Shown: piece by piece, positions 1-64,000 of the stretch
How positions within the stretch are numbered: the first letter of the stretch is position 1
How the letters are laid out: every line of letters starts with the position of its first letter
Assembly (NCBI GenBank): GCA_900540945.1
Contig: UQHQ01000005.1
Coordinates: forward strand, 29,749-93,748
Direction of reading: 5' to 3'
Length of the DNA: 64,000 bases
Source of the DNA: an uncultured Collinsella sp.
GTDB lineage: Bacteria; Actinomycetota; Coriobacteriia; Coriobacteriales; Coriobacteriaceae
The notes under the pieces: generated by a model
What the model saw: the letters and a program-made list of their open reading frames with translations, nothing else
What the model was told of the DNA's origin: nothing
Database searches by the model: none
Program-made: the position numbers and the translations under genes

Positions 1-597
1 GTTGTACATGATGGTCTTGTAGCTGGCGATACCGGGCAGCACGGACTTGCGGCTGCCAGAGAAACCGGCAAAGAAGTGCGGCTCAATGAAGCCCTCTGCA
101 AGCAGCAGATCGCAATCGGCGGCAATCTTGTTGATGATGCACTCGCCACCAGAAGGCAGGGTACCGATCTTTTTCATCATGCTGTCGTCAGTCGCGACGT
201 GCATAACGATTTCCTCGTTGGCAACGATCTCCTCGCCGTACTTGTTGACGAGCTCCTCGTGCGTCGACGGACGATGCATACCCGTAGCAACCAGAATGCG
301 AACGCGCGCCTCAGGCGCAGCGGAGTGGATGTGATGCAGCAGAATAGGCATCGTCACACGCGAGGGAACGGGGCGCGTATGGTCGGAGCTAATGATGACG
401 ATATCCTTCTTGCCAGCACAAAGCTCCTCGAGCGAAGGCGAGCCATAAGGGTTGGCAAGCGACTCCTCTACCAGCTCTTCCTGCGATTTTGTAGTCTTAA
501 ACTCGTTTTGATGACCTTCCATCACACCTGCGAAGTTCTTATCCTCGAGCTCCAGATGCAACGTCTTGTGGTCAAACGGCAGTTCACATTCAAACAA
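1..597 (-). CDS. larA: Lactate racemase LarA-like protein (N-terminal ~199 aa; 3' end lies beyond window start). Probable TTG start at 597.
   Basis: Minus-strand translation gives ...LPFDHKTLHLELEDKNFAG...ANPYGSPSLEELCAGKKDIVIISSDHTRPVPS...RILVATGMHRPSTHEELVNKYGEEIV...FAGFSGSRKSVLPGIASYKTIMYN, near-collinear with Lactobacillus LarA (DxTRP and GxHRP motifs). RBS AGGAAGAGG precedes TTG. Not in the ORF track because it is truncated at the window edge. Confidence 0.8.
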   Translation of the reverse strand, partial: MFECELPFDHKTLHLELEDKNFAGVMEGHQNEFKTTKSQEELVEESLANPYGSPSLEELCAGKKDIVIISSDHTRPVPSRVTMPILLHHIHSAAPEARVRILVATGMHRPSTHEELVNKYGEEIVANEEIVMHVATDDSMMKKIGTLPSGGECIINKIAADCDLLLAEGFIEPHFFAGFSGSRKSVLPGIASYKTIMYN

Positions 598-1321
598 TGA
601 CGAGCGCCCTCTTCCTTTCAACTGACACACTAGATAAACCGTTGGAAGGATACGCCGCTCACCGAAAAACTCCACCGTCCACCGACTCATTAACACAACG
701 TTCATATTTGACCCTCAACAAAACGGCCGCGATCCCAAACGGGACCGTGGCCGCCTGTCAAAGACACTATAGACAGGATGACTTACGCAGCGCCGAGGCA
801 AACATCTACCCCGATGGCATGCGCGCGTAAGTCATATTGCATAAATACGTCAATAATTTGCATATAATGACGCATGGATTTCTAGCCGTAACAGGGTAGT
901 ACCCTCCGGAGCGTGCATTTTTGCGAGTATTCAGCATCGCGGGATAAGATTTTGGTGTCAAAAGTCTTTCAAAAAGTAGATAGTCCTCATGACTCGACCC
1001 ATCTGGATAGCATGCGGCGAGAAACCAGCCATATACGGGCATCGCCAAGGCCCCAATTAGCGTGCAAAGGCATCAACAAAGGCAGCGAAAGCCGGCTATG
1101 GCCTTATGCATCAATCTTTTGCTGCTGAAAACTCCGTTTTTTGCACGTCGCCCCAGGCACCACCCTCACCCAGCAGCTGATCCGCCGAAGACCGGACATC
1201 GCAGGGCCCGCCATAAGTTTACTTTTAGGCACACTCCGCAGGACGCAAGAAGCCCTCGCCGCACTCCGCATTGGCGCGAAGCGCACTTTAATCCCTTCAG
1301 CCCAATCCCCGAAGACCGAGG

Positions 1322-1465
1322 ACGAAGGGACCCGATGGGTTTCCCTCTGAATGCACTCCGCAGCACGAAGCCCCCTTATCCGCAGCTCCGAAGGAGTAGG
1401 ATAAGGGGGCTTCAAGTGCGAGGACGCATTCAGAGGGAAACCCATCGGGTCCCGGTGAGAGCTAC
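1322..1465. repeat. Long imperfect palindrome (about 55-nt arms, outer 28 bp perfect) immediately downstream of the ppc stop. No T-run follows.
   Basis: Left arm gggacccgatgggtttccctctgaatgc...cccccttatcc, right arm ggataaggggg...gcattcagagggaaacccatcgggtccc. The spurious ORFs 1104..1445 and 1062..1721 are artefacts of the symmetry. Confidence 0.7.
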
Positions 1466-1476
1466 AGGGCTATCGA

Positions 1477-4302
1477 TTACCCCGTGTTCTGCAAACCTGC
1501 CGAGACGCCGGTCACAGTCGAAAGAATCAGGCTCATGTACTCGGCCTTCTTCTCCTCTGCCATCTCGTCCTGGTTCATACGCACCTCGCGAAGGGCGCGG
1601 ACCTGGGCGATGGACAGGGCGTCGACGTAGGGGTTGCGCACGCGGACGGCGCAGCCGAGCACGCGGCGGCGCTGCAGCGGCCACTCGTCACCGACGATGG
1701 CAAGGACCCACTTACGCGTGAGCTGCATCTCGGTGAAGACCTTCTCGGACAGATCCTGCCGATCGCCCAGGTGCAGATACATCTTGGCGATGCGCTGGTC
1801 GGTCTTGGCAATCGACATCTCGATGTTGTCGATGAACGTGCGGAAGAACGGCCACTCCTGGTAGGCAGCCTTGAGCTGGTCAAGGTCGCCCAGCTGCTCG
1901 CAGGCGGTGCCCAGGCCGTACCAAGCGGCCAGGTTAATGCGTGCCTGGCTCCAGCTGAAGATCCACGGAATGGTACGCAGGTCGTCGAGCGACTTGGCAC
2001 CCAGGCCGCGCTTGGCGGGACGCGAGCCGATCGGCAGCAGACCGACCTCGGTCAGCGGCGTCACGGTCGAGAACCACGGCGTAAAGTCCTCGGTGTTCAG
2101 CAGGTCCAGATAGCGCTCGTGGCTTGCGGTGTTGAGCTTCTCGGCCATATCCCAGAACTTCTGCGTGGTCTCGGTGTTGGTCTTCTCGACGCTCGGGGCC
2201 GACTGCAAAAGCGTTGCGGCGGCAACGGACTCAACATGGCGCTGAGCCAGCGTGCGGTTGCCGTAACGGGCAAAGATGACCTCGCCCTGCTCGGTGAGCT
2301 TAAAGAAGCAGTTGACCGAACCCTTGGGCTGCGCCAGCACGGCCTTGTTGGCCGGGCCGCCGCCACGGCCCACGGCACCGCCGCGACCGTGCATGAGCAC
2401 CAGGTCGATATCGTTCTTCTCGGCCCACTTGGCGATGCGCTCCTGCGCGGAATGCAGCGCGAGCATGGCCGTGGTAGGACCGGCATCCTTGGAGGAGTCG
2501 GAATAGCCCAGCATGACCTCCATGCGGCGGTTGGTCTGGGCAAGGCGCTTTTGCACCACGGGCAGCGTAAGCATCTGGTCGAGCACGTCGACGCAGCCCT
2601 CGAGGTCCTCGAGCTGCTCGAACAGCGGGATCACGTCGAGCTCGGGGACATCCTCCTCGTGTGCGAAGGACAGGTGGGCCAGCTCAAAGACGTCGGCCAC
2701 ATGCTGGGCGCTCTTGGTGAACGAGATGATGTAGCGGTGCGCCATCTTCTTGCCGTAGCGCTTTTGGATGGAACCGATGGCACGGAAGGTGTCGATGACC
2801 TCGCGCGTCATGGGCTGCAGGTCGCCATGGATACCGTTCTCGTGGATATCCTTGAGGGCGCGGGCGTGCACCACGGAGTGCTGACGGAACTCCATCTCGA
2901 CCATATGGAAGCCGAAGGACTCGACCTGCCAGATGATGGTCTGGACCGGGCCGTAGGCAGCACGGACGGCACCGCAGGCGGCCAGCGAGCGCTGGACGAC
3001 GCGCAGGTCCTCCAGGAACTCATCGGCGCTGTGGTACATGGTGTCGGTGATACGGCGCACGGTGGCGTTCAGACGGTCGGCCATGACAAGCATGACGGCG
3101 CGATGCGGCTCGTGCTCGGAGATCAGCTCGGCGCGGGCCGTGTACCGAGGGCTCATCTCGACCTGATGGTTCCACAGGTTGATGAGCTCGGCAGACGGCT
3201 TGCTGTAGGTGGCCTCGAGCGTGAGGTTGCGGCCAATGTGGCGGCACTTGTCCTCGAGTTTGAGCACCATGTGAGTGAAGTACTTGGCGGCGACCTCACG
3301 GCTCACCTTGGCGGTGACGTTGGGGTTACCGTCGCGGTCGGAACCGATCCAGCTGCCGGGATGGAAGAACGCCGGGCACAGCGGCGGCACGGTACCGGCC
3401 TTGTCGCCCAGCACCCAGTCGTCAAAGCGACGATAGATGACGGGGATGACGTCGAACAGCGTGTTATCGAAGATGTCGATGATGGTATCGGCTTCCTCGA
3501 CCGGCGTGGGCTTCTTGAGCGCGATGGGGCTCGTACGCACCAGGGCGTCGATCTCCTGCAGCATATGGCGCTCGTTCTCCACCAGGTCGGAGCCGCCCAG
3601 ACGCGGACGCTCCTCCAGCAGGTTAGAGATACGGCGAATCTTGCCCTCGACGGCCTTACGACGGGCCTCGGTGGGATGCGCGGTAAAGACGGGGTGGAAC
3701 TCGAGCTTGCCGAGCAGCTCGTTGGCGCCCTCGACGCCCAGCTCATTCACCAGCTGGTGATAGGCGACGGTGAGCTCGTTGGCGGGATCGACCTCGGTAT
3801 CGGTCGACGCACCGGCCTCGCGCTCGCGCAGCTGCGCCACACGGTAGTTCTCCTCCGACAGGTTTGCCAGATGGAAGAAACTCGTAAAGGCGCGGACAAT
3901 GACCTGCTGCTTATCGAGCGGCAGGCTGTCGATCAGATCGACGACCTCACGAAATGCCACGGCGGTGGGCTCGTCGGCGGTGGGCACGCCCTGCTCGTCG
4001 ACGGCCTCGTCGGCAGCGCGGGTACCGGGGTTGCCGGCATTGACCACAATCTCGGCCGACAGGATCTTGTCGAACAGGTCCGCGATCTCGGGATCATACT
4101 CGCTAAGCACACGACGCTCCAGGCGCAGGAACAGCGCCAGATTATCGCGCAGCTCCTCGGGGATCTCGATCTCGGCGAGACGCTCCCTGGACTCGGCATT
4201 CGAGCCGATTCGGTTAACGAGGCGGTTGACCACGGCAGCGACGCGCGCCGCGGCTTCGGGTACAGACTGGTTGCTTAGGTTCTCAGCCACGTTTCCTCCC
4301 AT
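1477..4302 (-). CDS. ppc: Phosphoenolpyruvate carboxylase
   Basis: 941 aa. Motifs VFTAHPTE, GRGGAVGRGGGP and C-terminal QNTG. The start could instead be the in-frame GTG 12 nt downstream, because the RBS abuts the ATG. Confidence 0.95.
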   Translation of the reverse strand: MGGNVAENLSNQSVPEAAARVAAVVNRLVNRIGSNAESRERLAEIEIPEELRDNLALFLRLERRVLSEYDPEIADLFDKILSAEIVVNAGNPGTRAADEAVDEQGVPTADEPTAVAFREVVDLIDSLPLDKQQVIVRAFTSFFHLANLSEENYRVAQLREREAGASTDTEVDPANELTVAYHQLVNELGVEGANELLGKLEFHPVFTAHPTEARRKAVEGKIRRISNLLEERPRLGGSDLVENERHMLQEIDALVRTSPIALKKPTPVEEADTIIDIFDNTLFDVIPVIYRRFDDWVLGDKAGTVPPLCPAFFHPGSWIGSDRDGNPNVTAKVSREVAAKYFTHMVLKLEDKCRHIGRNLTLEATYSKPSAELINLWNHQVEMSPRYTARAELISEHEPHRAVMLVMADRLNATVRRITDTMYHSADEFLEDLRVVQRSLAACGAVRAAYGPVQTIIWQVESFGFHMVEMEFRQHSVVHARALKDIHENGIHGDLQPMTREVIDTFRAIGSIQKRYGKKMAHRYIISFTKSAQHVADVFELAHLSFAHEEDVPELDVIPLFEQLEDLEGCVDVLDQMLTLPVVQKRLAQTNRRMEVMLGYSDSSKDAGPTTAMLALHSAQERIAKWAEKNDIDLVLMHGRGGAVGRGGGPANKAVLAQPKGSVNCFFKLTEQGEVIFARYGNRTLAQRHVESVAAATLLQSAPSVEKTNTETTQKFWDMAEKLNTASHERYLDLLNTEDFTPWFSTVTPLTEVGLLPIGSRPAKRGLGAKSLDDLRTIPWIFSWSQARINLAAWYGLGTACEQLGDLDQLKAAYQEWPFFRTFIDNIEMSIAKTDQRIAKMYLHLGDRQDLSEKVFTEMQLTRKWVLAIVGDEWPLQRRRVLGCAVRVRNPYVDALSIAQVRALREVRMNQDEMAEEKKAEYMSLILSTVTGVSAGLQNTG

Positions 4303-4546
4303 TCCTCCTTCTATGCACGTAACATGCGATATTCATTATAGGCACTCGGCAAAAACTTTCGGCGCTGATTGCGCTTTACCACACAAAAGTATTTTCTGCA
4401 TTGCAAGGGTTTTGCCCTAAATGGTCGTATTTCTCGGTGGGCGGCATACGCAAACGGGGGCATTCCGCATAAAAGCGAAACACCCCCGTAACAATCGCTC
4501 GCCGCGAGCGGGACATGTTAGCGGGTCCGCAGCTCAAAAAGATGCG

Positions 4547-5866
4547 CTACAGGCGCTCGCGAACCGCCTCGACGACGTTGGCCAGATCGGCAAGGACCTC
4601 TTCATGGCTCTCCATGTCGCGCACCTTGACCTTGCCGGCGGCAAGCTCGTCGCCGCCCAGGACCAGGATGAGCTTGGCGCCTACCTTATCGGCCTGCTTA
4701 AACTGAGCCTTGAGCGAACGGCCCTGATAGTCGGCCTCGGTCACGATACCTGCGGCGCGAAGCTCCTGCGTAATGGCAAAGACGTTCTGGCGCAGTTCCT
4801 TGCCGGCATTGGCGACATAGACGCACGGGGCCTCATCGGTACCCAAATCGCTGCCAAAGGCCTGCAGGGCCAGCAGGGCGCGCTCAAAACCGACGGCAAA
4901 GCCGACGCCTGCCGTGGGCTTACCACCCTCGAGCTCGACCAGGCCGTCGTAGCGACCACCGCCGCCGATGGAGCCGACGCCGGCGCCGGGAGCCTCGACC
5001 TCAAAGACGGTACGGGTGTAGTAGTCAAGGCCACGCACCAGGGTGGGATCCTCGACATACTCGATACCCGCCGCATCCAAATAGCGCTTGACCTGCTCGT
5101 AGTGCTCGCGGCACTCATCGCACAAATTGTCGCCCATCAGCGGTGCGTCGGCCATGATTTCGCGGCAGTGGTCATTCTTGCAGTCGAAGGCGCGCAGCGG
5201 ATTGAGCTCGGCGCGCTCGCGGCACTCGTCGCACATCTCGTCGGCGTGATCGAGGATAAACTGCTTGACCTGCTCGCGATAGGCCGGACGGCATTGGGCA
5301 TCGCCCATCGAGTTAATGAGCAGACGGAGCTTGGAAAGATCGAAGCCCAGGCGCTTGTAGAACTCCATGAGCATGATGATGCACTCGGCGTCGGCAGCCG
5401 GATCGGGAGCGCCGAGCCACTCGATGCCCACCTGATGGAACTGGCGCAGGCGACCCTTCTGGGGACGCTCGCCACGGAACATGGCCTCGGCGTAGTAAGC
5501 CTTAAACGGCGTGGAGCCCTGGGGCACCAGGTTGTTCTCCACGACGGCGCGCACCACACCGGCCGTGCCCTCGGGACGAAGGGCCAGGCGCTGCTTGGGC
5601 TTGAGCTTGGTGTCGGTGCCTTCGGTAAAGACGCGCTCCAGGTTGGCGCCGCTAAAGACGCGGAACATCTCCTTGCGCACAACGTCGGTCGACTGGCCGA
5701 TGCCGTGGACAAAGACGTCCACCTGCTCGATCGCGGGCGTCTCGATAGGCTTAAAGCCAAACGGCTCGAATACGCCGGCCGCAATCTGCTGCATCTTTTG
5801 CCAAGCGCGCATCTCGGCGCCGATAAGGTCGCGGGTTCCCTCCGCCTTCTGTGCCTGCATGGGCAA
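4547..5866 (-). CDS. hisS: Histidine--tRNA ligase
   Basis: 439 aa. Class II motifs GTRD, LRPEGTAGVVR, RQFHQ, GGGRYDGL. Confidence 0.95.
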   Translation of the reverse strand: MPMQAQKAEGTRDLIGAEMRAWQKMQQIAAGVFEPFGFKPIETPAIEQVDVFVHGIGQSTDVVRKEMFRVFSGANLERVFTEGTDTKLKPKQRLALRPEGTAGVVRAVVENNLVPQGSTPFKAYYAEAMFRGERPQKGRLRQFHQVGIEWLGAPDPAADAECIIMLMEFYKRLGFDLSKLRLLINSMGDAQCRPAYREQVKQFILDHADEMCDECRERAELNPLRAFDCKNDHCREIMADAPLMGDNLCDECREHYEQVKRYLDAAGIEYVEDPTLVRGLDYYTRTVFEVEAPGAGVGSIGGGGRYDGLVELEGGKPTAGVGFAVGFERALLALQAFGSDLGTDEAPCVYVANAGKELRQNVFAITQELRAAGIVTEADYQGRSLKAQFKQADKVGAKLILVLGGDELAAGKVKVRDMESHEEVLADLANVVEAVRERL

Positions 5867-5925
5867 ACACCTTTCTTTTGTATCGCGTCATAGGTAGTGG
5901 ACATTATACGGCACAAAGCAGCAAC

Positions 5926-5985
5926 GCGGCGGTGCGTCTGACCGAACGAGGGTATGGGGACTCGTTCGGCCAGACGCACCGCCGC
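5926..5985. repeat. Hairpin with 25-bp arms (1 mismatch) and a 10-nt loop
   Basis: gcggcggtgcgtctgaccgaacgag / ctcgttcggccagacgcaccgccgc. Confidence 0.7.
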
Positions 5986-5992
5986 TGTTTGT

Positions 5993-6054
5993 GATCCGTT
6001 TTCCTCCGTCCCCTTCGGATTACGTGATCTGTTGGGGACGGAGGAAAACGGATC
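5993..6054. repeat. Perfect 21-bp-arm hairpin with a 20-nt loop. On the minus strand it begins directly after the TGA of the truncated MFS ORF.
   Basis: gatccgttttcctccgtcccc ... ggggacggaggaaaacggatc. No T-run, so it is not a canonical intrinsic terminator. Confidence 0.7.
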
Positions 6055-6472
6055 ATTTCGTAGGCCCGTGGCCGCCTTGGAAACCGAATGATGGTACGAG
6101 CATCCATTCGGCTTCCAGGGCAGCCACGGACAGAACGGAGCGAACAGAAAAGAGCACGTAGACCTGCCATAGCTCACCGGCAAAGCTCATGCCGGCAAGA
6201 ACGGCAGAGGTGGCGATAACGGTGGGGGAGCCCAAAACGCGGCCGTTTACTTTATCGGCAACATGGCCAATGACAAGTGAGCCGATGACGCCCACCACGG
6301 TGGAGATGGCGTTGGAGATGTTGTACTGGGCAAGCGTGATCCCGAGGTCGCTTACGATGAGCGGCTGGAACAGGCTCATGCAGTTAACGAAAATCGTGTA
6401 GCACGTGGCCATGATGACAAAGACGGAGGCCACGACGAGCCAACCGGGGAAGTATTTATGCTGCCGGGACAT
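6053..6472 (-). pseudogene. Probable remnant of an MFS transporter (only about 110 aa of N-terminal TM helices followed by non-MFS-like tail)
   Basis: 139-aa ORF with MFS-like N-terminus (hydrophobic helices, GHVADKVNGR motif region) that ends abruptly into the two large hairpins. A full MFS protein would be about 400 aa. Confidence 0.4.
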
Positions 6473-6594
6473 ACCGCTCCTTTTAAACAGACGAATAGCC
6501 TGCGCCGGGGGCCGGTAGTGCCCAAGATTGCCTTGAAAGACAAGGGCATAGGCCTTACGGCCATGCCCGCAGGCTTGAAAGGCAAGGTTGGGTG

Positions 6595-7893
6595 CTACCG
6601 GTGGTCGGCGATATAGCCCAAAGCGACGGCGGTATAGGCCGCGGCACCAAGCGGCAGCTCGGCATCGTCAAAGCGCGCCTTGGGATGGTGCTGGGCAAAA
6701 TGCTCATCCGTATCGGTTACAGCGGCGCCCACGGTAAAGTACGCGCTCGGGATCTCGCTCGAGATAAGCGCAAAGTCCTCGCTCGCCATGGCGTGGAACA
6801 ACGGCAGGAAAGCTGCCTTGGGCAATGTCGCACCCACATAGCCCAGCGATGCCTGGGTCATATCGTCATCGAGTACGAGTGGCGGAACATCCGAGAGCGT
6901 CTCGATGGTCGCCGGCGTACGATACGTTGCCGCGACGCCATTGACGACCTCGGCGATGCGGCTCTTAAGATGCGCCATGAGCTCGACATCGAAGCCACGC
7001 AGCGTTCCCTCGAGCACACAAGTGTCGGGGATGACATTTGCGGCCTGACCGCCAGCGAACTTGCCAACGGTAAGCGCGACCTCCTTGGCCGCCGGCACCT
7101 CGCGGGAGATGAGCTCCTGAAGCGCCAGATGCACATGGACGCCGGCCGTGATGGGGTCGATGCAGATCTCGGGGCTCGAGCCATGGCCGCCCTTGCCCTG
7201 CAGTGTAATGCGGAAACCGTACACGCCCGAAAGCGCCGGGCTTCCATAGAGCACCAGGCCGAGCGGCGATTGGCTGTTAACATGCATGGCGAAAGCCGCC
7301 TGGGGACGCGGGTTCTGCAGAAGGCCGTCGGCAATGGCAGCGCGGGCACCCTCAAAGGTTTCCTCGCCCGGCTGAAACAGCAGCTTAACCGTGGAATTGG
7401 CATCGGCAAGCTCGGCCTCGCGAGCCTTGAGCAGGCGGGCGGCACCAAGCAGGGCCGTCGCATGCATATCGTGGCCGCAAGCATGCATGCAGCCGTTGAC
7501 AGAGGCGAAAGACTCGCCCGACTCTTCCGCGACGGGAAGGGCATCCATGTCACCGCGCAACATGATGACCGTGCCGGCCTGATCGTCCGTGCACGTACCG
7601 TTGCCCTGGGCCGCCACGGCCGCACCGGCACCGATGAGGCCCACAACACAGGAGCCGTCGACGAGCGTGGCAAACGGGATGCCCATCTCGGTCAGACGTG
7701 CCTGGATATACGCAGAGGTTTGCGGAAGGCGATTGCCCAACTCAGGCGTCTGGTGCAGGTCGTGGCGCCACGCAGCAAGCTTGTCGGCAAAAGCTTGAGC
7801 CTCGGCAACAAGACCGTCACCGATAGCGGCTTGCGCTGCCGGGGTGGCCTTGGGCGCTGGTTGCGGTTGAAAATCGGACTGAGCTGGTGCCAT
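6595..7893 (-). CDS. M20 family amidohydrolase (peptidase M20D; N-acyl-amino acid / hippurate hydrolase-like)
   Basis: 432 aa. Metal-binding motifs MHACGHDMH and FQPGEE, typical of M20D. Confidence 0.85.
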   Translation of the reverse strand: MAPAQSDFQPQPAPKATPAAQAAIGDGLVAEAQAFADKLAAWRHDLHQTPELGNRLPQTSAYIQARLTEMGIPFATLVDGSCVVGLIGAGAAVAAQGNGTCTDDQAGTVIMLRGDMDALPVAEESGESFASVNGCMHACGHDMHATALLGAARLLKAREAELADANSTVKLLFQPGEETFEGARAAIADGLLQNPRPQAAFAMHVNSQSPLGLVLYGSPALSGVYGFRITLQGKGGHGSSPEICIDPITAGVHVHLALQELISREVPAAKEVALTVGKFAGGQAANVIPDTCVLEGTLRGFDVELMAHLKSRIAEVVNGVAATYRTPATIETLSDVPPLVLDDDMTQASLGYVGATLPKAAFLPLFHAMASEDFALISSEIPSAYFTVGAAVTDTDEHFAQHHPKARFDDAELPLGAAAYTAVALGYIADHR

Positions 7894-8009
7894 AAATGCC
7901 CTCCAGTATTATTTGTGCAGCAAACACTTTGATGGTCTAAAGTGCAAGGCATAACTGTAAGGGCGTTACATAAAAAACGCCGCCCCAGAAGGGCGGCGCA
8001 ACAAGTTGT

Positions 8010-8993
8010 TTACAATTGCGCGCAATTATTTCGGCGCAAAAAATCGAAATGTGTCTCGCTCAAGACGATCGACAAGAAGATGAGGACGAAGCCGGCGAGC
8101 AGACGCGAGGTAAGCGCCTCCCCCATCAGCAGCACCGAAAACAACACGCCCGAAGGGGACTCCATCGATAGGAGCAATGAACCCGTCGAGGCCGGAACGT
8201 GCGCCAAGCCGACGTTTTGGATGAGCAGCGCCACGCACGTGCAGCCCGCCGAGAGAAAGGCCATCACGCCGATAAAGCTCGGGGTCCACACGGACAGAGG
8301 CGCTTGGGTCTCGAATAGCAGCGACGAGATAAGGCTCAAGACGCCATTGCCCACAAACATCCAAAACGTGATGACGTTGATGTCCATTTTGCGACCGTAC
8401 TTGGCGGTCACCGCCATCTGGATGGCAAAGAAAACCGCACCGCCCAGCGTGATGGCATCACCGATGTTGAACTCGACACTATCGAGCGCCACCAGGCCAA
8501 TGCCTGCCAGGCACAGCAGCGCCGCGCCCAGGTTGTAGCGAGTGAGCTTTTCGCCGCTTAGGAAATAGCTCGCGAACGGGACCAGAATGCAATAGGTGCC
8601 CGTCAAAAAAGCGTTCTTACCCGCCGTGGTCTGAGCCAGACCGACCGTCTGCAAGGCATAGGCTGCCCACATGAGCGCGCCCATGCTCAGACCAACAATC
8701 AGATTGCGAGCGTTAAGGTGGGCGGCGATGCGCTTGCGAAAGATAACAAACATGACCAGCGCTGCGGGAAGAAAGCGAACATAGAGCAGTTCGAACACCG
8801 GGATGGTGTCGAGCGCGTCCTTCATAGTGGTAAAGGAGTAGCCCCAGATAATCGCCACCGAAAGCAGTAGAACTTTCCAGAACAGCGGCGAGCGAGCACC
8901 GGCGCCACGGGAGGTGCCGCCCGCACCCAGGTCATCGCGAGCAACAGGGCTATCGGGCATGTTTTCGATTTCGTTGGCAGCGTATTGGGCCAT
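8010..8993 (-). CDS. DMT superfamily (EamA-like) transporter. The start may be the internal Met at about 8960.
   Basis: About 10 TM helices. Duplicated EamA-like halves. Confidence 0.75.
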   Translation of the reverse strand: MAQYAANEIENMPDSPVARDDLGAGGTSRGAGARSPLFWKVLLLSVAIIWGYSFTTMKDALDTIPVFELLYVRFLPAALVMFVIFRKRIAAHLNARNLIVGLSMGALMWAAYALQTVGLAQTTAGKNAFLTGTYCILVPFASYFLSGEKLTRYNLGAALLCLAGIGLVALDSVEFNIGDAITLGGAVFFAIQMAVTAKYGRKMDINVITFWMFVGNGVLSLISSLLFETQAPLSVWTPSFIGVMAFLSAGCTCVALLIQNVGLAHVPASTGSLLLSMESPSGVLFSVLLMGEALTSRLLAGFVLIFLSIVLSETHFDFLRRNNCAQL

Positions 8994-9193
8994 GGAACAT
9001 CCTCACACTCAAACTGGGCGTGGTGTCCGCACGCGTATGGCTGCGTGCCGCCTCATGGTCAAATAAAAACGGGGCGCGCCGGACCCCCGGTACGCCCCGC
9101 TACTGTAGCAACAACCAACACGACATCGCAATCCAGCCCGCTAAAGTATCGGCAGAGTAGACCTTGATGTTTCGTCAACGCCACGTTGTTGCG

Positions 9194-11383
9194 CTAGATT
9201 AATTTAGTACTCTCAAGCTTTTCGATAATCCAGTCGTTGGCTTTGATGACCGGACGGCGGAAGACCACACCCAGTGCCAGCGACGGAATCAGATAACTCG
9301 CCAGAATGCCCAACTCAATCCAGTACTCCATATGGTAGGCACCGGCCATGGCGGCATGCATGGCGTTGATGCCGTGGGTAAACGGCAGGAACGGATATAT
9401 CGCCTGGAACACGGGACCGGTCATCTCGATGGGGAACGTGCCGCCCGAACCGCCGACCTGCATGACCAGCAACACGACGGCAAGCGCCTTGCCGATATCG
9501 CCAAACGAAACCGTAAGCGTATAGACGATATTGGAGAACACGAGACTCGCGATCCAGCCCGCCAGCACAAATTGCAACGGGTCGTCGCACTGGATGCCAA
9601 AGAACAGGATGTCGCCCGCGCACACGAGCGTTGCCTGCAGCAGCGCCAGACCGCCAAAGAACAGGTAACGGCCCAGGTAGATCTCGTGCAGGCGCACGGG
9701 GATGAGCTCGTTGATGAGCTCATCGTCAACCGACACCTTCATCATGGCCGCCAGCACGATCGAACCGACCCAGAGCGACAGAATCGTGTAGAACGGCGCC
9801 ATGGCAGAGCCGTAATTGCGAATCGGATAGACCGGCTTGCGGTCGAGCGCGACGGGGCCGGAAAGCGACGCGGCCAAACCCTCGGGGTCGTTGCCGATCA
9901 TTGTCTTGATCGTGGCCAGATCGTCCGACATAAGGGCGCCGTCAAGCTCGTCCTTAAACGCGCTGATCTTGTCCGATGCCTCACCCAGCTGATCGGAAGC
10001 CTTGTTGACCAGCCTTGCGGCCTTAGAGAGGCCCTTTGCCAGCGAACCAGATGCGTCGGTCAAGCCGTCTACGGCGCTATCCAGGTCGCCCGAGATGCTG
10101 TTCAGCGAATCCAGAACGCCCGAAATGGTCTTCTTGAGCTCCTTGGCCTTAACCGAAAACGTGGAATCGTAGTCGGACTTGGCACCCGCGATGCCGGCCT
10201 TGGCATCCGCGATTGCCTGATCGACCTCGGCACGCGAGCTGTTGACCTCGGCCATGCTGTCGGAGAGAGACTTCGCGGTCGCCTTCAGGTCCTTCTCATT
10301 ATTGCGGTACTCAACGGCGATTCTGCCCAGCGACGTCGCAGCGGACTTGAGGCCGTCCTTCAAATTCTCATCCCTCACCTGGTCGGCAAAGCTGCGGAGC
10401 TGATCGGCCATCGCATCGATATCCTTGGCGCGCGCATTGAGGGCCGCAGCGGCATCGTTGAGTTGGGACACCGTAAGGTCGACATGCTGGTTTGCGGTGT
10501 CGAACGCCTTCGCAAGCTCGGCAGACACGTTGTCGAACGAACCCGCACTTCCATCGATCGCGGCATCGATGGCATCGTTTGCCGCCTTAAGCGATTCTTT
10601 GGAATCATCGATGCCGCTTTTGGCATGTTCCATGAGCTGCTTTGTCGACTCATCGACGGCACCGGTCTGCTTGAGCATGCCGCTCGCCGACGTCAGCGAA
10701 TCGGACGTGGAGCTCAAAATGCCCGCAAGCGACGTTGCGCTGGCCTGAACGTCCTGCAGGTCCTGGGCCGAATCGCCGAGCGTCGAGGACAGGTTGGCGA
10801 TAAAGTTGCCAACCTGGTCGGTGCTCATGTAATCGAGCAGGCTGGACACCGTCTTAAGACCGATGCTCGTAATGGTCTCGGTAAAGGTCTCGTTAACCTG
10901 GCTCTGAACGGCACTCGAACCCTTCTCGGTCACGATCTGCGCAATGGCGTTGGCCTTCTGGTTCTCGTAAAACTCGATATCGGCGTGTTTCACGTCGGTC
11001 GAGAAAAGCGTCATCATGTCAGCGCTAAACGTTTTGGGGATAACGACGACAGCATAGTACGCGCCCGACTTAACGCCCTCGATAGCCTTTTCGCGATTGT
11101 TGAGCACAACCCAATCGAAGCTCTCGTTGCCGCGTAGGGTGGCGGTCACGTTTTCGCCCACGTTAACCTCGACGGGGATCAAATCGCTCTCGTAACCCTC
11201 ATCGGTGTTGACCACGGCGATCTTAAGATTGCCGGTGTTGCCGTACGGATCCCAGCTGCCGGCGATGTTAAACCACGCGTACAGACACGGTACGATAATG
11301 AGGCCCATCACGACAACCAAGCCGATCACGGAGCGAGACACGTTTTGGACATCGCGCTTAAACAGATGCAGGATGTTCTTCAT
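9194..11383 (-). CDS. YhgE/Pip domain membrane protein (paralog 1)
   Basis: 729 aa. N-terminal TM + WDPYGN motif, long coiled-coil extracellular region, C-terminal multi-TM ABC-2-like domain. Its ATG directly abuts the TAA of the upstream paralog (gcaTAAATG). Confidence 0.85.
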   Translation of the reverse strand: MKNILHLFKRDVQNVSRSVIGLVVVMGLIIVPCLYAWFNIAGSWDPYGNTGNLKIAVVNTDEGYESDLIPVEVNVGENVTATLRGNESFDWVVLNNREKAIEGVKSGAYYAVVVIPKTFSADMMTLFSTDVKHADIEFYENQKANAIAQIVTEKGSSAVQSQVNETFTETITSIGLKTVSSLLDYMSTDQVGNFIANLSSTLGDSAQDLQDVQASATSLAGILSSTSDSLTSASGMLKQTGAVDESTKQLMEHAKSGIDDSKESLKAANDAIDAAIDGSAGSFDNVSAELAKAFDTANQHVDLTVSQLNDAAAALNARAKDIDAMADQLRSFADQVRDENLKDGLKSAATSLGRIAVEYRNNEKDLKATAKSLSDSMAEVNSSRAEVDQAIADAKAGIAGAKSDYDSTFSVKAKELKKTISGVLDSLNSISGDLDSAVDGLTDASGSLAKGLSKAARLVNKASDQLGEASDKISAFKDELDGALMSDDLATIKTMIGNDPEGLAASLSGPVALDRKPVYPIRNYGSAMAPFYTILSLWVGSIVLAAMMKVSVDDELINELIPVRLHEIYLGRYLFFGGLALLQATLVCAGDILFFGIQCDDPLQFVLAGWIASLVFSNIVYTLTVSFGDIGKALAVVLLVMQVGGSGGTFPIEMTGPVFQAIYPFLPFTHGINAMHAAMAGAYHMEYWIELGILASYLIPSLALGVVFRRPVIKANDWIIEKLESTKLI

Positions 11384-14200
11384 TTATGCCTCACCTCCTT
11401 TGGAGTGCTTGCCAAGCGCGGTGGTATCTCCATCATTTGTGGCTGTGCTGTCGCTGCCCTGAGATTTATGGTGCGAACCGATATGCGGCAAGCGGCCCGT
11501 GGACTGATCGCCGCCCTTGGCGCCGCGCTCGCTGGCGTTGAGGCCAAACATGTGGCGGGCGGCAGGAATGGCGGCCGTGTGTTCGCGCATCTCGCGACGC
11601 AGGTCCTCATCCGAAAGCGCCGAGATGCGCATCTGGGTATTGAGGCTCGCTCGGATATATTCGATATTGATAAGCCAGCCGCAGATAGCAATAACCGAGA
11701 TGATCCAAATGACAAGCAGGATGATCTTGCCGTTATTGTCGATATCGAGAACCGTCGACAAGACAAAGAGCAGGACCTGAACGCCCACCACGGCGGCAAA
11801 ACCGCCCTTGATGTAGTACGGGTAGCGATGTTCAAAGGCGACCGCATGATCGAGCAGTTCGCGACGGTACGAATCGGAATCGAGCATGACGCGCATGGCC
11901 GTGCGCAGCGAGTAGCGCTGGCGCGGCAGGTCGTTGGACTCGCAAATCATCATACCGGTCGTGGAGAGCTGTTTATCAAAGAGCAGGTTGAGGTTGAGCA
12001 GCAGCGGACGCAGCTGCAAGCCAATAAAGAGTGCGATGGCAAGGAACACGCCCAAGATGCACAGGTTGAACAGGTAGTTGAACGAGTACATGCCGCCGAC
12101 CGTCTCGCGCAGCAGATTGATGCCGTAGGTAAAGGGCAGCAGCGGGTGCAGCCACTGGAAGAAGCCGGGCATCATCTCGATGGGGTACATGCCCGACGAA
12201 CCCGGGATCTGCACGATGACGAGAATGACGCCGATAGCCTTGCCGATATGCTTAAACGTGGTGGACAGCGCATAGATGATATTGACGTAGGTGAACGAAA
12301 TGGCGATGCCGCCCAGCACGAACAGCAGCGGGCTGACGCACTGCACGCCAATCACCAGATCGCCTACCGTAACGATGATGGCCTGCAACGCGCCCAGGAT
12401 CACCATGAGCAACCAGCGGCCAAAGTAGCCTTGGCGCGCCGTAAAGCTGCCAACACCTTCACGGTCGACCTCGAGCTTGTAAATGGCGATGAGCACATAG
12501 CCGCCCACCCAAAGCGCCAGATTGGTGTAGAAGGGAGCGATGCCCGAGCCAAAGCTCTTGACCGGATAGATTGACTTGGACGTCAACTCAACCGGAGACG
12601 CCATGAAATCTGCCACGTCATTGACATCGACGCCCATCAGATCGGCCAGCTCGCCCATGGACTCGGAGGTCTGCAGCGCCGCGATGTCATTGGCGGCGGT
12701 TGCAAGCTTGTCCTGGACCTTGGCAAGCGAGGAATCGGTCTGGGACAGCGTGGTCTTGGCCTGGCCGAGCGTAGCGCTAAGCTGCGCCAACGTGCCGCGC
12801 GCATTTGCAAGTGTAGGTGTCATACCCGAGACGATACCGGTCAGGTCGCCCGAAACGGCAGCAAAAGAGTCGAGCGCGCTCGAGGCCTTCGGCAGCGCGT
12901 TTTGACCCAGGTCCGTCTGGGCCTGGCCAAGGTTGGTCGCACCGGTCTGAATTGCGTTATTGATAGCGTCGCTGGCACCCGAGACAGCCGCGGCGTCATT
13001 CGCCATGGCGCTCGACTGCGCAGACAGACCGTCCTTGATGCTCTGCAACTTCTCGTTCTGCTCACGGAGCGTATTGATGGTCGATACAATGCGCGCGTCA
13101 ATTTCCTCGGAACCTGTCGACGTGTCATTGGCGAGAATCTCCAAGTGCCCGATAACGGCCTTATTGTGGTCGATCGTCGCTTGGAGAGACTCGAGCGAGT
13201 TGTCGATACGGGTGGTCGTAGATGTGACCGTGCCCGTCAGCTTGCCGATGGCAGCGTTCGCGGAGGCCGACGTCTTGGTGAGCGCAAGGCTGCCTTCCGA
13301 GAGCGCCTTGGAGAGCGAGGCGATAGAGTTGCCCGCCGTGGTGCGAGCTTCACCCAGCAGGTCGTTGCCCTGAGAGATCGCTTGCGTCAGTGACGGCGCC
13401 TGACCCTGCATGCCGGCAAGTGCCGCATCAGCCGAGGCGATAGCGCCACTCGTCTTATCGATGGCGGCATTCATGTCGCCAATCGAATCGCGCACCTCGC
13501 CCAAGGTATCGGATGCCTCGGAGACAGAACTTGCCAACGAATCCTGAGTCTGGGTTGCCTTGTCCTTTAAATCGACTCCGGCATCCTTGGCAATGCTGGC
13601 AACGGTCTCGCCCACCGTGGAGACAAATTCCGAGTTGATCTGCTCCTCGATGGTGCTTGCACCGGTGTCGGTAACCTTGGGCGCAATAGCGCTCTTCTTC
13701 TCATTGACGTAGTACGTAAGCTTGGGCTGATGGTAGTTACCGTCGAGCATCGAAACCAGGTTATCCGAGAAGTTCTTGGGGATTACGATGGCCGCATAGT
13801 ACTCACCGCTCTCGACGCCCTCCTTGGCATCGGACGCCGAATCGACGAAGGTCCAGCCCAGCTGATCGTTCTCCTTGAGCTGATCGACAACCTGGTCGCC
13901 CGCGTTGAGCTCGCCCACCAAGTCGTTTTGGGTGCCCCGATCGTTGTTGGCGATGGCAATCTTGATACCCTGGGTGTTTCCGTACGGATCCCAGTTGGCC
14001 ACGATGTTGTACCAGGCATACAGCGAGGGAATAACGCACACGCCAAGGGTAACCACCAAGGCGACGGGGCTCACAAGCAGTCGCTTAATGTCGCGCTTAA
14101 ATATCGCAAAGGACACCTTTGCATTGGATAGTTTGCTGCCGAGACTCACGCTTGGACCATCCATCCTGTCGTTAAATCGAATCGTACTATCGACAACCAT
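11384..14200 (-). CDS. YhgE/Pip domain membrane protein (paralog 2, longer). The start is uncertain: candidates are TTG at 14233 (track M1), ATG at 14200 and ATG at about 14164.
   Basis: FAIFKRDIKRLL...WDPYGNTQGIKIAIANND, same architecture as paralog 1, translationally coupled to it. Confidence 0.8.
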   Translation of the reverse strand: MVVDSTIRFNDRMDGPSVSLGSKLSNAKVSFAIFKRDIKRLLVSPVALVVTLGVCVIPSLYAWYNIVANWDPYGNTQGIKIAIANNDRGTQNDLVGELNAGDQVVDQLKENDQLGWTFVDSASDAKEGVESGEYYAAIVIPKNFSDNLVSMLDGNYHQPKLTYYVNEKKSAIAPKVTDTGASTIEEQINSEFVSTVGETVASIAKDAGVDLKDKATQTQDSLASSVSEASDTLGEVRDSIGDMNAAIDKTSGAIASADAALAGMQGQAPSLTQAISQGNDLLGEARTTAGNSIASLSKALSEGSLALTKTSASANAAIGKLTGTVTSTTTRIDNSLESLQATIDHNKAVIGHLEILANDTSTGSEEIDARIVSTINTLREQNEKLQSIKDGLSAQSSAMANDAAAVSGASDAINNAIQTGATNLGQAQTDLGQNALPKASSALDSFAAVSGDLTGIVSGMTPTLANARGTLAQLSATLGQAKTTLSQTDSSLAKVQDKLATAANDIAALQTSESMGELADLMGVDVNDVADFMASPVELTSKSIYPVKSFGSGIAPFYTNLALWVGGYVLIAIYKLEVDREGVGSFTARQGYFGRWLLMVILGALQAIIVTVGDLVIGVQCVSPLLFVLGGIAISFTYVNIIYALSTTFKHIGKAIGVILVIVQIPGSSGMYPIEMMPGFFQWLHPLLPFTYGINLLRETVGGMYSFNYLFNLCILGVFLAIALFIGLQLRPLLLNLNLLFDKQLSTTGMMICESNDLPRQRYSLRTAMRVMLDSDSYRRELLDHAVAFEHRYPYYIKGGFAAVVGVQVLLFVLSTVLDIDNNGKIILLVIWIISVIAICGWLINIEYIRASLNTQMRISALSDEDLRREMREHTAAIPAARHMFGLNASERGAKGGDQSTGRLPHIGSHHKSQGSDSTATNDGDTTALGKHSKGGEA

Positions 14201-14444
14201 TGTACGTAGGCGCTTTAGCGTCTCAGAGCACAATGGTATTGAGTTTTGCGGGTAGCAATATACTACGAAGACAAATTAACGTACAGTTGTACAGTATCTT
14301 TAATTTCAGCATGTCACAAAACCACAACCCGCACAAATTAGCAATTCAAATAGCATCGGGGACGTTCTTAAACGACTAGTCAAACAAAAACGCCCCCAAT
14401 GACTACTTAGGACCACGAAAGCGTCGCTGGTTGAGCATAAGTCA

Positions 14445-14587
14445 GCGAAAACGCCCCTAAGCGAGCAAGGTGACGCGAAAGAGGAGGGAAGCGTACTTCG
14501 GTACGCGACCGACGATTGAACGTCAGATTGCCGCTTAGGGGCGTTTGCAGCGTCGAGCTGTTACGCGGTTTGGTAAAACCGCGTAAC
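14445..14587. promoter_or_regulatory. Palindromic region between the htpG 3' end and the yhgE2 5' end: 15-bp inverted repeat arms (14447-14461 / 14533-14547) plus a perfect 12-bp-stem hairpin (14560-14587)
   Basis: gaaaacgcccctaagcg ... cgcttaggggcgttt; gttacgcggttt-ggta-aaaccgcgtaac. A related third copy caaaaacgcccccaatg lies at about 14383. Confidence 0.5.
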
Positions 14588-14594
14588 TACCTAA

Positions 14595-16619
14595 CTACAT
14601 CAAGTTGCAGATAGCCGCCGCGAAGGCTACGGGGTCCTCGGGGAGGATGCCCTCGACCAGCAGAGCCTGGTCATAGAGCAGACCGGAGTACTGCTTGATC
14701 TTGTCGGTGTCGCCCGCCTTCTGGGCAGCGACAAGCTTGTCAAAGACCGGGTGCTTGGCGTTGAGCTCGAGCACGCGCTGGCTCTTGGGCATGCCGTCGG
14801 GCGCGCCCTCGGGTCCCTTCTGGAGCACCTTCTCCATCTCAAGCGAAAGCGGACCCTCGGTGGTGATGCAAGCGGGGGCATCGGTCAGGCGCGCGGAGAC
14901 GGCAACCTTCTCGACCTTGTCACCGAGCGCCTCCTTCATAGCGCTGAAGAGGTCCTCGTTTTCCTTGGTGGCGTCCTCGGCCTCCTTCTTCTCGTCCTCG
15001 GTCGCCAGGTCAAGATCACCGGTCGCGACGTTCTTGAGCTCCAGATGACGATCCTCGACCTCGGGCTCGGCACCGTCGGCCACAGCCTTCTCGGCAGCCT
15101 CGCGGGCAGCATCGTCCTCGTAGATCTTGGGCATATCGGCGGCAACGTACTCACGCATAGCCTGGAACGTGAACTCATCCACATCCTGCGTCAGCAGCAG
15201 CACGTCATAGCCGCGGTCGAGCACGCCCTTTACCACGGGCATCTTGGCCAAGCGCTCACGCGAGTCGCCGGCGGCGTAGTAGATGGCCTTCTGATCCTCA
15301 GGCATGCCCTTGGCATACTCGGCCAGGGTAATCATCTTCTGTTCCTTGGCAGACCAGAACAGCAACAGGTCGGCGAGCTCATCGGCCTTCATGCCATAGC
15401 TCGAGTAGATGCCGTACTTAAGACCGCGGCCAAAGTTCTCAAAGAACTTCTCATAGGCCTCGCGGTCGTTGTCACGCATATCCTCAAGGTCGGCGGTAAT
15501 CTTCTTTTCCACACGCTTGGCGATGGCCTTGAGCTGACGGTTCTGCTGCAGCGTCTCGCGCGAGATGTTGAGCGACACGTCGGCGGAATCCACGACGCCG
15601 CGGACAAAGTTGTAGTAGTCGGGCAGCAGGTCGTCGCACTTCTCCATGATCAGGACGTTGGAGCTGTAGAGCGCCAGACCCTTCTCGTAGTCCTTGCTGT
15701 ACAGATCGAACGGCGCGCGTCCCGGCACAAACAGCAGGGCGTCATACTCGAGCGTGCCCTCGGCGTGGAAGCTGATGGTGCGCGCAGGATCGTCAAAGTC
15801 GTGGAACGTGGACTTGTAGAACTCGTCGTAGTCCTTCTGCTCGACATCGGAGCTGCGCTTCTTCCAGATCGGTGTCATGGAATTGACGGTCTCGAGCTCC
15901 TGGTAGTCCTCGTACTCGGGCTTGTAATCGTCGCCGGCGTCCTCGGGCTTGGGTTTCTGGCGGCTCTTGGACACCATCATCTGGATCGGGTAGCGCACAT
16001 AGTTACTGTACTGCTGAATCAGGCTCTTGAGACCCCACTCGGTCAGGAAGCGATCGTAGGTCTCGGCCTCGCCGTCGGCGTCGAGCTTCTCGTTCTCACG
16101 CAGCGTCAGGATGACATCGGTGCCGTGCTCGGCGCGCTCGCCATCTTCGATGGTGTAACCCTCAAGACCATCAGACTCCCACACGTGAGCGGTGTCCTCG
16201 CCATAGGCGCGGCTGACGACCTTCACGTGGCTGGCGACCATAAAAGCCGAGTAGAAGCCCACGCCAAACTGGCCGATGATGTCGACATCCGAACCCTGCT
16301 GCTCGGCGTTCTCGGTCTTAAACTCCTCGGAGCCGGAATGGGCGATGGTGCCCAGATTGCGCTCGAGCTCCTCGGCGGTCATGCCAATGCCGTTATCCGA
16401 GATGGTAATGGTGCGGGCGTCTTTATCAAAGGAGACGCGAATGGCCAGGTCGCCCTGGTCGATCTTGACGCTCGGATCCTGCAGGCTCTTAAAGTTGAGC
16501 TTGTCGACGGCGTCGCTCGCGTTAGAGATAAGCTCGCGCAGGAAGATTTCCTTATTGGTGTAGATGGAGTTGATCATGAGGTCGAGCAGTTTTTTGCTCT
16601 CGGTCTTAAATTGACGCAT
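14595..16619 (-). CDS. htpG: Molecular chaperone HtpG (Hsp90)
   Basis: 674 aa. N-terminal KEIFLRELISNASDA, GHKL ATPase, C-terminal charged linker. Confidence 0.95.
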   Translation of the reverse strand: MRQFKTESKKLLDLMINSIYTNKEIFLRELISNASDAVDKLNFKSLQDPSVKIDQGDLAIRVSFDKDARTITISDNGIGMTAEELERNLGTIAHSGSEEFKTENAEQQGSDVDIIGQFGVGFYSAFMVASHVKVVSRAYGEDTAHVWESDGLEGYTIEDGERAEHGTDVILTLRENEKLDADGEAETYDRFLTEWGLKSLIQQYSNYVRYPIQMMVSKSRQKPKPEDAGDDYKPEYEDYQELETVNSMTPIWKKRSSDVEQKDYDEFYKSTFHDFDDPARTISFHAEGTLEYDALLFVPGRAPFDLYSKDYEKGLALYSSNVLIMEKCDDLLPDYYNFVRGVVDSADVSLNISRETLQQNRQLKAIAKRVEKKITADLEDMRDNDREAYEKFFENFGRGLKYGIYSSYGMKADELADLLLFWSAKEQKMITLAEYAKGMPEDQKAIYYAAGDSRERLAKMPVVKGVLDRGYDVLLLTQDVDEFTFQAMREYVAADMPKIYEDDAAREAAEKAVADGAEPEVEDRHLELKNVATGDLDLATEDEKKEAEDATKENEDLFSAMKEALGDKVEKVAVSARLTDAPACITTEGPLSLEMEKVLQKGPEGAPDGMPKSQRVLELNAKHPVFDKLVAAQKAGDTDKIKQYSGLLYDQALLVEGILPEDPVAFAAAICNLM

Positions 16620-16821
16620 GTGCAGTCCTTTCGCGCTACCCCTGTCCGCAAAAACGGCCCGGTCGCCCGAGCCGCATCGCAGACCTGCTATGTTCAGACT
16701 TAGATTTTATAACCCATTAACGCGCATATATACATACGGAATCGAAAAACTGTATGTCCGAGCGCTCCAATGCGTCAATTGCCAAGGAGTGTCCCCAACT
16801 GCCGGCAGAAAAGGAACGTCC

Positions 16822-17340
16822 CTATCTGCCATCTACGCGCTTGGCCATCCAGGCGTGGGGCTGGCCTTCGTCTTCGTAATCTACCGGGGCAATTTGCGTG
16901 TAGCCCGCCTTTACATAGAGCGGCAGCACGTATTCCTGCGCATGCAGCTTAATAAGCTTGGCGCCGGCATCACGCGCGGCGGCATCACTGGCCTCGACAA
17001 TCTTGCTCGCCAAACCGCGACGGCGCATGCTCGGCAGCACAGCCACGCGCCCCATAATGTAGGTCTCCCCCGCCGCAACGCCTTCATCCATGTCGCATGC
17101 CGGCAACACCGGGGCCTCTGCGTCAGCCACGCGCTCAAGCTCTTCGGGAAACACGCGCGAGCAACCGGCAAGCTCGCCGTCTACATAGAGCGTCACATGA
17201 ATGCAGTTCGGATCCTCGTCGATAGCGTCGAACTCATTCTCGTAGCCCTGCTCGTCCATAAAAACGACGCGGCGCACCAACGCCGCGTCATCAAAGCATC
17301 CCGTCTTAAGTTGAATATCCATGGCTGCCCCTTCATTCAA
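16822..17340 (-). CDS. GNAT family N-acetyltransferase
   Basis: 172 aa. Acetyl-CoA binding-like VLPSMRRRGLASKIV motif. Confidence 0.75.
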   Translation of the reverse strand: MNEGAAMDIQLKTGCFDDAALVRRVVFMDEQGYENEFDAIDEDPNCIHVTLYVDGELAGCSRVFPEELERVADAEAPVLPACDMDEGVAAGETYIMGRVAVLPSMRRRGLASKIVEASDAAARDAGAKLIKLHAQEYVLPLYVKAGYTQIAPVDYEDEGQPHAWMAKRVDGR

Positions 17341-17361
17341 TGCGAACGTTAGGGACAGATT

Positions 17362-18012
17362 TTAGCGAAAATGAGCTCCGCGTACGCTAAACTTCGCGCG
17401 AGCCTTCGCCAGGCAGTCGTAATGACCCACGTTATGGGCATCGCTCGCGATGAAGCTGTACAGGTTCTGATCGAACAGGCGCTGTGCCGGCTTTTTCTCG
17501 CGACCAAAGCGACCGCCGGCAATAAAGTCCGCCGAAGCCTGCAGCTTGCAGCCCATATCGACCAGGCGCTCCGCCACGCTTACATCCTTTTGAACCGCAC
17601 GATAGCGCTCAGGATGAGCGATGATCACCTGGTAGCCACGACACTGCAAATCGTAAATCGTGTTCTCGTACTCTCTAAACGCATACGCATCGGCATGCGT
17701 CGAAAGCTCAAGCAGAAACTCGTTGGTCCCATCGAAATGCAGGTATTCCGCGGCGTCGATGCCCAGCTCGACAAGCTTTCGGTGGTTGACCTCAAAGCCC
17801 ATCTGAAGCGGAAAACCATCTGCGTTATCCCGCAATAGCTCAAAGGCATCCCACATCTTGTCGTAGTCAAAATAGGGATCTCGGCAGTGCGGGGTGCAGA
17901 CAATTCTGGTTACGCCAGCCCGCTTGGCAGCCTCGAGCATCGCCAAGCTCTCATCGAGATCGGCGGCGCCGTCGTCTACACCCGGCAAGATATGGCAATG
18001 AATGTCACGCAT
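17362..18012 (-). CDS. cpsB: CpsB/YwqE-type manganese-dependent protein-tyrosine phosphatase (PHP domain)
   Basis: MRDIHCHILPGVDDGA N-terminus, diagnostic of CpsB/YwqE. 216 aa. Confidence 0.85.
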   Translation of the reverse strand: MRDIHCHILPGVDDGAADLDESLAMLEAAKRAGVTRIVCTPHCRDPYFDYDKMWDAFELLRDNADGFPLQMGFEVNHRKLVELGIDAAEYLHFDGTNEFLLELSTHADAYAFREYENTIYDLQCRGYQVIIAHPERYRAVQKDVSVAERLVDMGCKLQASADFIAGGRFGREKKPAQRLFDQNLYSFIASDAHNVGHYDCLAKARAKFSVRGAHFR

Positions 18013-18029
18013 AGGTCAGCCTTAATCAA

Positions 18030-18767
18030 CTAAACGTTTGCTCGGTTGGTGAAGATGCCCTTTTTGGAAGTCCCCTGATCGTCGGAGCCCTTCTTAACCT
18101 TCTTACCGTCCTTGGTGTAGTAGGAGTAGTAGTACTCGCTGGTCTCGGTCTCGCAGTAGTTCATGACGGTACCGATGAGCTTAACCTTCTCGGACTTCTT
18201 AAGCTGGCCGATAGCGTTGAGTGCCTCCTCGCGCTTGGTGAAGTCCTCGCGCACCACGAACAGCGTACCGTCGGTCAGGCTGGCAATCTCGGCAGCATCG
18301 ATGAAGGTGCCGACCGGAGGAGCATCAAAGATGACGTACTGGAACTTGGCAGACAGCGCCTTGACCAGTTTGGCAAAGCGGTGAGAAACGATGATGTCGG
18401 CAGGATTGGGAATGTGCGGCTCGGCATCGAGGAAGTAGAAGTTCTTCTGACCCGTCTCGACAATTGCCTGGTCGATGGAGATCTGCTCGGAAAGGACCGC
18501 ATAGAGTCCGCCGCGCGAACGAACGCCGAGCATATCGGAAAGGGACCTGCGGCGCATATCGGCCTCGACCAGGAGCACGGACTTGCCGCTCGTGGCGATT
18601 GCCTGGGCAAGGTTAATGGAAACCGTAGACTTGCCCTCGTTGGGAATCGAGGAGGTAACGGTGATGGTGCGAATGGGGTCGTCCACGCTCGCAAAGCGGA
18701 TGTTGGCCAGAAGGGTCTTGGCGGCATTCTGTACAACGAGCTTATCGGTGTTCTTTGCCTTAGCCAT
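18030..18767 (-). CDS. cpsD: BY-kinase catalytic subunit (CpsD/YwqD-type tyrosine-protein kinase)
   Basis: Walker A SSIPNEGKST, Walker A'/B, Tyr-rich C-terminal tail YYYSYY. Confidence 0.85.
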   Translation of the reverse strand: MAKAKNTDKLVVQNAAKTLLANIRFASVDDPIRTITVTSSIPNEGKSTVSINLAQAIATSGKSVLLVEADMRRRSLSDMLGVRSRGGLYAVLSEQISIDQAIVETGQKNFYFLDAEPHIPNPADIIVSHRFAKLVKALSAKFQYVIFDAPPVGTFIDAAEIASLTDGTLFVVREDFTKREEALNAIGQLKKSEKVKLIGTVMNYCETETSEYYYSYYTKDGKKVKKGSDDQGTSKKGIFTNRANV

Positions 18768-18769
18768 GC

Positions 18770-19426
18770 CTATTTACCACCTTTCATAGCCGGAATTCGG
18801 CCAACAACGGGAATGCCCAGGAGCTCTTCTGCCTCTTCGGCACCGCGGATGCGGGTATTGAGCATGTCTGCCAAAACGACATAGGCAACTGCGATAAAGA
18901 TACCGGCGAGGAACGCGACAGCAACGTACAGCGTGCGCTTGGGGCCGCTGGGGACTTCGGGAGTCTTAGCCTCGTCGATAACGTTGATGCTCTGGGCAGC
19001 GCCGACGTTCTGAGCGACCGTACTCACCGAGCTGGCCATGGCCTTTGCGACCTTAGCCGTCTCCTTGGCATCGGTGCCGGTAACCGAAAGCGTAATGACA
19101 CGCGTGGTGGTCTCGGAGGAAACAGACACCTTGTAGTCATCCAGGTCAGCAAGGCCCAACTCATTGGCAGCACCGCTCTTAACGCTATCGCTATCCAGCA
19201 GCGTGGCGATATCGTTGGAAAGCATCTGGCTCGCCGAGAGATCGTTGTAGCTCATCTGACCGCTATCGTCGGTCTTGGCGAGAATGTACATGCTCGTCGT
19301 CGCGGTGTAGGTGTTGTCCATCGCAACGAAGGACACGATGCCCATGGCGATCGCGCAGACCACCGGAAGGGTGATGACCAGCTTAAGGTGCTTTTTGAGC
19401 AGCTGGAACAGTTCGAGAAGGGTCAT
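18770..19426 (-). CDS. cpsC: BY-kinase transmembrane modulator / Wzz-like chain-length determinant (CpsC/YwqC-type)
   Basis: 218 aa, two TM segments flanking a periplasmic domain. Directly upstream of cpsD with a 2-nt gap. Confidence 0.75.
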   Translation of the reverse strand: MTLLELFQLLKKHLKLVITLPVVCAIAMGIVSFVAMDNTYTATTSMYILAKTDDSGQMSYNDLSASQMLSNDIATLLDSDSVKSGAANELGLADLDDYKVSVSSETTTRVITLSVTGTDAKETAKVAKAMASSVSTVAQNVGAAQSINVIDEAKTPEVPSGPKRTLYVAVAFLAGIFIAVAYVVLADMLNTRIRGAEEAEELLGIPVVGRIPAMKGGK

Positions 19427-19621
19427 GCAGCTTGCCTTTCATTTCCCCAGTTCGGATTGACAAAACTGTCCGTATGTTATCGCATCTTTTTACCGAGGCC
19501 AAACTCTATACATAAGAAACAGGCTCTCCTGTAAAAATGTCGGAAGCAATCGTAAAATTGCACAACAACGCCGCACCCGAAAGTCAAATGCGGCGTCTAC
19601 ATCAATACCTATGTTGTATCG

Positions 19622-21046
19622 CTATGCGAATGGCTCGTCCTGCTGTATGGGAAACGTCACCGTAATGGTGGTTCCTACGCCCAACTCGCTCGACAGATCG
19701 AGCGTGGCGTGATGATACAGGGCCGCATGCTTGACAATGGCAAGCCCCAGACCGGTTCCGCCGCGCGCCTTGGACCTACTCTTGTCCACGCGATAGAACC
19801 GCTCAAATACCTTGCCCTGTTCTTCAGGCGCGATACCGATTCCCGTGTCGGCGACCGCGAGGAACGGATGGCCTTCGTCGTTGGTGCCGCACTGCAGCGT
19901 AACCGTACCGCCGGGTCGATTGTAGCGGATGGCGTTGCTTGCCAGATTATAGATGAGCTCGTCAATCAAGCGCGACACGCCCTCGATGACCACAGGCTTG
20001 GTCTCATGACTTATCGTCACATTCGCCTGACGGGCGACCTGTTCAAGACGCTGCTCAACCGCGTAGATGGCACGCGAGAGCTCAATAGGCTCCGTGGACC
20101 CAATGGGCACCGCCTCGCCCTCAGTTGCACGCTCGGCCTCGTCCAAGTTAGACAGCGTAAGGATGTCGTTGACAAGCGCTGCCAAGCGGCCCGCCTCACG
20201 ATAGATGCGACCGCCAAAGTTGCGCAGGTCGTCCTCGCCCTCGACCATGCCGTTTGCGATGAGCTCGGCATAGCCCGAAATCGCCGTAAGCGGCGTCTTG
20301 AGCTCATGGGTGATATTCGCCGTGAACTCGCGGCGCATACGGTCGTTGTCCGCCAGCACCGCCATTTGACGCTTGAGTTCCTGGCGCTGCGACTCGATAC
20401 GCTCAAGCATGGGGACCATCTCGGCATAGGCGTGCTCATAGCTACGGCGTGGGTGGTCCAAATCCACCTCTTGCAACGGCGCGATGATGGCACGGGACTC
20501 GCGGCGCGCCATAAAAAACGAGAGTACCGCGCCCGCTGCTGCGATAAGCAGCATCGGCGCCACCATCGACAGCAAAATCGCTGCAACGCCAGGCTGGGCC
20601 TGCGCCAAGCGGACAACCTGGCCGTTATCAAGGGCGACGGCGCGATACAGCATAATCTCGTCGAGCGTAGAGCTTGCGCGCTCCGCGGAACCCGAACCAT
20701 TCTCAAAGGCTTCGATGACCTCGGGGCGATCGCCATGGTTGGGCAGTGTGGAAGGCGACGCCTCGTTGTCGTAGGCAACCGATCCATCCTTGTTAATCAG
20801 CGTGATGCGCAAGTCCTCGCGATCAAGGCTACGCAAGAACGGGATGGGCTCCTGCTGCTCGTCGAGGGCGGCAGCAATGAGCTCGGTTTCCTGCGCCAGA
20901 TTGGCACTCGTGGCATCCGCCAAGGTGTTTTGCACAAAGAACGCACCCAGCACCGTAAACGCCACGATAACCGCCATGGCGCAGACAAAGATCGTCACAA
21001 AAACGCGGTGCGACAGCGTATGTTTTCCCTGGGGGGCGAAGACCAC
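19622..21046 (-). CDS. Sensor histidine kinase (partner of the upstream OmpR-family regulator; PhoR-like by context)
   Basis: 2 TM + extracytoplasmic domain. H-box ITHELKTPLTAISGYAEL, N/G1/G2 boxes (GGTGLGLAIVK). Confidence 0.85.
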   Translation of the reverse strand: MVFAPQGKHTLSHRVFVTIFVCAMAVIVAFTVLGAFFVQNTLADATSANLAQETELIAAALDEQQEPIPFLRSLDREDLRITLINKDGSVAYDNEASPSTLPNHGDRPEVIEAFENGSGSAERASSTLDEIMLYRAVALDNGQVVRLAQAQPGVAAILLSMVAPMLLIAAAGAVLSFFMARRESRAIIAPLQEVDLDHPRRSYEHAYAEMVPMLERIESQRQELKRQMAVLADNDRMRREFTANITHELKTPLTAISGYAELIANGMVEGEDDLRNFGGRIYREAGRLAALVNDILTLSNLDEAERATEGEAVPIGSTEPIELSRAIYAVEQRLEQVARQANVTISHETKPVVIEGVSRLIDELIYNLASNAIRYNRPGGTVTLQCGTNDEGHPFLAVADTGIGIAPEEQGKVFERFYRVDKSRSKARGGTGLGLAIVKHAALYHHATLDLSSELGVGTTITVTFPIQQDEPFA

Positions 21047-21049
21047 GGG

Positions 21050-21778
21050 TTACTCCTCCGATGCGGTGGCCGCGGTGACGTCACCTTCAGCACCATCACC
21101 GGCAGAAGGCTCGGCCAAGCGGTAGCCCACGCCGCGCACGGTCTCGATGGCGCTGGCATGCTCGCCCAGTTTTTGGCGAAGCGTCTGCACGTGCACGTCA
21201 ACAGTGCGCGAACCGCCGTCGAAGTCCCAACCCCACACGCTCTGCAGCAACGACTCGCGGGTAAAGACCACGCCGGGCTTGCGCATGAGGTACTCGAGCA
21301 GGTCGAACTCGCGCAGGGTGAGCTTAAGCGGCTCGCCGGCAACGGTCACCTCGCGATGGCTGGGCGAAAGCACGATGTCGCCCACGCTGAGCACATCGCT
21401 CGCCTGCTTGACCATTCCGCCGCGACGCAGCAGTGCGCGGCAGCGGCTCGCAAGCTCCATGAGCGAGAAGGGTTTAGTCAGGTAATCGTCGGCACCGCCA
21501 TCGAGCGCCATCACCTTGTCGAGCTCGGTGTCCTTGGCGGTAAGCATCATGATGGGCACCGTCGCCGTCAGGCGGTCGGCGCGGAGGCGGCGCATAATCG
21601 CCAAACCATCAGTATCGGGCAGCATGATATCGAGCAGCACAGCATCGGGCACCCGTCGCGCCACGGCGGCCTTAAACTCGCCGTCGCACGAAAAGCCCTC
21701 GGCCTCGATTCCCTGCTTGCGCAGCGCATAGACCGTCAGATCCCTGATGTTGTCATCGTCCTCGACGTAATAGATCAT
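21050..21778 (-). CDS. OmpR/PhoB-family response regulator. The track ORF extends to 21802; the likely start is the ATG at 21778 (MIYYVEDDD) with RBS AAAGGGG.
   Basis: Receiver domain (DD...D, K), winged-helix C-terminus GVGYRL. Confidence 0.85.
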   Translation of the reverse strand: MIYYVEDDDNIRDLTVYALRKQGIEAEGFSCDGEFKAAVARRVPDAVLLDIMLPDTDGLAIMRRLRADRLTATVPIMMLTAKDTELDKVMALDGGADDYLTKPFSLMELASRCRALLRRGGMVKQASDVLSVGDIVLSPSHREVTVAGEPLKLTLREFDLLEYLMRKPGVVFTRESLLQSVWGWDFDGGSRTVDVHVQTLRQKLGEHASAIETVRGVGYRLAEPSAGDGAEGDVTAATASEE

Positions 21779-21842
21779 GTTGAACCCCTTTGCGGCCGAC
21801 ATGACCGCATCTTAACCCTAAAGGTGCCTGTACTAGATGGTA

Positions 21843-22733
21843 TCAGCCAAAACGGCCCGTCAAATAATCCGCCGTGCGCGGATCGATCGGGTTTTTGAAG
21901 AGCTGGGCAGTGGGCGCATGCTCCACCAGCTCGCCCAGCAAAAAGAACGCGACCGAGTCGGAGATGCGCGCAGCCTGCTGCATGTTGTGCGTAACGACCA
22001 CCAGCGTGCAGGTCTCCCTGAGCTCGCAGGCCAGCTGCTCCACCACCAGCGTCGATACGGGGTCGAGCGCCGAGGTCGGTTCGTCCATCAGCAGAATGTC
22101 GGGCTGCACGGCCAGCGCACGGGCGATGCACAGACGCTGCTGCTGGCCGCCCGAAAGACCCAGACCCGATTCTTTGAGCTTGTCCTTGACCTCGTCCCAC
22201 AGGGCGGCGCGTCGCAGGGAGTCTTCGACCAGCTCGTCGAGCACGACGCGGTCGCGCACTCCCATGCCGCGAGGACCGTAGGCGACGTTGTCGTAGATGC
22301 TCATGGGAAACGGGTTGGGGCGCTGAAACACCATGCCCACGCGCTGGCGCAAACGGCAGATGTCGTAATCGCCCAGGATATCTTGACCATCGAGCGCGAT
22401 CTTGCCCTCGATGTGGCAATCCTTGATGCCGTCGTTCATGCGGTTAAAGCAGCGCAGCAACGTGGACTTTCCGCAGCCCGAAGGCCCGATAAACGAGGTG
22501 ATCTGCTTGTCGCGGATCTTGATATTCACGTCCTTGAGCGCATGATGGTCGCCATAGAACAGGTCGAGGCCCTCGACGTCGATGCGCGTCGGCGAGGCGG
22601 CAAGATCCTCTGCCGTGGGGCGAGTCGCATCCCCAACCTCGCGCTCGTGCGCGGCCTCGACCTGCGCTTTCATGAGTTCTTCAAGCTCCGTGGGCTCCAC
22701 AGCCGCAGCAGCCGTCATACCGCATACCTCCAC
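21843..22733 (-). CDS. pstB: Phosphate ABC transporter ATP-binding protein PstB (lone copy; no pstS/C/A or phoU in the window)
   Basis: Walker [10 protein letters not shown], signature LSGGQQQRL, PstB-specific ALDP/HNMQQA motifs. Confidence 0.9.
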
Positions 22734-22821
22734 ATCGATATCAATTCAGCAGTATCGATAGTAGAAATCGCGGCTCATATGCACGTGAGCGCATTGTCAA
22801 GTGTTTGTAAGGGCGCCTACG

Positions 22822-24060
22822 CTACGTGGCGGGCAGCTCGATGGTGAATATTGTGTGTTCGGGCGTCGATTCACATGCAACGGTACCGCCGTGTGCTGCG
22901 ATGATCTCCTTGGCGATGGCAAGCCCCAGTCCAGCGCCGCCGCGATTGGTCGCACGCGCCGCATCCAGGCGATAGAACTTCTCAAAGATCACCTTGAGCT
23001 TTGCCTCAGGGATGGGATCGCCCTGATTGATAAAGCGCACGCGCACGCCGCCATCGTCTTGGCGCCCGGCCTCAATCGTGATAGTCGAGCCCTCATAGCT
23101 ATAGGCGACGGCGTTTTTCATGATGTTGTTAAACACGCGGGCCATCTTGTCGCCATCCACGAGCACCGTCATGTCCTCGCGAATATCAACTTGGGCTTCC
23201 TTATGCTGCTCGTTGAGGATGGGATAGAACTCGTCAGCCACCTGAGCCAGCAGCAACCCCAGATCAACATAGCCGCGCGTGAGCACGATATCGTGGAAGT
23301 CAAAGCGCGTGATATCGAAGAACTCCTCGATGAGCGCATCGAGCCGGTGCGCCTTGTCGAGCGCCACGCCCGTAAAGTGCGCACGTTGCTTAACCGGCAG
23401 CTCGGGAGCCTCTTGCAGCAGCGAAAGATAGCCCACCACACTGGCAAGCGGGGTGCGTAGGTCATGTGCCAAGTACGTGACCAGATCGTCCTTGCGATGC
23501 GACTCGTCACGCAGGGCCTGTTGCACCTTGCGCTCACGGTCACGCACGCGGTTAAGGGCGCCCTCGACCTCCAAGAAGTCGCCGTCGATGTTATCCCAAG
23601 TGTCGGGGTGATCGATCAGGCGATCTTGAATACGAGCGGCCAGCACACAATCGGCATGCTGCTCGCCCTGCTCGTAGCCCTGGTAGTACAGGGCGCGGCC
23701 GCAAAAGAACAGCACGCACACGGCAAGCGCCAGCACAAAGCCAAGCATGTTGAATACAAAGCCGGCATCGAACAACACCGGACCTTCGATGCCGCCGAGC
23801 GCCATGGCGCCAATCGTCAACGTCATGGCCCACGCGGCACCGCCAATCACCACGCAACGGCGCACGATTTCAAATCGATCGATCAGCAAAAACCCGATAA
23901 GCAAAACTGCCAAAATGCCAGCGATGTTGTCGATACCGACCAGCAGCAGGCTCAGCAAAAAGAGCAGTACCGTCGCGAGCGCGCGGTTGTCGACGACCGC
24001 CCTCACGTATTCAAAGAGTCGATCGGGCACCTCGAACGCCTGTCTATCATCTTTTGTCAT
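22822..24060 (-). CDS. Sensor histidine kinase (VanS/short-sensor type). The track ORF runs to 24225, but the likely start is ATG at 24060 (MTKDD...), which removes the overlap with the regulator.
   Basis: 2 TM, H-box LAHDLRTPLASVVGYLSLL, G-boxes GGAGLGLAIAK. Confidence 0.85.
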   Translation of the reverse strand: MTKDDRQAFEVPDRLFEYVRAVVDNRALATVLLFLLSLLLVGIDNIAGILAVLLIGFLLIDRFEIVRRCVVIGGAAWAMTLTIGAMALGGIEGPVLFDAGFVFNMLGFVLALAVCVLFFCGRALYYQGYEQGEQHADCVLAARIQDRLIDHPDTWDNIDGDFLEVEGALNRVRDRERKVQQALRDESHRKDDLVTYLAHDLRTPLASVVGYLSLLQEAPELPVKQRAHFTGVALDKAHRLDALIEEFFDITRFDFHDIVLTRGYVDLGLLLAQVADEFYPILNEQHKEAQVDIREDMTVLVDGDKMARVFNNIMKNAVAYSYEGSTITIEAGRQDDGGVRVRFINQGDPIPEAKLKVIFEKFYRLDAARATNRGGAGLGLAIAKEIIAAHGGTVACESTPEHTIFTIELPAT

Positions 24061-24086
24061 ATCAAGATCCTCACAAGCGAAAAGCG

Positions 24087-24782
24087 TTATTCGATGATGT
24101 AGCCGACGCCCCAGACGTTTTTGATAAAGCGCGGTTTTTGGGCATCGTCGCCAATCTTTTCGCGCAGGTGGCGAATATGCACCATCACGGTATTGTTGGA
24201 GCCGGGCATAAAGTCCTCGTTCCACACCGCGCGGAACAGGTCCTCCACGGGCACTACGCTGCCGCGATGCTCGGCCAGATACAGCAAGATGGAATACTCG
24301 ATGGGCGTGAGGCGCACCGGCGCACCGTCCACTGTCACGGCACGAGCGTCGCGATTGATCTCGAGACCGTCGAGCTGAATGACCGGAGACTCAGCCACCT
24401 GCACTCGGCTACCGTAGCTGGTATAGCGGCGAAGCTGGGCGTGGACGCGCGCAACAAGCTCCAACGGGCGGAACGGCTTGACCACGTAATCGTCCGCACC
24501 GAGCGAAAGGCCCTCAATCTTATCCTGCTGGGCATCACGAGCCGTCAGCATAATCACGGGATAGGTGTGGCTGGCACGAATCGTGCGCAGCAGTTCAAAG
24601 CCGTCGATATCAGGCAGCATGACATCGAGCAACGCCAGATCAAACTCTTGCTCCAAGATTGCTTTGGCCGCGTCGGCCCCGCTATAGGCAATCTGAACAT
24701 CAAAGCCTTCTTTTGTAAGGTAGATACCCACCAGGTCGGCGATGGCCTTCTCGTCGTCGACTACCAAAATGCGCTCGTTCAT
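24087..24782 (-). CDS. OmpR-family response regulator
   Basis: MNERILVVDDEKAIADL receiver, C-terminal winged helix VWGVGYIIE. Confidence 0.9.
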   Translation of the reverse strand: MNERILVVDDEKAIADLVGIYLTKEGFDVQIAYSGADAAKAILEQEFDLALLDVMLPDIDGFELLRTIRASHTYPVIMLTARDAQQDKIEGLSLGADDYVVKPFRPLELVARVHAQLRRYTSYGSRVQVAESPVIQLDGLEINRDARAVTVDGAPVRLTPIEYSILLYLAEHRGSVVPVEDLFRAVWNEDFMPGSNNTVMVHIRHLREKIGDDAQKPRFIKNVWGVGYIIE

Positions 24783-24943
24783 GCGTGCTCCTCTCGCGCT
24801 CCATTATGCCCGAGGGGACGCTCGCCACACACAACAAGCGCGGGCGATTAAGTCGTCCTTAAGCACCCATATGTCCGTTCGGGCACAGATGCAGGCCATG
24901 CGCGCGCTCGACGCTCGCCTGCGCCGGCAAACGATATACTCTA

Positions 24944-26320
24944 GTGCCAGAAGAGACCACCCCGTCGAAAGCGAAATCCGTGAAGCCCTTCACCTCTTTT
25001 GCAAAGCGCTCTGCCCAGCTTGCTGCCGGCTTTATCTGTGCCGTCGCCCTTGTTGCCGGCGCGCCAACGGTCGCCGGCGCCCAAGTGCTAACAACTGACG
25101 ACATTTGCGGCAAAACCGCCGATGCACGCGGTATTACGGCCGAAAACCTCCCCGATATCGAGGCAACCAATGCCGTTGTCATGGGGAAAGACGGCACCGT
25201 CTACTACGCCCGCAGCGCCGATGATCAGGTCAAGATTGCCTCGATCACCAAGGTGATGACCGCGATCCTGACCGTTGAGAACTGCAAAATGGACGAGAAG
25301 ATCACGGTGAGCAATGCTGCCGCCACCGTAGGCAACTCGACCGCCGGCCTGCTCGAAGGCGACGAGCTCACCGTGGAGCAAGCTCTGCGCGGCCTGATGA
25401 TCCCCTCGGGCAACGATGCCGCCATCGCGCTTGCCGAGCACGTGGGCAAAAAGATCGACCCCAAGACCAAGGACGCCATGGCCACCTTTGTAAAGGCCAT
25501 GAACGAGCGCGCTCAAGAGCTCGGCTGCACGGGAACGCTTTTTGAGAATCCGCACGGTCTGGACTTTGATGAGTGGGCCGGTAACATGCACTCCACCGCG
25601 CACGATGTAGCCCTGATGATGCAGGAGGCAATGAAGAACGACACGTTCCGCGAAATCGTGGCGAGCGATGATTCCTGGATTGAGGTTACGGGCGCCGACG
25701 GTTCCGACCATTCGCATTCCATGGATACGCACAATGAGCTGCTGGGGCAGGACGGCAATATCGGCGGTAAGACCGGCACCACCGACGATGCCGGCTATTG
25801 CTTTACGGGAGCCTACAACCGCGATGGCGACGAGACCTACACCGTCGTCTTGAACTCCAGCACCACCGATCAGCGCTTTGCCGACACGGCCGCCCTTGCC
25901 AACTGGTACTACGACCACAAGGTGACGGTTGCGATCGCCAACACGCAGGAAAAGACCGCCAACGGCAATCCGCTCATCGCGCGCATCAGCCAGACCGACT
26001 GGACGGACAAGACGATCGATGCCACGCTCGCCGATCCCGCAGCTCAGGCGACCGTCTTTGCGCTTGCCGGAGAGGTGACCGAGAAGGTTACCTATGATGA
26101 CCTTTCGGGCACGGTACATGTGGGCGACAAGGTGGGTAGCGTGACGCTCAAGCAAGACGGCACCAAGATCGCCGTCATGGATTTGGTTGCCGACGAAGAA
26201 GGCTCGGGGCCGAATCCCATTGAGTGGCTCCTTGTGAAGCTCGACCGCCTGGGCCGCCGCATCGACAATCGCCCGCTTACGGCAGAAAGCGAAACCGTAG
26301 CCAAGGCACCCGAGATGTAG
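24944..26320 (+). CDS. Serine-type D-Ala-D-Ala carboxypeptidase (peptidase S11, PBP5/DacA-like) with signal peptide. GTG start.
   Basis: SITK (SxxK), SGN, KTG motifs. The C-terminal domain resembles the PBP5 C-terminal domain. Confidence 0.85.
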   Translation: MPEETTPSKAKSVKPFTSFAKRSAQLAAGFICAVALVAGAPTVAGAQVLTTDDICGKTADARGITAENLPDIEATNAVVMGKDGTVYYARSADDQVKIASITKVMTAILTVENCKMDEKITVSNAAATVGNSTAGLLEGDELTVEQALRGLMIPSGNDAAIALAEHVGKKIDPKTKDAMATFVKAMNERAQELGCTGTLFENPHGLDFDEWAGNMHSTAHDVALMMQEAMKNDTFREIVASDDSWIEVTGADGSDHSHSMDTHNELLGQDGNIGGKTGTTDDAGYCFTGAYNRDGDETYTVVLNSSTTDQRFADTAALANWYYDHKVTVAIANTQEKTANGNPLIARISQTDWTDKTIDATLADPAAQATVFALAGEVTEKVTYDDLSGTVHVGDKVGSVTLKQDGTKIAVMDLVADEEGSGPNPIEWLLVKLDRLGRRIDNRPLTAESETVAKAPEM

Positions 26321-26346
26321 GGTCGAAGGACAATACGCTCGCCGAA

Positions 26347-26386
26347 AGGAGGCATCCGAAAGGATGCCTCCTTTTTTGAGGGTTCG
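26347..26386 (+). terminator. Rho-independent terminator of the carboxypeptidase gene
   Basis: ggaggcatcc-gaaa-ggatgcctcc followed by tttttt. Confidence 0.7.
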
Positions 26387-26405
26387 AATCCCCAGCGCCC
26401 TTTCT
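26381..26405. repeat. Short tRNA T-arm mimic (inverted copy of the tRNA-Ser T-arm) downstream of the tRNA-Ser terminator
   Basis: gagggttcgaatccccagcgccc versus tRNA-Ser T-arm/acceptor ctggggttcgaatccccagctctcc on the opposite strand. Confidence 0.45.
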
Positions 26406-26409
26406 CGAT

Positions 26410-26453
26410 AATAAAAAAAAGGCCCCAAATGGGACCCTTCTTTCAATTCATAC
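26410..26453 (-). terminator. Terminator hairpin + T-run downstream of tRNA-Ser
   Basis: On minus: CCA-gtatgaattgaaagaa-gggtcccatttggggcc-ttttttttatt. Same architecture as the terminators after the other tRNAs. Confidence 0.6.
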
Positions 26454-26544
26454 TGGCGGAGAGCTGGGGATTCGAACCCCAGATGCCCTTTTGGGGCATA
26501 CTCGCTTAGCAGGCGAGCACCTTCGGCCTCTCGGTCAGCTCTCC
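26454..26544 (-). tRNA. tRNA-Ser (anticodon GCT), type II with long variable arm, CCA encoded
   Basis: GGAGAGC acceptor, anticodon loop CTGCTAA, variable arm TATGCCCCAAAAGGGCATC, T-arm TGGGGTTCGAATCCCCA, GCTCTCC-G-CCA. Confidence 0.9.
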
Positions 26545-26638
26545 GTAACAGCCGTTCTATAGTAACCAAACAGCCGAAGTTGAGCAAGAGGGAATTTTCT
26601 AATTGCCTAGAGGCCTTTCCTCCTTGCAGTTTTCGCCC

Positions 26639-29080
26639 CTACCCCAACGAGCGGTTGAGGGAGCCAAGTTCGTCGTTGCCCATGGTGCGCCACATTTGGA
26701 AGATGCAGACGCGCGCCAGGAAAAAGAAGCCGTTATCGACCAACTGCACAGCAGCATCCGCCAGCTGGTTGGTCACGGCGAGCACGGGAGGCAGCTCGAG
26801 CCCGGCTTTACGGATGGTCTCAACCGCATCCTCGAACGTCGGCGGCTCATTGACGCCCATCTCGTTCATAAGGCCCTGCATTTCCTCCAGCGCGCTGCTA
26901 CCCGACTCCTCGCCGCGCGGCACGAGGCGGTAGCACGCCAACGCGAGCTCGAGCTGGTCGCAGTTCCAATAGGCAAACGCCAGACGATAGAACAGATAAC
27001 CGATTGCGGAACGGTCACTGGCAATGCGCAGGCCGTGGCGCGCAACCTCGATAATCTCGTCAAAGCGCTCCAGGCGCGCCAGCACGTTGATGAGCGCAAA
27101 GTGCGACTGCATGGACGAGCGAGCCAGATCGTAAAGACGACGCACCTCGGGCAATGCCCGTTCAAAATCCTCCTGCTCGGCGTAATAACTGCAGATCTCG
27201 TGCTGGGCAAAGTACAGCGCATCGGGAGCACGCAAAATACGAACGGAGCGGTCTTCCTCCATTACCGGCAGCACCATGCGTACCAGCTGGTTGTCGCAAA
27301 ACTGCGTCTGGACCGGACCCGTTGCCAAAAGCTCGGCAACGGCGCACTTAGCCTCCAACTCCTCAACAAGACGGGAGAAGCCCTCAAACGCGCTTGCACG
27401 GTCAACTTTTGCCTGCTCGCGCAACTCAACGACGCGCGCCACATACGGGTCATCGTCCATCTCCATGACCTCGAGCTCATCAGCCGTATCGGCAAGCAGC
27501 AGGTCACGCAACGCCGGCGGCAGCGAACGGTGGTCGTCACGCGGGCGAGCGTGAACCTCTGCAGGCTCAATCGCATCCGGCGCGTCCGACTCATATGCCT
27601 CAAGCATGCGCTTGCACGGCATATCGTCCATATCCATGCTCTCAAGATCCTTGGCGACAGGCACGCAATTGGCCAGATAGGCCGCACGCCCAAAGGAATA
27701 TGTTGCAATGACGCGCTCGCCCTGCTCGCCGTCGGGAGCCGCAATCTGAACATAGCAGCGCGCAATGCAGGCACCTGCGGCAAAGCAAGCCGCTGCCAGC
27801 GTAAGCGCCACGCGCGCGTCGTGCTCCGCGGCCCAAATCGCACGCGCACTCTCGTCCAACTCGCGCCAAACATCATCCTGGGCGTCGTATTCACGTTGTG
27901 GCATGGCATCCACGACAGAGTGCCCAAACCGAACGAGCATAATCCCCTCGGCAACGTTTGCCCGATAGGTATAGTCGAGCCGTGTGACCACGTTAAGTGC
28001 CTCGACAATACGCGCGAAGCGGCTGCGCACATCCCACTCACCGCCCGGCTGGCAAGCCACCGTTCCCGGTTTGCCCCACGGGTTGTCGCTCGAGGCCGTA
28101 TCGAGCAGTCGGGGAACATCGTTGGTCGTCTTGGCGATATGCCACGCGTCAAAGAGCGCGCAGCCCTCAAGGCTCGGCGAGGATGCCGCCGGGACCAATC
28201 CGGCCCCGATGCGTTCAAGGATGCCAGAGAGGCGATTGAGACGGCACTCGATGGCAAGCAGCATGTCAATCTCGTCCTGGTCCAGCAGGCTGCGATCAAA
28301 ATTGAGATAGAACAGCTTTGAGCGGTCGATGCGCGCTAGGCTCATTTCGGACTTGGCAGCAATGGTGCGCAGGCGGGGTAAGTCGATCTCGCTCATAAGG
28401 GCGGCGGCATAGCGCTCGATACCGCTCGGATTCTCGGCATGGTCAACACGGTAAAGCAGCGTCTCGATAGCATCGGGGAGCGGTGCCGTGTCAAAGCCCA
28501 AAAACACCTCGACCGGCTCGGGCAACTTTACGAGTTTGATCTTGTCGACAACGTTTTGCATGTCTGCATCGAGACCGTCGACGCCCGCCGTGTTCGCAAG
28601 AGCGCTTTCGGAGTTGGCAAATATCACGTAGCGCAAGAACATCGAGGCCATGAACTCGCCGAAAGGAAGGGCGCGGGTCGAATTCCATGTCTCGTGGTCG
28701 GACTGCTCGCGCATGGGGCCTTCGGGAGAGCCGGCAGTTCGCGCACACGCGCGCATTGCACCGTTAGCTTCCCTCACCATAATCTCGCCAATACTGGAAT
28801 CGGACTCGTGAAGGACCAGCTCCATGTCAGGGTCCTCGGGCAACGGTACTTCCCGAACAGGACGATCAACCTTATAAACCTTGCCCGACACGCTCACGTA
28901 GCCCAAGAGCGATATGTGAGTTTTGCCGACGAATTCGACGACATAGCACGACTCTTTGGGGTCCTCGCCAAAGACTTTCCAGACAACACCATATGAGCGC
29001 CCCGCAGGCTGCTCTGGCATCGATGGAAAACGCTTTTTGGGGTCGAGAAACCTGAGCTTGTATGTCGGACGCTCTGCCAC
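26639..29080 (-). CDS. Large hypothetical cytoplasmic protein (813 aa), acidic, C-terminal TPR-like helical repeats. No recognisable catalytic motif.
   Basis: Long uninterrupted ORF with coding-like GC3 bias. The C-terminal about 150 aa show helical-repeat character (AIGYLFYRLAFAYWNCDQLELALACYRLV). Flanked by tRNA-Ser and the tRNA-Arg array. Confidence 0.6.
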   Translation of the reverse strand: MAERPTYKLRFLDPKKRFPSMPEQPAGRSYGVVWKVFGEDPKESCYVVEFVGKTHISLLGYVSVSGKVYKVDRPVREVPLPEDPDMELVLHESDSSIGEIMVREANGAMRACARTAGSPEGPMREQSDHETWNSTRALPFGEFMASMFLRYVIFANSESALANTAGVDGLDADMQNVVDKIKLVKLPEPVEVFLGFDTAPLPDAIETLLYRVDHAENPSGIERYAAALMSEIDLPRLRTIAAKSEMSLARIDRSKLFYLNFDRSLLDQDEIDMLLAIECRLNRLSGILERIGAGLVPAASSPSLEGCALFDAWHIAKTTNDVPRLLDTASSDNPWGKPGTVACQPGGEWDVRSRFARIVEALNVVTRLDYTYRANVAEGIMLVRFGHSVVDAMPQREYDAQDDVWRELDESARAIWAAEHDARVALTLAAACFAAGACIARCYVQIAAPDGEQGERVIATYSFGRAAYLANCVPVAKDLESMDMDDMPCKRMLEAYESDAPDAIEPAEVHARPRDDHRSLPPALRDLLLADTADELEVMEMDDDPYVARVVELREQAKVDRASAFEGFSRLVEELEAKCAVAELLATGPVQTQFCDNQLVRMVLPVMEEDRSVRILRAPDALYFAQHEICSYYAEQEDFERALPEVRRLYDLARSSMQSHFALINVLARLERFDEIIEVARHGLRIASDRSAIGYLFYRLAFAYWNCDQLELALACYRLVPRGEESGSSALEEMQGLMNEMGVNEPPTFEDAVETIRKAGLELPPVLAVTNQLADAAVQLVDNGFFFLARVCIFQMWRTMGNDELGSLNRSLG

Positions 29081-29160
29081 GAAATATCACCCTGATCGGT
29101 CGTCGAGAGAAGGAGTGGTCGCGGATGGGCCGCGACACCTACTCGGAATCTTACACGAGT

Positions 29161-29215
29161 CGATAAGAAATAGTCCGCTTTACACTCACGCCTCGACTGA
29201 GGTTCGGATCCATGG
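29161..29215. repeat. Partial (3' about 55 nt) copy of the tRNA-linked GC-rich element
   Basis: gtccgctttacactcacgcctcgactgaggttcggatccatgggatgccggcg, similar to the ends of the full copies at 29276-29404 and 29701-29830. Confidence 0.55.
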
Positions 29216-29256
29216 GATGCCGGCGTAAAAGAAAAGCCCCCGTTGCCGGAGGCTTG

Positions 29257-29404
29257 AAGTTCAATTGGTGCGGCGTATAGGATTCCGCGCATCCGCTTCG
29301 CGGATCCGCGCCGGCTTCGCCCGCCTGCCGGCGTGCTCGCCCGCTCGCTACGGACGCTCCGCGTCCGCTTTACGCTCGCGCCTCGACCGAGGTTCGAATC
29401 CATG
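29257..29404. repeat. Chimeric pseudo-tRNA unit A: 19-nt tRNA-Arg 3' fragment (29257-29275) fused to an about 125-nt GC-rich structured element containing an inverted T-loop mimic
   Basis: tggtgcggcgtataggatt | ccgcgcatccgcttcgcggatccgcgcc...cggacgctccgcgtccg...cgaccgaggttcgaatccatggg. Flanked on both sides by the shared terminator hairpin. Confidence 0.7.
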
Positions 29405-29405
29405 G

Positions 29406-29446
29406 GATGCCGGCGTAAAAGAAAAGCCTCCGTTGCCGGAGGCTTC
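29406..29446 (-). terminator. Terminator hairpin + T-run after tRNA-Arg copy 1
   Basis: On minus: CCA-attgaacttga-agcctccggcaacggaggct-tttcttttac. Confidence 0.6.
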
Positions 29447-29523
29447 AAGTTCAATTGGTGCGGCGTATAGGATTCGAACCTATGACGTTCTGATTCGTAG
29501 TCAGACCCTCTATCCAGCTGAGG
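29447..29523 (-). tRNA. tRNA-Arg (anticodon ACG), copy 1, CCA encoded
   Basis: GCGGCGT-TA-CCTC-AGCTGGATA-GAGG-G-TCTGA-CTACGAA-TCAGA-ACGTC-ATAGG-TTCGAAT-CCTAT-ACGCCGC-A-CCA. Confidence 0.92.
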
Positions 29524-29535
29524 TAACGCCGCGAC

Positions 29536-29564
29536 TTGTTGATTATTATGCACATGGACTGAAT
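29536..29564 (-). promoter_or_regulatory. Sigma-70-like promoter for tRNA-Arg copy 1 (TTGACC-N17-CATAAT on the minus strand)
   Basis: Revcomp reads cTTGACCattattcagtccatgtgCATAATaat, then about 7 nt to the tRNA 5' end. Confidence 0.6.
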
Positions 29565-29681
29565 AATGGTCAAGCGTTTTTTCAAAAAAAGTTATCGAAT
29601 TTGATTTTTACTCATTTGGAGCACTTGGCGCGATCCTCGACGTATCGCGATATAAGAAAAGCCCCCGTTGCCGGGAGCTTC

Positions 29682-29830
29682 AAGATCAATTGGTGCGGCG
29701 TATAGGATTCCGCGCATCCGCTGCGCGAATCCGCGCCGGCTTCGCCCGCCTGCCGGCGTGCTCGCCCGCTCGCTGAAAACGCTCCGCGTTTTCTTGACGC
29801 TCGCGCCTCGACCGAGGTTCGAATCTCCGC
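29682..29830. repeat. Chimeric pseudo-tRNA unit B: 19-nt tRNA-Arg 3' fragment (29682-29700) fused to an about 130-nt GC-rich structured element. On the plus strand it ends in T-arm-like gaggttcgaatctcc + gcaatgct-c-cca.
   Basis: About 90% identical to unit A. The central hairpin gaaaacgc-tcc-gcgttttc (unit A: cggacgc-tcc-gcgtccg) shows compensatory changes. Confidence 0.7.
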
Positions 29831-29871
29831 AATGCTCCCATATAAGAAAAGCCCCCGTTGCCGGGAGCTTT
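29830..29871 (-). terminator. Terminator hairpin + T-run after tRNA-Arg copy 2
   Basis: aagctcccggcaacgggggctt + ttcttatat on minus. Confidence 0.6.
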
Positions 29872-29948
29872 AAAGTCAATTGGTGCGGCGTATAGGATTC
29901 GAACCTATGACGTTCTGATTCGTAGTCAGACCCTCTATCCAGCTGAGG
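29872..29948 (-). tRNA. tRNA-Arg (ACG), copy 2, identical to copy 1
   Basis: Identical 77-nt sequence including CCA. Confidence 0.92.
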
Positions 29949-29960
29949 TAACGCCGCAAC

Positions 29961-29989
29961 GCACGGATTATTATGCACGCGAGCCCCCG
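29961..29989 (-). promoter_or_regulatory. Promoter for tRNA-Arg copy 2 (TTGACC-N17-CATAAT)
   Basis: Revcomp reads gcTTGACCcatcgggggctcgcgtgCATAATaatccgtgcgt-GCGGCG. Confidence 0.6.
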
Positions 29990-30036
29990 ATGGGTCAAGC
30001 GACAATTTGAAAAAATTTTACGGAGTGGTGATTAGG

Positions 30037-30065
30037 CTGTTCACACCCCGACCGAGGTTCGAATC
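30037..30065. repeat. Short partial copy of the element end with T-loop mimic
   Basis: ccccgaccgaggttcgaatccatgcatgg. Confidence 0.5.
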
Positions 30066-30069
30066 CATG

Positions 30070-30111
30070 CATGGTTTCCAAAAAAGAAAAGCCCCCGTTG
30101 CCGGAGGCTTC
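30070..30111 (-). terminator. Terminator hairpin + T-run after tRNA-Arg copy 3
   Basis: aagcctccggcaacgggggctt + ttcttttttgg on minus. Confidence 0.6.
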
Positions 30112-30188
30112 AAGTTCGATTGGTGCGGCGTATAGGATTCGAACCTATGACGTTCTGATTCGTAGTCAGACCCTCTATCCAGCTGAGG
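30112..30188 (-). tRNA. tRNA-Arg (ACG), copy 3, identical
   Basis: Identical 77-nt sequence. Upstream TTGACT...TTTATA promoter-like sequence at 30196-30235. Confidence 0.92.
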
Positions 30189-30271
30189 TAACGCCGCAGC
30201 GCAAGTCATATAAAACCACTTTAGTTAGTTGGAGTCAAGCACAATCTCAAACTTTTTTGAGAATATGTTCC

Positions 30272-30649
30272 TTACGCAGCTCCGCATGCGCCAGCGTCCC
30301 CCATGCGATCAATCGGTTTTTCAACCACATCGAACCCGGCACCGAGCTCCCTCAAAAGCGAGCGCACCCGCTGGGCACAGTCATAATCGGCAAACGAGAT
30401 GCTCAGCATGCGCGCGACCTGGTTAGAAGTCCCAACTCCATAGAACCGCTCAAGCGTCACAAGCCCCTCGTGCGTCACAAAAGTCTCGACTACATGCGAC
30501 GACTCCTCAAAACACCATTGGGTCAACGGGCCCTCGCTCGTCTGCCGCACCACCAAACCACCCACACCCGATGGCTCACACGTAACTAGTAAGTGCTCCC
30601 CACCTTCATCGCTCTCAAACAAAACTACCCGCTCATCAAACAGCTCCAT
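30272..30649 (-). CDS. Hypothetical small protein (125 aa)
   Basis: ORF with coding-like composition between the tRNA-Arg array and serS. No recognisable motif. Confidence 0.35.
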   Translation of the reverse strand: MELFDERVVLFESDEGGEHLLVTCEPSGVGGLVVRQTSEGPLTQWCFEESSHVVETFVTHEGLVTLERFYGVGTSNQVARMLSISFADYDCAQRVRSLLRELGAGFDVVEKPIDRMGDAGACGAA

Positions 30650-30769
30650 CGCATCCCCTTCCTCTCGCTTCTATTTAACATAAGCATAGCAGGTAGATGG
30701 CTGTATACAGAACGTTTGTTCGTGTGTTTTCTATTGAGCTGTCCGCACGATATGGTATAGCTCCGCACA

Positions 30770-30812
30770 CAAAAAGGGCGCCCCAGAAAGGAGCGCCCTT
30801 GCAAATCGCTTA
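30770..30812 (-). terminator. Terminator downstream of serS
   Basis: On minus aagggcgctcctttctggggcgccctt + tttgtgtg. Confidence 0.6.
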
Positions 30813-30822
30813 TGTAGGCAAC

Positions 30823-32106
30823 CTACGCGACCGGCTCGATCTTCTCGAGGCCGCCCATGTAAGGACGAAGAACCTCGGGAATCGTGATGGTGCCGTCGGC
30901 GTTCTGGTAGTTCTCCAGGATGGCGGCCATGGTGCGGCCAGCCGGCAGGCCGGAACCGTTGAGGGTGTGCAGGTAGCGCGAGCCCTTGAAGTTCTCGGGG
31001 TCGCGATACTTGATGTTAGCGCGACGGGCCTGGAAGTCGCCGCAGTTGGAGCAGGAGCTGATCTCCTTGTAGGCGTTGTAGCTCGGCAGCCAGACCTCGA
31101 TGTCGTAGGTCTGACGGGCAGAGAAGCCCAGGTCGCCGGTGCACAGGCTAATCACGCGATACGGAAGGCCCAGCTGCTGCAGCAGGTACTCGGCCTCGGC
31201 GGTCATGCTCTCGAGCTCCTCGTCGGACTCCTCCGGCTTGGCAAACTTGACCATCTCGACCTTGTCGAACTCGTGCTGGCGAATGATGCCGCGAGTGTCG
31301 CGACCAGCGGAGCCGGCCTCCTCGCGGAAGCAGGGGGTGAAGGCGGTGTAGCGGCGCGGCAGGGTATCAGCATCGAGAACCTCGCCGGCGTGCAGGTTGG
31401 TAAGCACGACCTCGGCGGTGGGGATCAGGAAGTTGTCGCCCGAGACGTGATAGGCGTCGTCCTCGAACTTGGGCAGCTGACCCGTGCCAAACATGGTCTG
31501 ACGCTTGACGACGATGGGCGGCCACCACTCCTTAAAGCCACGGCTGGTGTGCGTGTCAAGGAAGAAGTTGATGAGGGCGCGCTCAAGACGGGCGCCGGCG
31601 CCACCGAGAACGGTAAAGCGGCTACCGGAGAGCTTGTTGCCGCGCTCGAAATCGAGGATGTCGAGGTCGGTGCCCAGGTCCCAGTGCGGCTTAAAGTCGA
31701 AGTCGAACTCGCGCGGGGTGCCCCAACGACGGCGCTCGATGTTCTCGTCCTCGTCCTTGCCGTACGGCGTGGCCTCGCAAGGGATGTTGGGAAGGTGAGC
31801 CATAAAGTCGTACTGCTCCTGCTCGAGAGCGGTGCGGCGCTCGGCCAGACCGTCAATCTTCTCGTTGACGGCGCGCACGGCCTCCTTGGCGGCCTCGGCC
31901 TCGTCCTTCTTGCCCTCCTTCATCAGGGCGCCGATCTTCTTGGACTCGGCATTACGCGTGGCCTGGAGCTCCTCGACCTCGGTGATGACGGCACGGCGCT
32001 CGTCGTCGAGCTCGAAGAACTTCTCTCGGTCCCAAGACGTCTGGCGGTTGGCCATGGCGGTATCGATGGCATCGGGGTTCTCGCGAACAAACTTGATATC
32101 AAGCAT
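30823..32106 (-). CDS. serS: Serine--tRNA ligase. The track ORF starts at 32133, but the conserved N-terminus [10 protein letters not shown] begins at 32106.
   Basis: N-terminal coiled-coil, class II motifs ([23 protein letters not shown]). Confidence 0.93.
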
Positions 32107-32217
32107 TAGATCCTCCGGCGATATACATTCCATTTAGGTTGCAACCTTGTACATGTATGGGCAAGTATATACTTATGAGCGTTTACGACCCAACCCAACT
32201 ACGCAAGAAGGCACCCA

Positions 32218-32391
32218 ATGGACGCAGTTTTTTCCTTTTTGTTTGGCACCCGCACCGGTTTTGCCATCCTTTTCGCCGGCGGCATCCTACTGTTTGCGAT
32301 TCTTGCCTTTGTAATGGAGAAGCGCACCCATAAGATGTATGTCGACCGCGGCCCCAAGGACGAGGACGATCAAGACAGCTTCTGGGACTAA
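32218..32391 (+). CDS. Possible small membrane protein (57 aa), below the track threshold
   Basis: ATG at 32218, MDAVFSFLFGTRTGFAILFAGGILLFAILAFVMEKRTHKMYVDRGPKDEDDQDSFWD, one TM helix, followed by the terminator at 32446-32498. Weak RBS. Confidence 0.3.
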   Translation: MDAVFSFLFGTRTGFAILFAGGILLFAILAFVMEKRTHKMYVDRGPKDEDDQDSFWD

Positions 32392-32445
32392 CCTGCCAAA
32401 AAGGGACTGGTTTATTTTGGTCGGTTTTATCTGGGCAAACGCAAG

Positions 32446-32498
32446 CGCCTCGCAACTGGAATTGAGCCAGTTGCGAGGCGCTTTTTGCTATAGAGATA
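32446..32498 (+). terminator. Rho-independent terminator (15-bp stem) + T-run
   Basis: gcgcctcgcaactgg-aattgag-ccagttgcgaggcgc-tttttgct. Confidence 0.65.
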
Positions 32499-32547
32499 AA
32501 ACCGCAGGAAAACCTGCCAAAATAAACCTGTCCCTAAATGGCAGGTT

Positions 32548-33318
32548 TTACTGGAGGGTGGCGTCGATGGCCTTGACCAGGGCGCTGCGCATGCCGGCGT
32601 CCTCGAGCGCGACGACGCCCTTGATGGTGGCGCCACCGGGTGAGCATACGGCATCCTTCATCGCCGCAGGATGCTGGCCAGTCGCAAGCTGTAGCTTTGC
32701 CGTGCCCAGCACCATCTGGCTCACAATGCGATAGGCATCGGCGCGCGGGATACCGTGCTTGACGGCCGCGTCGCCCAAGGCCTCAATCGCCATGGCGACA
32801 AATGCCGGTGCGCAACCGCCCACGGTACCGCCCACAAACAGCAGACTCGAATCGAGCTCGACGACGGTGCCAAGCTTTCCGAGCAGACCGAGCACCGTGG
32901 CACGCTGCTCATCGCTAAGCGTGGAAGCCTTCTCGCAGGCGATAACGCCCTCGCCCACCGAAACCGGTGTGTTGGGCACCGTCGAGATGTGTGCGACACC
33001 CGGCAGGACCTGCTCCCACTTGGCGCTATCCCAGGTCCAGGCGACCGAAAGGACAACCTTGTCGGCAAGGGTTTCTTTGAGCGGAGCGAAGACCTTCTCA
33101 ATCATGTATGGCTTGACCGCAGCAACCACGATATCGGATGCGGCGACAACCTCCGCCGCATCACGACAGGCAACCATCCCACGTGCCTCACAACGCTCGA
33201 CCAAGGCGTCGTAGTGGCCCGCGCAGGCGCACATATCGCTCGCAGCCACACCGGCGGCGATCCAGCCATCGGCCATAGCGCTCGCCATATTGCCAAAACC
33301 GACAAATCCGATCTTCAT
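32548..33318 (-). CDS. proC: Pyrroline-5-carboxylate reductase
   Basis: MKIGFVGFGNMASAMADG Rossmann N-terminus, ProC C-terminal dimerisation domain. Confidence 0.9.
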   Translation of the reverse strand: MKIGFVGFGNMASAMADGWIAAGVAASDMCACAGHYDALVERCEARGMVACRDAAEVVAASDIVVAAVKPYMIEKVFAPLKETLADKVVLSVAWTWDSAKWEQVLPGVAHISTVPNTPVSVGEGVIACEKASTLSDEQRATVLGLLGKLGTVVELDSSLLFVGGTVGGCAPAFVAMAIEALGDAAVKHGIPRADAYRIVSQMVLGTAKLQLATGQHPAAMKDAVCSPGGATIKGVVALEDAGMRSALVKAIDATLQ

Positions 33319-33391
33319 ATCTCATAGTCCTCTCAGACACGCTCTTCAAAACGAAGGCTATTGTCCCACGGCATTGTTTCGTATTGCCGAC

Positions 33392-33862
33392 CTATTTGTG
33401 ATACGGCTCGCCACGGCTGATCTTGCAGGCGCGGTAGATTTGCTCCAGCAGCACCACGCGCGCCAAGTTGTGCGGCAAGGTAATACGTCCAAAGCTGAGC
33501 ATCTCGTCGGCTCGTGTGCGCACGTCATCGCTCACGCCGTCCGATCCACCAATCACAAAGGCGATGTCGCTGTTACCACGCAGCATAAGATCGTCGAGCC
33601 GCGCCGAAAGCTCCTCGCTCGAGCGCTCTTTGCCCTCAATGGCAAGCAGGATCACATGCGCTCGAGGCGGCAGGGCTGCGAGAATCGCCGCACCCTCCTT
33701 GTCGCGTGCGGCATCCACGCCGCCCGCCTTAGCCGGGTCGATATCGGCCACCTCGCGGATATCCACCTTGGCATAGGCACCTAGGCGCTTGGTGTACTCA
33801 GCGCACGCGTCCTTCCAAAAGCGCTCCTTGAGCTTACCGACGCAAACGACGGTGTATTTCAC
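33392..33862 (-). CDS. rlmH: 23S rRNA (pseudouridine1915-N3)-methyltransferase RlmH (SPOUT)
   Basis: 156 aa. MKYTVVCVGKLKERF... C-terminal knot region LPHNLARVVLLEQIYRA. Confidence 0.9.
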   Translation of the reverse strand: MKYTVVCVGKLKERFWKDACAEYTKRLGAYAKVDIREVADIDPAKAGGVDAARDKEGAAILAALPPRAHVILLAIEGKERSSEELSARLDDLMLRGNSDIAFVIGGSDGVSDDVRTRADEMLSFGRITLPHNLARVVLLEQIYRACKISRGEPYHK

Positions 33863-33868
33863 GCGCGT

Positions 33869-34810
33869 CTACTCCTTCGAATCGTTTTGAACTTTGCTGG
33901 CGGTCAGCATCTGCTCGAACATCGAGGCCGACTGCGAGAAATCGCTCGGCAGTACGACCGTCGATGTTTTACCCGTGCGAGCGAACTCTGTCATCATCTC
34001 GGACCACTGCGTAAACATGAACAGCTGGTTGGCCTCGTCGTTACCGACACCCGTCTCCTGGATGATCTCGAGCGAATCCTTGATGCCCAGCGCGATGGCC
34101 TTGCGCTGGTTGGCGATGCCTTCGCCCGCCTTTTCCATCGCCTCGGCCTCGGCGGTCGCCTCGGTGACGCGCTTGATGCGGTCGGCCTCGGCGAGCTCCT
34201 GCGCAGCAGCGCGCTTTCGCTGGGCAGCATTGATGTCGTTCATGGAGTTCTCGACCTCGGTCGGCAGCGCGATCTTGGTGATGAGTGTCGACACGAGGGT
34301 AAAGCCGTAGGCAGCCATCTGCTCGGACACGGTGGCATTAACGTCCTTGGCGATGTCATCCTTCTTGGCAAAGACCTCATCGAGCGTATAGACAGGGATG
34401 GAAGAGCGCAGGGCGTCGGTGATGAAATCACGCATCTGGTCGACGGGCTCCTGCAGCATGTAGTAGCTCTTGTAGATGCCCGAATCTGCCGGGCCGGCGC
34501 CCATGTCATAGCTCACGTGGTACTGAGCAGAGACCTCAAGGCCGATGGTCACGTTGTCCTGGGTCTTAACGTCGATGCCAAAACCGTTTTTCATGGTGCG
34601 CAGACTCACCGTGGCGGCCTTGCGGTCGATCACGGGCACCTTCATGTGGAAGCCCGCGTTGACGATGCGGTTAAACTTGCCCAGACGCTCGATGATCACG
34701 GCATGCTGCTGTTCAACGACATAGCAGGCGTTGGGGAGCAGCAGCAACAAAATGATGATGGGAAGTAGAAAGCTCGTAAGAGCAGCGATAATACCGGACA
34801 ACAGCATGGT
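33869..34810 (-). CDS. SPFH/band-7 (stomatin/prohibitin-like) membrane protein. Likely start at about 34810.
   Basis: N-terminal TM, SPFH core VIIERLGKFNRIVNAGFHMKVPVIDR, C-terminal coiled coil. Confidence 0.8.
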   Translation of the reverse strand, partial: TMLLSGIIAALTSFLLPIIILLLLLPNACYVVEQQHAVIIERLGKFNRIVNAGFHMKVPVIDRKAATVSLRTMKNGFGIDVKTQDNVTIGLEVSAQYHVSYDMGAGPADSGIYKSYYMLQEPVDQMRDFITDALRSSIPVYTLDEVFAKKDDIAKDVNATVSEQMAAYGFTLVSTLITKIALPTEVENSMNDINAAQRKRAAAQELAEADRIKRVTEATAEAEAMEKAGEGIANQRKAIALGIKDSLEIIQETGVGNDEANQLFMFTQWSEMMTEFARTGKTSTVVLPSDFSQSASMFEQMLTASKVQNDSKE

Positions 34811-34883
34811 CTCTCCTCTGATAGGCACACGTTGGCACTAGGATACCCATCTCAGACCCTCACACGATCCCGACGAGAGGAGC

Positions 34884-35098
34884 CGTGGACAAAAAAGTCC
34901 AAATATGAGTACTGCTACCAGTTTAGTAACAGCGTTTTAAAGACCAAAACGCACTGTTGGACCAAGATTCCTTTCAAATTGACTCAGTTCAGCTCAAGGC
35001 AGTGTTAAGTTAGCAAACATTTGTTGCGTAAATAGTGCAATGATCACCTTTGAAAATGTGATTCATTTAGTGACAGTACTCATATTTGACATTTTTTG
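34884..35098. mobile_element. MITE-like element: about 215-bp AT-rich segment bounded by 24-bp terminal inverted repeats
   Basis: TIRs caaaaaagtccaaatatgagtactg / cagtactcatatttgacattttttg (1 mismatch). The interior is AT-rich with nested inverted repeats and no ORF. Confidence 0.55.
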
Positions 35099-35148
35099 CC
35101 CCACAGGAAGCTTCGCTATACGAGGACCCTATGTCACATCTGTCAATT

Positions 35149-35240
35149 CGCCTGCCAGCGGACTCGCCAGCTCGCTAAAAACGCTCCGCGTTTTCTTTGC
35201 GCTCGCTCCTTCACAGGTTCAAGTCCCCGTGATGGGCCCA
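35149..35240. repeat. tRNA-linked GC-rich structured element (Leu-locus copy), ending on plus in the T-arm mimic caggttcaagtcc + gtgatgggccca
   Basis: cgcctgccagcggactcgccagctcgctaaaaacgctccgcgttttctttgcgctcgc... aligns with the Arg-locus copies over about 85 nt. The T-loop TTCAAGT matches the tRNA-Leu T-loop rather than the Arg one. Confidence 0.65.
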
Positions 35241-35280
35241 TAACAAAAAAGCTCCCATTGCTGGGAGCTCTTTCAATCAA
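35241..35280 (-). terminator. Terminator hairpin + T-run after tRNA-Leu
   Basis: On minus: CCA-ttgattgaaa-gagctcccagcaatgggagctc-ttttttgttat. Confidence 0.65.
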
Positions 35281-35367
35281 TGGTGCGGGCGAAAGGACTT
35301 GAACCTTCATGGGGTTGCCCCCATACGGACCTGAACCGTACGCGTCTGCCAATTCCGCCACGCCCGC
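35281..35367 (-). tRNA. tRNA-Leu (anticodon CAG), type II, CCA encoded
   Basis: GCGGGCG acceptor, anticodon loop TTCAGGT, variable arm ATGGGGGCAACCCCATG, T-arm GAAGGTTCAAGTCCTTT, CGCCCGC-A-CCA. Confidence 0.9.
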
Positions 35368-35410
35368 GTGCAGGAATTAGAATAACGGAGCGCTACCGCG
35401 AACGCAAGAA

Positions 35411-36328
35411 CTATTTTTGAAAAAGTTTGCAGGCATTTTCCCAAGCTGCTCGCGCGATTGCCTCAGCATCCTCGCCGGTACGATCGACACGGTCGTTGAC
35501 CAGCGTGTTTGCCGTGATAGAAATCATTGCCGGCTCGCACTCAAGACCACGAATGGGCTCCGGTGCCATATACGGGCAATCCGTCTCGAACAAAATGCGA
35601 TCGAGCGGGGTCGCCGCAAATGCCTCGCGCACGTCGTCGTTGCGCTTAAAGGTGGCCGCGCCGCCATAGGCGATATAGCAGCCCAAACCCACAAAGCGCT
35701 CCATCGTAGCTCGATCCTCGCCAAAGCAGTGCAGCACGCAACCGGCCTGAGGCACGCCTACCTCGCGCAGCACGTTGTACGCATCAACGTGCGAAGTGCG
35801 CTCCCCATCCGAGTCCTCGTGCCGCAGGTGCAGCTCCACCGGCACATTGCGGCGCACGGCAACTTCGAGCTGACGCGCCATGCAATCAATCTGCACACTG
35901 TGGGGCGCCGGCGCGATGTCGTCGTCGTAATCCATGTGATAGTCCAGACCGATCTCGCCGATGCCAACGCACAAAGGGTCATCAAGCGCAGCAACAACCT
36001 GTGCGTGAATGTCGTCGGTATAATCCGGCGCGCCATAGGGGTGAACGCCAACGAGATACTTGATCTGCGGAATATCCCGCATCGGCAGAATTTCGCGCAC
36101 GAGCCAGTCGCTATAGTCCGTCACGCTGCGCTTGTCGGCGATGGGGTCGAGCATCGTCACCAACAGATCGACGCCCGCGGCTTTGGCGCGCACGAGCGTT
36201 TCGGGCACTTCTTTGCCCCAAAACGAAAGCAGATGCGCATGCGTGTCGGCAAGCGGTGCCAAGGGCACGGGGCAGGCAACAGTCTTCTTTTTCTTGGTAA
36301 ACGTCACGCGTTCGGCATTAAGCGTCAT
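35411..36328 (-). CDS. tatD: TatD family metal-dependent hydrolase/DNase
   Basis: DTHAHL, GEIGLDY and FETDCPYMAP motifs. Confidence 0.9.
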   Translation of the reverse strand: MTLNAERVTFTKKKKTVACPVPLAPLADTHAHLLSFWGKEVPETLVRAKAAGVDLLVTMLDPIADKRSVTDYSDWLVREILPMRDIPQIKYLVGVHPYGAPDYTDDIHAQVVAALDDPLCVGIGEIGLDYHMDYDDDIAPAPHSVQIDCMARQLEVAVRRNVPVELHLRHEDSDGERTSHVDAYNVLREVGVPQAGCVLHCFGEDRATMERFVGLGCYIAYGGAATFKRNDDVREAFAATPLDRILFETDCPYMAPEPIRGLECEPAMISITANTLVNDRVDRTGEDAEAIARAAWENACKLFQK

Positions 36329-37178
36329 GGATTAGCTCCTGGGCCAGGCGGACAAAGTCAGCAACATCAAGCGTCTCGGCGCGCGTGGTGGGTGAGATAC
36401 CGCAAGCCTCAAAGGCGGCATCGAGCACGTCCTTGGCAAAGCCGTTGGCGCTCATGGAATTGCGGATGGTCTTGCGACGCTGAGCAAATGCGGCGTCAAT
36501 CACGCGGGCCACAAACTCGCGATCGAGTCCTTCGGGCACCACGCCGTCAACACGGTCGATACGCACGACGGCCGAGTCCACGTGCGGTGCCGGCATAAAG
36601 CAACGCGGCGGCACCTCAAAGCGACCCGTCACCTGCGCATACAGGCCGAGCTTTGCCGTATAGCCGCCATAGGTCTTATTGCCCGGCACTGCGGCAATGC
36701 GATCGGCAACCTCCTTTTGAACCATGACGACGGCGCGCTTGAGCGCGGGCATCGTCTGGAAGAACTGCAGGATGATCGTCGCCGCCACGTTATAGGGCAG
36801 GTTCGCGACAAATACCGTCGGCTCACCGCCCGCAACCTGCTCAATCTGCTCCGGCGTCACCCTGAGCGCGTCGCCCATGATAAAGCGGAAGTTGGCGTAG
36901 TCAGCGGCATGGGCATCGAGCACCGGCTCGAGCTCGGGGTCGGCCTCGATCGACGTGACGCACGCCGCCTCCTGCAGCAGCGCAAGCGTGAGCGTACCAA
37001 CGCCCGGACCGACCTCGAGCACGCGCTCATCGCCCGCAAGCTCGGAAAGCTCGCAAATGCGCTCAATTACATGGTTGTCGATCAGGAAGTTCTGGCCCAG
37101 GCGATGCTTGGTCGCAAGGCCAAACTCCTCCAGCAGCTCCCTTGTTGCCGTGGGGTTTGCCAAAGGCGAAGTTGTCAT
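36318..37178 (-). CDS. rsmA: 16S rRNA (adenine1518/1519-N6)-dimethyltransferase RsmA/KsgA
   Basis: KHRLGQNFLID, VLEVGPGVGTLT SAM motif. Confidence 0.92.
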   Translation of the reverse strand: MTTSPLANPTATRELLEEFGLATKHRLGQNFLIDNHVIERICELSELAGDERVLEVGPGVGTLTLALLQEAACVTSIEADPELEPVLDAHAADYANFRFIMGDALRVTPEQIEQVAGGEPTVFVANLPYNVAATIILQFFQTMPALKRAVVMVQKEVADRIAAVPGNKTYGGYTAKLGLYAQVTGRFEVPPRCFMPAPHVDSAVVRIDRVDGVVPEGLDREFVARVIDAAFAQRRKTIRNSMSANGFAKDVLDAAFEACGISPTTRAETLDVADFVRLAQELIHDA

Positions 37179-37285
37179 AGTTGCCTCCTTAGCATGGTGG
37201 CGGCGTCTTGAAACAAAAGGGCATGGACCGTTGCGGCCATGCCCTTACATCTAAACAGCAAATTGCCGATATGGCGCGCGGCGGC

Positions 37286-38887
37286 TTAGCCCAGACGCGG
37301 GAACAGCGGCTCGCCCTTCTCGACGGGCTGACCACCGGCAAGCAGGCCCCAAGCGCAAATGCCCTTGAGGTCGTCGCTCGCGGCCTCGTCCTCGCACGAC
37401 AGGCGGCGCAGGGCCTCGGCAGAAGTCTGGGGCATGAGCGGCATCAGCAGGTGAGCGGCAATGCGGATAGCCTCGAGCAGGTTGTAGATCACAAATGCCA
37501 GCTCGTCAGCCTTGGTCTCGTCCTTGGCAAGCGCCCAGGGCTCGGAGTCCTCGATGTAGTGGTTGGCGGCATGGATGAGCTCCATGACCTCGTCCTTAGC
37601 TCCACCGTAATCGAGCACGTCCATCTTGGCCATGTAGCGCTCGACCAGGCCATCGGCGATCTTTGCCAGCGGGTTTTCGAACGCATCGAACGACGCGGGC
37701 TTGGCGGGCGCGCAACCGTCAAAGTACTTGCCGCTCATGTTGAGCGAACGCGAGATAAGGTTGCCCCAGCTGTTGGCCAGGTCGGCGTTGTAGACCTGCT
37801 CCATGCGATCGAAGCTGATGGCACCGTCGGTGCCGGGGACGACGTCGGTCATGAAGTAATAGCGATAGCCCTCGACGTCCAGCATGTCGATAACGTCCTG
37901 CGGAGCGATGGCGTTGCCGCGGCTCTTGGACATCTTCTCGGCCTTGCCGGTCTCGGCATTGCGCACGGTCAGGAAGCCGTGGGCAAAGACGTGCTCGGGC
38001 AGGGCCTCACCGATGGCCATGAGCATGGCGGGCCAAATGACGCAGTGGAAGCGGATGATGTCCTTACCCACGATGTGGAACTGCGCGGGCCAACGATAGG
38101 CCAGCTCGGCACGCGCCTCGTCGGTGTCGACGCCGTAGCCGACGGCCGTCATATAGTTGAGCAGCGCATCGAACCACACGTAGGTCACGTGGCCCTCGTC
38201 AAACGGGACCTGAATGCCCCAGTCAAAGCTCGTGCGGCTCACGGAAAGGTCGTTAAGGCCGCCCTCGACAAAGCTGCGCACCTCGTTCATGCGGAACGCA
38301 GGCTCGACAAAGTCGGGGTGCTCGTCGTAAAGCTTGAGCAGCTTGTCCTGGAAGGCGGAAAGCTTAAAGAAGTAGGACTCCTCCTGCACGCGCTCAAGCG
38401 GACGGTGGCAGTCGGGGCACAGGTGCTGGCCGACGCTGCCGTACTCCTCGTCGCCCTTCTGGACCTGCGTATCGGTGAAGTAGGTCTCGTCAGGCACGCA
38501 ATACCAGCCGTCGTAGCTGCCCTTATACAGGTAACCGGACTCCTTCATGCGCTCCCACAGGTACTGCACGGCATGATGCTGGCGCGGCTCGGTGGTGCGA
38601 ATGAAGTCATCGTTGGAAATCTCGAGCTTGCTCCAAAGCTCCTTGAAGTGCGGAGCCTGGCTGTCGGTCCACTCCTGCGGCGTCATGCCATGCTTGGCTG
38701 CGGCCTCGGCGACCTTCTCGCCGTGCTCGTCCATGCCGGTCAGGAACTTAACGTTGTAGCCAGCGGAGCGGCGATAGCGAGCCTGAACGTCGGCGATGAT
38801 GGTGGAATAAGCCGTGCCCAGGTGCGGATCGGCGTTGACGTAGTAGATGGGCGTCGTGATAAAGAACGAAGGCTTGCTTTGATCCAT
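37286..38887 (-). CDS. metG: Methionine--tRNA ligase (short, single-domain form)
   Basis: HLGTAYS (HIGH), KMSKSRGN, zinc knuckle CPDC. Confidence 0.95.
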   Translation of the reverse strand: MDQSKPSFFITTPIYYVNADPHLGTAYSTIIADVQARYRRSAGYNVKFLTGMDEHGEKVAEAAAKHGMTPQEWTDSQAPHFKELWSKLEISNDDFIRTTEPRQHHAVQYLWERMKESGYLYKGSYDGWYCVPDETYFTDTQVQKGDEEYGSVGQHLCPDCHRPLERVQEESYFFKLSAFQDKLLKLYDEHPDFVEPAFRMNEVRSFVEGGLNDLSVSRTSFDWGIQVPFDEGHVTYVWFDALLNYMTAVGYGVDTDEARAELAYRWPAQFHIVGKDIIRFHCVIWPAMLMAIGEALPEHVFAHGFLTVRNAETGKAEKMSKSRGNAIAPQDVIDMLDVEGYRYYFMTDVVPGTDGAISFDRMEQVYNADLANSWGNLISRSLNMSGKYFDGCAPAKPASFDAFENPLAKIADGLVERYMAKMDVLDYGGAKDEVMELIHAANHYIEDSEPWALAKDETKADELAFVIYNLLEAIRIAAHLLMPLMPQTSAEALRRLSCEDEAASDDLKGICAWGLLAGGQPVEKGEPLFPRLG

Positions 38888-38956
38888 GGGGTTTGTCCTC
38901 CAGAAAAACGTTGCATACAGGGGATGATTCTAGCGCAAGGGCTGGATATCCTCCAT

Positions 38957-39835
38957 CTATTGCATATCGAGCACCATGGCATAGACATCGCGCTTGCGGC
39001 GCGAATACTTCTGAGACAGGCGCTTGGCCACCGCAGAGGCGGGCTCCCCCTCCTCGAGCGCGGCGCGGATATCCTCGCGCAGGGCCTCGTCGGGATCCGC
39101 TGCCGCGGCGCCAACCGGTACGATGCCAGCCTCCTCGTCCTCGCTCGGCGGCGCGATGACCAGCGCAATCTCGCCCTTTACCTCGCCGCGAGCACGCAGC
39201 TCCTCGGCGAGCTGGGCAGCGGGCCCGCGCAAGACCTCCTCGTGCAGCTTGGTGAGTTCGCGGCAGACGGCAACCTCACGCTGGGGAAAGACCTCCGCCA
39301 CGGCCTCGAGCGTCGCCACGATGCGATGTGGAGACTCGTAGAAGATGAGCGCGCCGGGTACTACGGCAAGGCGCTGCAAACGGCGCACGCGGTCGCCGTG
39401 CTTTCGGTCCAAAAAGCCCTCGAAGAAAAAATGCTCGCAGGGAATGCCGGACGAAACGAGCGCCGTGACGCAAGCAGAGGGCCCGGGAATAACTTCTACG
39501 GGCACATCGGCCTCACGCGCTGCCTCGACCAGCACCTGGCCGGGGTCGGACACACTCGGCATGCCGGCGTCCGAGGCAAAGGCGAGGGTCTCCCCCGCCA
39601 GCAGGCGGTCGACCAGGCCGGCGGCGCGACTGGCGATCACATTCTCGTCGCAACGGACAAGCGGCTTGGAAATGCCCAGGTGCATCAGCAGCTTTGACGT
39701 CACACGCGTGTCTTCGCAGCAAATGGCATCGGCGGCGGCAAAGGCCTCGCCAACGCGCGGGGACAGGTCGCCCAGGTTGCCGATGGGCGTGCCGACCACA
39801 TAGAGTTTGCCCGTATGGGCGCTGTTTTGCGTCAT
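38957..39835 (-). CDS. rsmI: 16S rRNA (cytidine1402-2'-O)-methyltransferase RsmI
   Basis: LYVVGTPIGNLGDLSPR, tetrapyrrole-methylase fold motifs. Confidence 0.9.
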   Translation of the reverse strand: MTQNSAHTGKLYVVGTPIGNLGDLSPRVGEAFAAADAICCEDTRVTSKLLMHLGISKPLVRCDENVIASRAAGLVDRLLAGETLAFASDAGMPSVSDPGQVLVEAAREADVPVEVIPGPSACVTALVSSGIPCEHFFFEGFLDRKHGDRVRRLQRLAVVPGALIFYESPHRIVATLEAVAEVFPQREVAVCRELTKLHEEVLRGPAAQLAEELRARGEVKGEIALVIAPPSEDEEAGIVPVGAAAADPDEALREDIRAALEEGEPASAVAKRLSQKYSRRKRDVYAMVLDMQ

Positions 39836-39841
39836 ATCAAC

Positions 39842-40904
39842 CTATTCAATCATGCCGCGCTCGAGCGTACCGAGTGCCGCGCGGGCGTCCCATGCTGCAA
39901 TGCGCTTCTCGGTCTTCCACGTTTGGAAGAACCAACCGGCAGCCGGCGCAAACGAAGCCAGCTGGTTGGCGATAAACACGCGCTCGTAGGCATTGCGGCC
40001 CTCGGGCGTAACCGACGAGTTGGCAAAGATCGCCGCGCCCGACCATTCGCCCACCAGCACGGGGAACCCTGTCGAGATCGCTTCTTTAAGCTCGCGCTTG
40101 TTACGCGAAATCGCCGTCGTCAGCCCGCGGGGGCTCGTGATGTCGAGCGCATACTCGTCGCGGTAATGGTACAGGTGAAGGTCCATGTAGACGTTCTTGT
40201 ACTTGGCACCGCGCATAAAATGCTTCCACTCGCTGGGATGCCCCGAAGACGAGAAGACGACGATCTTATCCTCGGGCATATACGAACGGACGAGCTCGTA
40301 GGCATCGCGATAGAAATTGCGCAAGTAGTGGGCCGGAATTCCATCCGTCATGGTAAAGAGGCTCTTGCGGACGCTCATCTGCGGCGTGTCCAGCAGCTCA
40401 ATGCCCAGCAGGCTCTCGGCCTCGCCGTAGCGATCGGCCAAGCGCTCGAGCACGTCGAGTGCGACATGACGGCCGTTGGTGGACGAATGCCACTCGGCAG
40501 CAGCCTCCGGCGTGGTGGGCGAATCGTTGGAATCGCCCTGGCCACCGGGCACCGTCGCCAGATCGAGCAGCACGCGGATGTCGTACTTGGCAGCCCACTC
40601 AATTGCACGGTCGATGTAGTCGACAACCGAGATGTAGGACGCATCGGACTCCTGCGAACCAAAGGCATACCAGGGCACCGGCAGACGCACGGCATTGAGA
40701 CCAATCTGCGCCATGCGGCGAAAATCGTCCTCACTCACAAACGTCTCGTAATGACGGCGCATGCGCTCGTTATAGGCGGCGGTGCCCATGGCCTCCTGCA
40801 GCTCGGCCGCGTTGGATGCACCGGTCGCCGCGTATAGAGACGGGGTCACCCAAGGCTCGGGAATAAACCAGCCAGAGAGATTAACGCCGAGTATCCTCTC
40901 CATC
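39842..40904 (-). CDS. Glycoside hydrolase family 5 (exo-beta-1,3-glucanase-like). The track ORF starts at 41020; the likely start is the Met of MERILGVNLSGWF at about 40904.
   Basis: GVNLGGWF-like N-terminus, catalytic NEP-like and GEWS (nucleophile Glu) regions. Confidence 0.8.
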
Positions 40905-41197
40905 ACTGCCCCCTTCGGATCGTGCAGGCCAAACCTGCATCGTATTGCATAGGAAAAGTATCGTTTTGAGTATACCCGCGCGTGCGGACAGACGACCGAA
41001 CGGTCTGTAAAGTGGCGCAAAAGCGGGAGGAATGTCTGGGGCGAGCGGGGTCAAGATGACGTACCGAGATGCGCATACACGCCGAGGGCAGGCGCCGGAA
41101 AGCGCATTCCATTCTTTCGCTCAATAATGGGATGCGCTTTCCGCGGGTCCACATAAAAGAAAAGGACCCCTTTGCAGAGGTCCTAGTCAATTCAAGG

Positions 41198-41335
41198 TGG
41201 CGGGGAAGGGAATCGCGTCCGCGCGCTGCGCGGACGGACCGCTGCGGCGCCTGCGCGCCTTGCGAGCTACGCTGGAAAACGCTTGCGCGTTTCCTCAGCT
41301 CCGCGCCCTCACGGGGTTCGATTCCGTGCATGGTC
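41198..41335. repeat. Chimeric pseudo-tRNA unit (Phe locus): 18-nt tRNA-Phe 3' fragment (41198-41215) fused to an about 120-nt GC-rich structured element ending in the T-arm mimic cacggggttcgattccgtg
   Basis: Same architecture as the Arg units. The central hairpin ggaaaacgc-ttgc-gcgtttcc is homologous to the Arg/Leu hairpin with a different loop. The T-loop TTCGATT matches tRNA-Phe. Confidence 0.65.
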
Positions 41336-41383
41336 CACATAAAAGAAAAGGACCCCTTTGCAGAGGTCCTAGTCAATTCAAGG
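41336..41383 (-). terminator. Terminator hairpin + T-run after tRNA-Phe (a second copy after the pseudo-unit lies at 41150-41197)
   Basis: ggacctctgcaaaggggtcc + ttttcttttatgtgg on minus. Confidence 0.6.
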
Positions 41384-41456
<73 letters not shown>

Positions 41457-41591
41457 ATTTGAGGTGTGCCTTGTTTCAAGGCTTGATTAGTATAACCAAG
41501 GACGCGCTCCGGTCAACCGAGAATTTGAAAAAAGTTTTTGAGCACGGCGCCAGCCACAAGGCCGACCCTATAGAACAGCACGTTAGAGACA

Positions 41592-41879
41592 TCAACCCAC
41601 CGCAAGAAGTTTTTCGCTCAAGGCTGCACGGGCAAACTCACTTGGCGTCATTCCTTCAGCCGCCGCCCGACGACGAATCGCCTCCTTCATCCCTAGGGGA
41701 ATCTTGACCGATAGCGTTGCCGTCCCTTCGCTTGAGAGCGGAGGCCGCCCGTGCACGATCCCCCCAACGGTATGCTCGCCGTCCGGAAACCCGCCATGCT
41801 CGTACGACTCGCACCACGCGTCAATCATTTCATCCGTTACAACCTGACCATTGGCAGCCGTATACGCCTTGCTCATCAT
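41592..41879 (-). CDS. brnA: BrnA-like antitoxin (ribbon-helix-helix at C-terminus). The track ORF extends to 42062; the likely start is the ATG at 41879, overlapping the brnT stop as ATGA.
   Basis: C-terminal RHH-like LSVKIPLGMKEAIRRRAAAEGMTPSEFARAALSEKLL. 4-nt overlap with the upstream toxin ORF. Confidence 0.7.
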   Translation of the reverse strand: MMSKAYTAANGQVVTDEMIDAWCESYEHGGFPDGEHTVGGIVHGRPPLSSEGTATLSVKIPLGMKEAIRRRAAAEGMTPSEFARAALSEKLLAVG

Positions 41880-42139
41880 CGACCCCTCTGCCGAGCTTGC
41901 TCGATCTCTTGCCAAAATTTCTTCTGAACCGGAGACAGGGCATGAATAATGAGCCATCCACGAATTAGTTCGACTGCAACAAGTTCCATACTTCGACCAT
42001 CTGGAAGCCATCCAATGGCAAGCCATCTCGGCGGCTCGTCCTCCGACTCGCGGCGAATGCACTCAGTAACCGCGAACCAGGCACTAAGCACTTTCTTTTC
42101 CGTCAAGTGTTTTTTTGGCGTTGGGATGGATCTCAACAT
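41876..42139 (-). CDS. brnT: BrnT-like toxin (DUF497)
   Basis: 87 aa. Its size and its position immediately upstream of the RHH antitoxin, overlapping it, are typical of BrnTA modules. Confidence 0.6.
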   Translation of the reverse strand: MLRSIPTPKKHLTEKKVLSAWFAVTECIRRESEDEPPRWLAIGWLPDGRSMELVAVELIRGWLIIHALSPVQKKFWQEIEQARQRGR

Positions 42140-42201
42140 CCATGCATCTTCTCCTCCATCTTACCCAATTTCGTATGACGAAAGTCCGCTGTCGCCAATT
42201 C

Positions 42202-42666
42202 TTACGCCGGCACTTGTTGAAAGGCGGGAGGTGTAGCGAGGATTGAAGGGCGTTCCAGCACCGCCCAGGCACCGGGACAGGAACACATGCGCCAAGGACG
42301 GACGTTTTCGTAGCATGCGAGGATGCTGCCGTTGCGGTCGATAAAAGCAATGTCGATGGGGTAGGCCATAAAGCAGGTGTGGACCGAAGAGCAGCGTGGG
42401 AACGCCATGACGAGCGGCAACCCGTTGGCGGCAATCGGAGACCGTCCCAGCATGCCGCGCAGGCGCACGGCAAACGACTCCGCCACCACAAACTCGGCAG
42501 GCGCCCAACCCAGCCTGTTGAGCGCCCGCGCGTAGGCAATGTAGGATGAGGCCGCGGTCACATAACCACCCCCGGACGCCACGGATCGACCGTCACTGCG
42601 CGCTCGTGCGACAACTTTGCCGGTGCCCCCAGCGAAACGCCGGCGATGCTGAGCGAGCTCGGCCAC
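42202..42666 (-). CDS. DUF192 domain protein at the distal end of the Tad locus. The start is uncertain: the ORF as drawn overlaps the upstream tadE-like gene by 109 nt.
   Basis: RLRGMLGR...LVMAFP...IDIAFIDRNGSIL, DUF192 signature. Confidence 0.6.
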   Translation of the reverse strand: MAELAQHRRRFAGGTGKVVARARSDGRSVASGGGYVTAASSYIAYARALNRLGWAPAEFVVAESFAVRLRGMLGRSPIAANGLPLVMAFPRCSSVHTCFMAYPIDIAFIDRNGSILACYENVRPWRMCSCPGAWAVLERPSILATPPAFQQVPA

Positions 42667-43032
42667 GGCTCGTAGCGCATGGTACAGGTATAGGTCCTAA
42701 ACGTGCCGGAGAGCGAAAGCAGACCGCCATCCGATGTCGTCGCACCCTGCTCGCTCGAGACCTCAATCTGCAAGTCATAGCCTTCCATGGCATGTTGGAT
42801 CTGAGCCTGAACGGTCGCGGAGGCATCGATGGAGCTGTCATCGCCCTCCCCGCTCGGCGCCACGGCATGCGCTAGCACGATATCGGGCACCACGCGATCG
42901 AAGCGCGCGACCGCGTCGGCAAAGACCATGACGTTGTACACGATAAGCGCCAGAACCAGCAGGACGGGCGTGACCACGGCCATCTCGACCGTCGCCTGGG
43001 CGCGCTCCTCGCACAGGCGCGTGCGGATGCCC
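42558..43032 (-). CDS. TadE-like pseudopilin (Flp pilus minor pilin)
   Basis: MGIRTRLCEERAQATVEMAVVTPVLLVLALIVYN N-terminus (TadE signature E-x-GQ/AQATVE + hydrophobic helix). Confidence 0.75.
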
Positions 43033-43033
43033 A

Positions 43034-45094
43034 TTACGACCCACCGCCCAGGGCACCCGCCAGTGTGGCGACATCGACGGTAAGTGGGATGGAACCGCCG
43101 CCGGGCAGCGGAATCTCCGCAAGCGTGAACACCGTGCCGCTGATGGTGCGCTCGACTTGATATTCCAGCGCCTCGCAAAGCGCCTTGGGGTCGGTCACGC
43201 CCAGCGGAATACTTCGTAGCTTGTCCTGCACTTTAGAAAGACCTGTGATGTCAGACCCCGGGCTCTTGATGACATTGGCGGTGTCGGTCAGTACCGGCTT
43301 TCGTAGGCGCAAGTCGCACGGCTCCAAGCCCAGCGCCGCCACGGACGCCGAAACGGTATCGCCGAGCCACGACGCAATGGAGCCCAACGCACCGCTGCCC
43401 CCTCCCAGGCCATCGATCATCTCGCCCATGAGCTCGTCAGCCGAGCCTTGGATGTCTCCGTATCCCACAAGCAGCCGTCCCCAAACATCCATGACGCCAT
43501 CGAGTACACCGGCAACACCGCCCGAACGCTCCTCCAACGTCGAGAAAAACCGCGAGAGAACGTTGTTCTGCGCCGTCGCGTCATCGGGTGCCAGTACCGC
43601 AGCAGAGATAGCACCGCGCTCGCCAAGCCTGACCGCCGCGTTAAACGAAGAGCTGAGCTCATCGGGGCTCGAGATGGCACCCGAAACCGCAAAGGCGACC
43701 ACGCCATTGCGACCGGGCGGAGCGATACGCGGACGCTCGCCCGAAAGCGCTTTAATGGCCTCGTCAAACGCATTGCCCGCACGGTCAGCCTCGTCCTCGG
43801 TCTGGCACATGAGCTCGAGCTCTTTGTTGCGGCATTCGACGTAGTCTTCCAGAGCGCCTTTGAACTCATCAAAGTGGTACTCGAAGCCGTTTTCGATAGA
43901 AGTCGAAGGAGCCGCAACGGCGCCGAGCGACGAAACACCAAAATGGCATCTGTTGCATTTGTCCTGCCCGTCATAAGCAGCGACCGAGGCTAGCCCGCCT
44001 GGCGTCCCTTTCTTATAGTTGGGGCAGCTCGTTCCATAATGCAGATACGTTTTGCCATCGTTGGTACTAGTTGGCCACGCCGCATCGGTATAGAGTTCCG
44101 TCGCTCGCACCTCGTCAGTGTTGCGCGGCAACAACGGAATATAGGAAGTGGTCCGGTCTCCGTCTTCGGTTATATATGCGCGATTGACCTCTGCGCTCGC
44201 ATAGGTATAGAACGCCTTGCGCGCCGCCGACTCCGCCTTCGTCTCGACGCTTGAGCCTTGAGGCGCCTCGTTTGCAAGGCGCAAGCGGTAATAGGCCTTC
44301 GCGCGATCGAGCGCCACTTGCGGCTCCCATGTGACGCTCGAGGCATAGTGCGGATTCTCAATATCCGAAAGCTTCGCCAAACTCCTCGCGCGTTCCCACA
44401 TGCATGAGCAACTGCCGACCGAAGCCGGATCCGACCCGCCGCAATCCGCAAGCCAGGCGCGCTCTTTTGCTTTCGCCGTCTCCTCCGAGGCCTTCTGCAG
44501 CTCATCTGCTGCGCGTTCCAGATCTTTCGATGTGTCTTTAATGACATCGGTCGAGATCTCGGACCCCTCGAGCGCAACGAAATCCGACTCGGACGTCCTG
44601 GGCACGGCAAGCGCCGTACCGGTATAGGTCGCACCCTCGGTATCCTGCGCCGACACGGCCTGCGTAGCTCGCGCGGCAACCAGATACGGTAGAGCCGTCT
44701 CGATTTTCTGCAGGCCCTTGGAGGCGCTTTTGGCAAACTTATTGCGCGTTTTAATGATCTCGATCCCCGTGTCGACCATATCGCCCGCGGCAAGCTCGGC
44801 ACCCGGAATAAGGATGGCGACCAAGCCGGTGCCGATCGTGGCAAACCCCGCTAGGCCCAAGCTCAATATGCTCGCATCCACCACTGTCGCAGCCGTATGG
44901 TAGGACGCCACCACATTGGCGCCTGCCAGCGCGCCGCTATCGGCAGCCGCCTGGGTGTCCCCCGCGCGCGACATGCTCCATATCGCCGCCGCCGACGAAA
45001 ACAGCAACGTGAGCACCACCAAGATGACCACCGCAGAGGAGAGCGTGGTATAGGCACCGTCTTCGATAAACAGGTCGATCCCGGCTCGACCCAT
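43034..45094 (-). CDS. TadG-like large Flp-pilus assembly membrane protein. The track ORF runs to 45301; the likely start is MGRAGIDLF... at about 45094.
   Basis: N-terminal TadE/G-like TM helix followed by a large (about 650 aa) extracytoplasmic domain with Cys-rich segments. Sits within the tad operon. Confidence 0.7.
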   Translation of the reverse strand: MGRAGIDLFIEDGAYTTLSSAVVILVVLTLLFSSAAAIWSMSRAGDTQAAADSGALAGANVVASYHTAATVVDASILSLGLAGFATIGTGLVAILIPGAELAAGDMVDTGIEIIKTRNKFAKSASKGLQKIETALPYLVAARATQAVSAQDTEGATYTGTALAVPRTSESDFVALEGSEISTDVIKDTSKDLERAADELQKASEETAKAKERAWLADCGGSDPASVGSCSCMWERARSLAKLSDIENPHYASSVTWEPQVALDRAKAYYRLRLANEAPQGSSVETKAESAARKAFYTYASAEVNRAYITEDGDRTTSYIPLLPRNTDEVRATELYTDAAWPTSTNDGKTYLHYGTSCPNYKKGTPGGLASVAAYDGQDKCNRCHFGVSSLGAVAAPSTSIENGFEYHFDEFKGALEDYVECRNKELELMCQTEDEADRAGNAFDEAIKALSGERPRIAPPGRNGVVAFAVSGAISSPDELSSSFNAAVRLGERGAISAAVLAPDDATAQNNVLSRFFSTLEERSGGVAGVLDGVMDVWGRLLVGYGDIQGSADELMGEMIDGLGGGSGALGSIASWLGDTVSASVAALGLEPCDLRLRKPVLTDTANVIKSPGSDITGLSKVQDKLRSIPLGVTDPKALCEALEYQVERTISGTVFTLAEIPLPGGGSIPLTVDVATLAGALGGGS

Positions 45095-45170
45095 AAAGCC
45101 GCCTCGCTTGCAGCGAGCACGCGGTCGGCAACGGCCCGCAAGCCCCCTCGTCACCTTCAACAGGCAGCGC

Positions 45171-45640
45171 TTAATCCCATGCAGCAATCCATGAATCATA
45201 ATCTCCCTCCAGCCACTCGGGACGCGATCGATACGAGACGTCGACCTTAAGCTCGACATAGCCGTTTTGGCCTGCGCTACCCATAGCCTGCGCAAACGCA
45301 CCGATCACGGGCAGCGGTTTAACCTCGCCGGTAACGGAAACGGACGAGACGCCGCCCGCATCGGCCCGACCAAGCTCGATATCCCACGACAGGGGCCCGC
45401 CGGCATGGAAAATCGAAACGTCGGGAACCGCGGCAAGACGGCGGCGGGCAAACTCCTTAATATCCTCGTCATCCCCCACCGTCGTCGTGGTCATGAGCCG
45501 CGCGGTCTCGGCGGCGGCAGACTCCATGACCGCGCGTGTATAGAGCAGGCACACCGGCTGCAGCGCCAACAGGACGAGCGTCAGAAACGTCGGCAGTAGG
45601 AATGCCGCCTCGACCGTAGACTGCGCCCGGTCCTCGCGCG
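45171..45640 (-). CDS. TadE-like pseudopilin. No canonical start codon is found upstream of the conserved N-terminal helix (the frame is open back to 45926).
   Basis: REDRAQSTVEAAFLLPTFLTLVLLALQPVCLLY TadE signature. The upstream in-frame region lacks ATG/GTG/TTG near the motif. Confidence 0.6.
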
Positions 45641-45645
45641 TGACA

Positions 45646-45864
45646 TCAATAGAGCACGATGTCCTTAGCACCCGCAGCAGCGTCGACAACCGATGTCGAG
45701 GTGACGCCGTGAGACGCCGTCCTCTCGACCAGCGCCGCCAAGCGCCCATCGGCACCGGCACGCCAAAGCCCTGCGATCGCCAGCACGATGGAAAGCAGTG
45801 CCACCGTGACGATGGCGTATTCGACCGTTGCCTGGGCAGATTCCTCACGCAGGACATCATGCAT
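45646..45864 (-). CDS. Flp-family pilin-like protein (second copy, 72 aa)
   Basis: MHDVLREESAQATVEYAIVTVALLSIVLAIAG, Flp/TadE-type prepilin motif (E-x-x-A/GQ-x-TVEY + hydrophobic helix). Confidence 0.65.
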   Translation of the reverse strand: MHDVLREESAQATVEYAIVTVALLSIVLAIAGLWRAGADGRLAALVERTASHGVTSTSVVDAAAGAKDIVLY

Positions 45865-45865
45865 T

Positions 45866-46429
45866 TCACGACCCCTCCTTTGAGTTCATTGTCTGCGGGG
45901 TCAGGCGGACCACGCGCAGACGACACGAAGTATCACCAGCATCCGCGGCAACCGTCACCATATCGACCCAGCCGCGTCCGTCACGCACGATGGCGCCCCA
46001 CACGTTGCCCTTGATGTCAAGATAGCCGCTCAGAGCAAGTTGTGCCGTGGGCACCTCGCGATAGGCACGCAGCATATCCGCCGCCGCCTCGGTCATCGGT
46101 CGGCACTCGGACCATGCGAGACGAACAGCGACGGCATTGTTTGCAGATGAACCCGTTGCAGCGTCCGCTCGCTCGTCGAGTGCTTGCAAGAACGTTTGCG
46201 CCGTGACGGCGGCATTCGCATCGGCCGCGTCTCGCGCATCGTCTATTTGAGACGCCGCAGCCGAACCCGATCCCGCATCCGCGGCAGCCCCTAAACGTTG
46301 TTGCCGTGCTGCGTTAAGCCCCCAAACCGCCACTGCCACCGCCACGACCGCACAGGCGAGCACCAGCAACGCGCCGACGGGACGGGCGCCCTCTACAGGC
46401 TGTTGATGCCCTCGCTGATAGCGCTCCAT
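45866..46429 (-). CDS. Hypothetical single-TM protein inside the tad operon
   Basis: 187 aa, N-terminal TM helix VGALLVLACAVVAVAVAVW, Ala-rich extracytoplasmic part. Overlaps the flp stop by 37 nt, so the real start is probably internal. Confidence 0.5.
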   Translation of the reverse strand: MERYQRGHQQPVEGARPVGALLVLACAVVAVAVAVWGLNAARQQRLGAAADAGSGSAAASQIDDARDAADANAAVTAQTFLQALDERADAATGSSANNAVAVRLAWSECRPMTEAAADMLRAYREVPTAQLALSGYLDIKGNVWGAIVRDGRGWVDMVTVAADAGDTSCRLRVVRLTPQTMNSKEGS

Positions 46430-46626
46430 AGATCTTGGACCTTGCCCTTAAATGCGACGATGGCAATGATGGCGATCACCACGAGCACACCGACCAGGAT
46501 GGCGTACTCGGTGGTGCCCTGCGCGCTCTCCTCCCGCAGCAGTTCCTCGGCACGCTGGCGAGCGTGAATTGACTGGCAAAACGCCCAGCTCCAGACCTTG
46601 CCAGCAACGTCAGTCATCGTATTCAT
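46393..46626 (-). CDS. flp: Flp family type IVb pilin
   Basis: ...AEELLREESAQGTTEYAILVGVLVVIAIIAIVAF..., canonical Flp prepilin (G/EY processing motif). Confidence 0.85.
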   Translation of the reverse strand: MNTMTDVAGKVWSWAFCQSIHARQRAEELLREESAQGTTEYAILVGVLVVIAIIAIVAFKGKVQDLWSAISEGINSL

Positions 46627-46636
46627 GTATTCCTCC

Positions 46637-47416
46637 CTACATCATCCCGCCTGCTCCCAGCAGCGGGCCCAATATGGACAGAAGCAACGCCGGCAAGATG
46701 AGCGTGCCGGTGGGAATCAGCAGCTTGACCGGCGCGCGCTCAATCTCGCGCTCGACTGCAGCGCGATGGGCCGCGCGAATCTCGCGACTTTGAGCCGCCA
46801 GCGTCTCGGCAAGCGGGGCACCGAGGGCAAGCGCCTGCCCCGCTGTGATGGCAAAGGTCTCGAGCGCCCGCACATCCAGGTCGCGCGCGGCCGCCAGAAG
46901 CTCGTCCTCGCGCGTCCCTACGCCCACCTGCCACGCCATGCAGGCTCGCTCAAGGCGGATCGCCAACGTCGATCGGCGATTGGCGCAAAAAACCTCAAGC
47001 GCCGCATCGAACGAAAGGCCGGCCGAAAGCCCCAGACGCACCACGTCGATCATCTCGGACACCTCGCCAAGCGACACCTGCGCCGTACCACCCGTGCCGA
47101 GCATGCCCTTCAACCGTGTTACCAGGACATCGGTCACCGAGCGGGCAGCCGCGACAACCAGCAGCGCCTCGCATTTGCAGACCTGGGCGATCTTGCATGC
47201 GTCTGCACGCTCCAAACCCGTCACGATAAACACACTGAGCGCGCACAGGCACGCCGCGGCCCCGACCAAGACGCTCATAGCTCCACCCGCATAATGCGCC
47301 GGATAACCACCAGCGCGACGGCGTTGAGGGCAAGGCCCAACACCACGGTACCGGCACCTGCCGGCGTTGCAAGGCCGCGGCGAAAGTCGGCCGAAAGCAG
47401 CGCCAGCACCGCGCAC
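46637..47416 (-). CDS. tadC: Flp pilus assembly inner-membrane protein TadC (T2SS F domain)
   Basis: T2SSF domain, C-terminal LLIPTGTLILPALLLSILGPLLGAG. Confidence 0.85.
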   Translation of the reverse strand: MRGAGAAFGRLSPRPCNAGRCRYRGVGPCPQRRRAGGYPAHYAGGAMSVLVGAAACLCALSVFIVTGLERADACKIAQVCKCEALLVVAAARSVTDVLVTRLKGMLGTGGTAQVSLGEVSEMIDVVRLGLSAGLSFDAALEVFCANRRSTLAIRLERACMAWQVGVGTREDELLAAARDLDVRALETFAITAGQALALGAPLAETLAAQSREIRAAHRAAVEREIERAPVKLLIPTGTLILPALLLSILGPLLGAGGMM

Positions 47417-48201
47417 ATACCCGCCGGCATCGCCGAGACCATGTGTGCCGACATACGAGCCTGCGATGTCTTGACGTCCAGGCGGCGCTTGAGCTCAATG
47501 CGCTCCCCCACCATGCTCGACGCCTCGGATAGCAGGTCAGCAAGCGGGGCGCCGGTTCGCTGCGACACCTTGAGCGCCAAAGTGACAAGCGAAAGGCCGG
47601 GGGCATCGATACGGTCGAGTAGGTCATCCAACGCATCAGTCGCCGAGACGCCGCAGTCGATCGCCGCCGCAACGCGCAAAAACTCGGTATGCACCGGCTC
47701 TTGCGCGTGAGTTCCCACAAACCTCATGCCCTGGGCCAGCGAATGACCCGAGGCGAGCGACATAGAGAGCGCCGTAAAGGCCTCGGGCATGGCTTCTTCC
47801 ACATCGTGTTGCTCGCGGCGACGGTCGAAGGTGTCGCGAGCGGCACCTACGCCAAACGGTGCGAGCAGCCCCAGGACAAAGCCGATGGGCGACAGCGATA
47901 CGACAGTCAGGGCAATGCCGCAGACACCACTCGACAGCAGTAAGCATGCCAGTCGCGCCTTGTCATCCTCGATGACAAGGCCAACGCGATGTGCCGGAAC
48001 CAGCGCCGCCCAGGAGTGGGCAATCTTTTTTAGCAGGTCGTTTTCTACCAACTCGCGCGGCAGCCTCTCGGCAACCGACTCAAGCGCATGACTGACCAGC
48101 TCCGCCGGCGGCACGCGCGGCGCACGAGGCTCCGCCCCACACGCCACCGCGGCCGAAAGCCCCGTCAAGCCCCCTACGACGAGGGGCACAACGATCTCCA
48201 T
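47275..48201 (-). CDS. tadB: Flp pilus assembly inner-membrane protein TadB (T2SS F domain)
   Basis: T2SSF domain paralog upstream of tadC. Confidence 0.85.
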   Translation of the reverse strand: MEIVVPLVVGGLTGLSAAVACGAEPRAPRVPPAELVSHALESVAERLPRELVENDLLKKIAHSWAALVPAHRVGLVIEDDKARLACLLLSSGVCGIALTVVSLSPIGFVLGLLAPFGVGAARDTFDRRREQHDVEEAMPEAFTALSMSLASGHSLAQGMRFVGTHAQEPVHTEFLRVAAAIDCGVSATDALDDLLDRIDAPGLSLVTLALKVSQRTGAPLADLLSEASSMVGERIELKRRLDVKTSQARMSAHMVSAMPAGMCAVLALLSADFRRGLATPAGAGTVVLGLALNAVALVVIRRIMRVEL

Positions 48202-49502
48202 TCGTCCACCTCCTCTTGTGTGAGCGTTCCCGAGCGCAGGCCCTCCGCGATAAACGGAGGCTCGCGATCGAGCGTCCAGGTGCGCGTGGCGGCATCGAAC
48301 GTCACGTAGCGCTCAAGCTCCACGCCGCCCGACGCGCCGCGTCGCACCCCCGAATAGGAGGACACGAAACGCCTGCCGTCCGCATGACGCTCGGACATCA
48401 CGATGCCGTCGAGCGCCATGGCAATCTGCTCCTCGATAAGCTCGCTCGGCAGATCGATGCCATAGCGCGCAAGCAGCGTCAAACGCACCACGGTCTCCTG
48501 CTCGGTGCCCGCATGAAGCGTGGTGAGCGATCCGTCGTGCCCGGTGTTCATGGCCTGCAGCATGTCGCAACATTCCGCACCGCGCACCTCACCCACCACA
48601 ATACGGTCGGGACGCATGCGCAGGGCGTTGGTCACCAGATCGCGGATTGTCACCGCGCCCTCGCCCTCAATTGAAGCCTCGCGTGCCTCCAGGCGAACCA
48701 CATGCGGGTGATGCGCAAACTTGAGCTCGGCGGAGTCCTCGATCGTCACGATGCGCTCGCCGGTGGATATCTCGCACGACAGCGCGTTGAGCAGCGTGGT
48801 CTTGCCCGATCCCGTGCCACCTGCAACCGCCAGATCTTGACGCAGCGATACCGCACACGACAGCAGCTGCGCATACCAAAGCGGTAGCGACCCCAGGCCC
48901 ACAAGCTCGTCCAATGAACAGATGCGGTCTGAAAACTTACGGATGGTGAGGATTGGCCCATCGATCGCCACAGGCGGAATCACCGCGTTGACGCGATAGC
49001 CCGTCTTGAGGCGAGCGTTGACGATAGGGCTGCGCTCGTCGATGCGCCTGCCCAGCGGCGAGATGATGCGGTCGATGAGCACGCGGATTTGCTCATCGTC
49101 CTCAAACGCATGCTCGATGGGATATAAGACGCCGCCGCGCTCAAAGAAAGCCGAGCGACAACCGTTGACCATGATCTCGGTGACGGTGTCGTCCTCGATG
49201 AGCGGCTGCAGCGGGCCCAGGCCCACCACGTCATCCAAAATCTCGTCAATGATGGTCTCGCGCTCGGGCGTCGCCAGGTCGGTCGCCTCCTCCACGTTGA
49301 GCGCCGCCTCCACCGCAGGACGCAATTCCGAGCGGGCACGCGCCGGATCGATGTATGCGCTGATACGCGCCACCTCGTCATAGCCCATGCGGTCCATCAC
49401 GGCGCGTTTGGTGCGGCGCTTGACGGCACGGTGGCGTCCCGCATCAACAGGCACTGTCGCCGCGGCTGCACCGGCTTCCTTAATCCTTGTTTGCAAACTC
49501 AT
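48174..49502 (-). CDS. cpaF: Flp pilus assembly secretion ATPase CpaF/TadA
   Basis: Walker [15 protein letters not shown], Asp and His boxes, VirB11/T2SS-E family. Confidence 0.93.
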
Positions 49503-51145
49503 CGCGAATCACCCTCGCGCGACCAGGGAAGACGGATGCGCGGGCGCTCGGTGCGCGTCGCACGGTCGGTGACCATATCGCTCCAGGGACCGACGGCGCA
49601 GCCCAGCTCCACGAGCATCTTGCGCGTGGCTTCGCGTACGCTGGTGGCAAAAGCGCTGGTCTGGCCCACTGCCTCGTCAGCACGGCCGAACGCCATGAGC
49701 GCCGCCAAGTCCTGCCCGCCGTCGGCGATGCGGATCTTGGAGCTCAACGCGCAGGTAATCTCAAAGCGCATGGCGACATCCTCGTCAGCGCCGCGCGCGC
49801 CAAACCGGTTGAATACGGCGCTCATGCGCGTACGCGGCACGCCCACACGGCTCGCCAGCTCGATGACGCGTGCCGCGGACGTCGCAGACGACACCGATGG
49901 ATCGCCCACGACCAGGCAGCGGTCGCTCGCCGCCACCGCGGCCGCCACGGCGTCGCCCCAAAAGACCGAGGTGTCGACAAGCACCACGTCGGATTCGTGA
50001 CGCAAGACGTCAAGCAGCAGCTCCACCGGACGCGCCATGAGCTCGGCCTGTTCGGGCGCGGCGACCGGACCCCAAAGCGTGACGCCCGGGGCCACGCGCA
50101 TCGAGGCGGCCACGATGTCCGATTCGGCAAGTGCGCCCGCAGCCGATGGCTCGATAAGCGTCGCCATGTCATGCGGGGCATCGGCACCCAACAGGTCGTA
50201 GAGGTTTCCAAACATCAGGTCCAAGTCGAGCACGGCAGCGCGCAGGCCCAGCAGCGACGCCGCGTGCGCCATGGCGGCGACGATCGTCGACTTGCCGCAA
50301 CCGCCCGAACCCGAGACGGCGCAGACAACCGGGGCTCGATGCGACGAAGCGGCGGCATCCGCCGACGGCGTGGGGGCAGGCGGCGCCGGCACGGGCGGCA
50401 ACGTCCCTGTCTCCCCGGCAGCGCTCATATGCTGCGCCCAAGCCGGCATGGCAGGCTGCTCGGTCCGCGGGGCCGAATCTGGGGACTTCACGGTCGCATC
50501 GACACGAACATTGTCGTTCCCGGCAAGTCCCTCAACCTCGTCGAGCTCATCGACCAGGCTCACGCCATGCACGTATCCCATATCTACAGCCAAAAGATCC
50601 TCGCCATACGGCACCGGCTCTCCGACTTCATCGTATGCAAGGGGGTCCCGGGGACACCGACCATGCTCGGCTTCCGCTTTTCCACAATCATCAACACGCG
50701 GGCCTCTTGTAGCGCGAGGCGCCCCGGGTTCCCTATCAACAAAAGCATCGGGCTCAATCGTCATACACCGGCCGTAATCAACCGTTCCCTCGCCCGCGCG
50801 CCCGTTGCCGCATATGCTGCGCGCAGCGATAACCTCGGTCGCCCCTGCGCGAAACAGCCCCTCGATATCCGAAGGATCGAGCGTCTCTATCAGTACGACC
50901 ACGCGGCTCACGCGGCCCTCGGCCGTCAGGCGCGCAACGGTCTTTCGCACGTCTTCGGCATCGAACAGGGCTGCCGCGATAATCGCCGCCCCGCGACGCG
51001 ACGGAAACGCCCGTGCCATGGACAACAGCCCGTCCAGGTCGCCCACGCGAAGCACTTGCGCGCCCGCATCGCGGCCCTCGACTTCCCGCTGCAGCAATCC
51101 GTAATCACCGCACGCGCAGCATGCAAGCCAGATCGCCTTCATCAC
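49499..51145 (-). CDS. tadZ: TadZ/CpaE-like pilus assembly protein (receiver-like N-domain + ParA/MinD-type ATPase)
   Basis: Deviant Walker A SGSGGCGKST, N-terminal pseudo-receiver. Ala/Pro-rich linker. Confidence 0.8.
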   Translation of the reverse strand: MMKAIWLACCACGDYGLLQREVEGRDAGAQVLRVGDLDGLLSMARAFPSRRGAAIIAAALFDAEDVRKTVARLTAEGRVSRVVVLIETLDPSDIEGLFRAGATEVIAARSICGNGRAGEGTVDYGRCMTIEPDAFVDREPGAPRATRGPRVDDCGKAEAEHGRCPRDPLAYDEVGEPVPYGEDLLAVDMGYVHGVSLVDELDEVEGLAGNDNVRVDATVKSPDSAPRTEQPAMPAWAQHMSAAGETGTLPPVPAPPAPTPSADAAASSHRAPVVCAVSGSGGCGKSTIVAAMAHAASLLGLRAAVLDLDLMFGNLYDLLGADAPHDMATLIEPSAAGALAESDIVAASMRVAPGVTLWGPVAAPEQAELMARPVELLLDVLRHESDVVLVDTSVFWGDAVAAAVAASDRCLVVGDPSVSSATSAARVIELASRVGVPRTRMSAVFNRFGARGADEDVAMRFEITCALSSKIRIADGGQDLAALMAFGRADEAVGQTSAFATSVREATRKMLVELGCAVGPWSDMVTDRATRTERPRIRLPWSREGDSR

Positions 51146-51816
51146 TCGTCGCCTCCGCTCTTTTTGTCGCGCACCGTGGCGGGAATCGTCAAACTGACCG
51201 TCCCCTTACCCGAGGCCCCCAGCAATTCCTTAACGTCTTCGGGGTCGGCCGCCAGCGTCACCCATTCGATCTTGCCTTCACGCGTGGCGCCGGCATCTTC
51301 GCTGGTATCGATTACGCGCGCGCCGCACAGCCGATCGGTCACGCCGTCCTTTTGCACGTACACGTCCACGTAGCTGCCCACGCCCGTGGCGCCCCCGACC
51401 GAATGCTCGGCATCGACCGCCACCGAAACGGCGACCTTGCCTTTGGGCACCTCGAGCGTGTGGGTTTCGGCCTTGGTGTAGACATCGCAAATCACGGCAT
51501 TTTTAGGGATGCGCGAGGTCGTCACGTCGCCGCGCACCTGGCGCAGCTCGGTCGCCGCATCGCGCGGCAACAGGCTCGCCAGCCATTCCTGGGTTATGAC
51601 ATTGGTCTCGTCGAGGGTCTCGCCCACATCGATATCACGCGCCGCGACGCACACCTCGACGCGATCGCCGCCATACTTGGCCAGCGTCTCGGCCTGGACC
51701 TGCTCAGCCTGCGAGCGAATCGACGATGCGTAGACCATGCAGAGCAGCGCGGCGAGCACACCCGCGATTAGACTGATGGCGATGCGCTTGCTCTTGTTCA
51801 CGGCCGCTCCTCTCAA
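51142..51816 (-). CDS. cpaB: Flp pilus assembly protein CpaB/RcpC (SAF domain)
   Basis: N-terminal TM, SAF-like beta-rich domain. First gene of the tad operon. Confidence 0.8.
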   Translation of the reverse strand: MRGAAVNKSKRIAISLIAGVLAALLCMVYASSIRSQAEQVQAETLAKYGGDRVEVCVAARDIDVGETLDETNVITQEWLASLLPRDAATELRQVRGDVTTSRIPKNAVICDVYTKAETHTLEVPKGKVAVSVAVDAEHSVGGATGVGSYVDVYVQKDGVTDRLCGARVIDTSEDAGATREGKIEWVTLAADPEDVKELLGASGKGTVSLTIPATVRDKKSGGDE

Positions 51817-51994
51817 GGTAGCACCGGGCGGATGCCCGTAGCACCATTGTCCGAGCGGGCAAGCAGCAAAACGGTGCGATCGCGATCTTGGTTTTGAGTG
51901 TCAAACCAATTGCCGACCAAAAGCTGACCGGCCCGTCAAGCTCGTGGCAAGGTTTTGGTCAGCACGTCAGCAAAACGCACGTTTAGGGGCGCAT

Positions 51995-52045
51995 CGGCAA
52001 TAAAAAAGCCGCCTCCCGCACCATTGGGAGACGGCTGTCATAGAT
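51995..52045 (-). terminator. Rho-independent terminator downstream of rsgA
   Basis: On minus gccgtctcccaatggtgcgggaggcggc + ttttttattgcc. Confidence 0.7.
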
Positions 52046-52053
52046 AGATTCAA

Positions 52054-53322
52054 TTACAGATGAACATCGGGATCGAGCATCTGAGCACTCACGCGCATGG
52101 ATGACGCCAAGTTTTGGAACGTCTCCAGACGCAGGCTGTCAATCTGTCCCGCGTCCTCGGCCTCGCGAACGGCACAACCCGGCTCATGGGTGTGTGTGCA
52201 ATCGCCAAACCGGCACGCGCGCGACGCCTCGACGATCTCGGGAAACGCGCGGGCCAACCCCCGCTCGTGGCCCACAAGCGGCAGGCTCCGCAGACCCGGG
52301 GCATCGGCGATCACGCCGGCTTCGCCCGGCAGTACCACCATCACGCGCGCGACCGTGGTGTGACGACCCTGGTCGTCGCGCTCACGCACGCCGCCGGTAG
52401 CCAACGTATCGTGGCCCAACAGTGCGTTGAGCAGCGTCGATTTGCCGGCACCCGACTCGCCCAGGATCATGGCGCAGCTCCCGGCGGGCACGCAGACGCG
52501 CACCTCGTCCAGGCCACGGCCCTCGGCAGAAGATGTCACGATTACGCGCACGTCCGGACCCACCAGGCAGTGTACGCGGTCCAAATCGCGCTCGAGCTCA
52601 TCGGTGTCGCAACGGTCGGCCTTGGTGAGTACCACCACCGGCTCGGCATCGCAGTCGAGTGCCAGCACCAGCGAGCGCGCCACGCGGTCGAGCAGCACCT
52701 CGCCGGCGCCGAGCGCCTGCACGATCAGCACGCTATCCACGTTGGAGCAAAGCACCTGACGCTCACCGCGAGCGCGTCCGCGCCAGCGCTCAAAACTCGT
52801 GCGGCGTGGCAGCACGCACTCGATCACGCCCATGTCATGCCCGGGCGCACGGCGCACCGCCACGCGGTCGCCCACGGCGGGCAGCAGAACCTCATCCTCG
52901 CCACGCGACTTGGCAAACCCCACGGCATGCTCGGCACGAAAGGTGTCGTCGGTAGTCGCCACCAGCGGAAACCCGCGATCCAAGCGCACCACGGCACCAA
53001 GTTGCATCTGCTCGGGCTCCTCGGCCCGAGCACAATAATCATCGAAGGCAGCCCGCTGAGCATCATCGACCGGCAGATCGTCGAACGCCGGAACATCCTG
53101 CAGCGCATCGAGTCCCGGCACGCTTGCCAGCAGCTCCTCGGCAGACGCGGGAGCTTCGGTCGCAAGCTTCCGACGACGATCGCGCTTAGCCCGCGCCCCC
53201 GTCGTCTTTTTCTTCGCCTTAGCCTTCGCCTTGCCCACAAGCGCCTCCCAGCACCACAAATCACAACTGAGCAGGTATTTTAAATCAAAAAGAGCTGGCC
53301 GGGCAAAGCCCGACCAGCTCAC
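52054..53322 (-). CDS. rsgA: Ribosome small-subunit-dependent GTPase A (RsgA/YjeQ) with lysine-rich N-terminal extension
   Basis: Circularly permuted GTPase. GESGAGKSTLLNAL, zinc-finger CRFGDCTHTHEPGC. N-terminal KAKAKAKKKTTGARAKRDRRRK tail. Confidence 0.9.
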   Translation of the reverse strand: MSWSGFARPALFDLKYLLSCDLWCWEALVGKAKAKAKKKTTGARAKRDRRRKLATEAPASAEELLASVPGLDALQDVPAFDDLPVDDAQRAAFDDYCARAEEPEQMQLGAVVRLDRGFPLVATTDDTFRAEHAVGFAKSRGEDEVLLPAVGDRVAVRRAPGHDMGVIECVLPRRTSFERWRGRARGERQVLCSNVDSVLIVQALGAGEVLLDRVARSLVLALDCDAEPVVVLTKADRCDTDELERDLDRVHCLVGPDVRVIVTSSAEGRGLDEVRVCVPAGSCAMILGESGAGKSTLLNALLGHDTLATGGVRERDDQGRHTTVARVMVVLPGEAGVIADAPGLRSLPLVGHERGLARAFPEIVEASRACRFGDCTHTHEPGCAVREAEDAGQIDSLRLETFQNLASSMRVSAQMLDPDVHL

Positions 53323-53376
53323 ACACTTTCCTTCAGCTTACGGTCCCGAGAGGCTATCCGAAGGCCCGCCCGCCGG

Positions 53377-53447
53377 GAGGGGTTTCTTCTGAGCGATCCC
53401 GCAGCGCGAAGCGCGAGGACCAGCGAAGAAGAAACCCCGCAGGCGGT
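53377..53447. repeat. Stem-loop with 12-bp stem (ggggtttcttct / agaagaaacccc) and a structured about 35-nt GC-rich loop, downstream of the ATPase gene. No T-run.
   Basis: Inverted repeat read directly from the sequence. Confidence 0.5.
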
Positions 53448-53476
53448 CGGACCGGTGGGAAGGTTGACCTTTCGAC

Positions 53477-56158
53477 CTACTCCTTCTCCACTGCGCGCAT
53501 GATCGCCTTGTAGATCTCCATCAGCGGGATGATCAGGAAGGCAAGGCCCAGCGCGGCGATAACGCCCTTGAGCTCAAGCGTCACGGGGCCAAAGAACATC
53601 TCGGCAAGCGTCGGCTGCACGGTTACGATCACCGTCAGCACCAGCGCCAGCGCGGCAGAGGCCCACAGCCACTTGTTCTGCTTCTTCATGCTAAACAGCG
53701 ACGCACGACGGCTGCGCATATTGAAGCAGTGGAAAATCTCGACCATGTTGAGCGTGATGAAAGCCATCATCACGCCTTCCTCGTCGGCATTGCCGGCGAT
53801 CATATCGGCGATGTGGATGTAGCCCATGTCAAAGTACACGCCCACAAAGAAGCTCGCCAGCACCAGCACAGTGATGATCAAGCCCTGGACCACGCAGTCC
53901 AGGCCCATATTGCCGGCAAAGACACCATCCTTGGCGTTGCGCGGCTTGCGCTTCATGATGTCGCCCTCGGCATCCTCCATGCCCAGCGCGAGCGCGGGGA
54001 AGCAGTCGGTGACCAGGTTCACCCACAGCAGCTGCACCGGCTGGAAGATGGTGAAGCCGATGAGCGTGGCGATAAACACCGAGAACACCTCGGCAAGGTT
54101 AGCCGAAAGCAGGAACTGGATGACCTTACGGATGTTGTCGTAGATGCGGCGACCCTCTTCGCAGGCGCCGATGATGGTGGCGAAGTTGTCGTCGGCAAGC
54201 ACCATGTCGGCGACGTTCTTGGTGACGTCGGTACCGGTGATGCCCATGCCAACGCCGATGTCGGCGCGCTTGATGGACGGGGCATCGTTGACGCCGTCGC
54301 CCGTCATGGCCACGATCTGGTCGCGCGACTTCCAGGCCTCGACGATGCGGGTCTTGTGCTCGGGCTGGACGCGAGCGTACACGCCGTAGTCCTCGATGTG
54401 CGCGTCGAGCTCCTCGTCGCTCATGCGATCGAGATCGGCACCGGTGATGGCATGGCTGCGATCGGTGACGATTCCCAGCTGCTTGGCAATGGCCACGGCG
54501 GTGTCGATATGGTCGCCCGTGATCATGACGGTGCGAATACCGGCATCATGGGCCTCGCGGATGGCGTCGGCGACCTCGGGGCGGACAGGGTCAATCATGC
54601 CGGACAGGCCGCAGAAGACCAGGTCGTGCTCGAGCGCAGCGGGGCTGCAGTCTGCCGGAACCTCGGTGTAGGTGCGGCTTGCCAGCGCCAGCACGCGCAG
54701 GGCCTCGTCGGCCATGGCCTTGTTGGCGGCCACGAGCTCGGCACGGCGCTCCTCAGTCAGGGGGACGACCCTATCGCCCTCGTAGATGTGGGTGCACAGG
54801 CCGATTACCACGTCGGGCGCGCCCTTGGTGTACTGCTCGTACTCGCCGTCCAGGGTCTCGACGACCACGGACATCATCTTGCGGCCCGAGTCGAACGGGG
54901 CCTCGCCCACGCGCGGGTGCTCGGCAGTCAGGCCAGTGAGACCAGCCTTGCCGGCATCGTTGACGAGCGCGCACTCAGTCGGCTCGCCCACGGCCTCGCC
55001 CAGCTCCTCGTCCCACTGGGCATCGGAGCACAGTGCCATACCGGCCAGGAACTTCTCCTTGGGCGCAGCGAGCTCGTGCTTGACGACGGTCATCTTGTTC
55101 TGGGTAAGGGTGCCGGTCTTGTCGGAGCAGATGGTCTGCGTGCAGCCAAGGGTCTCGACGGCAGAAAGCTTGCGGATGATCGCCTGGCGCTTGGCCATCT
55201 TGGTCACGCCGAGCGAAAGCACGATGGTCACGACGGCGACCAGGCCCTCGGGGATGGCGGCGACGGCAAGCGAGACGGCGACCATAAAGGTGTCGAGCAG
55301 GGCAGTCGGGTCGGTGAGGACGTTGCCCACGCCGTGACGGATGATGTCGACGCCAAAGATGACGACGCAGATGACGATAACCATAATGGTAAGGATGCGG
55401 CTGAGCTCGGCGAGCTTCACCTGCAGCGGCGTGAGCTCTTCCTTGGCCTCGGCCAGGGCGCCGGCAATCTTGCCCATCTCGGTGTTCATGCCGGTGCCGA
55501 CCACGACGGCGCGACCACGGCCGTACACAACGGTGGAACCCATATAGCACATGTTCTTGCGGTCGCCGAGCGGCACGTCATCGGTGCCCGCGGCGAGCTC
55601 GATCACGTTGGTATGCTTCTCGACGGGCACGGACTCGCCGGTAAGGGCGGCCTCTTCGATCTTCATCGTGGCGCTCTCGAGGACGCGGCAGTCGGCCGGA
55701 ACGGAGTCGCCCGCCTCGAGCATGATCACGTCACCGGGCACGAGCTCGGCGCTCGGCAGGTGCACGAGCTTGCCGTCGCGCAGTACCTTGGACTGCGCCG
55801 CGCTCATCTCCTGCAGGGCCTCGAGGGCTTCTTCGCTCTTGGCTTCCTGGACCACGCCCAGCACCGAGTTGACGATAACGACGAACATGATAATGACGAC
55901 ATCGGCAAAGTCGGGCTCGCCCTTGACCATGCCCGTGAGCGCACTGATGACGGCGGCAACGATCAGCATGATGACCATGGGATCGGCCATCTGCTCAAAG
56001 AAACGCTTCCACAGCGGCGTCTTCTCGGCTTCCTCGAGCTTGTTAGGGCCTGTCTTAGCGAGGCGCGACGACGCCTCGTCGTCGCTCAGGCCGAGGTTCT
56101 CATCGACACCCTGGTCGCTGAGCACCTCCGCCGCGGCGGACAGGTATTCCTTTTGCAT
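53477..56158 (-). CDS. P-type ATPase, type IIA (Ca2+-transporting, SERCA/PMR1-like)
   Basis: 893 aa. CSDKTGTLT phosphorylation motif, TGDHIDTA, MTGDGVNDAPSIKRADIGVGMG, 10 TM. Confidence 0.92.
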   Translation of the reverse strand: MQKEYLSAAAEVLSDQGVDENLGLSDDEASSRLAKTGPNKLEEAEKTPLWKRFFEQMADPMVIMLIVAAVISALTGMVKGEPDFADVVIIMFVVIVNSVLGVVQEAKSEEALEALQEMSAAQSKVLRDGKLVHLPSAELVPGDVIMLEAGDSVPADCRVLESATMKIEEAALTGESVPVEKHTNVIELAAGTDDVPLGDRKNMCYMGSTVVYGRGRAVVVGTGMNTEMGKIAGALAEAKEELTPLQVKLAELSRILTIMVIVICVVIFGVDIIRHGVGNVLTDPTALLDTFMVAVSLAVAAIPEGLVAVVTIVLSLGVTKMAKRQAIIRKLSAVETLGCTQTICSDKTGTLTQNKMTVVKHELAAPKEKFLAGMALCSDAQWDEELGEAVGEPTECALVNDAGKAGLTGLTAEHPRVGEAPFDSGRKMMSVVVETLDGEYEQYTKGAPDVVIGLCTHIYEGDRVVPLTEERRAELVAANKAMADEALRVLALASRTYTEVPADCSPAALEHDLVFCGLSGMIDPVRPEVADAIREAHDAGIRTVMITGDHIDTAVAIAKQLGIVTDRSHAITGADLDRMSDEELDAHIEDYGVYARVQPEHKTRIVEAWKSRDQIVAMTGDGVNDAPSIKRADIGVGMGITGTDVTKNVADMVLADDNFATIIGACEEGRRIYDNIRKVIQFLLSANLAEVFSVFIATLIGFTIFQPVQLLWVNLVTDCFPALALGMEDAEGDIMKRKPRNAKDGVFAGNMGLDCVVQGLIITVLVLASFFVGVYFDMGYIHIADMIAGNADEEGVMMAFITLNMVEIFHCFNMRSRRASLFSMKKQNKWLWASAALALVLTVIVTVQPTLAEMFFGPVTLELKGVIAALGLAFLIIPLMEIYKAIMRAVEKE

Positions 56159-56505
56159 ATAGAGTCCCCTCCTGGGATTCGGGCCACTCAGCAGATTGAT
56201 GCCCGATCATAATTCCCAGGAGAAGGGCAAGGGCTCATCAAGGCTGCCGTGCTGAGCGGCAGTTGATAGTGGAGCTATGGTACCCCAAAGCAACGCGTCT
56301 AGCCAAAACAATCCATTTGGAAATATGGTCCATAAGCAACGGTGCAGGCCGTGTGATGCTCAACATTGATAAAACGTTTTTTCTTCGGCGCATCATCAAA
56401 CTGAAATATCGCCCAGATAGCAGCGGTTAGAACGGTTGGTAAAGTTTTTGCATATACCGTTTTTCCGCAAAAAATGAACTTCTAATTCGGCATACGGTCG
56501 ATTTT

Positions 56506-56537
56506 TTGGGGTATTCGGTCGCCATTTCGTTATAATC
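56506..56537 (+). promoter_or_regulatory. Probable pyk promoter (perfect -10 TATAAT at 56531-56536, weak -35 TTGGGG) in the AT-rich divergent intergenic region
   Basis: ttcgtTATAATcaac about 65 nt upstream of the pyk ATG. RBS GGAGG 6 nt before the ATG. Confidence 0.4.
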
Positions 56538-56599
56538 AACTCAGTTTTATTTCTTATGGTTTATCTATCAGCGCAAGACGATGTCAGATGGAGGTCTGA

Positions 56600-58060
56600 A
56601 TGTACAAGCGCACTAAGATTGTATGCACCATGGGTCCCGCCTGCGATAGCGACGAGACCATCCGCGAGATGATCAAGGCGGGCATGAACGTCGCCCGTTT
56701 TAACTTCTCGCACGGCTCCTACGACGAGCACCACGGTCGCATCGAGCGCGTCCGTCGTATTTCCAAGGAGCTCGGTATGCCCGTCGGCATCCTGCTCGAC
56801 ACCAAGGGCCCCGAGGTCCGCACCGGCCTTCTGGTCGATGGCAAGAAGGTTGCCGTCAAGACCGGCGACAAGATCGTCGTCACCGCTCAGCCCACGACCG
56901 AGGATTTCCACGGCACCGCTGAGCACATCTCCCTCGACTACCTGGCTCTGCCCTCCGAGGTCGAGAAGGGCTCCCTCATCCTGATCGATGACGGCCTGGT
57001 TGCCCTCGAGGTCGAGTCCGTCGACGGCCAGGACATGACCTGCGTCGTCAAGAACGACGGCCTGATCGGCGAGCGCAAGGGCGTCAACATGCCCAACGTC
57101 AACATCTCGCTGCCCGCTATCACCGAGCGCGATCGTCAGGACATCCTCTTTGGCCTGACCGAGAACATCGACTACATCGCCGCTTCCTTCATCCGTGACG
57201 GCGAGTCCGTCCGCGGCATCCGCGAGCTTTGCCGCGAGAACGGTGGCGAGCACGTGACGATCTTCCCGAAGATCGAGTGCGCCCTGGGCGTCGAGAACTT
57301 CGACGAGATCCTCGAGGCTTCCGACGGCATCATGGTTGCCCGTGGCGACCTGGGCATCGAGATCAAGCCCGAGCTCGTTCCCCACATCCAGAAGGAGATC
57401 ATCGCCAAGTGCAACGCGGCCTACAAGCCCGTTATCACCGCTACGCAGATGCTCGACTCCATGCAGCAGAACCCGCGCCCGACGCGCGCCGAGGTTGCCG
57501 ACGTTGCTAACGCCATCTACGACGGCACCGACGCCGTTATGCTTTCCGGCGAGTCCGCTGCCGGTAAGTACCCGGTCGAGGCCGTCAAGATGCAGGCCAG
57601 CATTGCTCTCGAGACCGAGAAGTACCTCCCGGCCCACGCTCCGCTCGAGGTTCCGGCTGACGCTCACGGCACCCGCGTTGTCAACAACGTTGTGGGTATG
57701 TCCGCTGTGAACATGGCTACCACCGTTGGCGCCAAGTGCATCACCGTGCCGACGACCACCGGTCGTACCGCTCGCCTGATTTCGCACTTCCGTCCCAACA
57801 TGCCGATCTGCGCGTTCTCCCGCCACGAGTGGGCCGTCCAGCAGATGATCATGTACTGGGGCGTTATCCCGCACCAGGCCGAGATTACCCAGGGCACCGT
57901 CAACGGCACGATCGTCAAGGCGATTGAGACCGCTAAGGAGCTCGGCTACGTCAAGACCGGCGACCTGACCGTCGCTACCGCCGGCGATCCCCGCATGAGC
58001 GTCCAGCTCGAGGACAAGGTCTCCTCGACCAACGTCGCTTACGTCGCTCAGGTACGCTAA
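56600..58060 (+). CDS. pyk: Pyruvate kinase
   Basis: 486 aa. KIVCTMGPA, LDTKGPEVRTG, MVARGDLGIE motifs. Confidence 0.95.
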   Translation: MYKRTKIVCTMGPACDSDETIREMIKAGMNVARFNFSHGSYDEHHGRIERVRRISKELGMPVGILLDTKGPEVRTGLLVDGKKVAVKTGDKIVVTAQPTTEDFHGTAEHISLDYLALPSEVEKGSLILIDDGLVALEVESVDGQDMTCVVKNDGLIGERKGVNMPNVNISLPAITERDRQDILFGLTENIDYIAASFIRDGESVRGIRELCRENGGEHVTIFPKIECALGVENFDEILEASDGIMVARGDLGIEIKPELVPHIQKEIIAKCNAAYKPVITATQMLDSMQQNPRPTRAEVADVANAIYDGTDAVMLSGESAAGKYPVEAVKMQASIALETEKYLPAHAPLEVPADAHGTRVVNNVVGMSAVNMATTVGAKCITVPTTTGRTARLISHFRPNMPICAFSRHEWAVQQMIMYWGVIPHQAEITQGTVNGTIVKAIETAKELGYVKTGDLTVATAGDPRMSVQLEDKVSSTNVAYVAQVR

Positions 58061-58067
58061 ATCGCAC

Positions 58068-58129
58068 TTGCAAGCGCGCTTGCATTGCAAAGGGCCCGGA
58101 AGGCTTCGCCTTCCGGGCCCTTTTTCTTT
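58068..58129 (+). terminator. pyk terminator: 17-bp perfect palindrome (58068-58084) followed by a strong GC hairpin + T-run (58092-58129)
   Basis: ttgcaagcgcgcttgca; gggcccggaaggc-ttcg-ccttccgggccc-tttttcttt. Confidence 0.8.
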
Positions 58130-58301
58130 GCGCCAATGCCGGCGCACGGCAAAACACGCACTCATTTCTTTACCAAAAGCGCGAAATCCACCCTTCGAGG
58201 CCCAAAAAATAAAGCCCCAAGCGCTAAAAGTGTTCGCCCGGTGGCAAACCCGTACCTTGACCGACGCTGCTAAATCGTTTTAGCAATAACCAAATCGACC
58301 T

Positions 58302-58435
58302 GGTTTTCGGAAGTATGCGGCAAATTCTGGAACCTCCGAGCACACCCTGTTTTTTCGCAACAAAATGCCTGATAAACTAGCCTCAAAAGCCAGGTCTGCT
58401 CATAGGGTTCAGATTTTGCCGCATACTTCCGGATT
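58302..58435. repeat. About 22-bp inverted repeats flanking an about 85-bp spacer (MITE-like or long regulatory stem-loop) upstream of the DUF559-like gene
   Basis: cggaagtatgcggcaaattctg ... cagattttgccgcatacttccg (2 mismatches). Confidence 0.5.
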
Positions 58436-58485
58436 GACGCTGGCATCACTCGCTTCAAAGAGATGATTTCGGCCAGGAGGGCATT

Positions 58486-59559
58486 ATGGACCTGACGCTA
58501 TGCGGTCAATCCGCTTTTTACTATCACCGTATCCCGCCGCAGGTATTAGGCCTTTACCCCGCCATTAGCCTTGGCAATATGGATCGCAGATGTTGCGGCC
58601 TCGGAAGTCATGCAGTTGTAAAGGACCTGCTTCACGCACCGCTTCACAGGCTTGTATTCACTCGAGCACAATCCGGGTCGCGAAGCCTGTTTAAATCGCA
58701 CCTCCTGACCCAAGAGCCGCCTCCCGGGTCGTTTAGGCAGACTGAGCATGGGTTTGATGTCACGTCCCCAGAGTTCACACTGCTCAACCTTGCTACGCAG
58801 GTCTCACGCAACCAGCTGCTTATGGCGTGTTATGAGATGTGCAGCTCATTCGCGGTGTTCACGCCTTGCAAACGTACACAACAGCAACTTGATGAGGCAA
58901 TTTCCCTTAAGCTCATTCCGCCTGGCTGCGGTTGGAAGCGTGTTGTCAACACCAAGGGAAATGACACCAACTTGTGGAAGCGCGCACCGCTTCTTGCCGC
59001 AGCGGATATCGCCGCGTTCGCCAAGCAGGCCGCAGGCCTGCGCGGCGTTAAACAGCTCCGCTGGGCGGCCGAGCACATGACAGGGCAGACCGCCTCGCCC
59101 TTCGAAGTACAGACCTCCATGCTTGTCTCGCTCCCCCGCGACGAGGGCGGCATGGGCATCAACATCGCAAACAACGTGCGCATCCCACTCAACGACGCCG
59201 CGCGCTCACTGTATGACAAAACCTGCTGCTACGCCGATATCCTCATCGAGAGCAACACCGACAGCATGGGCGTCATCCTTGAATGCCAAGGCCGCTCCGC
59301 CCACGACAGCGAAGCCGCGAGCCTCTCCGATGCCGAGCGCGCCACCGCACTCACAAGCATGGGCTACGACGTCATCCAAATTACCTATGATCAGATCAAG
59401 GACAAAAGGAGCTTTGGCAACCTAGCCGAACTCATCCATAAAAAGGCGGGGCTCCCCTACATCCCAAAGACCGATCAGGAACGCTCCACCGAAGATGCCC
59501 TGCGACGGGAGCTGTTGTTCAATTGGGATGAGCTGTTCACTGCCGGGCCGGCCGGCTAG
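58486..59559 (+). CDS. Hypothetical protein with C-terminal DUF559-like (restriction-endonuclease-fold) domain
   Basis: 357 aa. C-terminal CYADILIE...MGVILECQGRSAHD...DAERATALTSMGYDVIQI resembles the DUF559/Vsr-like fold. No other motif recognised. Confidence 0.5.
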   Translation: MDLTLCGQSAFYYHRIPPQVLGLYPAISLGNMDRRCCGLGSHAVVKDLLHAPLHRLVFTRAQSGSRSLFKSHLLTQEPPPGSFRQTEHGFDVTSPEFTLLNLATQVSRNQLLMACYEMCSSFAVFTPCKRTQQQLDEAISLKLIPPGCGWKRVVNTKGNDTNLWKRAPLLAAADIAAFAKQAAGLRGVKQLRWAAEHMTGQTASPFEVQTSMLVSLPRDEGGMGINIANNVRIPLNDAARSLYDKTCCYADILIESNTDSMGVILECQGRSAHDSEAASLSDAERATALTSMGYDVIQITYDQIKDKRSFGNLAELIHKKAGLPYIPKTDQERSTEDALRRELLFNWDELFTAGPAG

Positions 59560-60416
59560 CAGCTAGCGATCAGGGGCAGAGCGGGCACACCGGGTGATGC
59601 GACGCGGGCGGCAAATCCCGCCTCAGTTAGCTCGACGACCTCGGTAAACGTTGCATCGAAAAACTCCTCGGTTAGCAAGCGATACGGCGGATGATCGGGC
59701 TCGCCGGGGTTTTCGCGTACAATCTCGTGCATAACGCCGATGGTCTTGAGCACATACTCCTTATGGATGGGATACTGACCAAAACGCGTCGCCGCAGTAT
59801 AGAGGCGATCGGTCGCGCGCGGAATCGAAACAATGCCGAGCGTCTTGCCAAACCAGTCAAAGTCGCCTTGCTTTTTAATGCGGAATTCCTCGCACGGCTT
59901 GCCGCCGTGCGCCTCCAGGTACTGATTCACGCGCGTATTCCACACGGTATCGGCCACGAGGTGAGACCAAACACCCAGCGTCAGATCGAGCAGCGACTGC
60001 GCCACGTCATCGGGCGCGAGCGAAAGCTCGCTAGCACCGGGACCGACAACCGGCTCGGCGTCCTTGTAACGTTGGGGATAATGCACCCGATTGAGTCGCT
60101 CGCGCTCCTCGACAATCGAGGTCGCGGCAGCCGGCGTACCAACAGGCGCCCCTTTAAGCAGCGGCGCCACATAGGTATCCCAGAACTCGTGCTCGCGCGG
60201 CTTAGGGATAGGCTCGGGCTTTGCAAAGTGCGTAATGCGGTACGGGATGGGATCGGCGATGCCAGGGACCATATAACCCACGAAGATATCCGGAACCACG
60301 CAGCCAAACAAAAAGGCATTGCGGTCGCGCACGCTATTGGCAAGCGCACCGGTGCGCTCCAGCAAACGCTCCGTCTGAGCGATATGAATGTTCCAGCTTG
60401 GCATAGCCACCCCCAT
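59556..60416 (-). CDS. Hypothetical protein, possibly zinc-dependent phospholipase C-like (H-x-x-x-A N-terminal Zn motif)
   Basis: 286 aa. MPSWNIHIAQTERLL N-terminus resembles the PLC-like zinc-binding start. Otherwise unassigned. Confidence 0.4.
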   Translation of the reverse strand: MGVAMPSWNIHIAQTERLLERTGALANSVRDRNAFLFGCVVPDIFVGYMVPGIADPIPYRITHFAKPEPIPKPREHEFWDTYVAPLLKGAPVGTPAAATSIVEERERLNRVHYPQRYKDAEPVVGPGASELSLAPDDVAQSLLDLTLGVWSHLVADTVWNTRVNQYLEAHGGKPCEEFRIKKQGDFDWFGKTLGIVSIPRATDRLYTAATRFGQYPIHKEYVLKTIGVMHEIVRENPGEPDHPPYRLLTEEFFDATFTEVVELTEAGFAARVASPGVPALPLIASC

Positions 60417-60483
60417 AAAAACCTGGATAACTATACCATCACGGCAAAGCCGCGCGGGCGGCTACGCACGCTCTACGCAGCAA

Positions 60484-61254
60484 CTATTCCGCAGCGCCGC
60501 TCTCGGTTCCATACGACGGCGAAGGCGCCTCGACCACATGGTGATATCGATCGATATAGATGGCGCGGGTGCCCAGGCGCCGCACCAAATCCTGATGATG
60601 TGTGCTCATCAAGACCGTCTTGCCAGCAGCAACATAGGCCAGTAGAAAGTTGACCACGATGTCGCACGAGTCCTCGTCAAGTCCGTTGGTAGGCTCGTCG
60701 AGTACCAGGATATCGGGGTTCATCGACACCACCGCAGCCAGCGCAACGCGCTTCTTTTGCCCGCCCGAGAGCTGATAGGGAGAGGCGTCGGCAAGGTCGG
60801 CAACCTGGAACAGCCCCATGGCATCGCGCACGCGGCGCTCGAGCTCGTCTGCCGGCAGCCCCATCTGCGCGGGACCAAAGGCAACTTCCTCGCCCACCGT
60901 AGCACAGAACAGCTGGGCGTCGGCATTCTGGAACACAAAGCCCACGCGCTGATGAAAACGCTGAGCGGCCGCGGAATCCTTTAGAAACGCCGCATCGATC
61001 ACGTGCCCGTCAAACAGGTATGCCCCTGCGTCCGCGAGTTCAAGGCCGTTAATAAGGCGCATAATCGTCGTCTTACCGCAGCCGTTGGGACCGAGCAGGG
61101 CAACGAGTTCACCACGATCGACCTGCAGCGACACGCCATCGACAACCGTATGCCCCGCATAGGAAAACACCACGTCGCGAAACTCGATGAGCGGCGTGGT
61201 CTCGGCGCCGCCCGCACCGTTCGTGCCCGCCGCACTCTTCATATCGATCGTCAA
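60484..61254 (-). CDS. cbiO: ECF/cobalt transporter ATP-binding protein (CbiO/EcfA)
   Basis: Walker A GPNGCGKTT, signature LSGGQKKRVA, Walker B ILVLDEPT. Confidence 0.9.
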   Translation of the reverse strand: MTIDMKSAAGTNGAGGAETTPLIEFRDVVFSYAGHTVVDGVSLQVDRGELVALLGPNGCGKTTIMRLINGLELADAGAYLFDGHVIDAAFLKDSAAAQRFHQRVGFVFQNADAQLFCATVGEEVAFGPAQMGLPADELERRVRDAMGLFQVADLADASPYQLSGGQKKRVALAAVVSMNPDILVLDEPTNGLDEDSCDIVVNFLLAYVAAGKTVLMSTHHQDLVRRLGTRAIYIDRYHHVVEAPSPSYGTESGAAE

Positions 61255-61298
61255 AACGTCGCCCTTCCCTACTCACATCGACGGCTCGGCCGCCCGCA

Positions 61299-62141
61299 CT
61301 ACAGCACGGCGCACAACACTGCCAGCAGCGCCACGCCGGCCGCATAGACCGCATCGCGCCAGCTAAACCCGGCGCGCGCGGGCGCCGGATACGTACCGGC
61401 AAAGCCGCGGCACAGCATAGCCTCGTCCATCGCGCGGCTGCATTCCATCGCCTTGATAAAGGTCATGCCCATGATACCCGCCAGCGAGTCGGTGCGCGAA
61501 AAACCCGCAGGCGCACGGCCAACGCTGCGCAGCATGACCGATTCACACAGATCGTGCGCCGTGCGACCCAGCACCTCGATGTGCTTGAGCGCCATATCAA
61601 ACGTAAAGATAACTTCGTCGGGTAGATGCAGCATCTTAAGCGCCGCCGACATTCGGCTCCACGTGAGGGTCCACGAAACGCCCAGCACCAGCGACACATT
61701 AATGAAGGTCTTGAGTGCAATCTTGAGCATGGCGCCCGTGGCAGAAGCACCCAGCAGCAGGGCAGGAAGCGCCAGAACTACGGCAAACCCCGCGGCAGCC
61801 AACGCCGGCACAAAGGTTGCCCGCAGCCCGCGTACGGGGCGCACGGCAACGAGCACCAGCGCGATAGCCGCCATCAACATGAGGTACAGCGGACTCTGTG
61901 TCAGACACACGCACAGGACGCAAACGAACATCCCCACCAGGCGCACCGGAGCCGAAACGCAAGAAAGGGCGCGGTCGACCATCGACCCGCCCTCGTGCGC
62001 GCCTCCACCCAGGCGAACCCGCTCAAGCAGGCTCGCCAGGTGCAGGACATTCTTTTGCATCACACGATGCCGAGCCCCCGCGGGCTCGTATCGCTGCTCG
62101 ACCGCAAGCCAGCTAGGCAGCTCGGCTATTGCCATGAGCAC
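61299..62141 (-). CDS. cbiQ: ECF/cobalt transporter transmembrane T component (CbiQ/EcfT)
   Basis: 280 aa, about 6 TM, CbiQ family features. Overlaps cbiM by 29 nt. Confidence 0.8.
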   Translation of the reverse strand: MLMAIAELPSWLAVEQRYEPAGARHRVMQKNVLHLASLLERVRLGGGAHEGGSMVDRALSCVSAPVRLVGMFVCVLCVCLTQSPLYLMLMAAIALVLVAVRPVRGLRATFVPALAAAGFAVVLALPALLLGASATGAMLKIALKTFINVSLVLGVSWTLTWSRMSAALKMLHLPDEVIFTFDMALKHIEVLGRTAHDLCESVMLRSVGRAPAGFSRTDSLAGIMGMTFIKAMECSRAMDEAMLCRGFAGTYPAPARAGFSWRDAVYAAGVALLAVLCAVL

Positions 62142-63195
62142 CGCTTTCCTTGACCGTCAGCGAGACCAGGCGGAATGCGATGGTGAGCACCGCCACGCCA
62201 ATCACGCCCGAAAGAATATACATCGCGGCCTGGCCGGCAAAGCCAAGGCCCTGCTCCTCGGAATAGGCCTGCAGATAATCGCCCGTGGGCAGAGCGTCTG
62301 CAAAGGTCGGGGTATCGAGGCCGACCGAAGCCTGCAGGCTGTTGTCGCCAGCCTCCTGAACGGCAGTCGCGGCGCCCTCGGCGTCCCACTCGCCCCAGGC
62401 GTCACCCGTGGCTAGCAGGCCCAGCGGCGTGGCCACGACAAGGACGGCGACCAGGATGAGCGTGGGAATCAGGGAAGTCTTCTTGGCAGCACCATCGGCG
62501 GCAAGCTGGCCATCGGCGGCTTCGGGACCGACGATAATGCCCGGCGCCGTCTTCTTGATAAAGCCGTAGATGGCGGCCGTCGCCACGCCCTCGACCACGC
62601 CGGCAACCAGCATATGCGGGATCAACATTGCCGGAATAGCCACGGACAGCGGGAAGGGGCAGTACAGTGGAGCACCCGAGGCGTTGGTGAAGAGCATCGG
62701 CTGAATACCAAACTCGATTGCCGCGCACAGGGCCGCCAGGCACAGGCCGACCCAGCCGCTTACGATAGCCGAAACCGAGGTGCCCCAGCTCTTGTCGTGC
62801 AAACGGCTGTTGAGCGCACGGAACACGACAGCAGCGGCAAACGGCAGCACGAAGGCCATGTTAAAGCAGTTGGCGCCAAAGGACAGAATGCCGCCGTCGC
62901 CAAACAGCAGCGCCTGCAGCGCCAGCGCGACCGAGACAGCGATGGCAGCGGCCTCGGGGCCCAGCAGCAGCGCGATGAGTGCGCCGCCGACGGCGTGGCC
63001 TGTGGTGCCGCCGGGCAGCGGCACGTTGAACATCATGAGCAGGAAGGAGAACGCGGCGCAGATGCCCAGGAAAGCCATGTGCTCGCGATCGAGCGTGGCG
63101 CGCACCTTCTTGATGCAGTGGACCCAAACGGGCACCATTGCCACCGCCATGACGGCATCGGTCTGCGGGGACAGATAATTATCTGGAATGTGCAT
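62113..63195 (-). CDS. cbiM: Cobalt/nickel ECF transporter substrate component CbiM with fused C-terminal CbiN-like extension
   Basis: MHIPDNYLS N-terminus (CbiM signature MHIPDG-L), 7 TM, then an additional TM + soluble tail. RBS GGGAGG 5 nt before the ATG. Confidence 0.88.
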   Translation of the reverse strand: MHIPDNYLSPQTDAVMAVAMVPVWVHCIKKVRATLDREHMAFLGICAAFSFLLMMFNVPLPGGTTGHAVGGALIALLLGPEAAAIAVSVALALQALLFGDGGILSFGANCFNMAFVLPFAAAVVFRALNSRLHDKSWGTSVSAIVSGWVGLCLAALCAAIEFGIQPMLFTNASGAPLYCPFPLSVAIPAMLIPHMLVAGVVEGVATAAIYGFIKKTAPGIIVGPEAADGQLAADGAAKKTSLIPTLILVAVLVVATPLGLLATGDAWGEWDAEGAATAVQEAGDNSLQASVGLDTPTFADALPTGDYLQAYSEEQGLGFAGQAAMYILSGVIGVAVLTIAFRLVSLTVKESGAHGNSRAA

Positions 63196-63282
63196 GTACG
63201 CCTCCCGGTTGTCGGCGCACAGAATTGCAACGCCGCTTAAATCGCCTTGTCAGTGTTACGTATTGTCAGATTCGTAACACGC

Positions 63283-63323
63283 CGCGGGCTATCATAGCAA
63301 AACGGCGCGCTGCCGACAAAGCA
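63283..63323 (-). promoter_or_regulatory. Putative cbiMQO promoter (TTGTCG-N17-TATGAT) and about 85-nt leader containing an 8-bp hairpin
   Basis: Minus strand ttgtcggcagcgcgccgttttgctatgatag. Leader hairpin gtgttacg...cgtaacac. Confidence 0.4.
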
Positions 63324-63443
63324 GCACGCCGTTATGTAATGCGCGTGTCATATATGCAGGCTCAGCAATGCCTTTTCCAAACACTGCGGTCACGCAGGGC
63401 CCCACAGCAACTGCCGAGGGGTCCTGCGCTCCCAGCGCAAGCC

Positions 63444-64000
63444 TTATCCGCGGACCTCGCCGTTTACGCCCTTGCACACCTTGGTGACGATCTTCTGGTG
63501 CGCTTTTTCGACCTCTTCGCTGGTGAGCGTGTGGTCGTCGGAGCGATACGTAAGCGCAAAGGCCATGGACTTCTTGCCCGCTCCGATGCGGATGGGATCG
63601 CGGTAGACGTCGAACAGGCGCACGCCCTCGAGCAGCTTGCCACCGGCGCTGGTAATACGGCGCTCAAGATCCTCGCAGGTCACAGCGTTGTCGACCACGA
63701 TAGCAAGGTCGTGCTCAACAGCCGGGTACTGCGAGAACTCGCGGTAGTTCTCCTGGTTGCGGGCGCCCTTGATCAGCTTGTCCAGATCGAGCTCAAAGGC
63801 AACGACGACCTCATCGATGCCCATCGCCTCGCGCGCCTTGGGGTGAATCTCGCCGACCCAGCCCAGCACGGTGCCGCCGGACAGAACCTCGGCCGCACGA
63901 CCCGGCTGCAAGAAAGCGTAGCCCTCGCCCTCGACGGGACGGAAGCGGACCTTCTCGATGCGCAGCTGGGCGAGCAGCTCCTCGACAATGCCCTTGCCAA
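63444..64000 (-). CDS. pheT: Phenylalanine--tRNA ligase beta subunit, C-terminal part (5' end beyond the window)
   Basis: C-terminal FDX-ACB domain ...KSMAFALTYRSDDHTLTSEEVEKAHQKIV. Frame open to the window end. Confidence 0.85.
   Translation of the reverse strand, partial: GKGIVEELLAQLRIEKVRFRPVEGEGYAFLQPGRAAEVLSGGTVLGWVGEIHPKAREAMGIDEVVVAFELDLDKLIKGARNQENYREFSQYPAVEHDLAIVVDNAVTCEDLERRITSAGGKLLEGVRLFDVYRDPIRIGAGKKSMAFALTYRSDDHTLTSEEVEKAHQKIVTKVCKGVNGEVRG

Follow-up and report, generated by a model that had tools for sequence, protein, structure and literature searches.

A low-copy family of AT-rich palindromic intergenic elements in Collinsella with conserved arms and stepwise spacer lengths

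Introduction

Correia elements of Neisseria, RUP elements of S. pneumoniae and ERIC/IRU elements of enterobacteria are bacterial MITEs, and such elements occur in tens to hundreds of copies. REP units, the building blocks of the REP/BIME/REPIN group, are 20-40 nt long and are present in hundreds of copies. In the invertible promoter switches, like the Bacteroides invertons, E. coli fimS and C. difficile cwpV/flgB, inverted repeats bracket 150-300 bp. A different kind of constraint is known from araO2-araI, the gal repressosome and IS50/Tn5 synapsis, where two protein-bound sites less than 250 bp apart show a periodicity of 10.5-11 bp; Goryshin, Kil and Reznikoff reportedly described in 1994 such length and phasing effects on the synapsis of short transposons for IS50/Tn5.

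The non-coding genome of Collinsella, which is both prevalent and hyper-diverse in the human gut, is little known. We studied an AT-rich segment beside a tRNA-Leu gene of an uncultured Collinsella sp.; the window is the whole 64-kb stretch of contig UQHQ01000005.1 that was analysed, and positions refer to it unless another record is named. It is a single member of a family of AT-rich palindromic intergenic elements that are about 250 bp long and specific to Collinsella. The family is apparently new to description, low in copy number and confined to this gut genus; a full-text search of the literature on Collinsella MITEs and invertible repeats gave nothing relevant.

Structure of the element in the window

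The preliminary description of this DNA had noticed a MITE-like element with near-perfect 24-bp terminal inverted repeats at 34884-35098, next to tRNA-Leu. The inverted pair is there: the 25-nt arm CAAAAAAGTCCAAATATGAGTACTG at 34890-34914 (+) has its inverted partner at 35074-35098, with three mismatches grouped at arm positions 8-10. It is near-perfect as described, but the arms are 25 nt long and bound a segment of 209 bp, which begins at 34890, so that the former start was 6 nt too low. In 100 dinucleotide-preserving shuffles of the window no arm pair matched (chance expectation 0.00) and the arms recur at more than 120 loci, which rules out a chance palindrome. Ungapped extension of the window arms gave 45-nt arms with 73% complementarity, and the inverted repeat fades outward gradually and has no sharp end.

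The GC content was 0.36 across 34900-35099 against 0.55-0.66 around it (flanks about 60%), so the segment is AT-rich as had been claimed. Four nested palindromes, also claimed before, were found between 34912 and 35067 (Table 1), and the segment folded as single-stranded DNA at -34.6 kcal/mol (z = -4.35 against shuffles). The segment had been described as having no ORF; the ORFs that overlap it (58 and 67 aa) are mechanical ones only. A small protein was rejected because the conserved ATG in the arm opens frames of only 11 and 6 codons in the window copy. Origin as a tRNA or tmRNA fragment was rejected because ARAGORN and Rfam find tRNA-Leu alone; the tRNA-like T-arm close by is part of the neighbouring GC-rich module and not of the element. 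No second copy was found within the 64-kb window.

From the per-position conservation in 98 unique arm pairs and from palindrome pair counts, the arm is a composite of about 50 nt: (C)NGTGG, N, CAAAAAA, NNN, CAAATATGAGTACTG, and then the palindrome CTGYYAC-N7-GTRRCAG. The parts CAAATATGAGTACTG, CAAAAAA and GTGG were 91-100% conserved in both arms, while the inner palindrome was well kept at the A-end and degenerate at the B-end. In the window copy the A-end lies toward the SPFH gene.

Table 1. Features of the element in the window and of its surroundings
Feature	Position	Strand	Remarks
SPFH/Band_7 gene	33869..34807	-	ATG 76 nt away from the outer end of the A-arm
A-arm	34883..34932		Faces SPFH gene; outer CCGTGG 34883-34888, CAAAAAA 34890-34896, variable GTC
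A-arm, inner part	34900-34914; 34912-34932		Family-invariant CAAATATGAGTACTG; palindrome CTGCTAC-N7-GTAACAG
AT-rich variable core	34933..35055		Hairpin GCGTTTT/AAAACGC 34932-34952
Core, central palindrome	35010-35031		TTAGCAAACA-TT-TGTTGCGTAA
Core, inner hairpin	35039-35067		Begins in the core
B-arm	35056..35107		Faces tRNA-Leu; degenerate inner palindrome, CAGTACTCATATTTG 35074-35088, variable ACA
B-arm, outer part	35092-35098; 35099-35107		TTTTTTG; CCCCACAGG
B-arm extension	35108..35147		About 40 nt beyond the B-arm; moves together with the element (filled vs empty alleles)
Truncated GC-rich tRNA-linked module	35148..35243	+	tRNA-like T-arm GGTTCAAGTCC; ends GGGCCCA
Intrinsic terminator hairpin of tRNA-Leu	35246..35273	-	T-tract tail TTTTTTGTTATGGGCC
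tRNA-Leu(CAG)	35281..35367	-	ARAGORN; Rfam tRNA 50.6 bits
TatD	35411-36328	-	

The element could be read as a structured RNA gene or a cis-acting RNA, in which the arms would pair as a long closing stem, with functional hairpins or a terminator in the core. The strong fold agrees with this, and the outer arm positions -12, -19 and -20 covary, agreeing between the two arms of an element at 0.58-0.63 against 0.31-0.42 expected. Compensatory changes preserve an internal hairpin of 11 pairs in locus type (3,4): six sequences have UA and four have CG at pair 131:157, and six have CG and four have UA at pair 132:156. A conserved T-rich tract follows it on one strand. However, a stem requires complementarity and not one invariant sequence at all loci, and the variable NNN positions of the two arms showed no excess agreement. 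The two variable pairs of the arm palindrome show both T:G and C:A combinations, so there is no strand preference, unlike in an RNA hairpin, and the helical-turn length steps described below have no RNA rationale. Rfam 15 gave tRNA alone at E <= 1 in 33500-36500 and no element match in 12 related loci at gathering thresholds. A sigma-70-type promoter was found neither in the window copy nor at a fixed position across the family; a promoter in the arms was rejected, as an outward TTGGCA-N17-TATAAC-like arrangement is present at some loci only and often faces a gene end. On this evidence a structured RNA is improbable. The locus-specific core hairpins suggest some selected secondary structure, either RNA or cruciform DNA; in the window lineage there is a short hairpin just inside the A-arm, the sequence of which differs between species.

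Distribution and copy number of the family

The pattern CAAAAAANNNCAAATATGAGTACTG matched six IMG/VR contigs, and a looser arm pattern matched at least 120 genome stretches. Among the matches listed, all belonged to Collinsella/Coriobacteriaceae except two contigs, which are in bins labelled Methanobrevibacter smithii and Alloprevotella sp. We extracted 107 complete elements. Their cores form about 15 clusters which are not alignable with one another, and each cluster is bound to its own pair of flanks; the arms thus bound elements at no less than 13 distinct chromosomal loci of Collinsella, a dispersed family such as the check proposed in the preliminary description predicted. The loci are orthologous across many GTDB species, and among the matches listed at least four genomes had two different loci. 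Relatives of the window element are mostly from C. aerofaciens-like Collinsella. The window core shares about 70% identity with its orthologues in other species (L050, L073) and is unalignable with the cores at other loci. Within the family, related cores were found at four different loci. No near-identical pair of copies at different loci was found, so there is no sign of recent movement.

The neighbours of the loci are ordinary housekeeping genes with no shared functional theme, and a search for a linked gene among neighbouring unknown proteins with Pfam and NCBIfam gave no clue. About half of the loci sit where two genes converge, often 30-50 nt beyond a terminator, and 6 of the about 15 locus types are beside tRNA genes (Leu, Val, Glu, Gln) and duplicated 3'-end modules. 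In the viral contigs a complete element is present on the host side of the endolysin end of a prophage. No match was obtained in phage records, and the sole match in the plasmid collection is a C. aerofaciens stretch, unannotated at the match.

Copy number was low. Beyond the elements that define the loci, the sampled 0.96 Mb of Collinsella DNA contained no additional arm (up to nine mismatches in 34 nt), and the density was one copy in 450 kb, with none extra in about 0.85 Mb. In NZ_OY725717.1, a 0.9-Mb C. aerofaciens replicon of which 450 kb were scanned, there was one element, which is split by an IS256 copy, and a second element is located at 720 kb. BLAST against the whole record hit five places, equal to about two or three elements because each arm may match either strand; with half of the record scanned, this count is an estimate. 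The two conserved inverted units, hairpin-capable and with a variable spacer, which define REP/REPIN elements are present in the family, but not their copy number of tens to hundreds per genome.

NZ_OY725717.1 is given in PLSDB/RefSeq as 'plasmid 6' of C. aerofaciens TSDC17.2-1.1. It is evidently a piece of chromosome and carries genes for ribosomal proteins, recA, dnaE, rho, ftsK and aminoacyl-tRNA synthetases.

Some loci showed further occupants. The spot of locus type (22,21) is variable with alternative occupants: NZ_OY725717.1 has a yafQ/relB toxin-antitoxin pair at 305257-305867, whereas L130 and L134 have the element and IS110. In locus type (9,5), raiA RNA lies 175 nt from the element (L036 4150-4410). 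The prophage next to the element in L014 and L015 carries an RT-2 RNA and a reverse transcriptase of PHROG 1423 (L014 7827-8050; L015 7784-9022), which together resemble a diversity-generating retroelement.

Conservation of the arms and length of the spacer

Between paralogous loci (flanks not compared) the arms were 79% identical, while the cores were 51% identical, against 49% for shuffled cores. In all orthologue pairs the identities were 93% for arms, 82% for cores and 83-85% for flanks, and in those pairs whose cores were less than 80% identical they were 90%, 69% and 76%, respectively. In the collapsed remnants L024 and L067, where the arms alone are left, the arms have decayed. Judged from these comparisons, the conservation of arms in place at orthologous loci would point to host selection rather than to selfish spread. 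With arms kept at orthologous positions in many species and cores that decay between them, the elements behave unlike a passively decaying MITE.

The core-to-core lengths were 177 (1 element), 186 (1), 187 (36), 188 (18), 197 (9), 198 (38) and 199 (4), and no measured element had a length of 189-196. The best-fitting period was 10.5-11 bp (R = 0.96). In neutral AT-rich DNA small indels are expected to be the commonest change, but between close orthologues they were absent; these were separated by single independent indels of 9-12 nt (L130 vs L134, L126, L095). The length steps together with the absence of small indels mean that the distance between the arms is limited to whole helical turns. 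It points to a spacing constraint which acts on DNA, with both arms engaged over a bent spacer, and not on the RNA level.

The same data might be explained by a host-owned regulatory or architectural site, in which a Collinsella DNA-binding protein on two inverted composite operators would loop about 170 bp of bent AT-rich DNA in the manner of gal or ara and so control or insulate transcription nearby, past mobility being incidental. Such a site would account for arms that are kept in place above core and flanks, for lengths strictly quantised by about 10.5 bp, like those of loops that proteins hold together, for palindromic sub-sites CTGYYAC-N7-GTRRCAG that vary by transitions on both strands and not strand-specifically, and for the central palindrome in the core; the window copy is also suitably placed, 76 nt upstream of the SPFH start codon. 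But at the half of the loci which are between convergent gene ends there is no gene start to control, the neighbour genes have no common theme, and no promoter is conserved at a fixed position. Dispersal of the same 50-bp arms to at least 13 loci would still need a mechanism, and 8 of 11 conspecific strains can do without the element. We consider a site of this kind somewhat unlikely, though it is the main rival of the reading that we prefer.

Alleles of the tRNA-Leu/SPFH locus

All neighbours are on the minus strand, in the order MetG, RsmA, TatD, tRNA-Leu(CAG), the element, SPFH/Band_7, RlmH and ProC. The SPFH protein is also encoded by many human-gut contigs and by GCA_008679405.1. The TatD-SPFH spacer was compared between the window and ten conspecific contigs. 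It is 247 nt in L003, with tRNA-Leu and its terminator only, and 436 nt in seven contigs which have an additional GC-rich module of 189 nt that repeats the final 18 nt of tRNA-Leu and the terminator. In the window, L005 and L006 it is 603 nt and contains a truncated module and the AT-rich element, which is missing from the other eight contigs. Compared with the L083-type allele, about 100 nt have been deleted, and this has fused the truncated module to the element. In other Collinsella species the same locus has the element without module (L050) or with the full module (L073, L083); the window allele is therefore the form with module and element, minus about 100 nt. It is an old allele common to some strains and not a recent insertion.

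Comparison of filled L050 with empty L003 showed about 271 nt extra, which are the element plus about 45 nt outside the B-arm. This extra DNA is bounded not by the inverted repeat but by an imperfect direct repeat, CTTTTTTG..ACGGG(N)CC, one unit of which is the tail of the tRNA terminator and the other the outer A-arm end; the tail TTTTTTGTTATGGGCC resembles that outer end. The B-arm extension is homologous in the window, L050 and L083, and is missing from L003. From the additional 45 nt and the direct-repeat bounds, the inserted unit does not stop at the inverted repeats. A clean empty site that differs exactly by the element was accordingly not found between L003 and L050, the window allele being further rearranged, and for the other locus types none was found in the window and 450 kb of NZ_OY725717.1. 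Upstream of the SPFH gene, alleles with and without the element have just the promoter-proximal 44 nt next to the ATG in common.

These alleles bear on the possibility that the element is a scar of an integrative element or a prophage attachment region, that is, attachment-arm DNA left over from integration beside tRNA genes. The direct repeat around the filled allele includes the terminator tail of the tRNA; 6 of the about 15 locus types adjoin tRNA genes and duplicated 3'-end modules; the viral contigs place the element where the endolysin end of a prophage meets host DNA; and a size of about 250 bp, AT-richness and phasing recall attP of the lambda type. On the other hand, the element is complete on the host side of the prophage junction and is not split by prophages, at more than half of the loci neither a tRNA nor a module nor a phage is close by, no integrase is adjacent, and 50-nt inverted-repeat arms are unlike known attP anatomy. 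An attachment scar is thus quite unlikely.

The GC-rich tRNA-linked modules were themselves found at several places. One is at 41186-41330 (-), downstream of tRNA-Phe (41382-41456), the partial copy downstream of tRNA-Leu is that of Table 1, and others are in L001, L014, L034, L011 and further contigs. A module is composed of an inverted partial copy of the T-arm of the host tRNA, a conserved core GGAGCTGAGGAAACGCGCAAGCGTTTTCCAGCG and a GC-rich stretch, and ends with the final 18-19 nt of the tRNA and its terminator, duplicated in direct orientation. Modules are present or absent among conspecific strains and sometimes in tandem; the tRNA genes concerned are those for Leu, Phe, Val, Glu and Gln. 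They had no Rfam match. Integration scars are one possible origin, and a mini-element with tRNA genes as its target is another.

Mobility and orientation of the element

Of the usual marks of a transposable element, neither a target-site duplication at the loci inspected nor a cognate transposase in the DNA scanned was found. No consistent direct repeat flanked any of about 20 loci. No transposase or recombinase bracketed by such arms was found in about 0.96 Mb of sampled loci and 0.45 Mb of the C. aerofaciens replicon, and the IS21, IS30, IS256, IS1249, IS3, IS200 and IS110 copies in these 1.4 Mb have ends unrelated to the arms. Also no RAYT (Y1 transposase) gene flanked by arms was present in the sampled DNA.

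Three insertion sequences close to elements were considered as the cognate one and rejected. The IS200-type Y1 gene of L114 (5830-6600) is a secondary insertion into one core with its own hairpin ends, and orthologous copies elsewhere do not have it. The IS256 copies in L025, L031, L089, L124 and NZ_OY725717.1 are likewise secondary insertions with their own ends. In L130, about 280 nt separate the element from an unrelated IS110.

IS256 was inside or within about 35 nt of the element in these five genomes (L025 about 860-930; L124 about 7230; L089 about 3397; L031 about 2060; NZ_OY725717.1 338964-340470, L148). Its ends are GGTAGCGCGCAGAGATGTGGTGTAAGAG and ...CTCTTACACCACGTCTGCGCGCGCGACC, and in NZ_OY725717.1 it is flanked by an 8-bp duplication, TAATGGAT, in the loop of an internal hairpin. 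The AT-rich elements appear to be preferred targets of IS256.

An inverton, in which a dedicated recombinase flips the core between the arms and so switches a promoter or terminator, would have the inverted repeats around 160-170 bp, the arms common to all loci and the locus-specific cores that we see; phasing is also expected for synapsis over such a short distance, and one core bears an orientation-dependent hairpin like a terminator. At the aminotransferase | tRNA-Val locus the core is found in both orientations across species: two lineages have cores that are homologous as reverse complements, while an unusual variant of the outer arm stays with the flank on the tRNA side. The two orientation classes are about 40% diverged, and this indicates a single old inversion by recombination inside the arms and no ongoing switching. 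The orientation of the core relative to the flanks was constant in every member of every locus lineage (about 100 assemblies). In metagenome contigs the predicted inverted junction of the window was seen 0 times against 4 for the normal junction, a weak test with small numbers. With no linked recombinase gene, many loci between convergent genes, no consensus promoter in the window copy and none at a conserved position in the family, a functional inverton is highly improbable.

Other features in the window

The GC skew changes its sign at about 14000-16000, from slightly positive values up to about 15 kb to negative ones beyond, and the same locus in L004 is at 1.138 Mb of a 2.336-Mb contig, so the window may be near the replication terminus. 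A Ter-like site of the terminus, prompted by this skew switch about 20 kb from the element, appears unlikely, since normal replication forks would be stopped by opposed pairs of sites at no less than 13 loci. Another intergenic repeat of about 200 nt (TTAGTTACGCGGTTTTACCAAACCGCGTAAC...) is at 14389-14589 and in L089 at 2780-2981, with 92.6% identity, and it sits downstream of unrelated genes. At 29456-30197, in a region of reduced GC, the minus strand carries tRNA-Arg(ACG) three times in tandem.

Possible origin and function

How much of the original MITE assignment survives can now be said. It is partly supported: the outward look, the dispersed family and the presence or absence among strains agree with it, but target-site duplication, a clean empty site and a transposase with matching ends in about 1.4 Mb are missing and the copy number is low. 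Neither the low number of copies nor arms that are conserved in place would follow from it. The segment may or may not be a large regulatory cruciform, the other suggestion made for it.

The best explanation, which we hold tentatively, is an old non-autonomous element like a MITE or REPIN, whose arms would be paired sites for a trans-acting protein, synapsed over a bent spacer, and which is now retained. The family may formerly have spread as non-autonomous mobile DNA. Each 50-bp arm would be recognised, as a composite site, by a sequence-specific protein, possibly of transposase or recombinase type or a derivative of one, whose gene lies elsewhere in the genome. The two occupied arms would meet across the bendable AT-rich spacer, and because of this proposed synapsis the spacer could change its length by whole helical turns only. 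The copies seem now to be old, few and kept in place, so the complex of arms and protein probably still serves the cell or the element. Candidate roles are insulating or modulating transcription at gene ends, or a recombination site. While family membership, arm anatomy, arm conservation in place, quantised length, low copy number, lack of target-site duplication, strain presence/absence and one ancient inversion are observations, we infer protein binding, synapsis and the way in which the family dispersed.

Another, unlikely course of events is that a dedicated Collinsella protein on the arms loops about 170 bp of curved AT-rich DNA, and that this architectural cassette was seeded at a few gene ends and tRNA-proximal sites by recombination without duplication and then kept by selection. 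It might act on transcription, as an insulator or a roadblock, or might provide a landing pad; clusters of IS256 and prophage ends are found at the elements.

For our preferred reading, an old element retained with its paired arms, the invariant arms and the helical-turn spacing, both unusual and directly testable, imply a sequence-specific protein and a defined protein-DNA architecture. If the arms were ordinary decayed transposon ends, the family would be a minor annotation. The elements also mark variable intergenic spots that gather IS256 copies, prophage ends and tRNA-linked modules, which is of use in strain typing and for studying the plasticity of Collinsella genomes.

Comparison with known systems

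The Collinsella element shares with the invertible promoter switches the inverted repeats at a distance of this order, a repeat common to several loci in one genome, and a short synapse which is expected to need bending. It differs from them in having no orientation polymorphism within lineages, no linked recombinase and no conserved promoter, and many of its copies are between convergent genes.

It is like the MITEs (Correia, RUP, ERIC/IRU) in that it is small, has terminal inverted repeats but no ORF, and is intergenic, dispersed and present or absent among strains. Unlike MITEs, it has no target-site duplication, about 1.4 Mb of Collinsella DNA gave no matching IS, it has few copies per genome, its arms of about 50 nt are kept in place while the cores have diverged to random level, its length varies in steps of about 10.5 bp, and the inserted DNA passes one of the repeats.

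With IS50/Tn5 synapsis and the ara and gal loops, the likeness lies in the periodicity of the distance between two sites. This is an analogy of mechanism only, which explains the length rule and not the membership of a family, and the Collinsella protein is putative.

Compared with REP/BIME/REPIN elements, the Collinsella arms are longer than REP units, the spacer is about 100 nt and copies are few; with respect to RAYT, no similar gene flanked by the arms was seen in the sampled DNA, and the sole Y1 transposase found was an ordinary IS200, that of L114. At the same time the two groups have in common two conserved inverted blocks around a less conserved spacer, an extragenic position, often at the 3' ends of genes, and long vertical persistence at orthologous positions. 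Within each arm there is also an imperfect palindrome, which fits recognition by a trans-acting protein.
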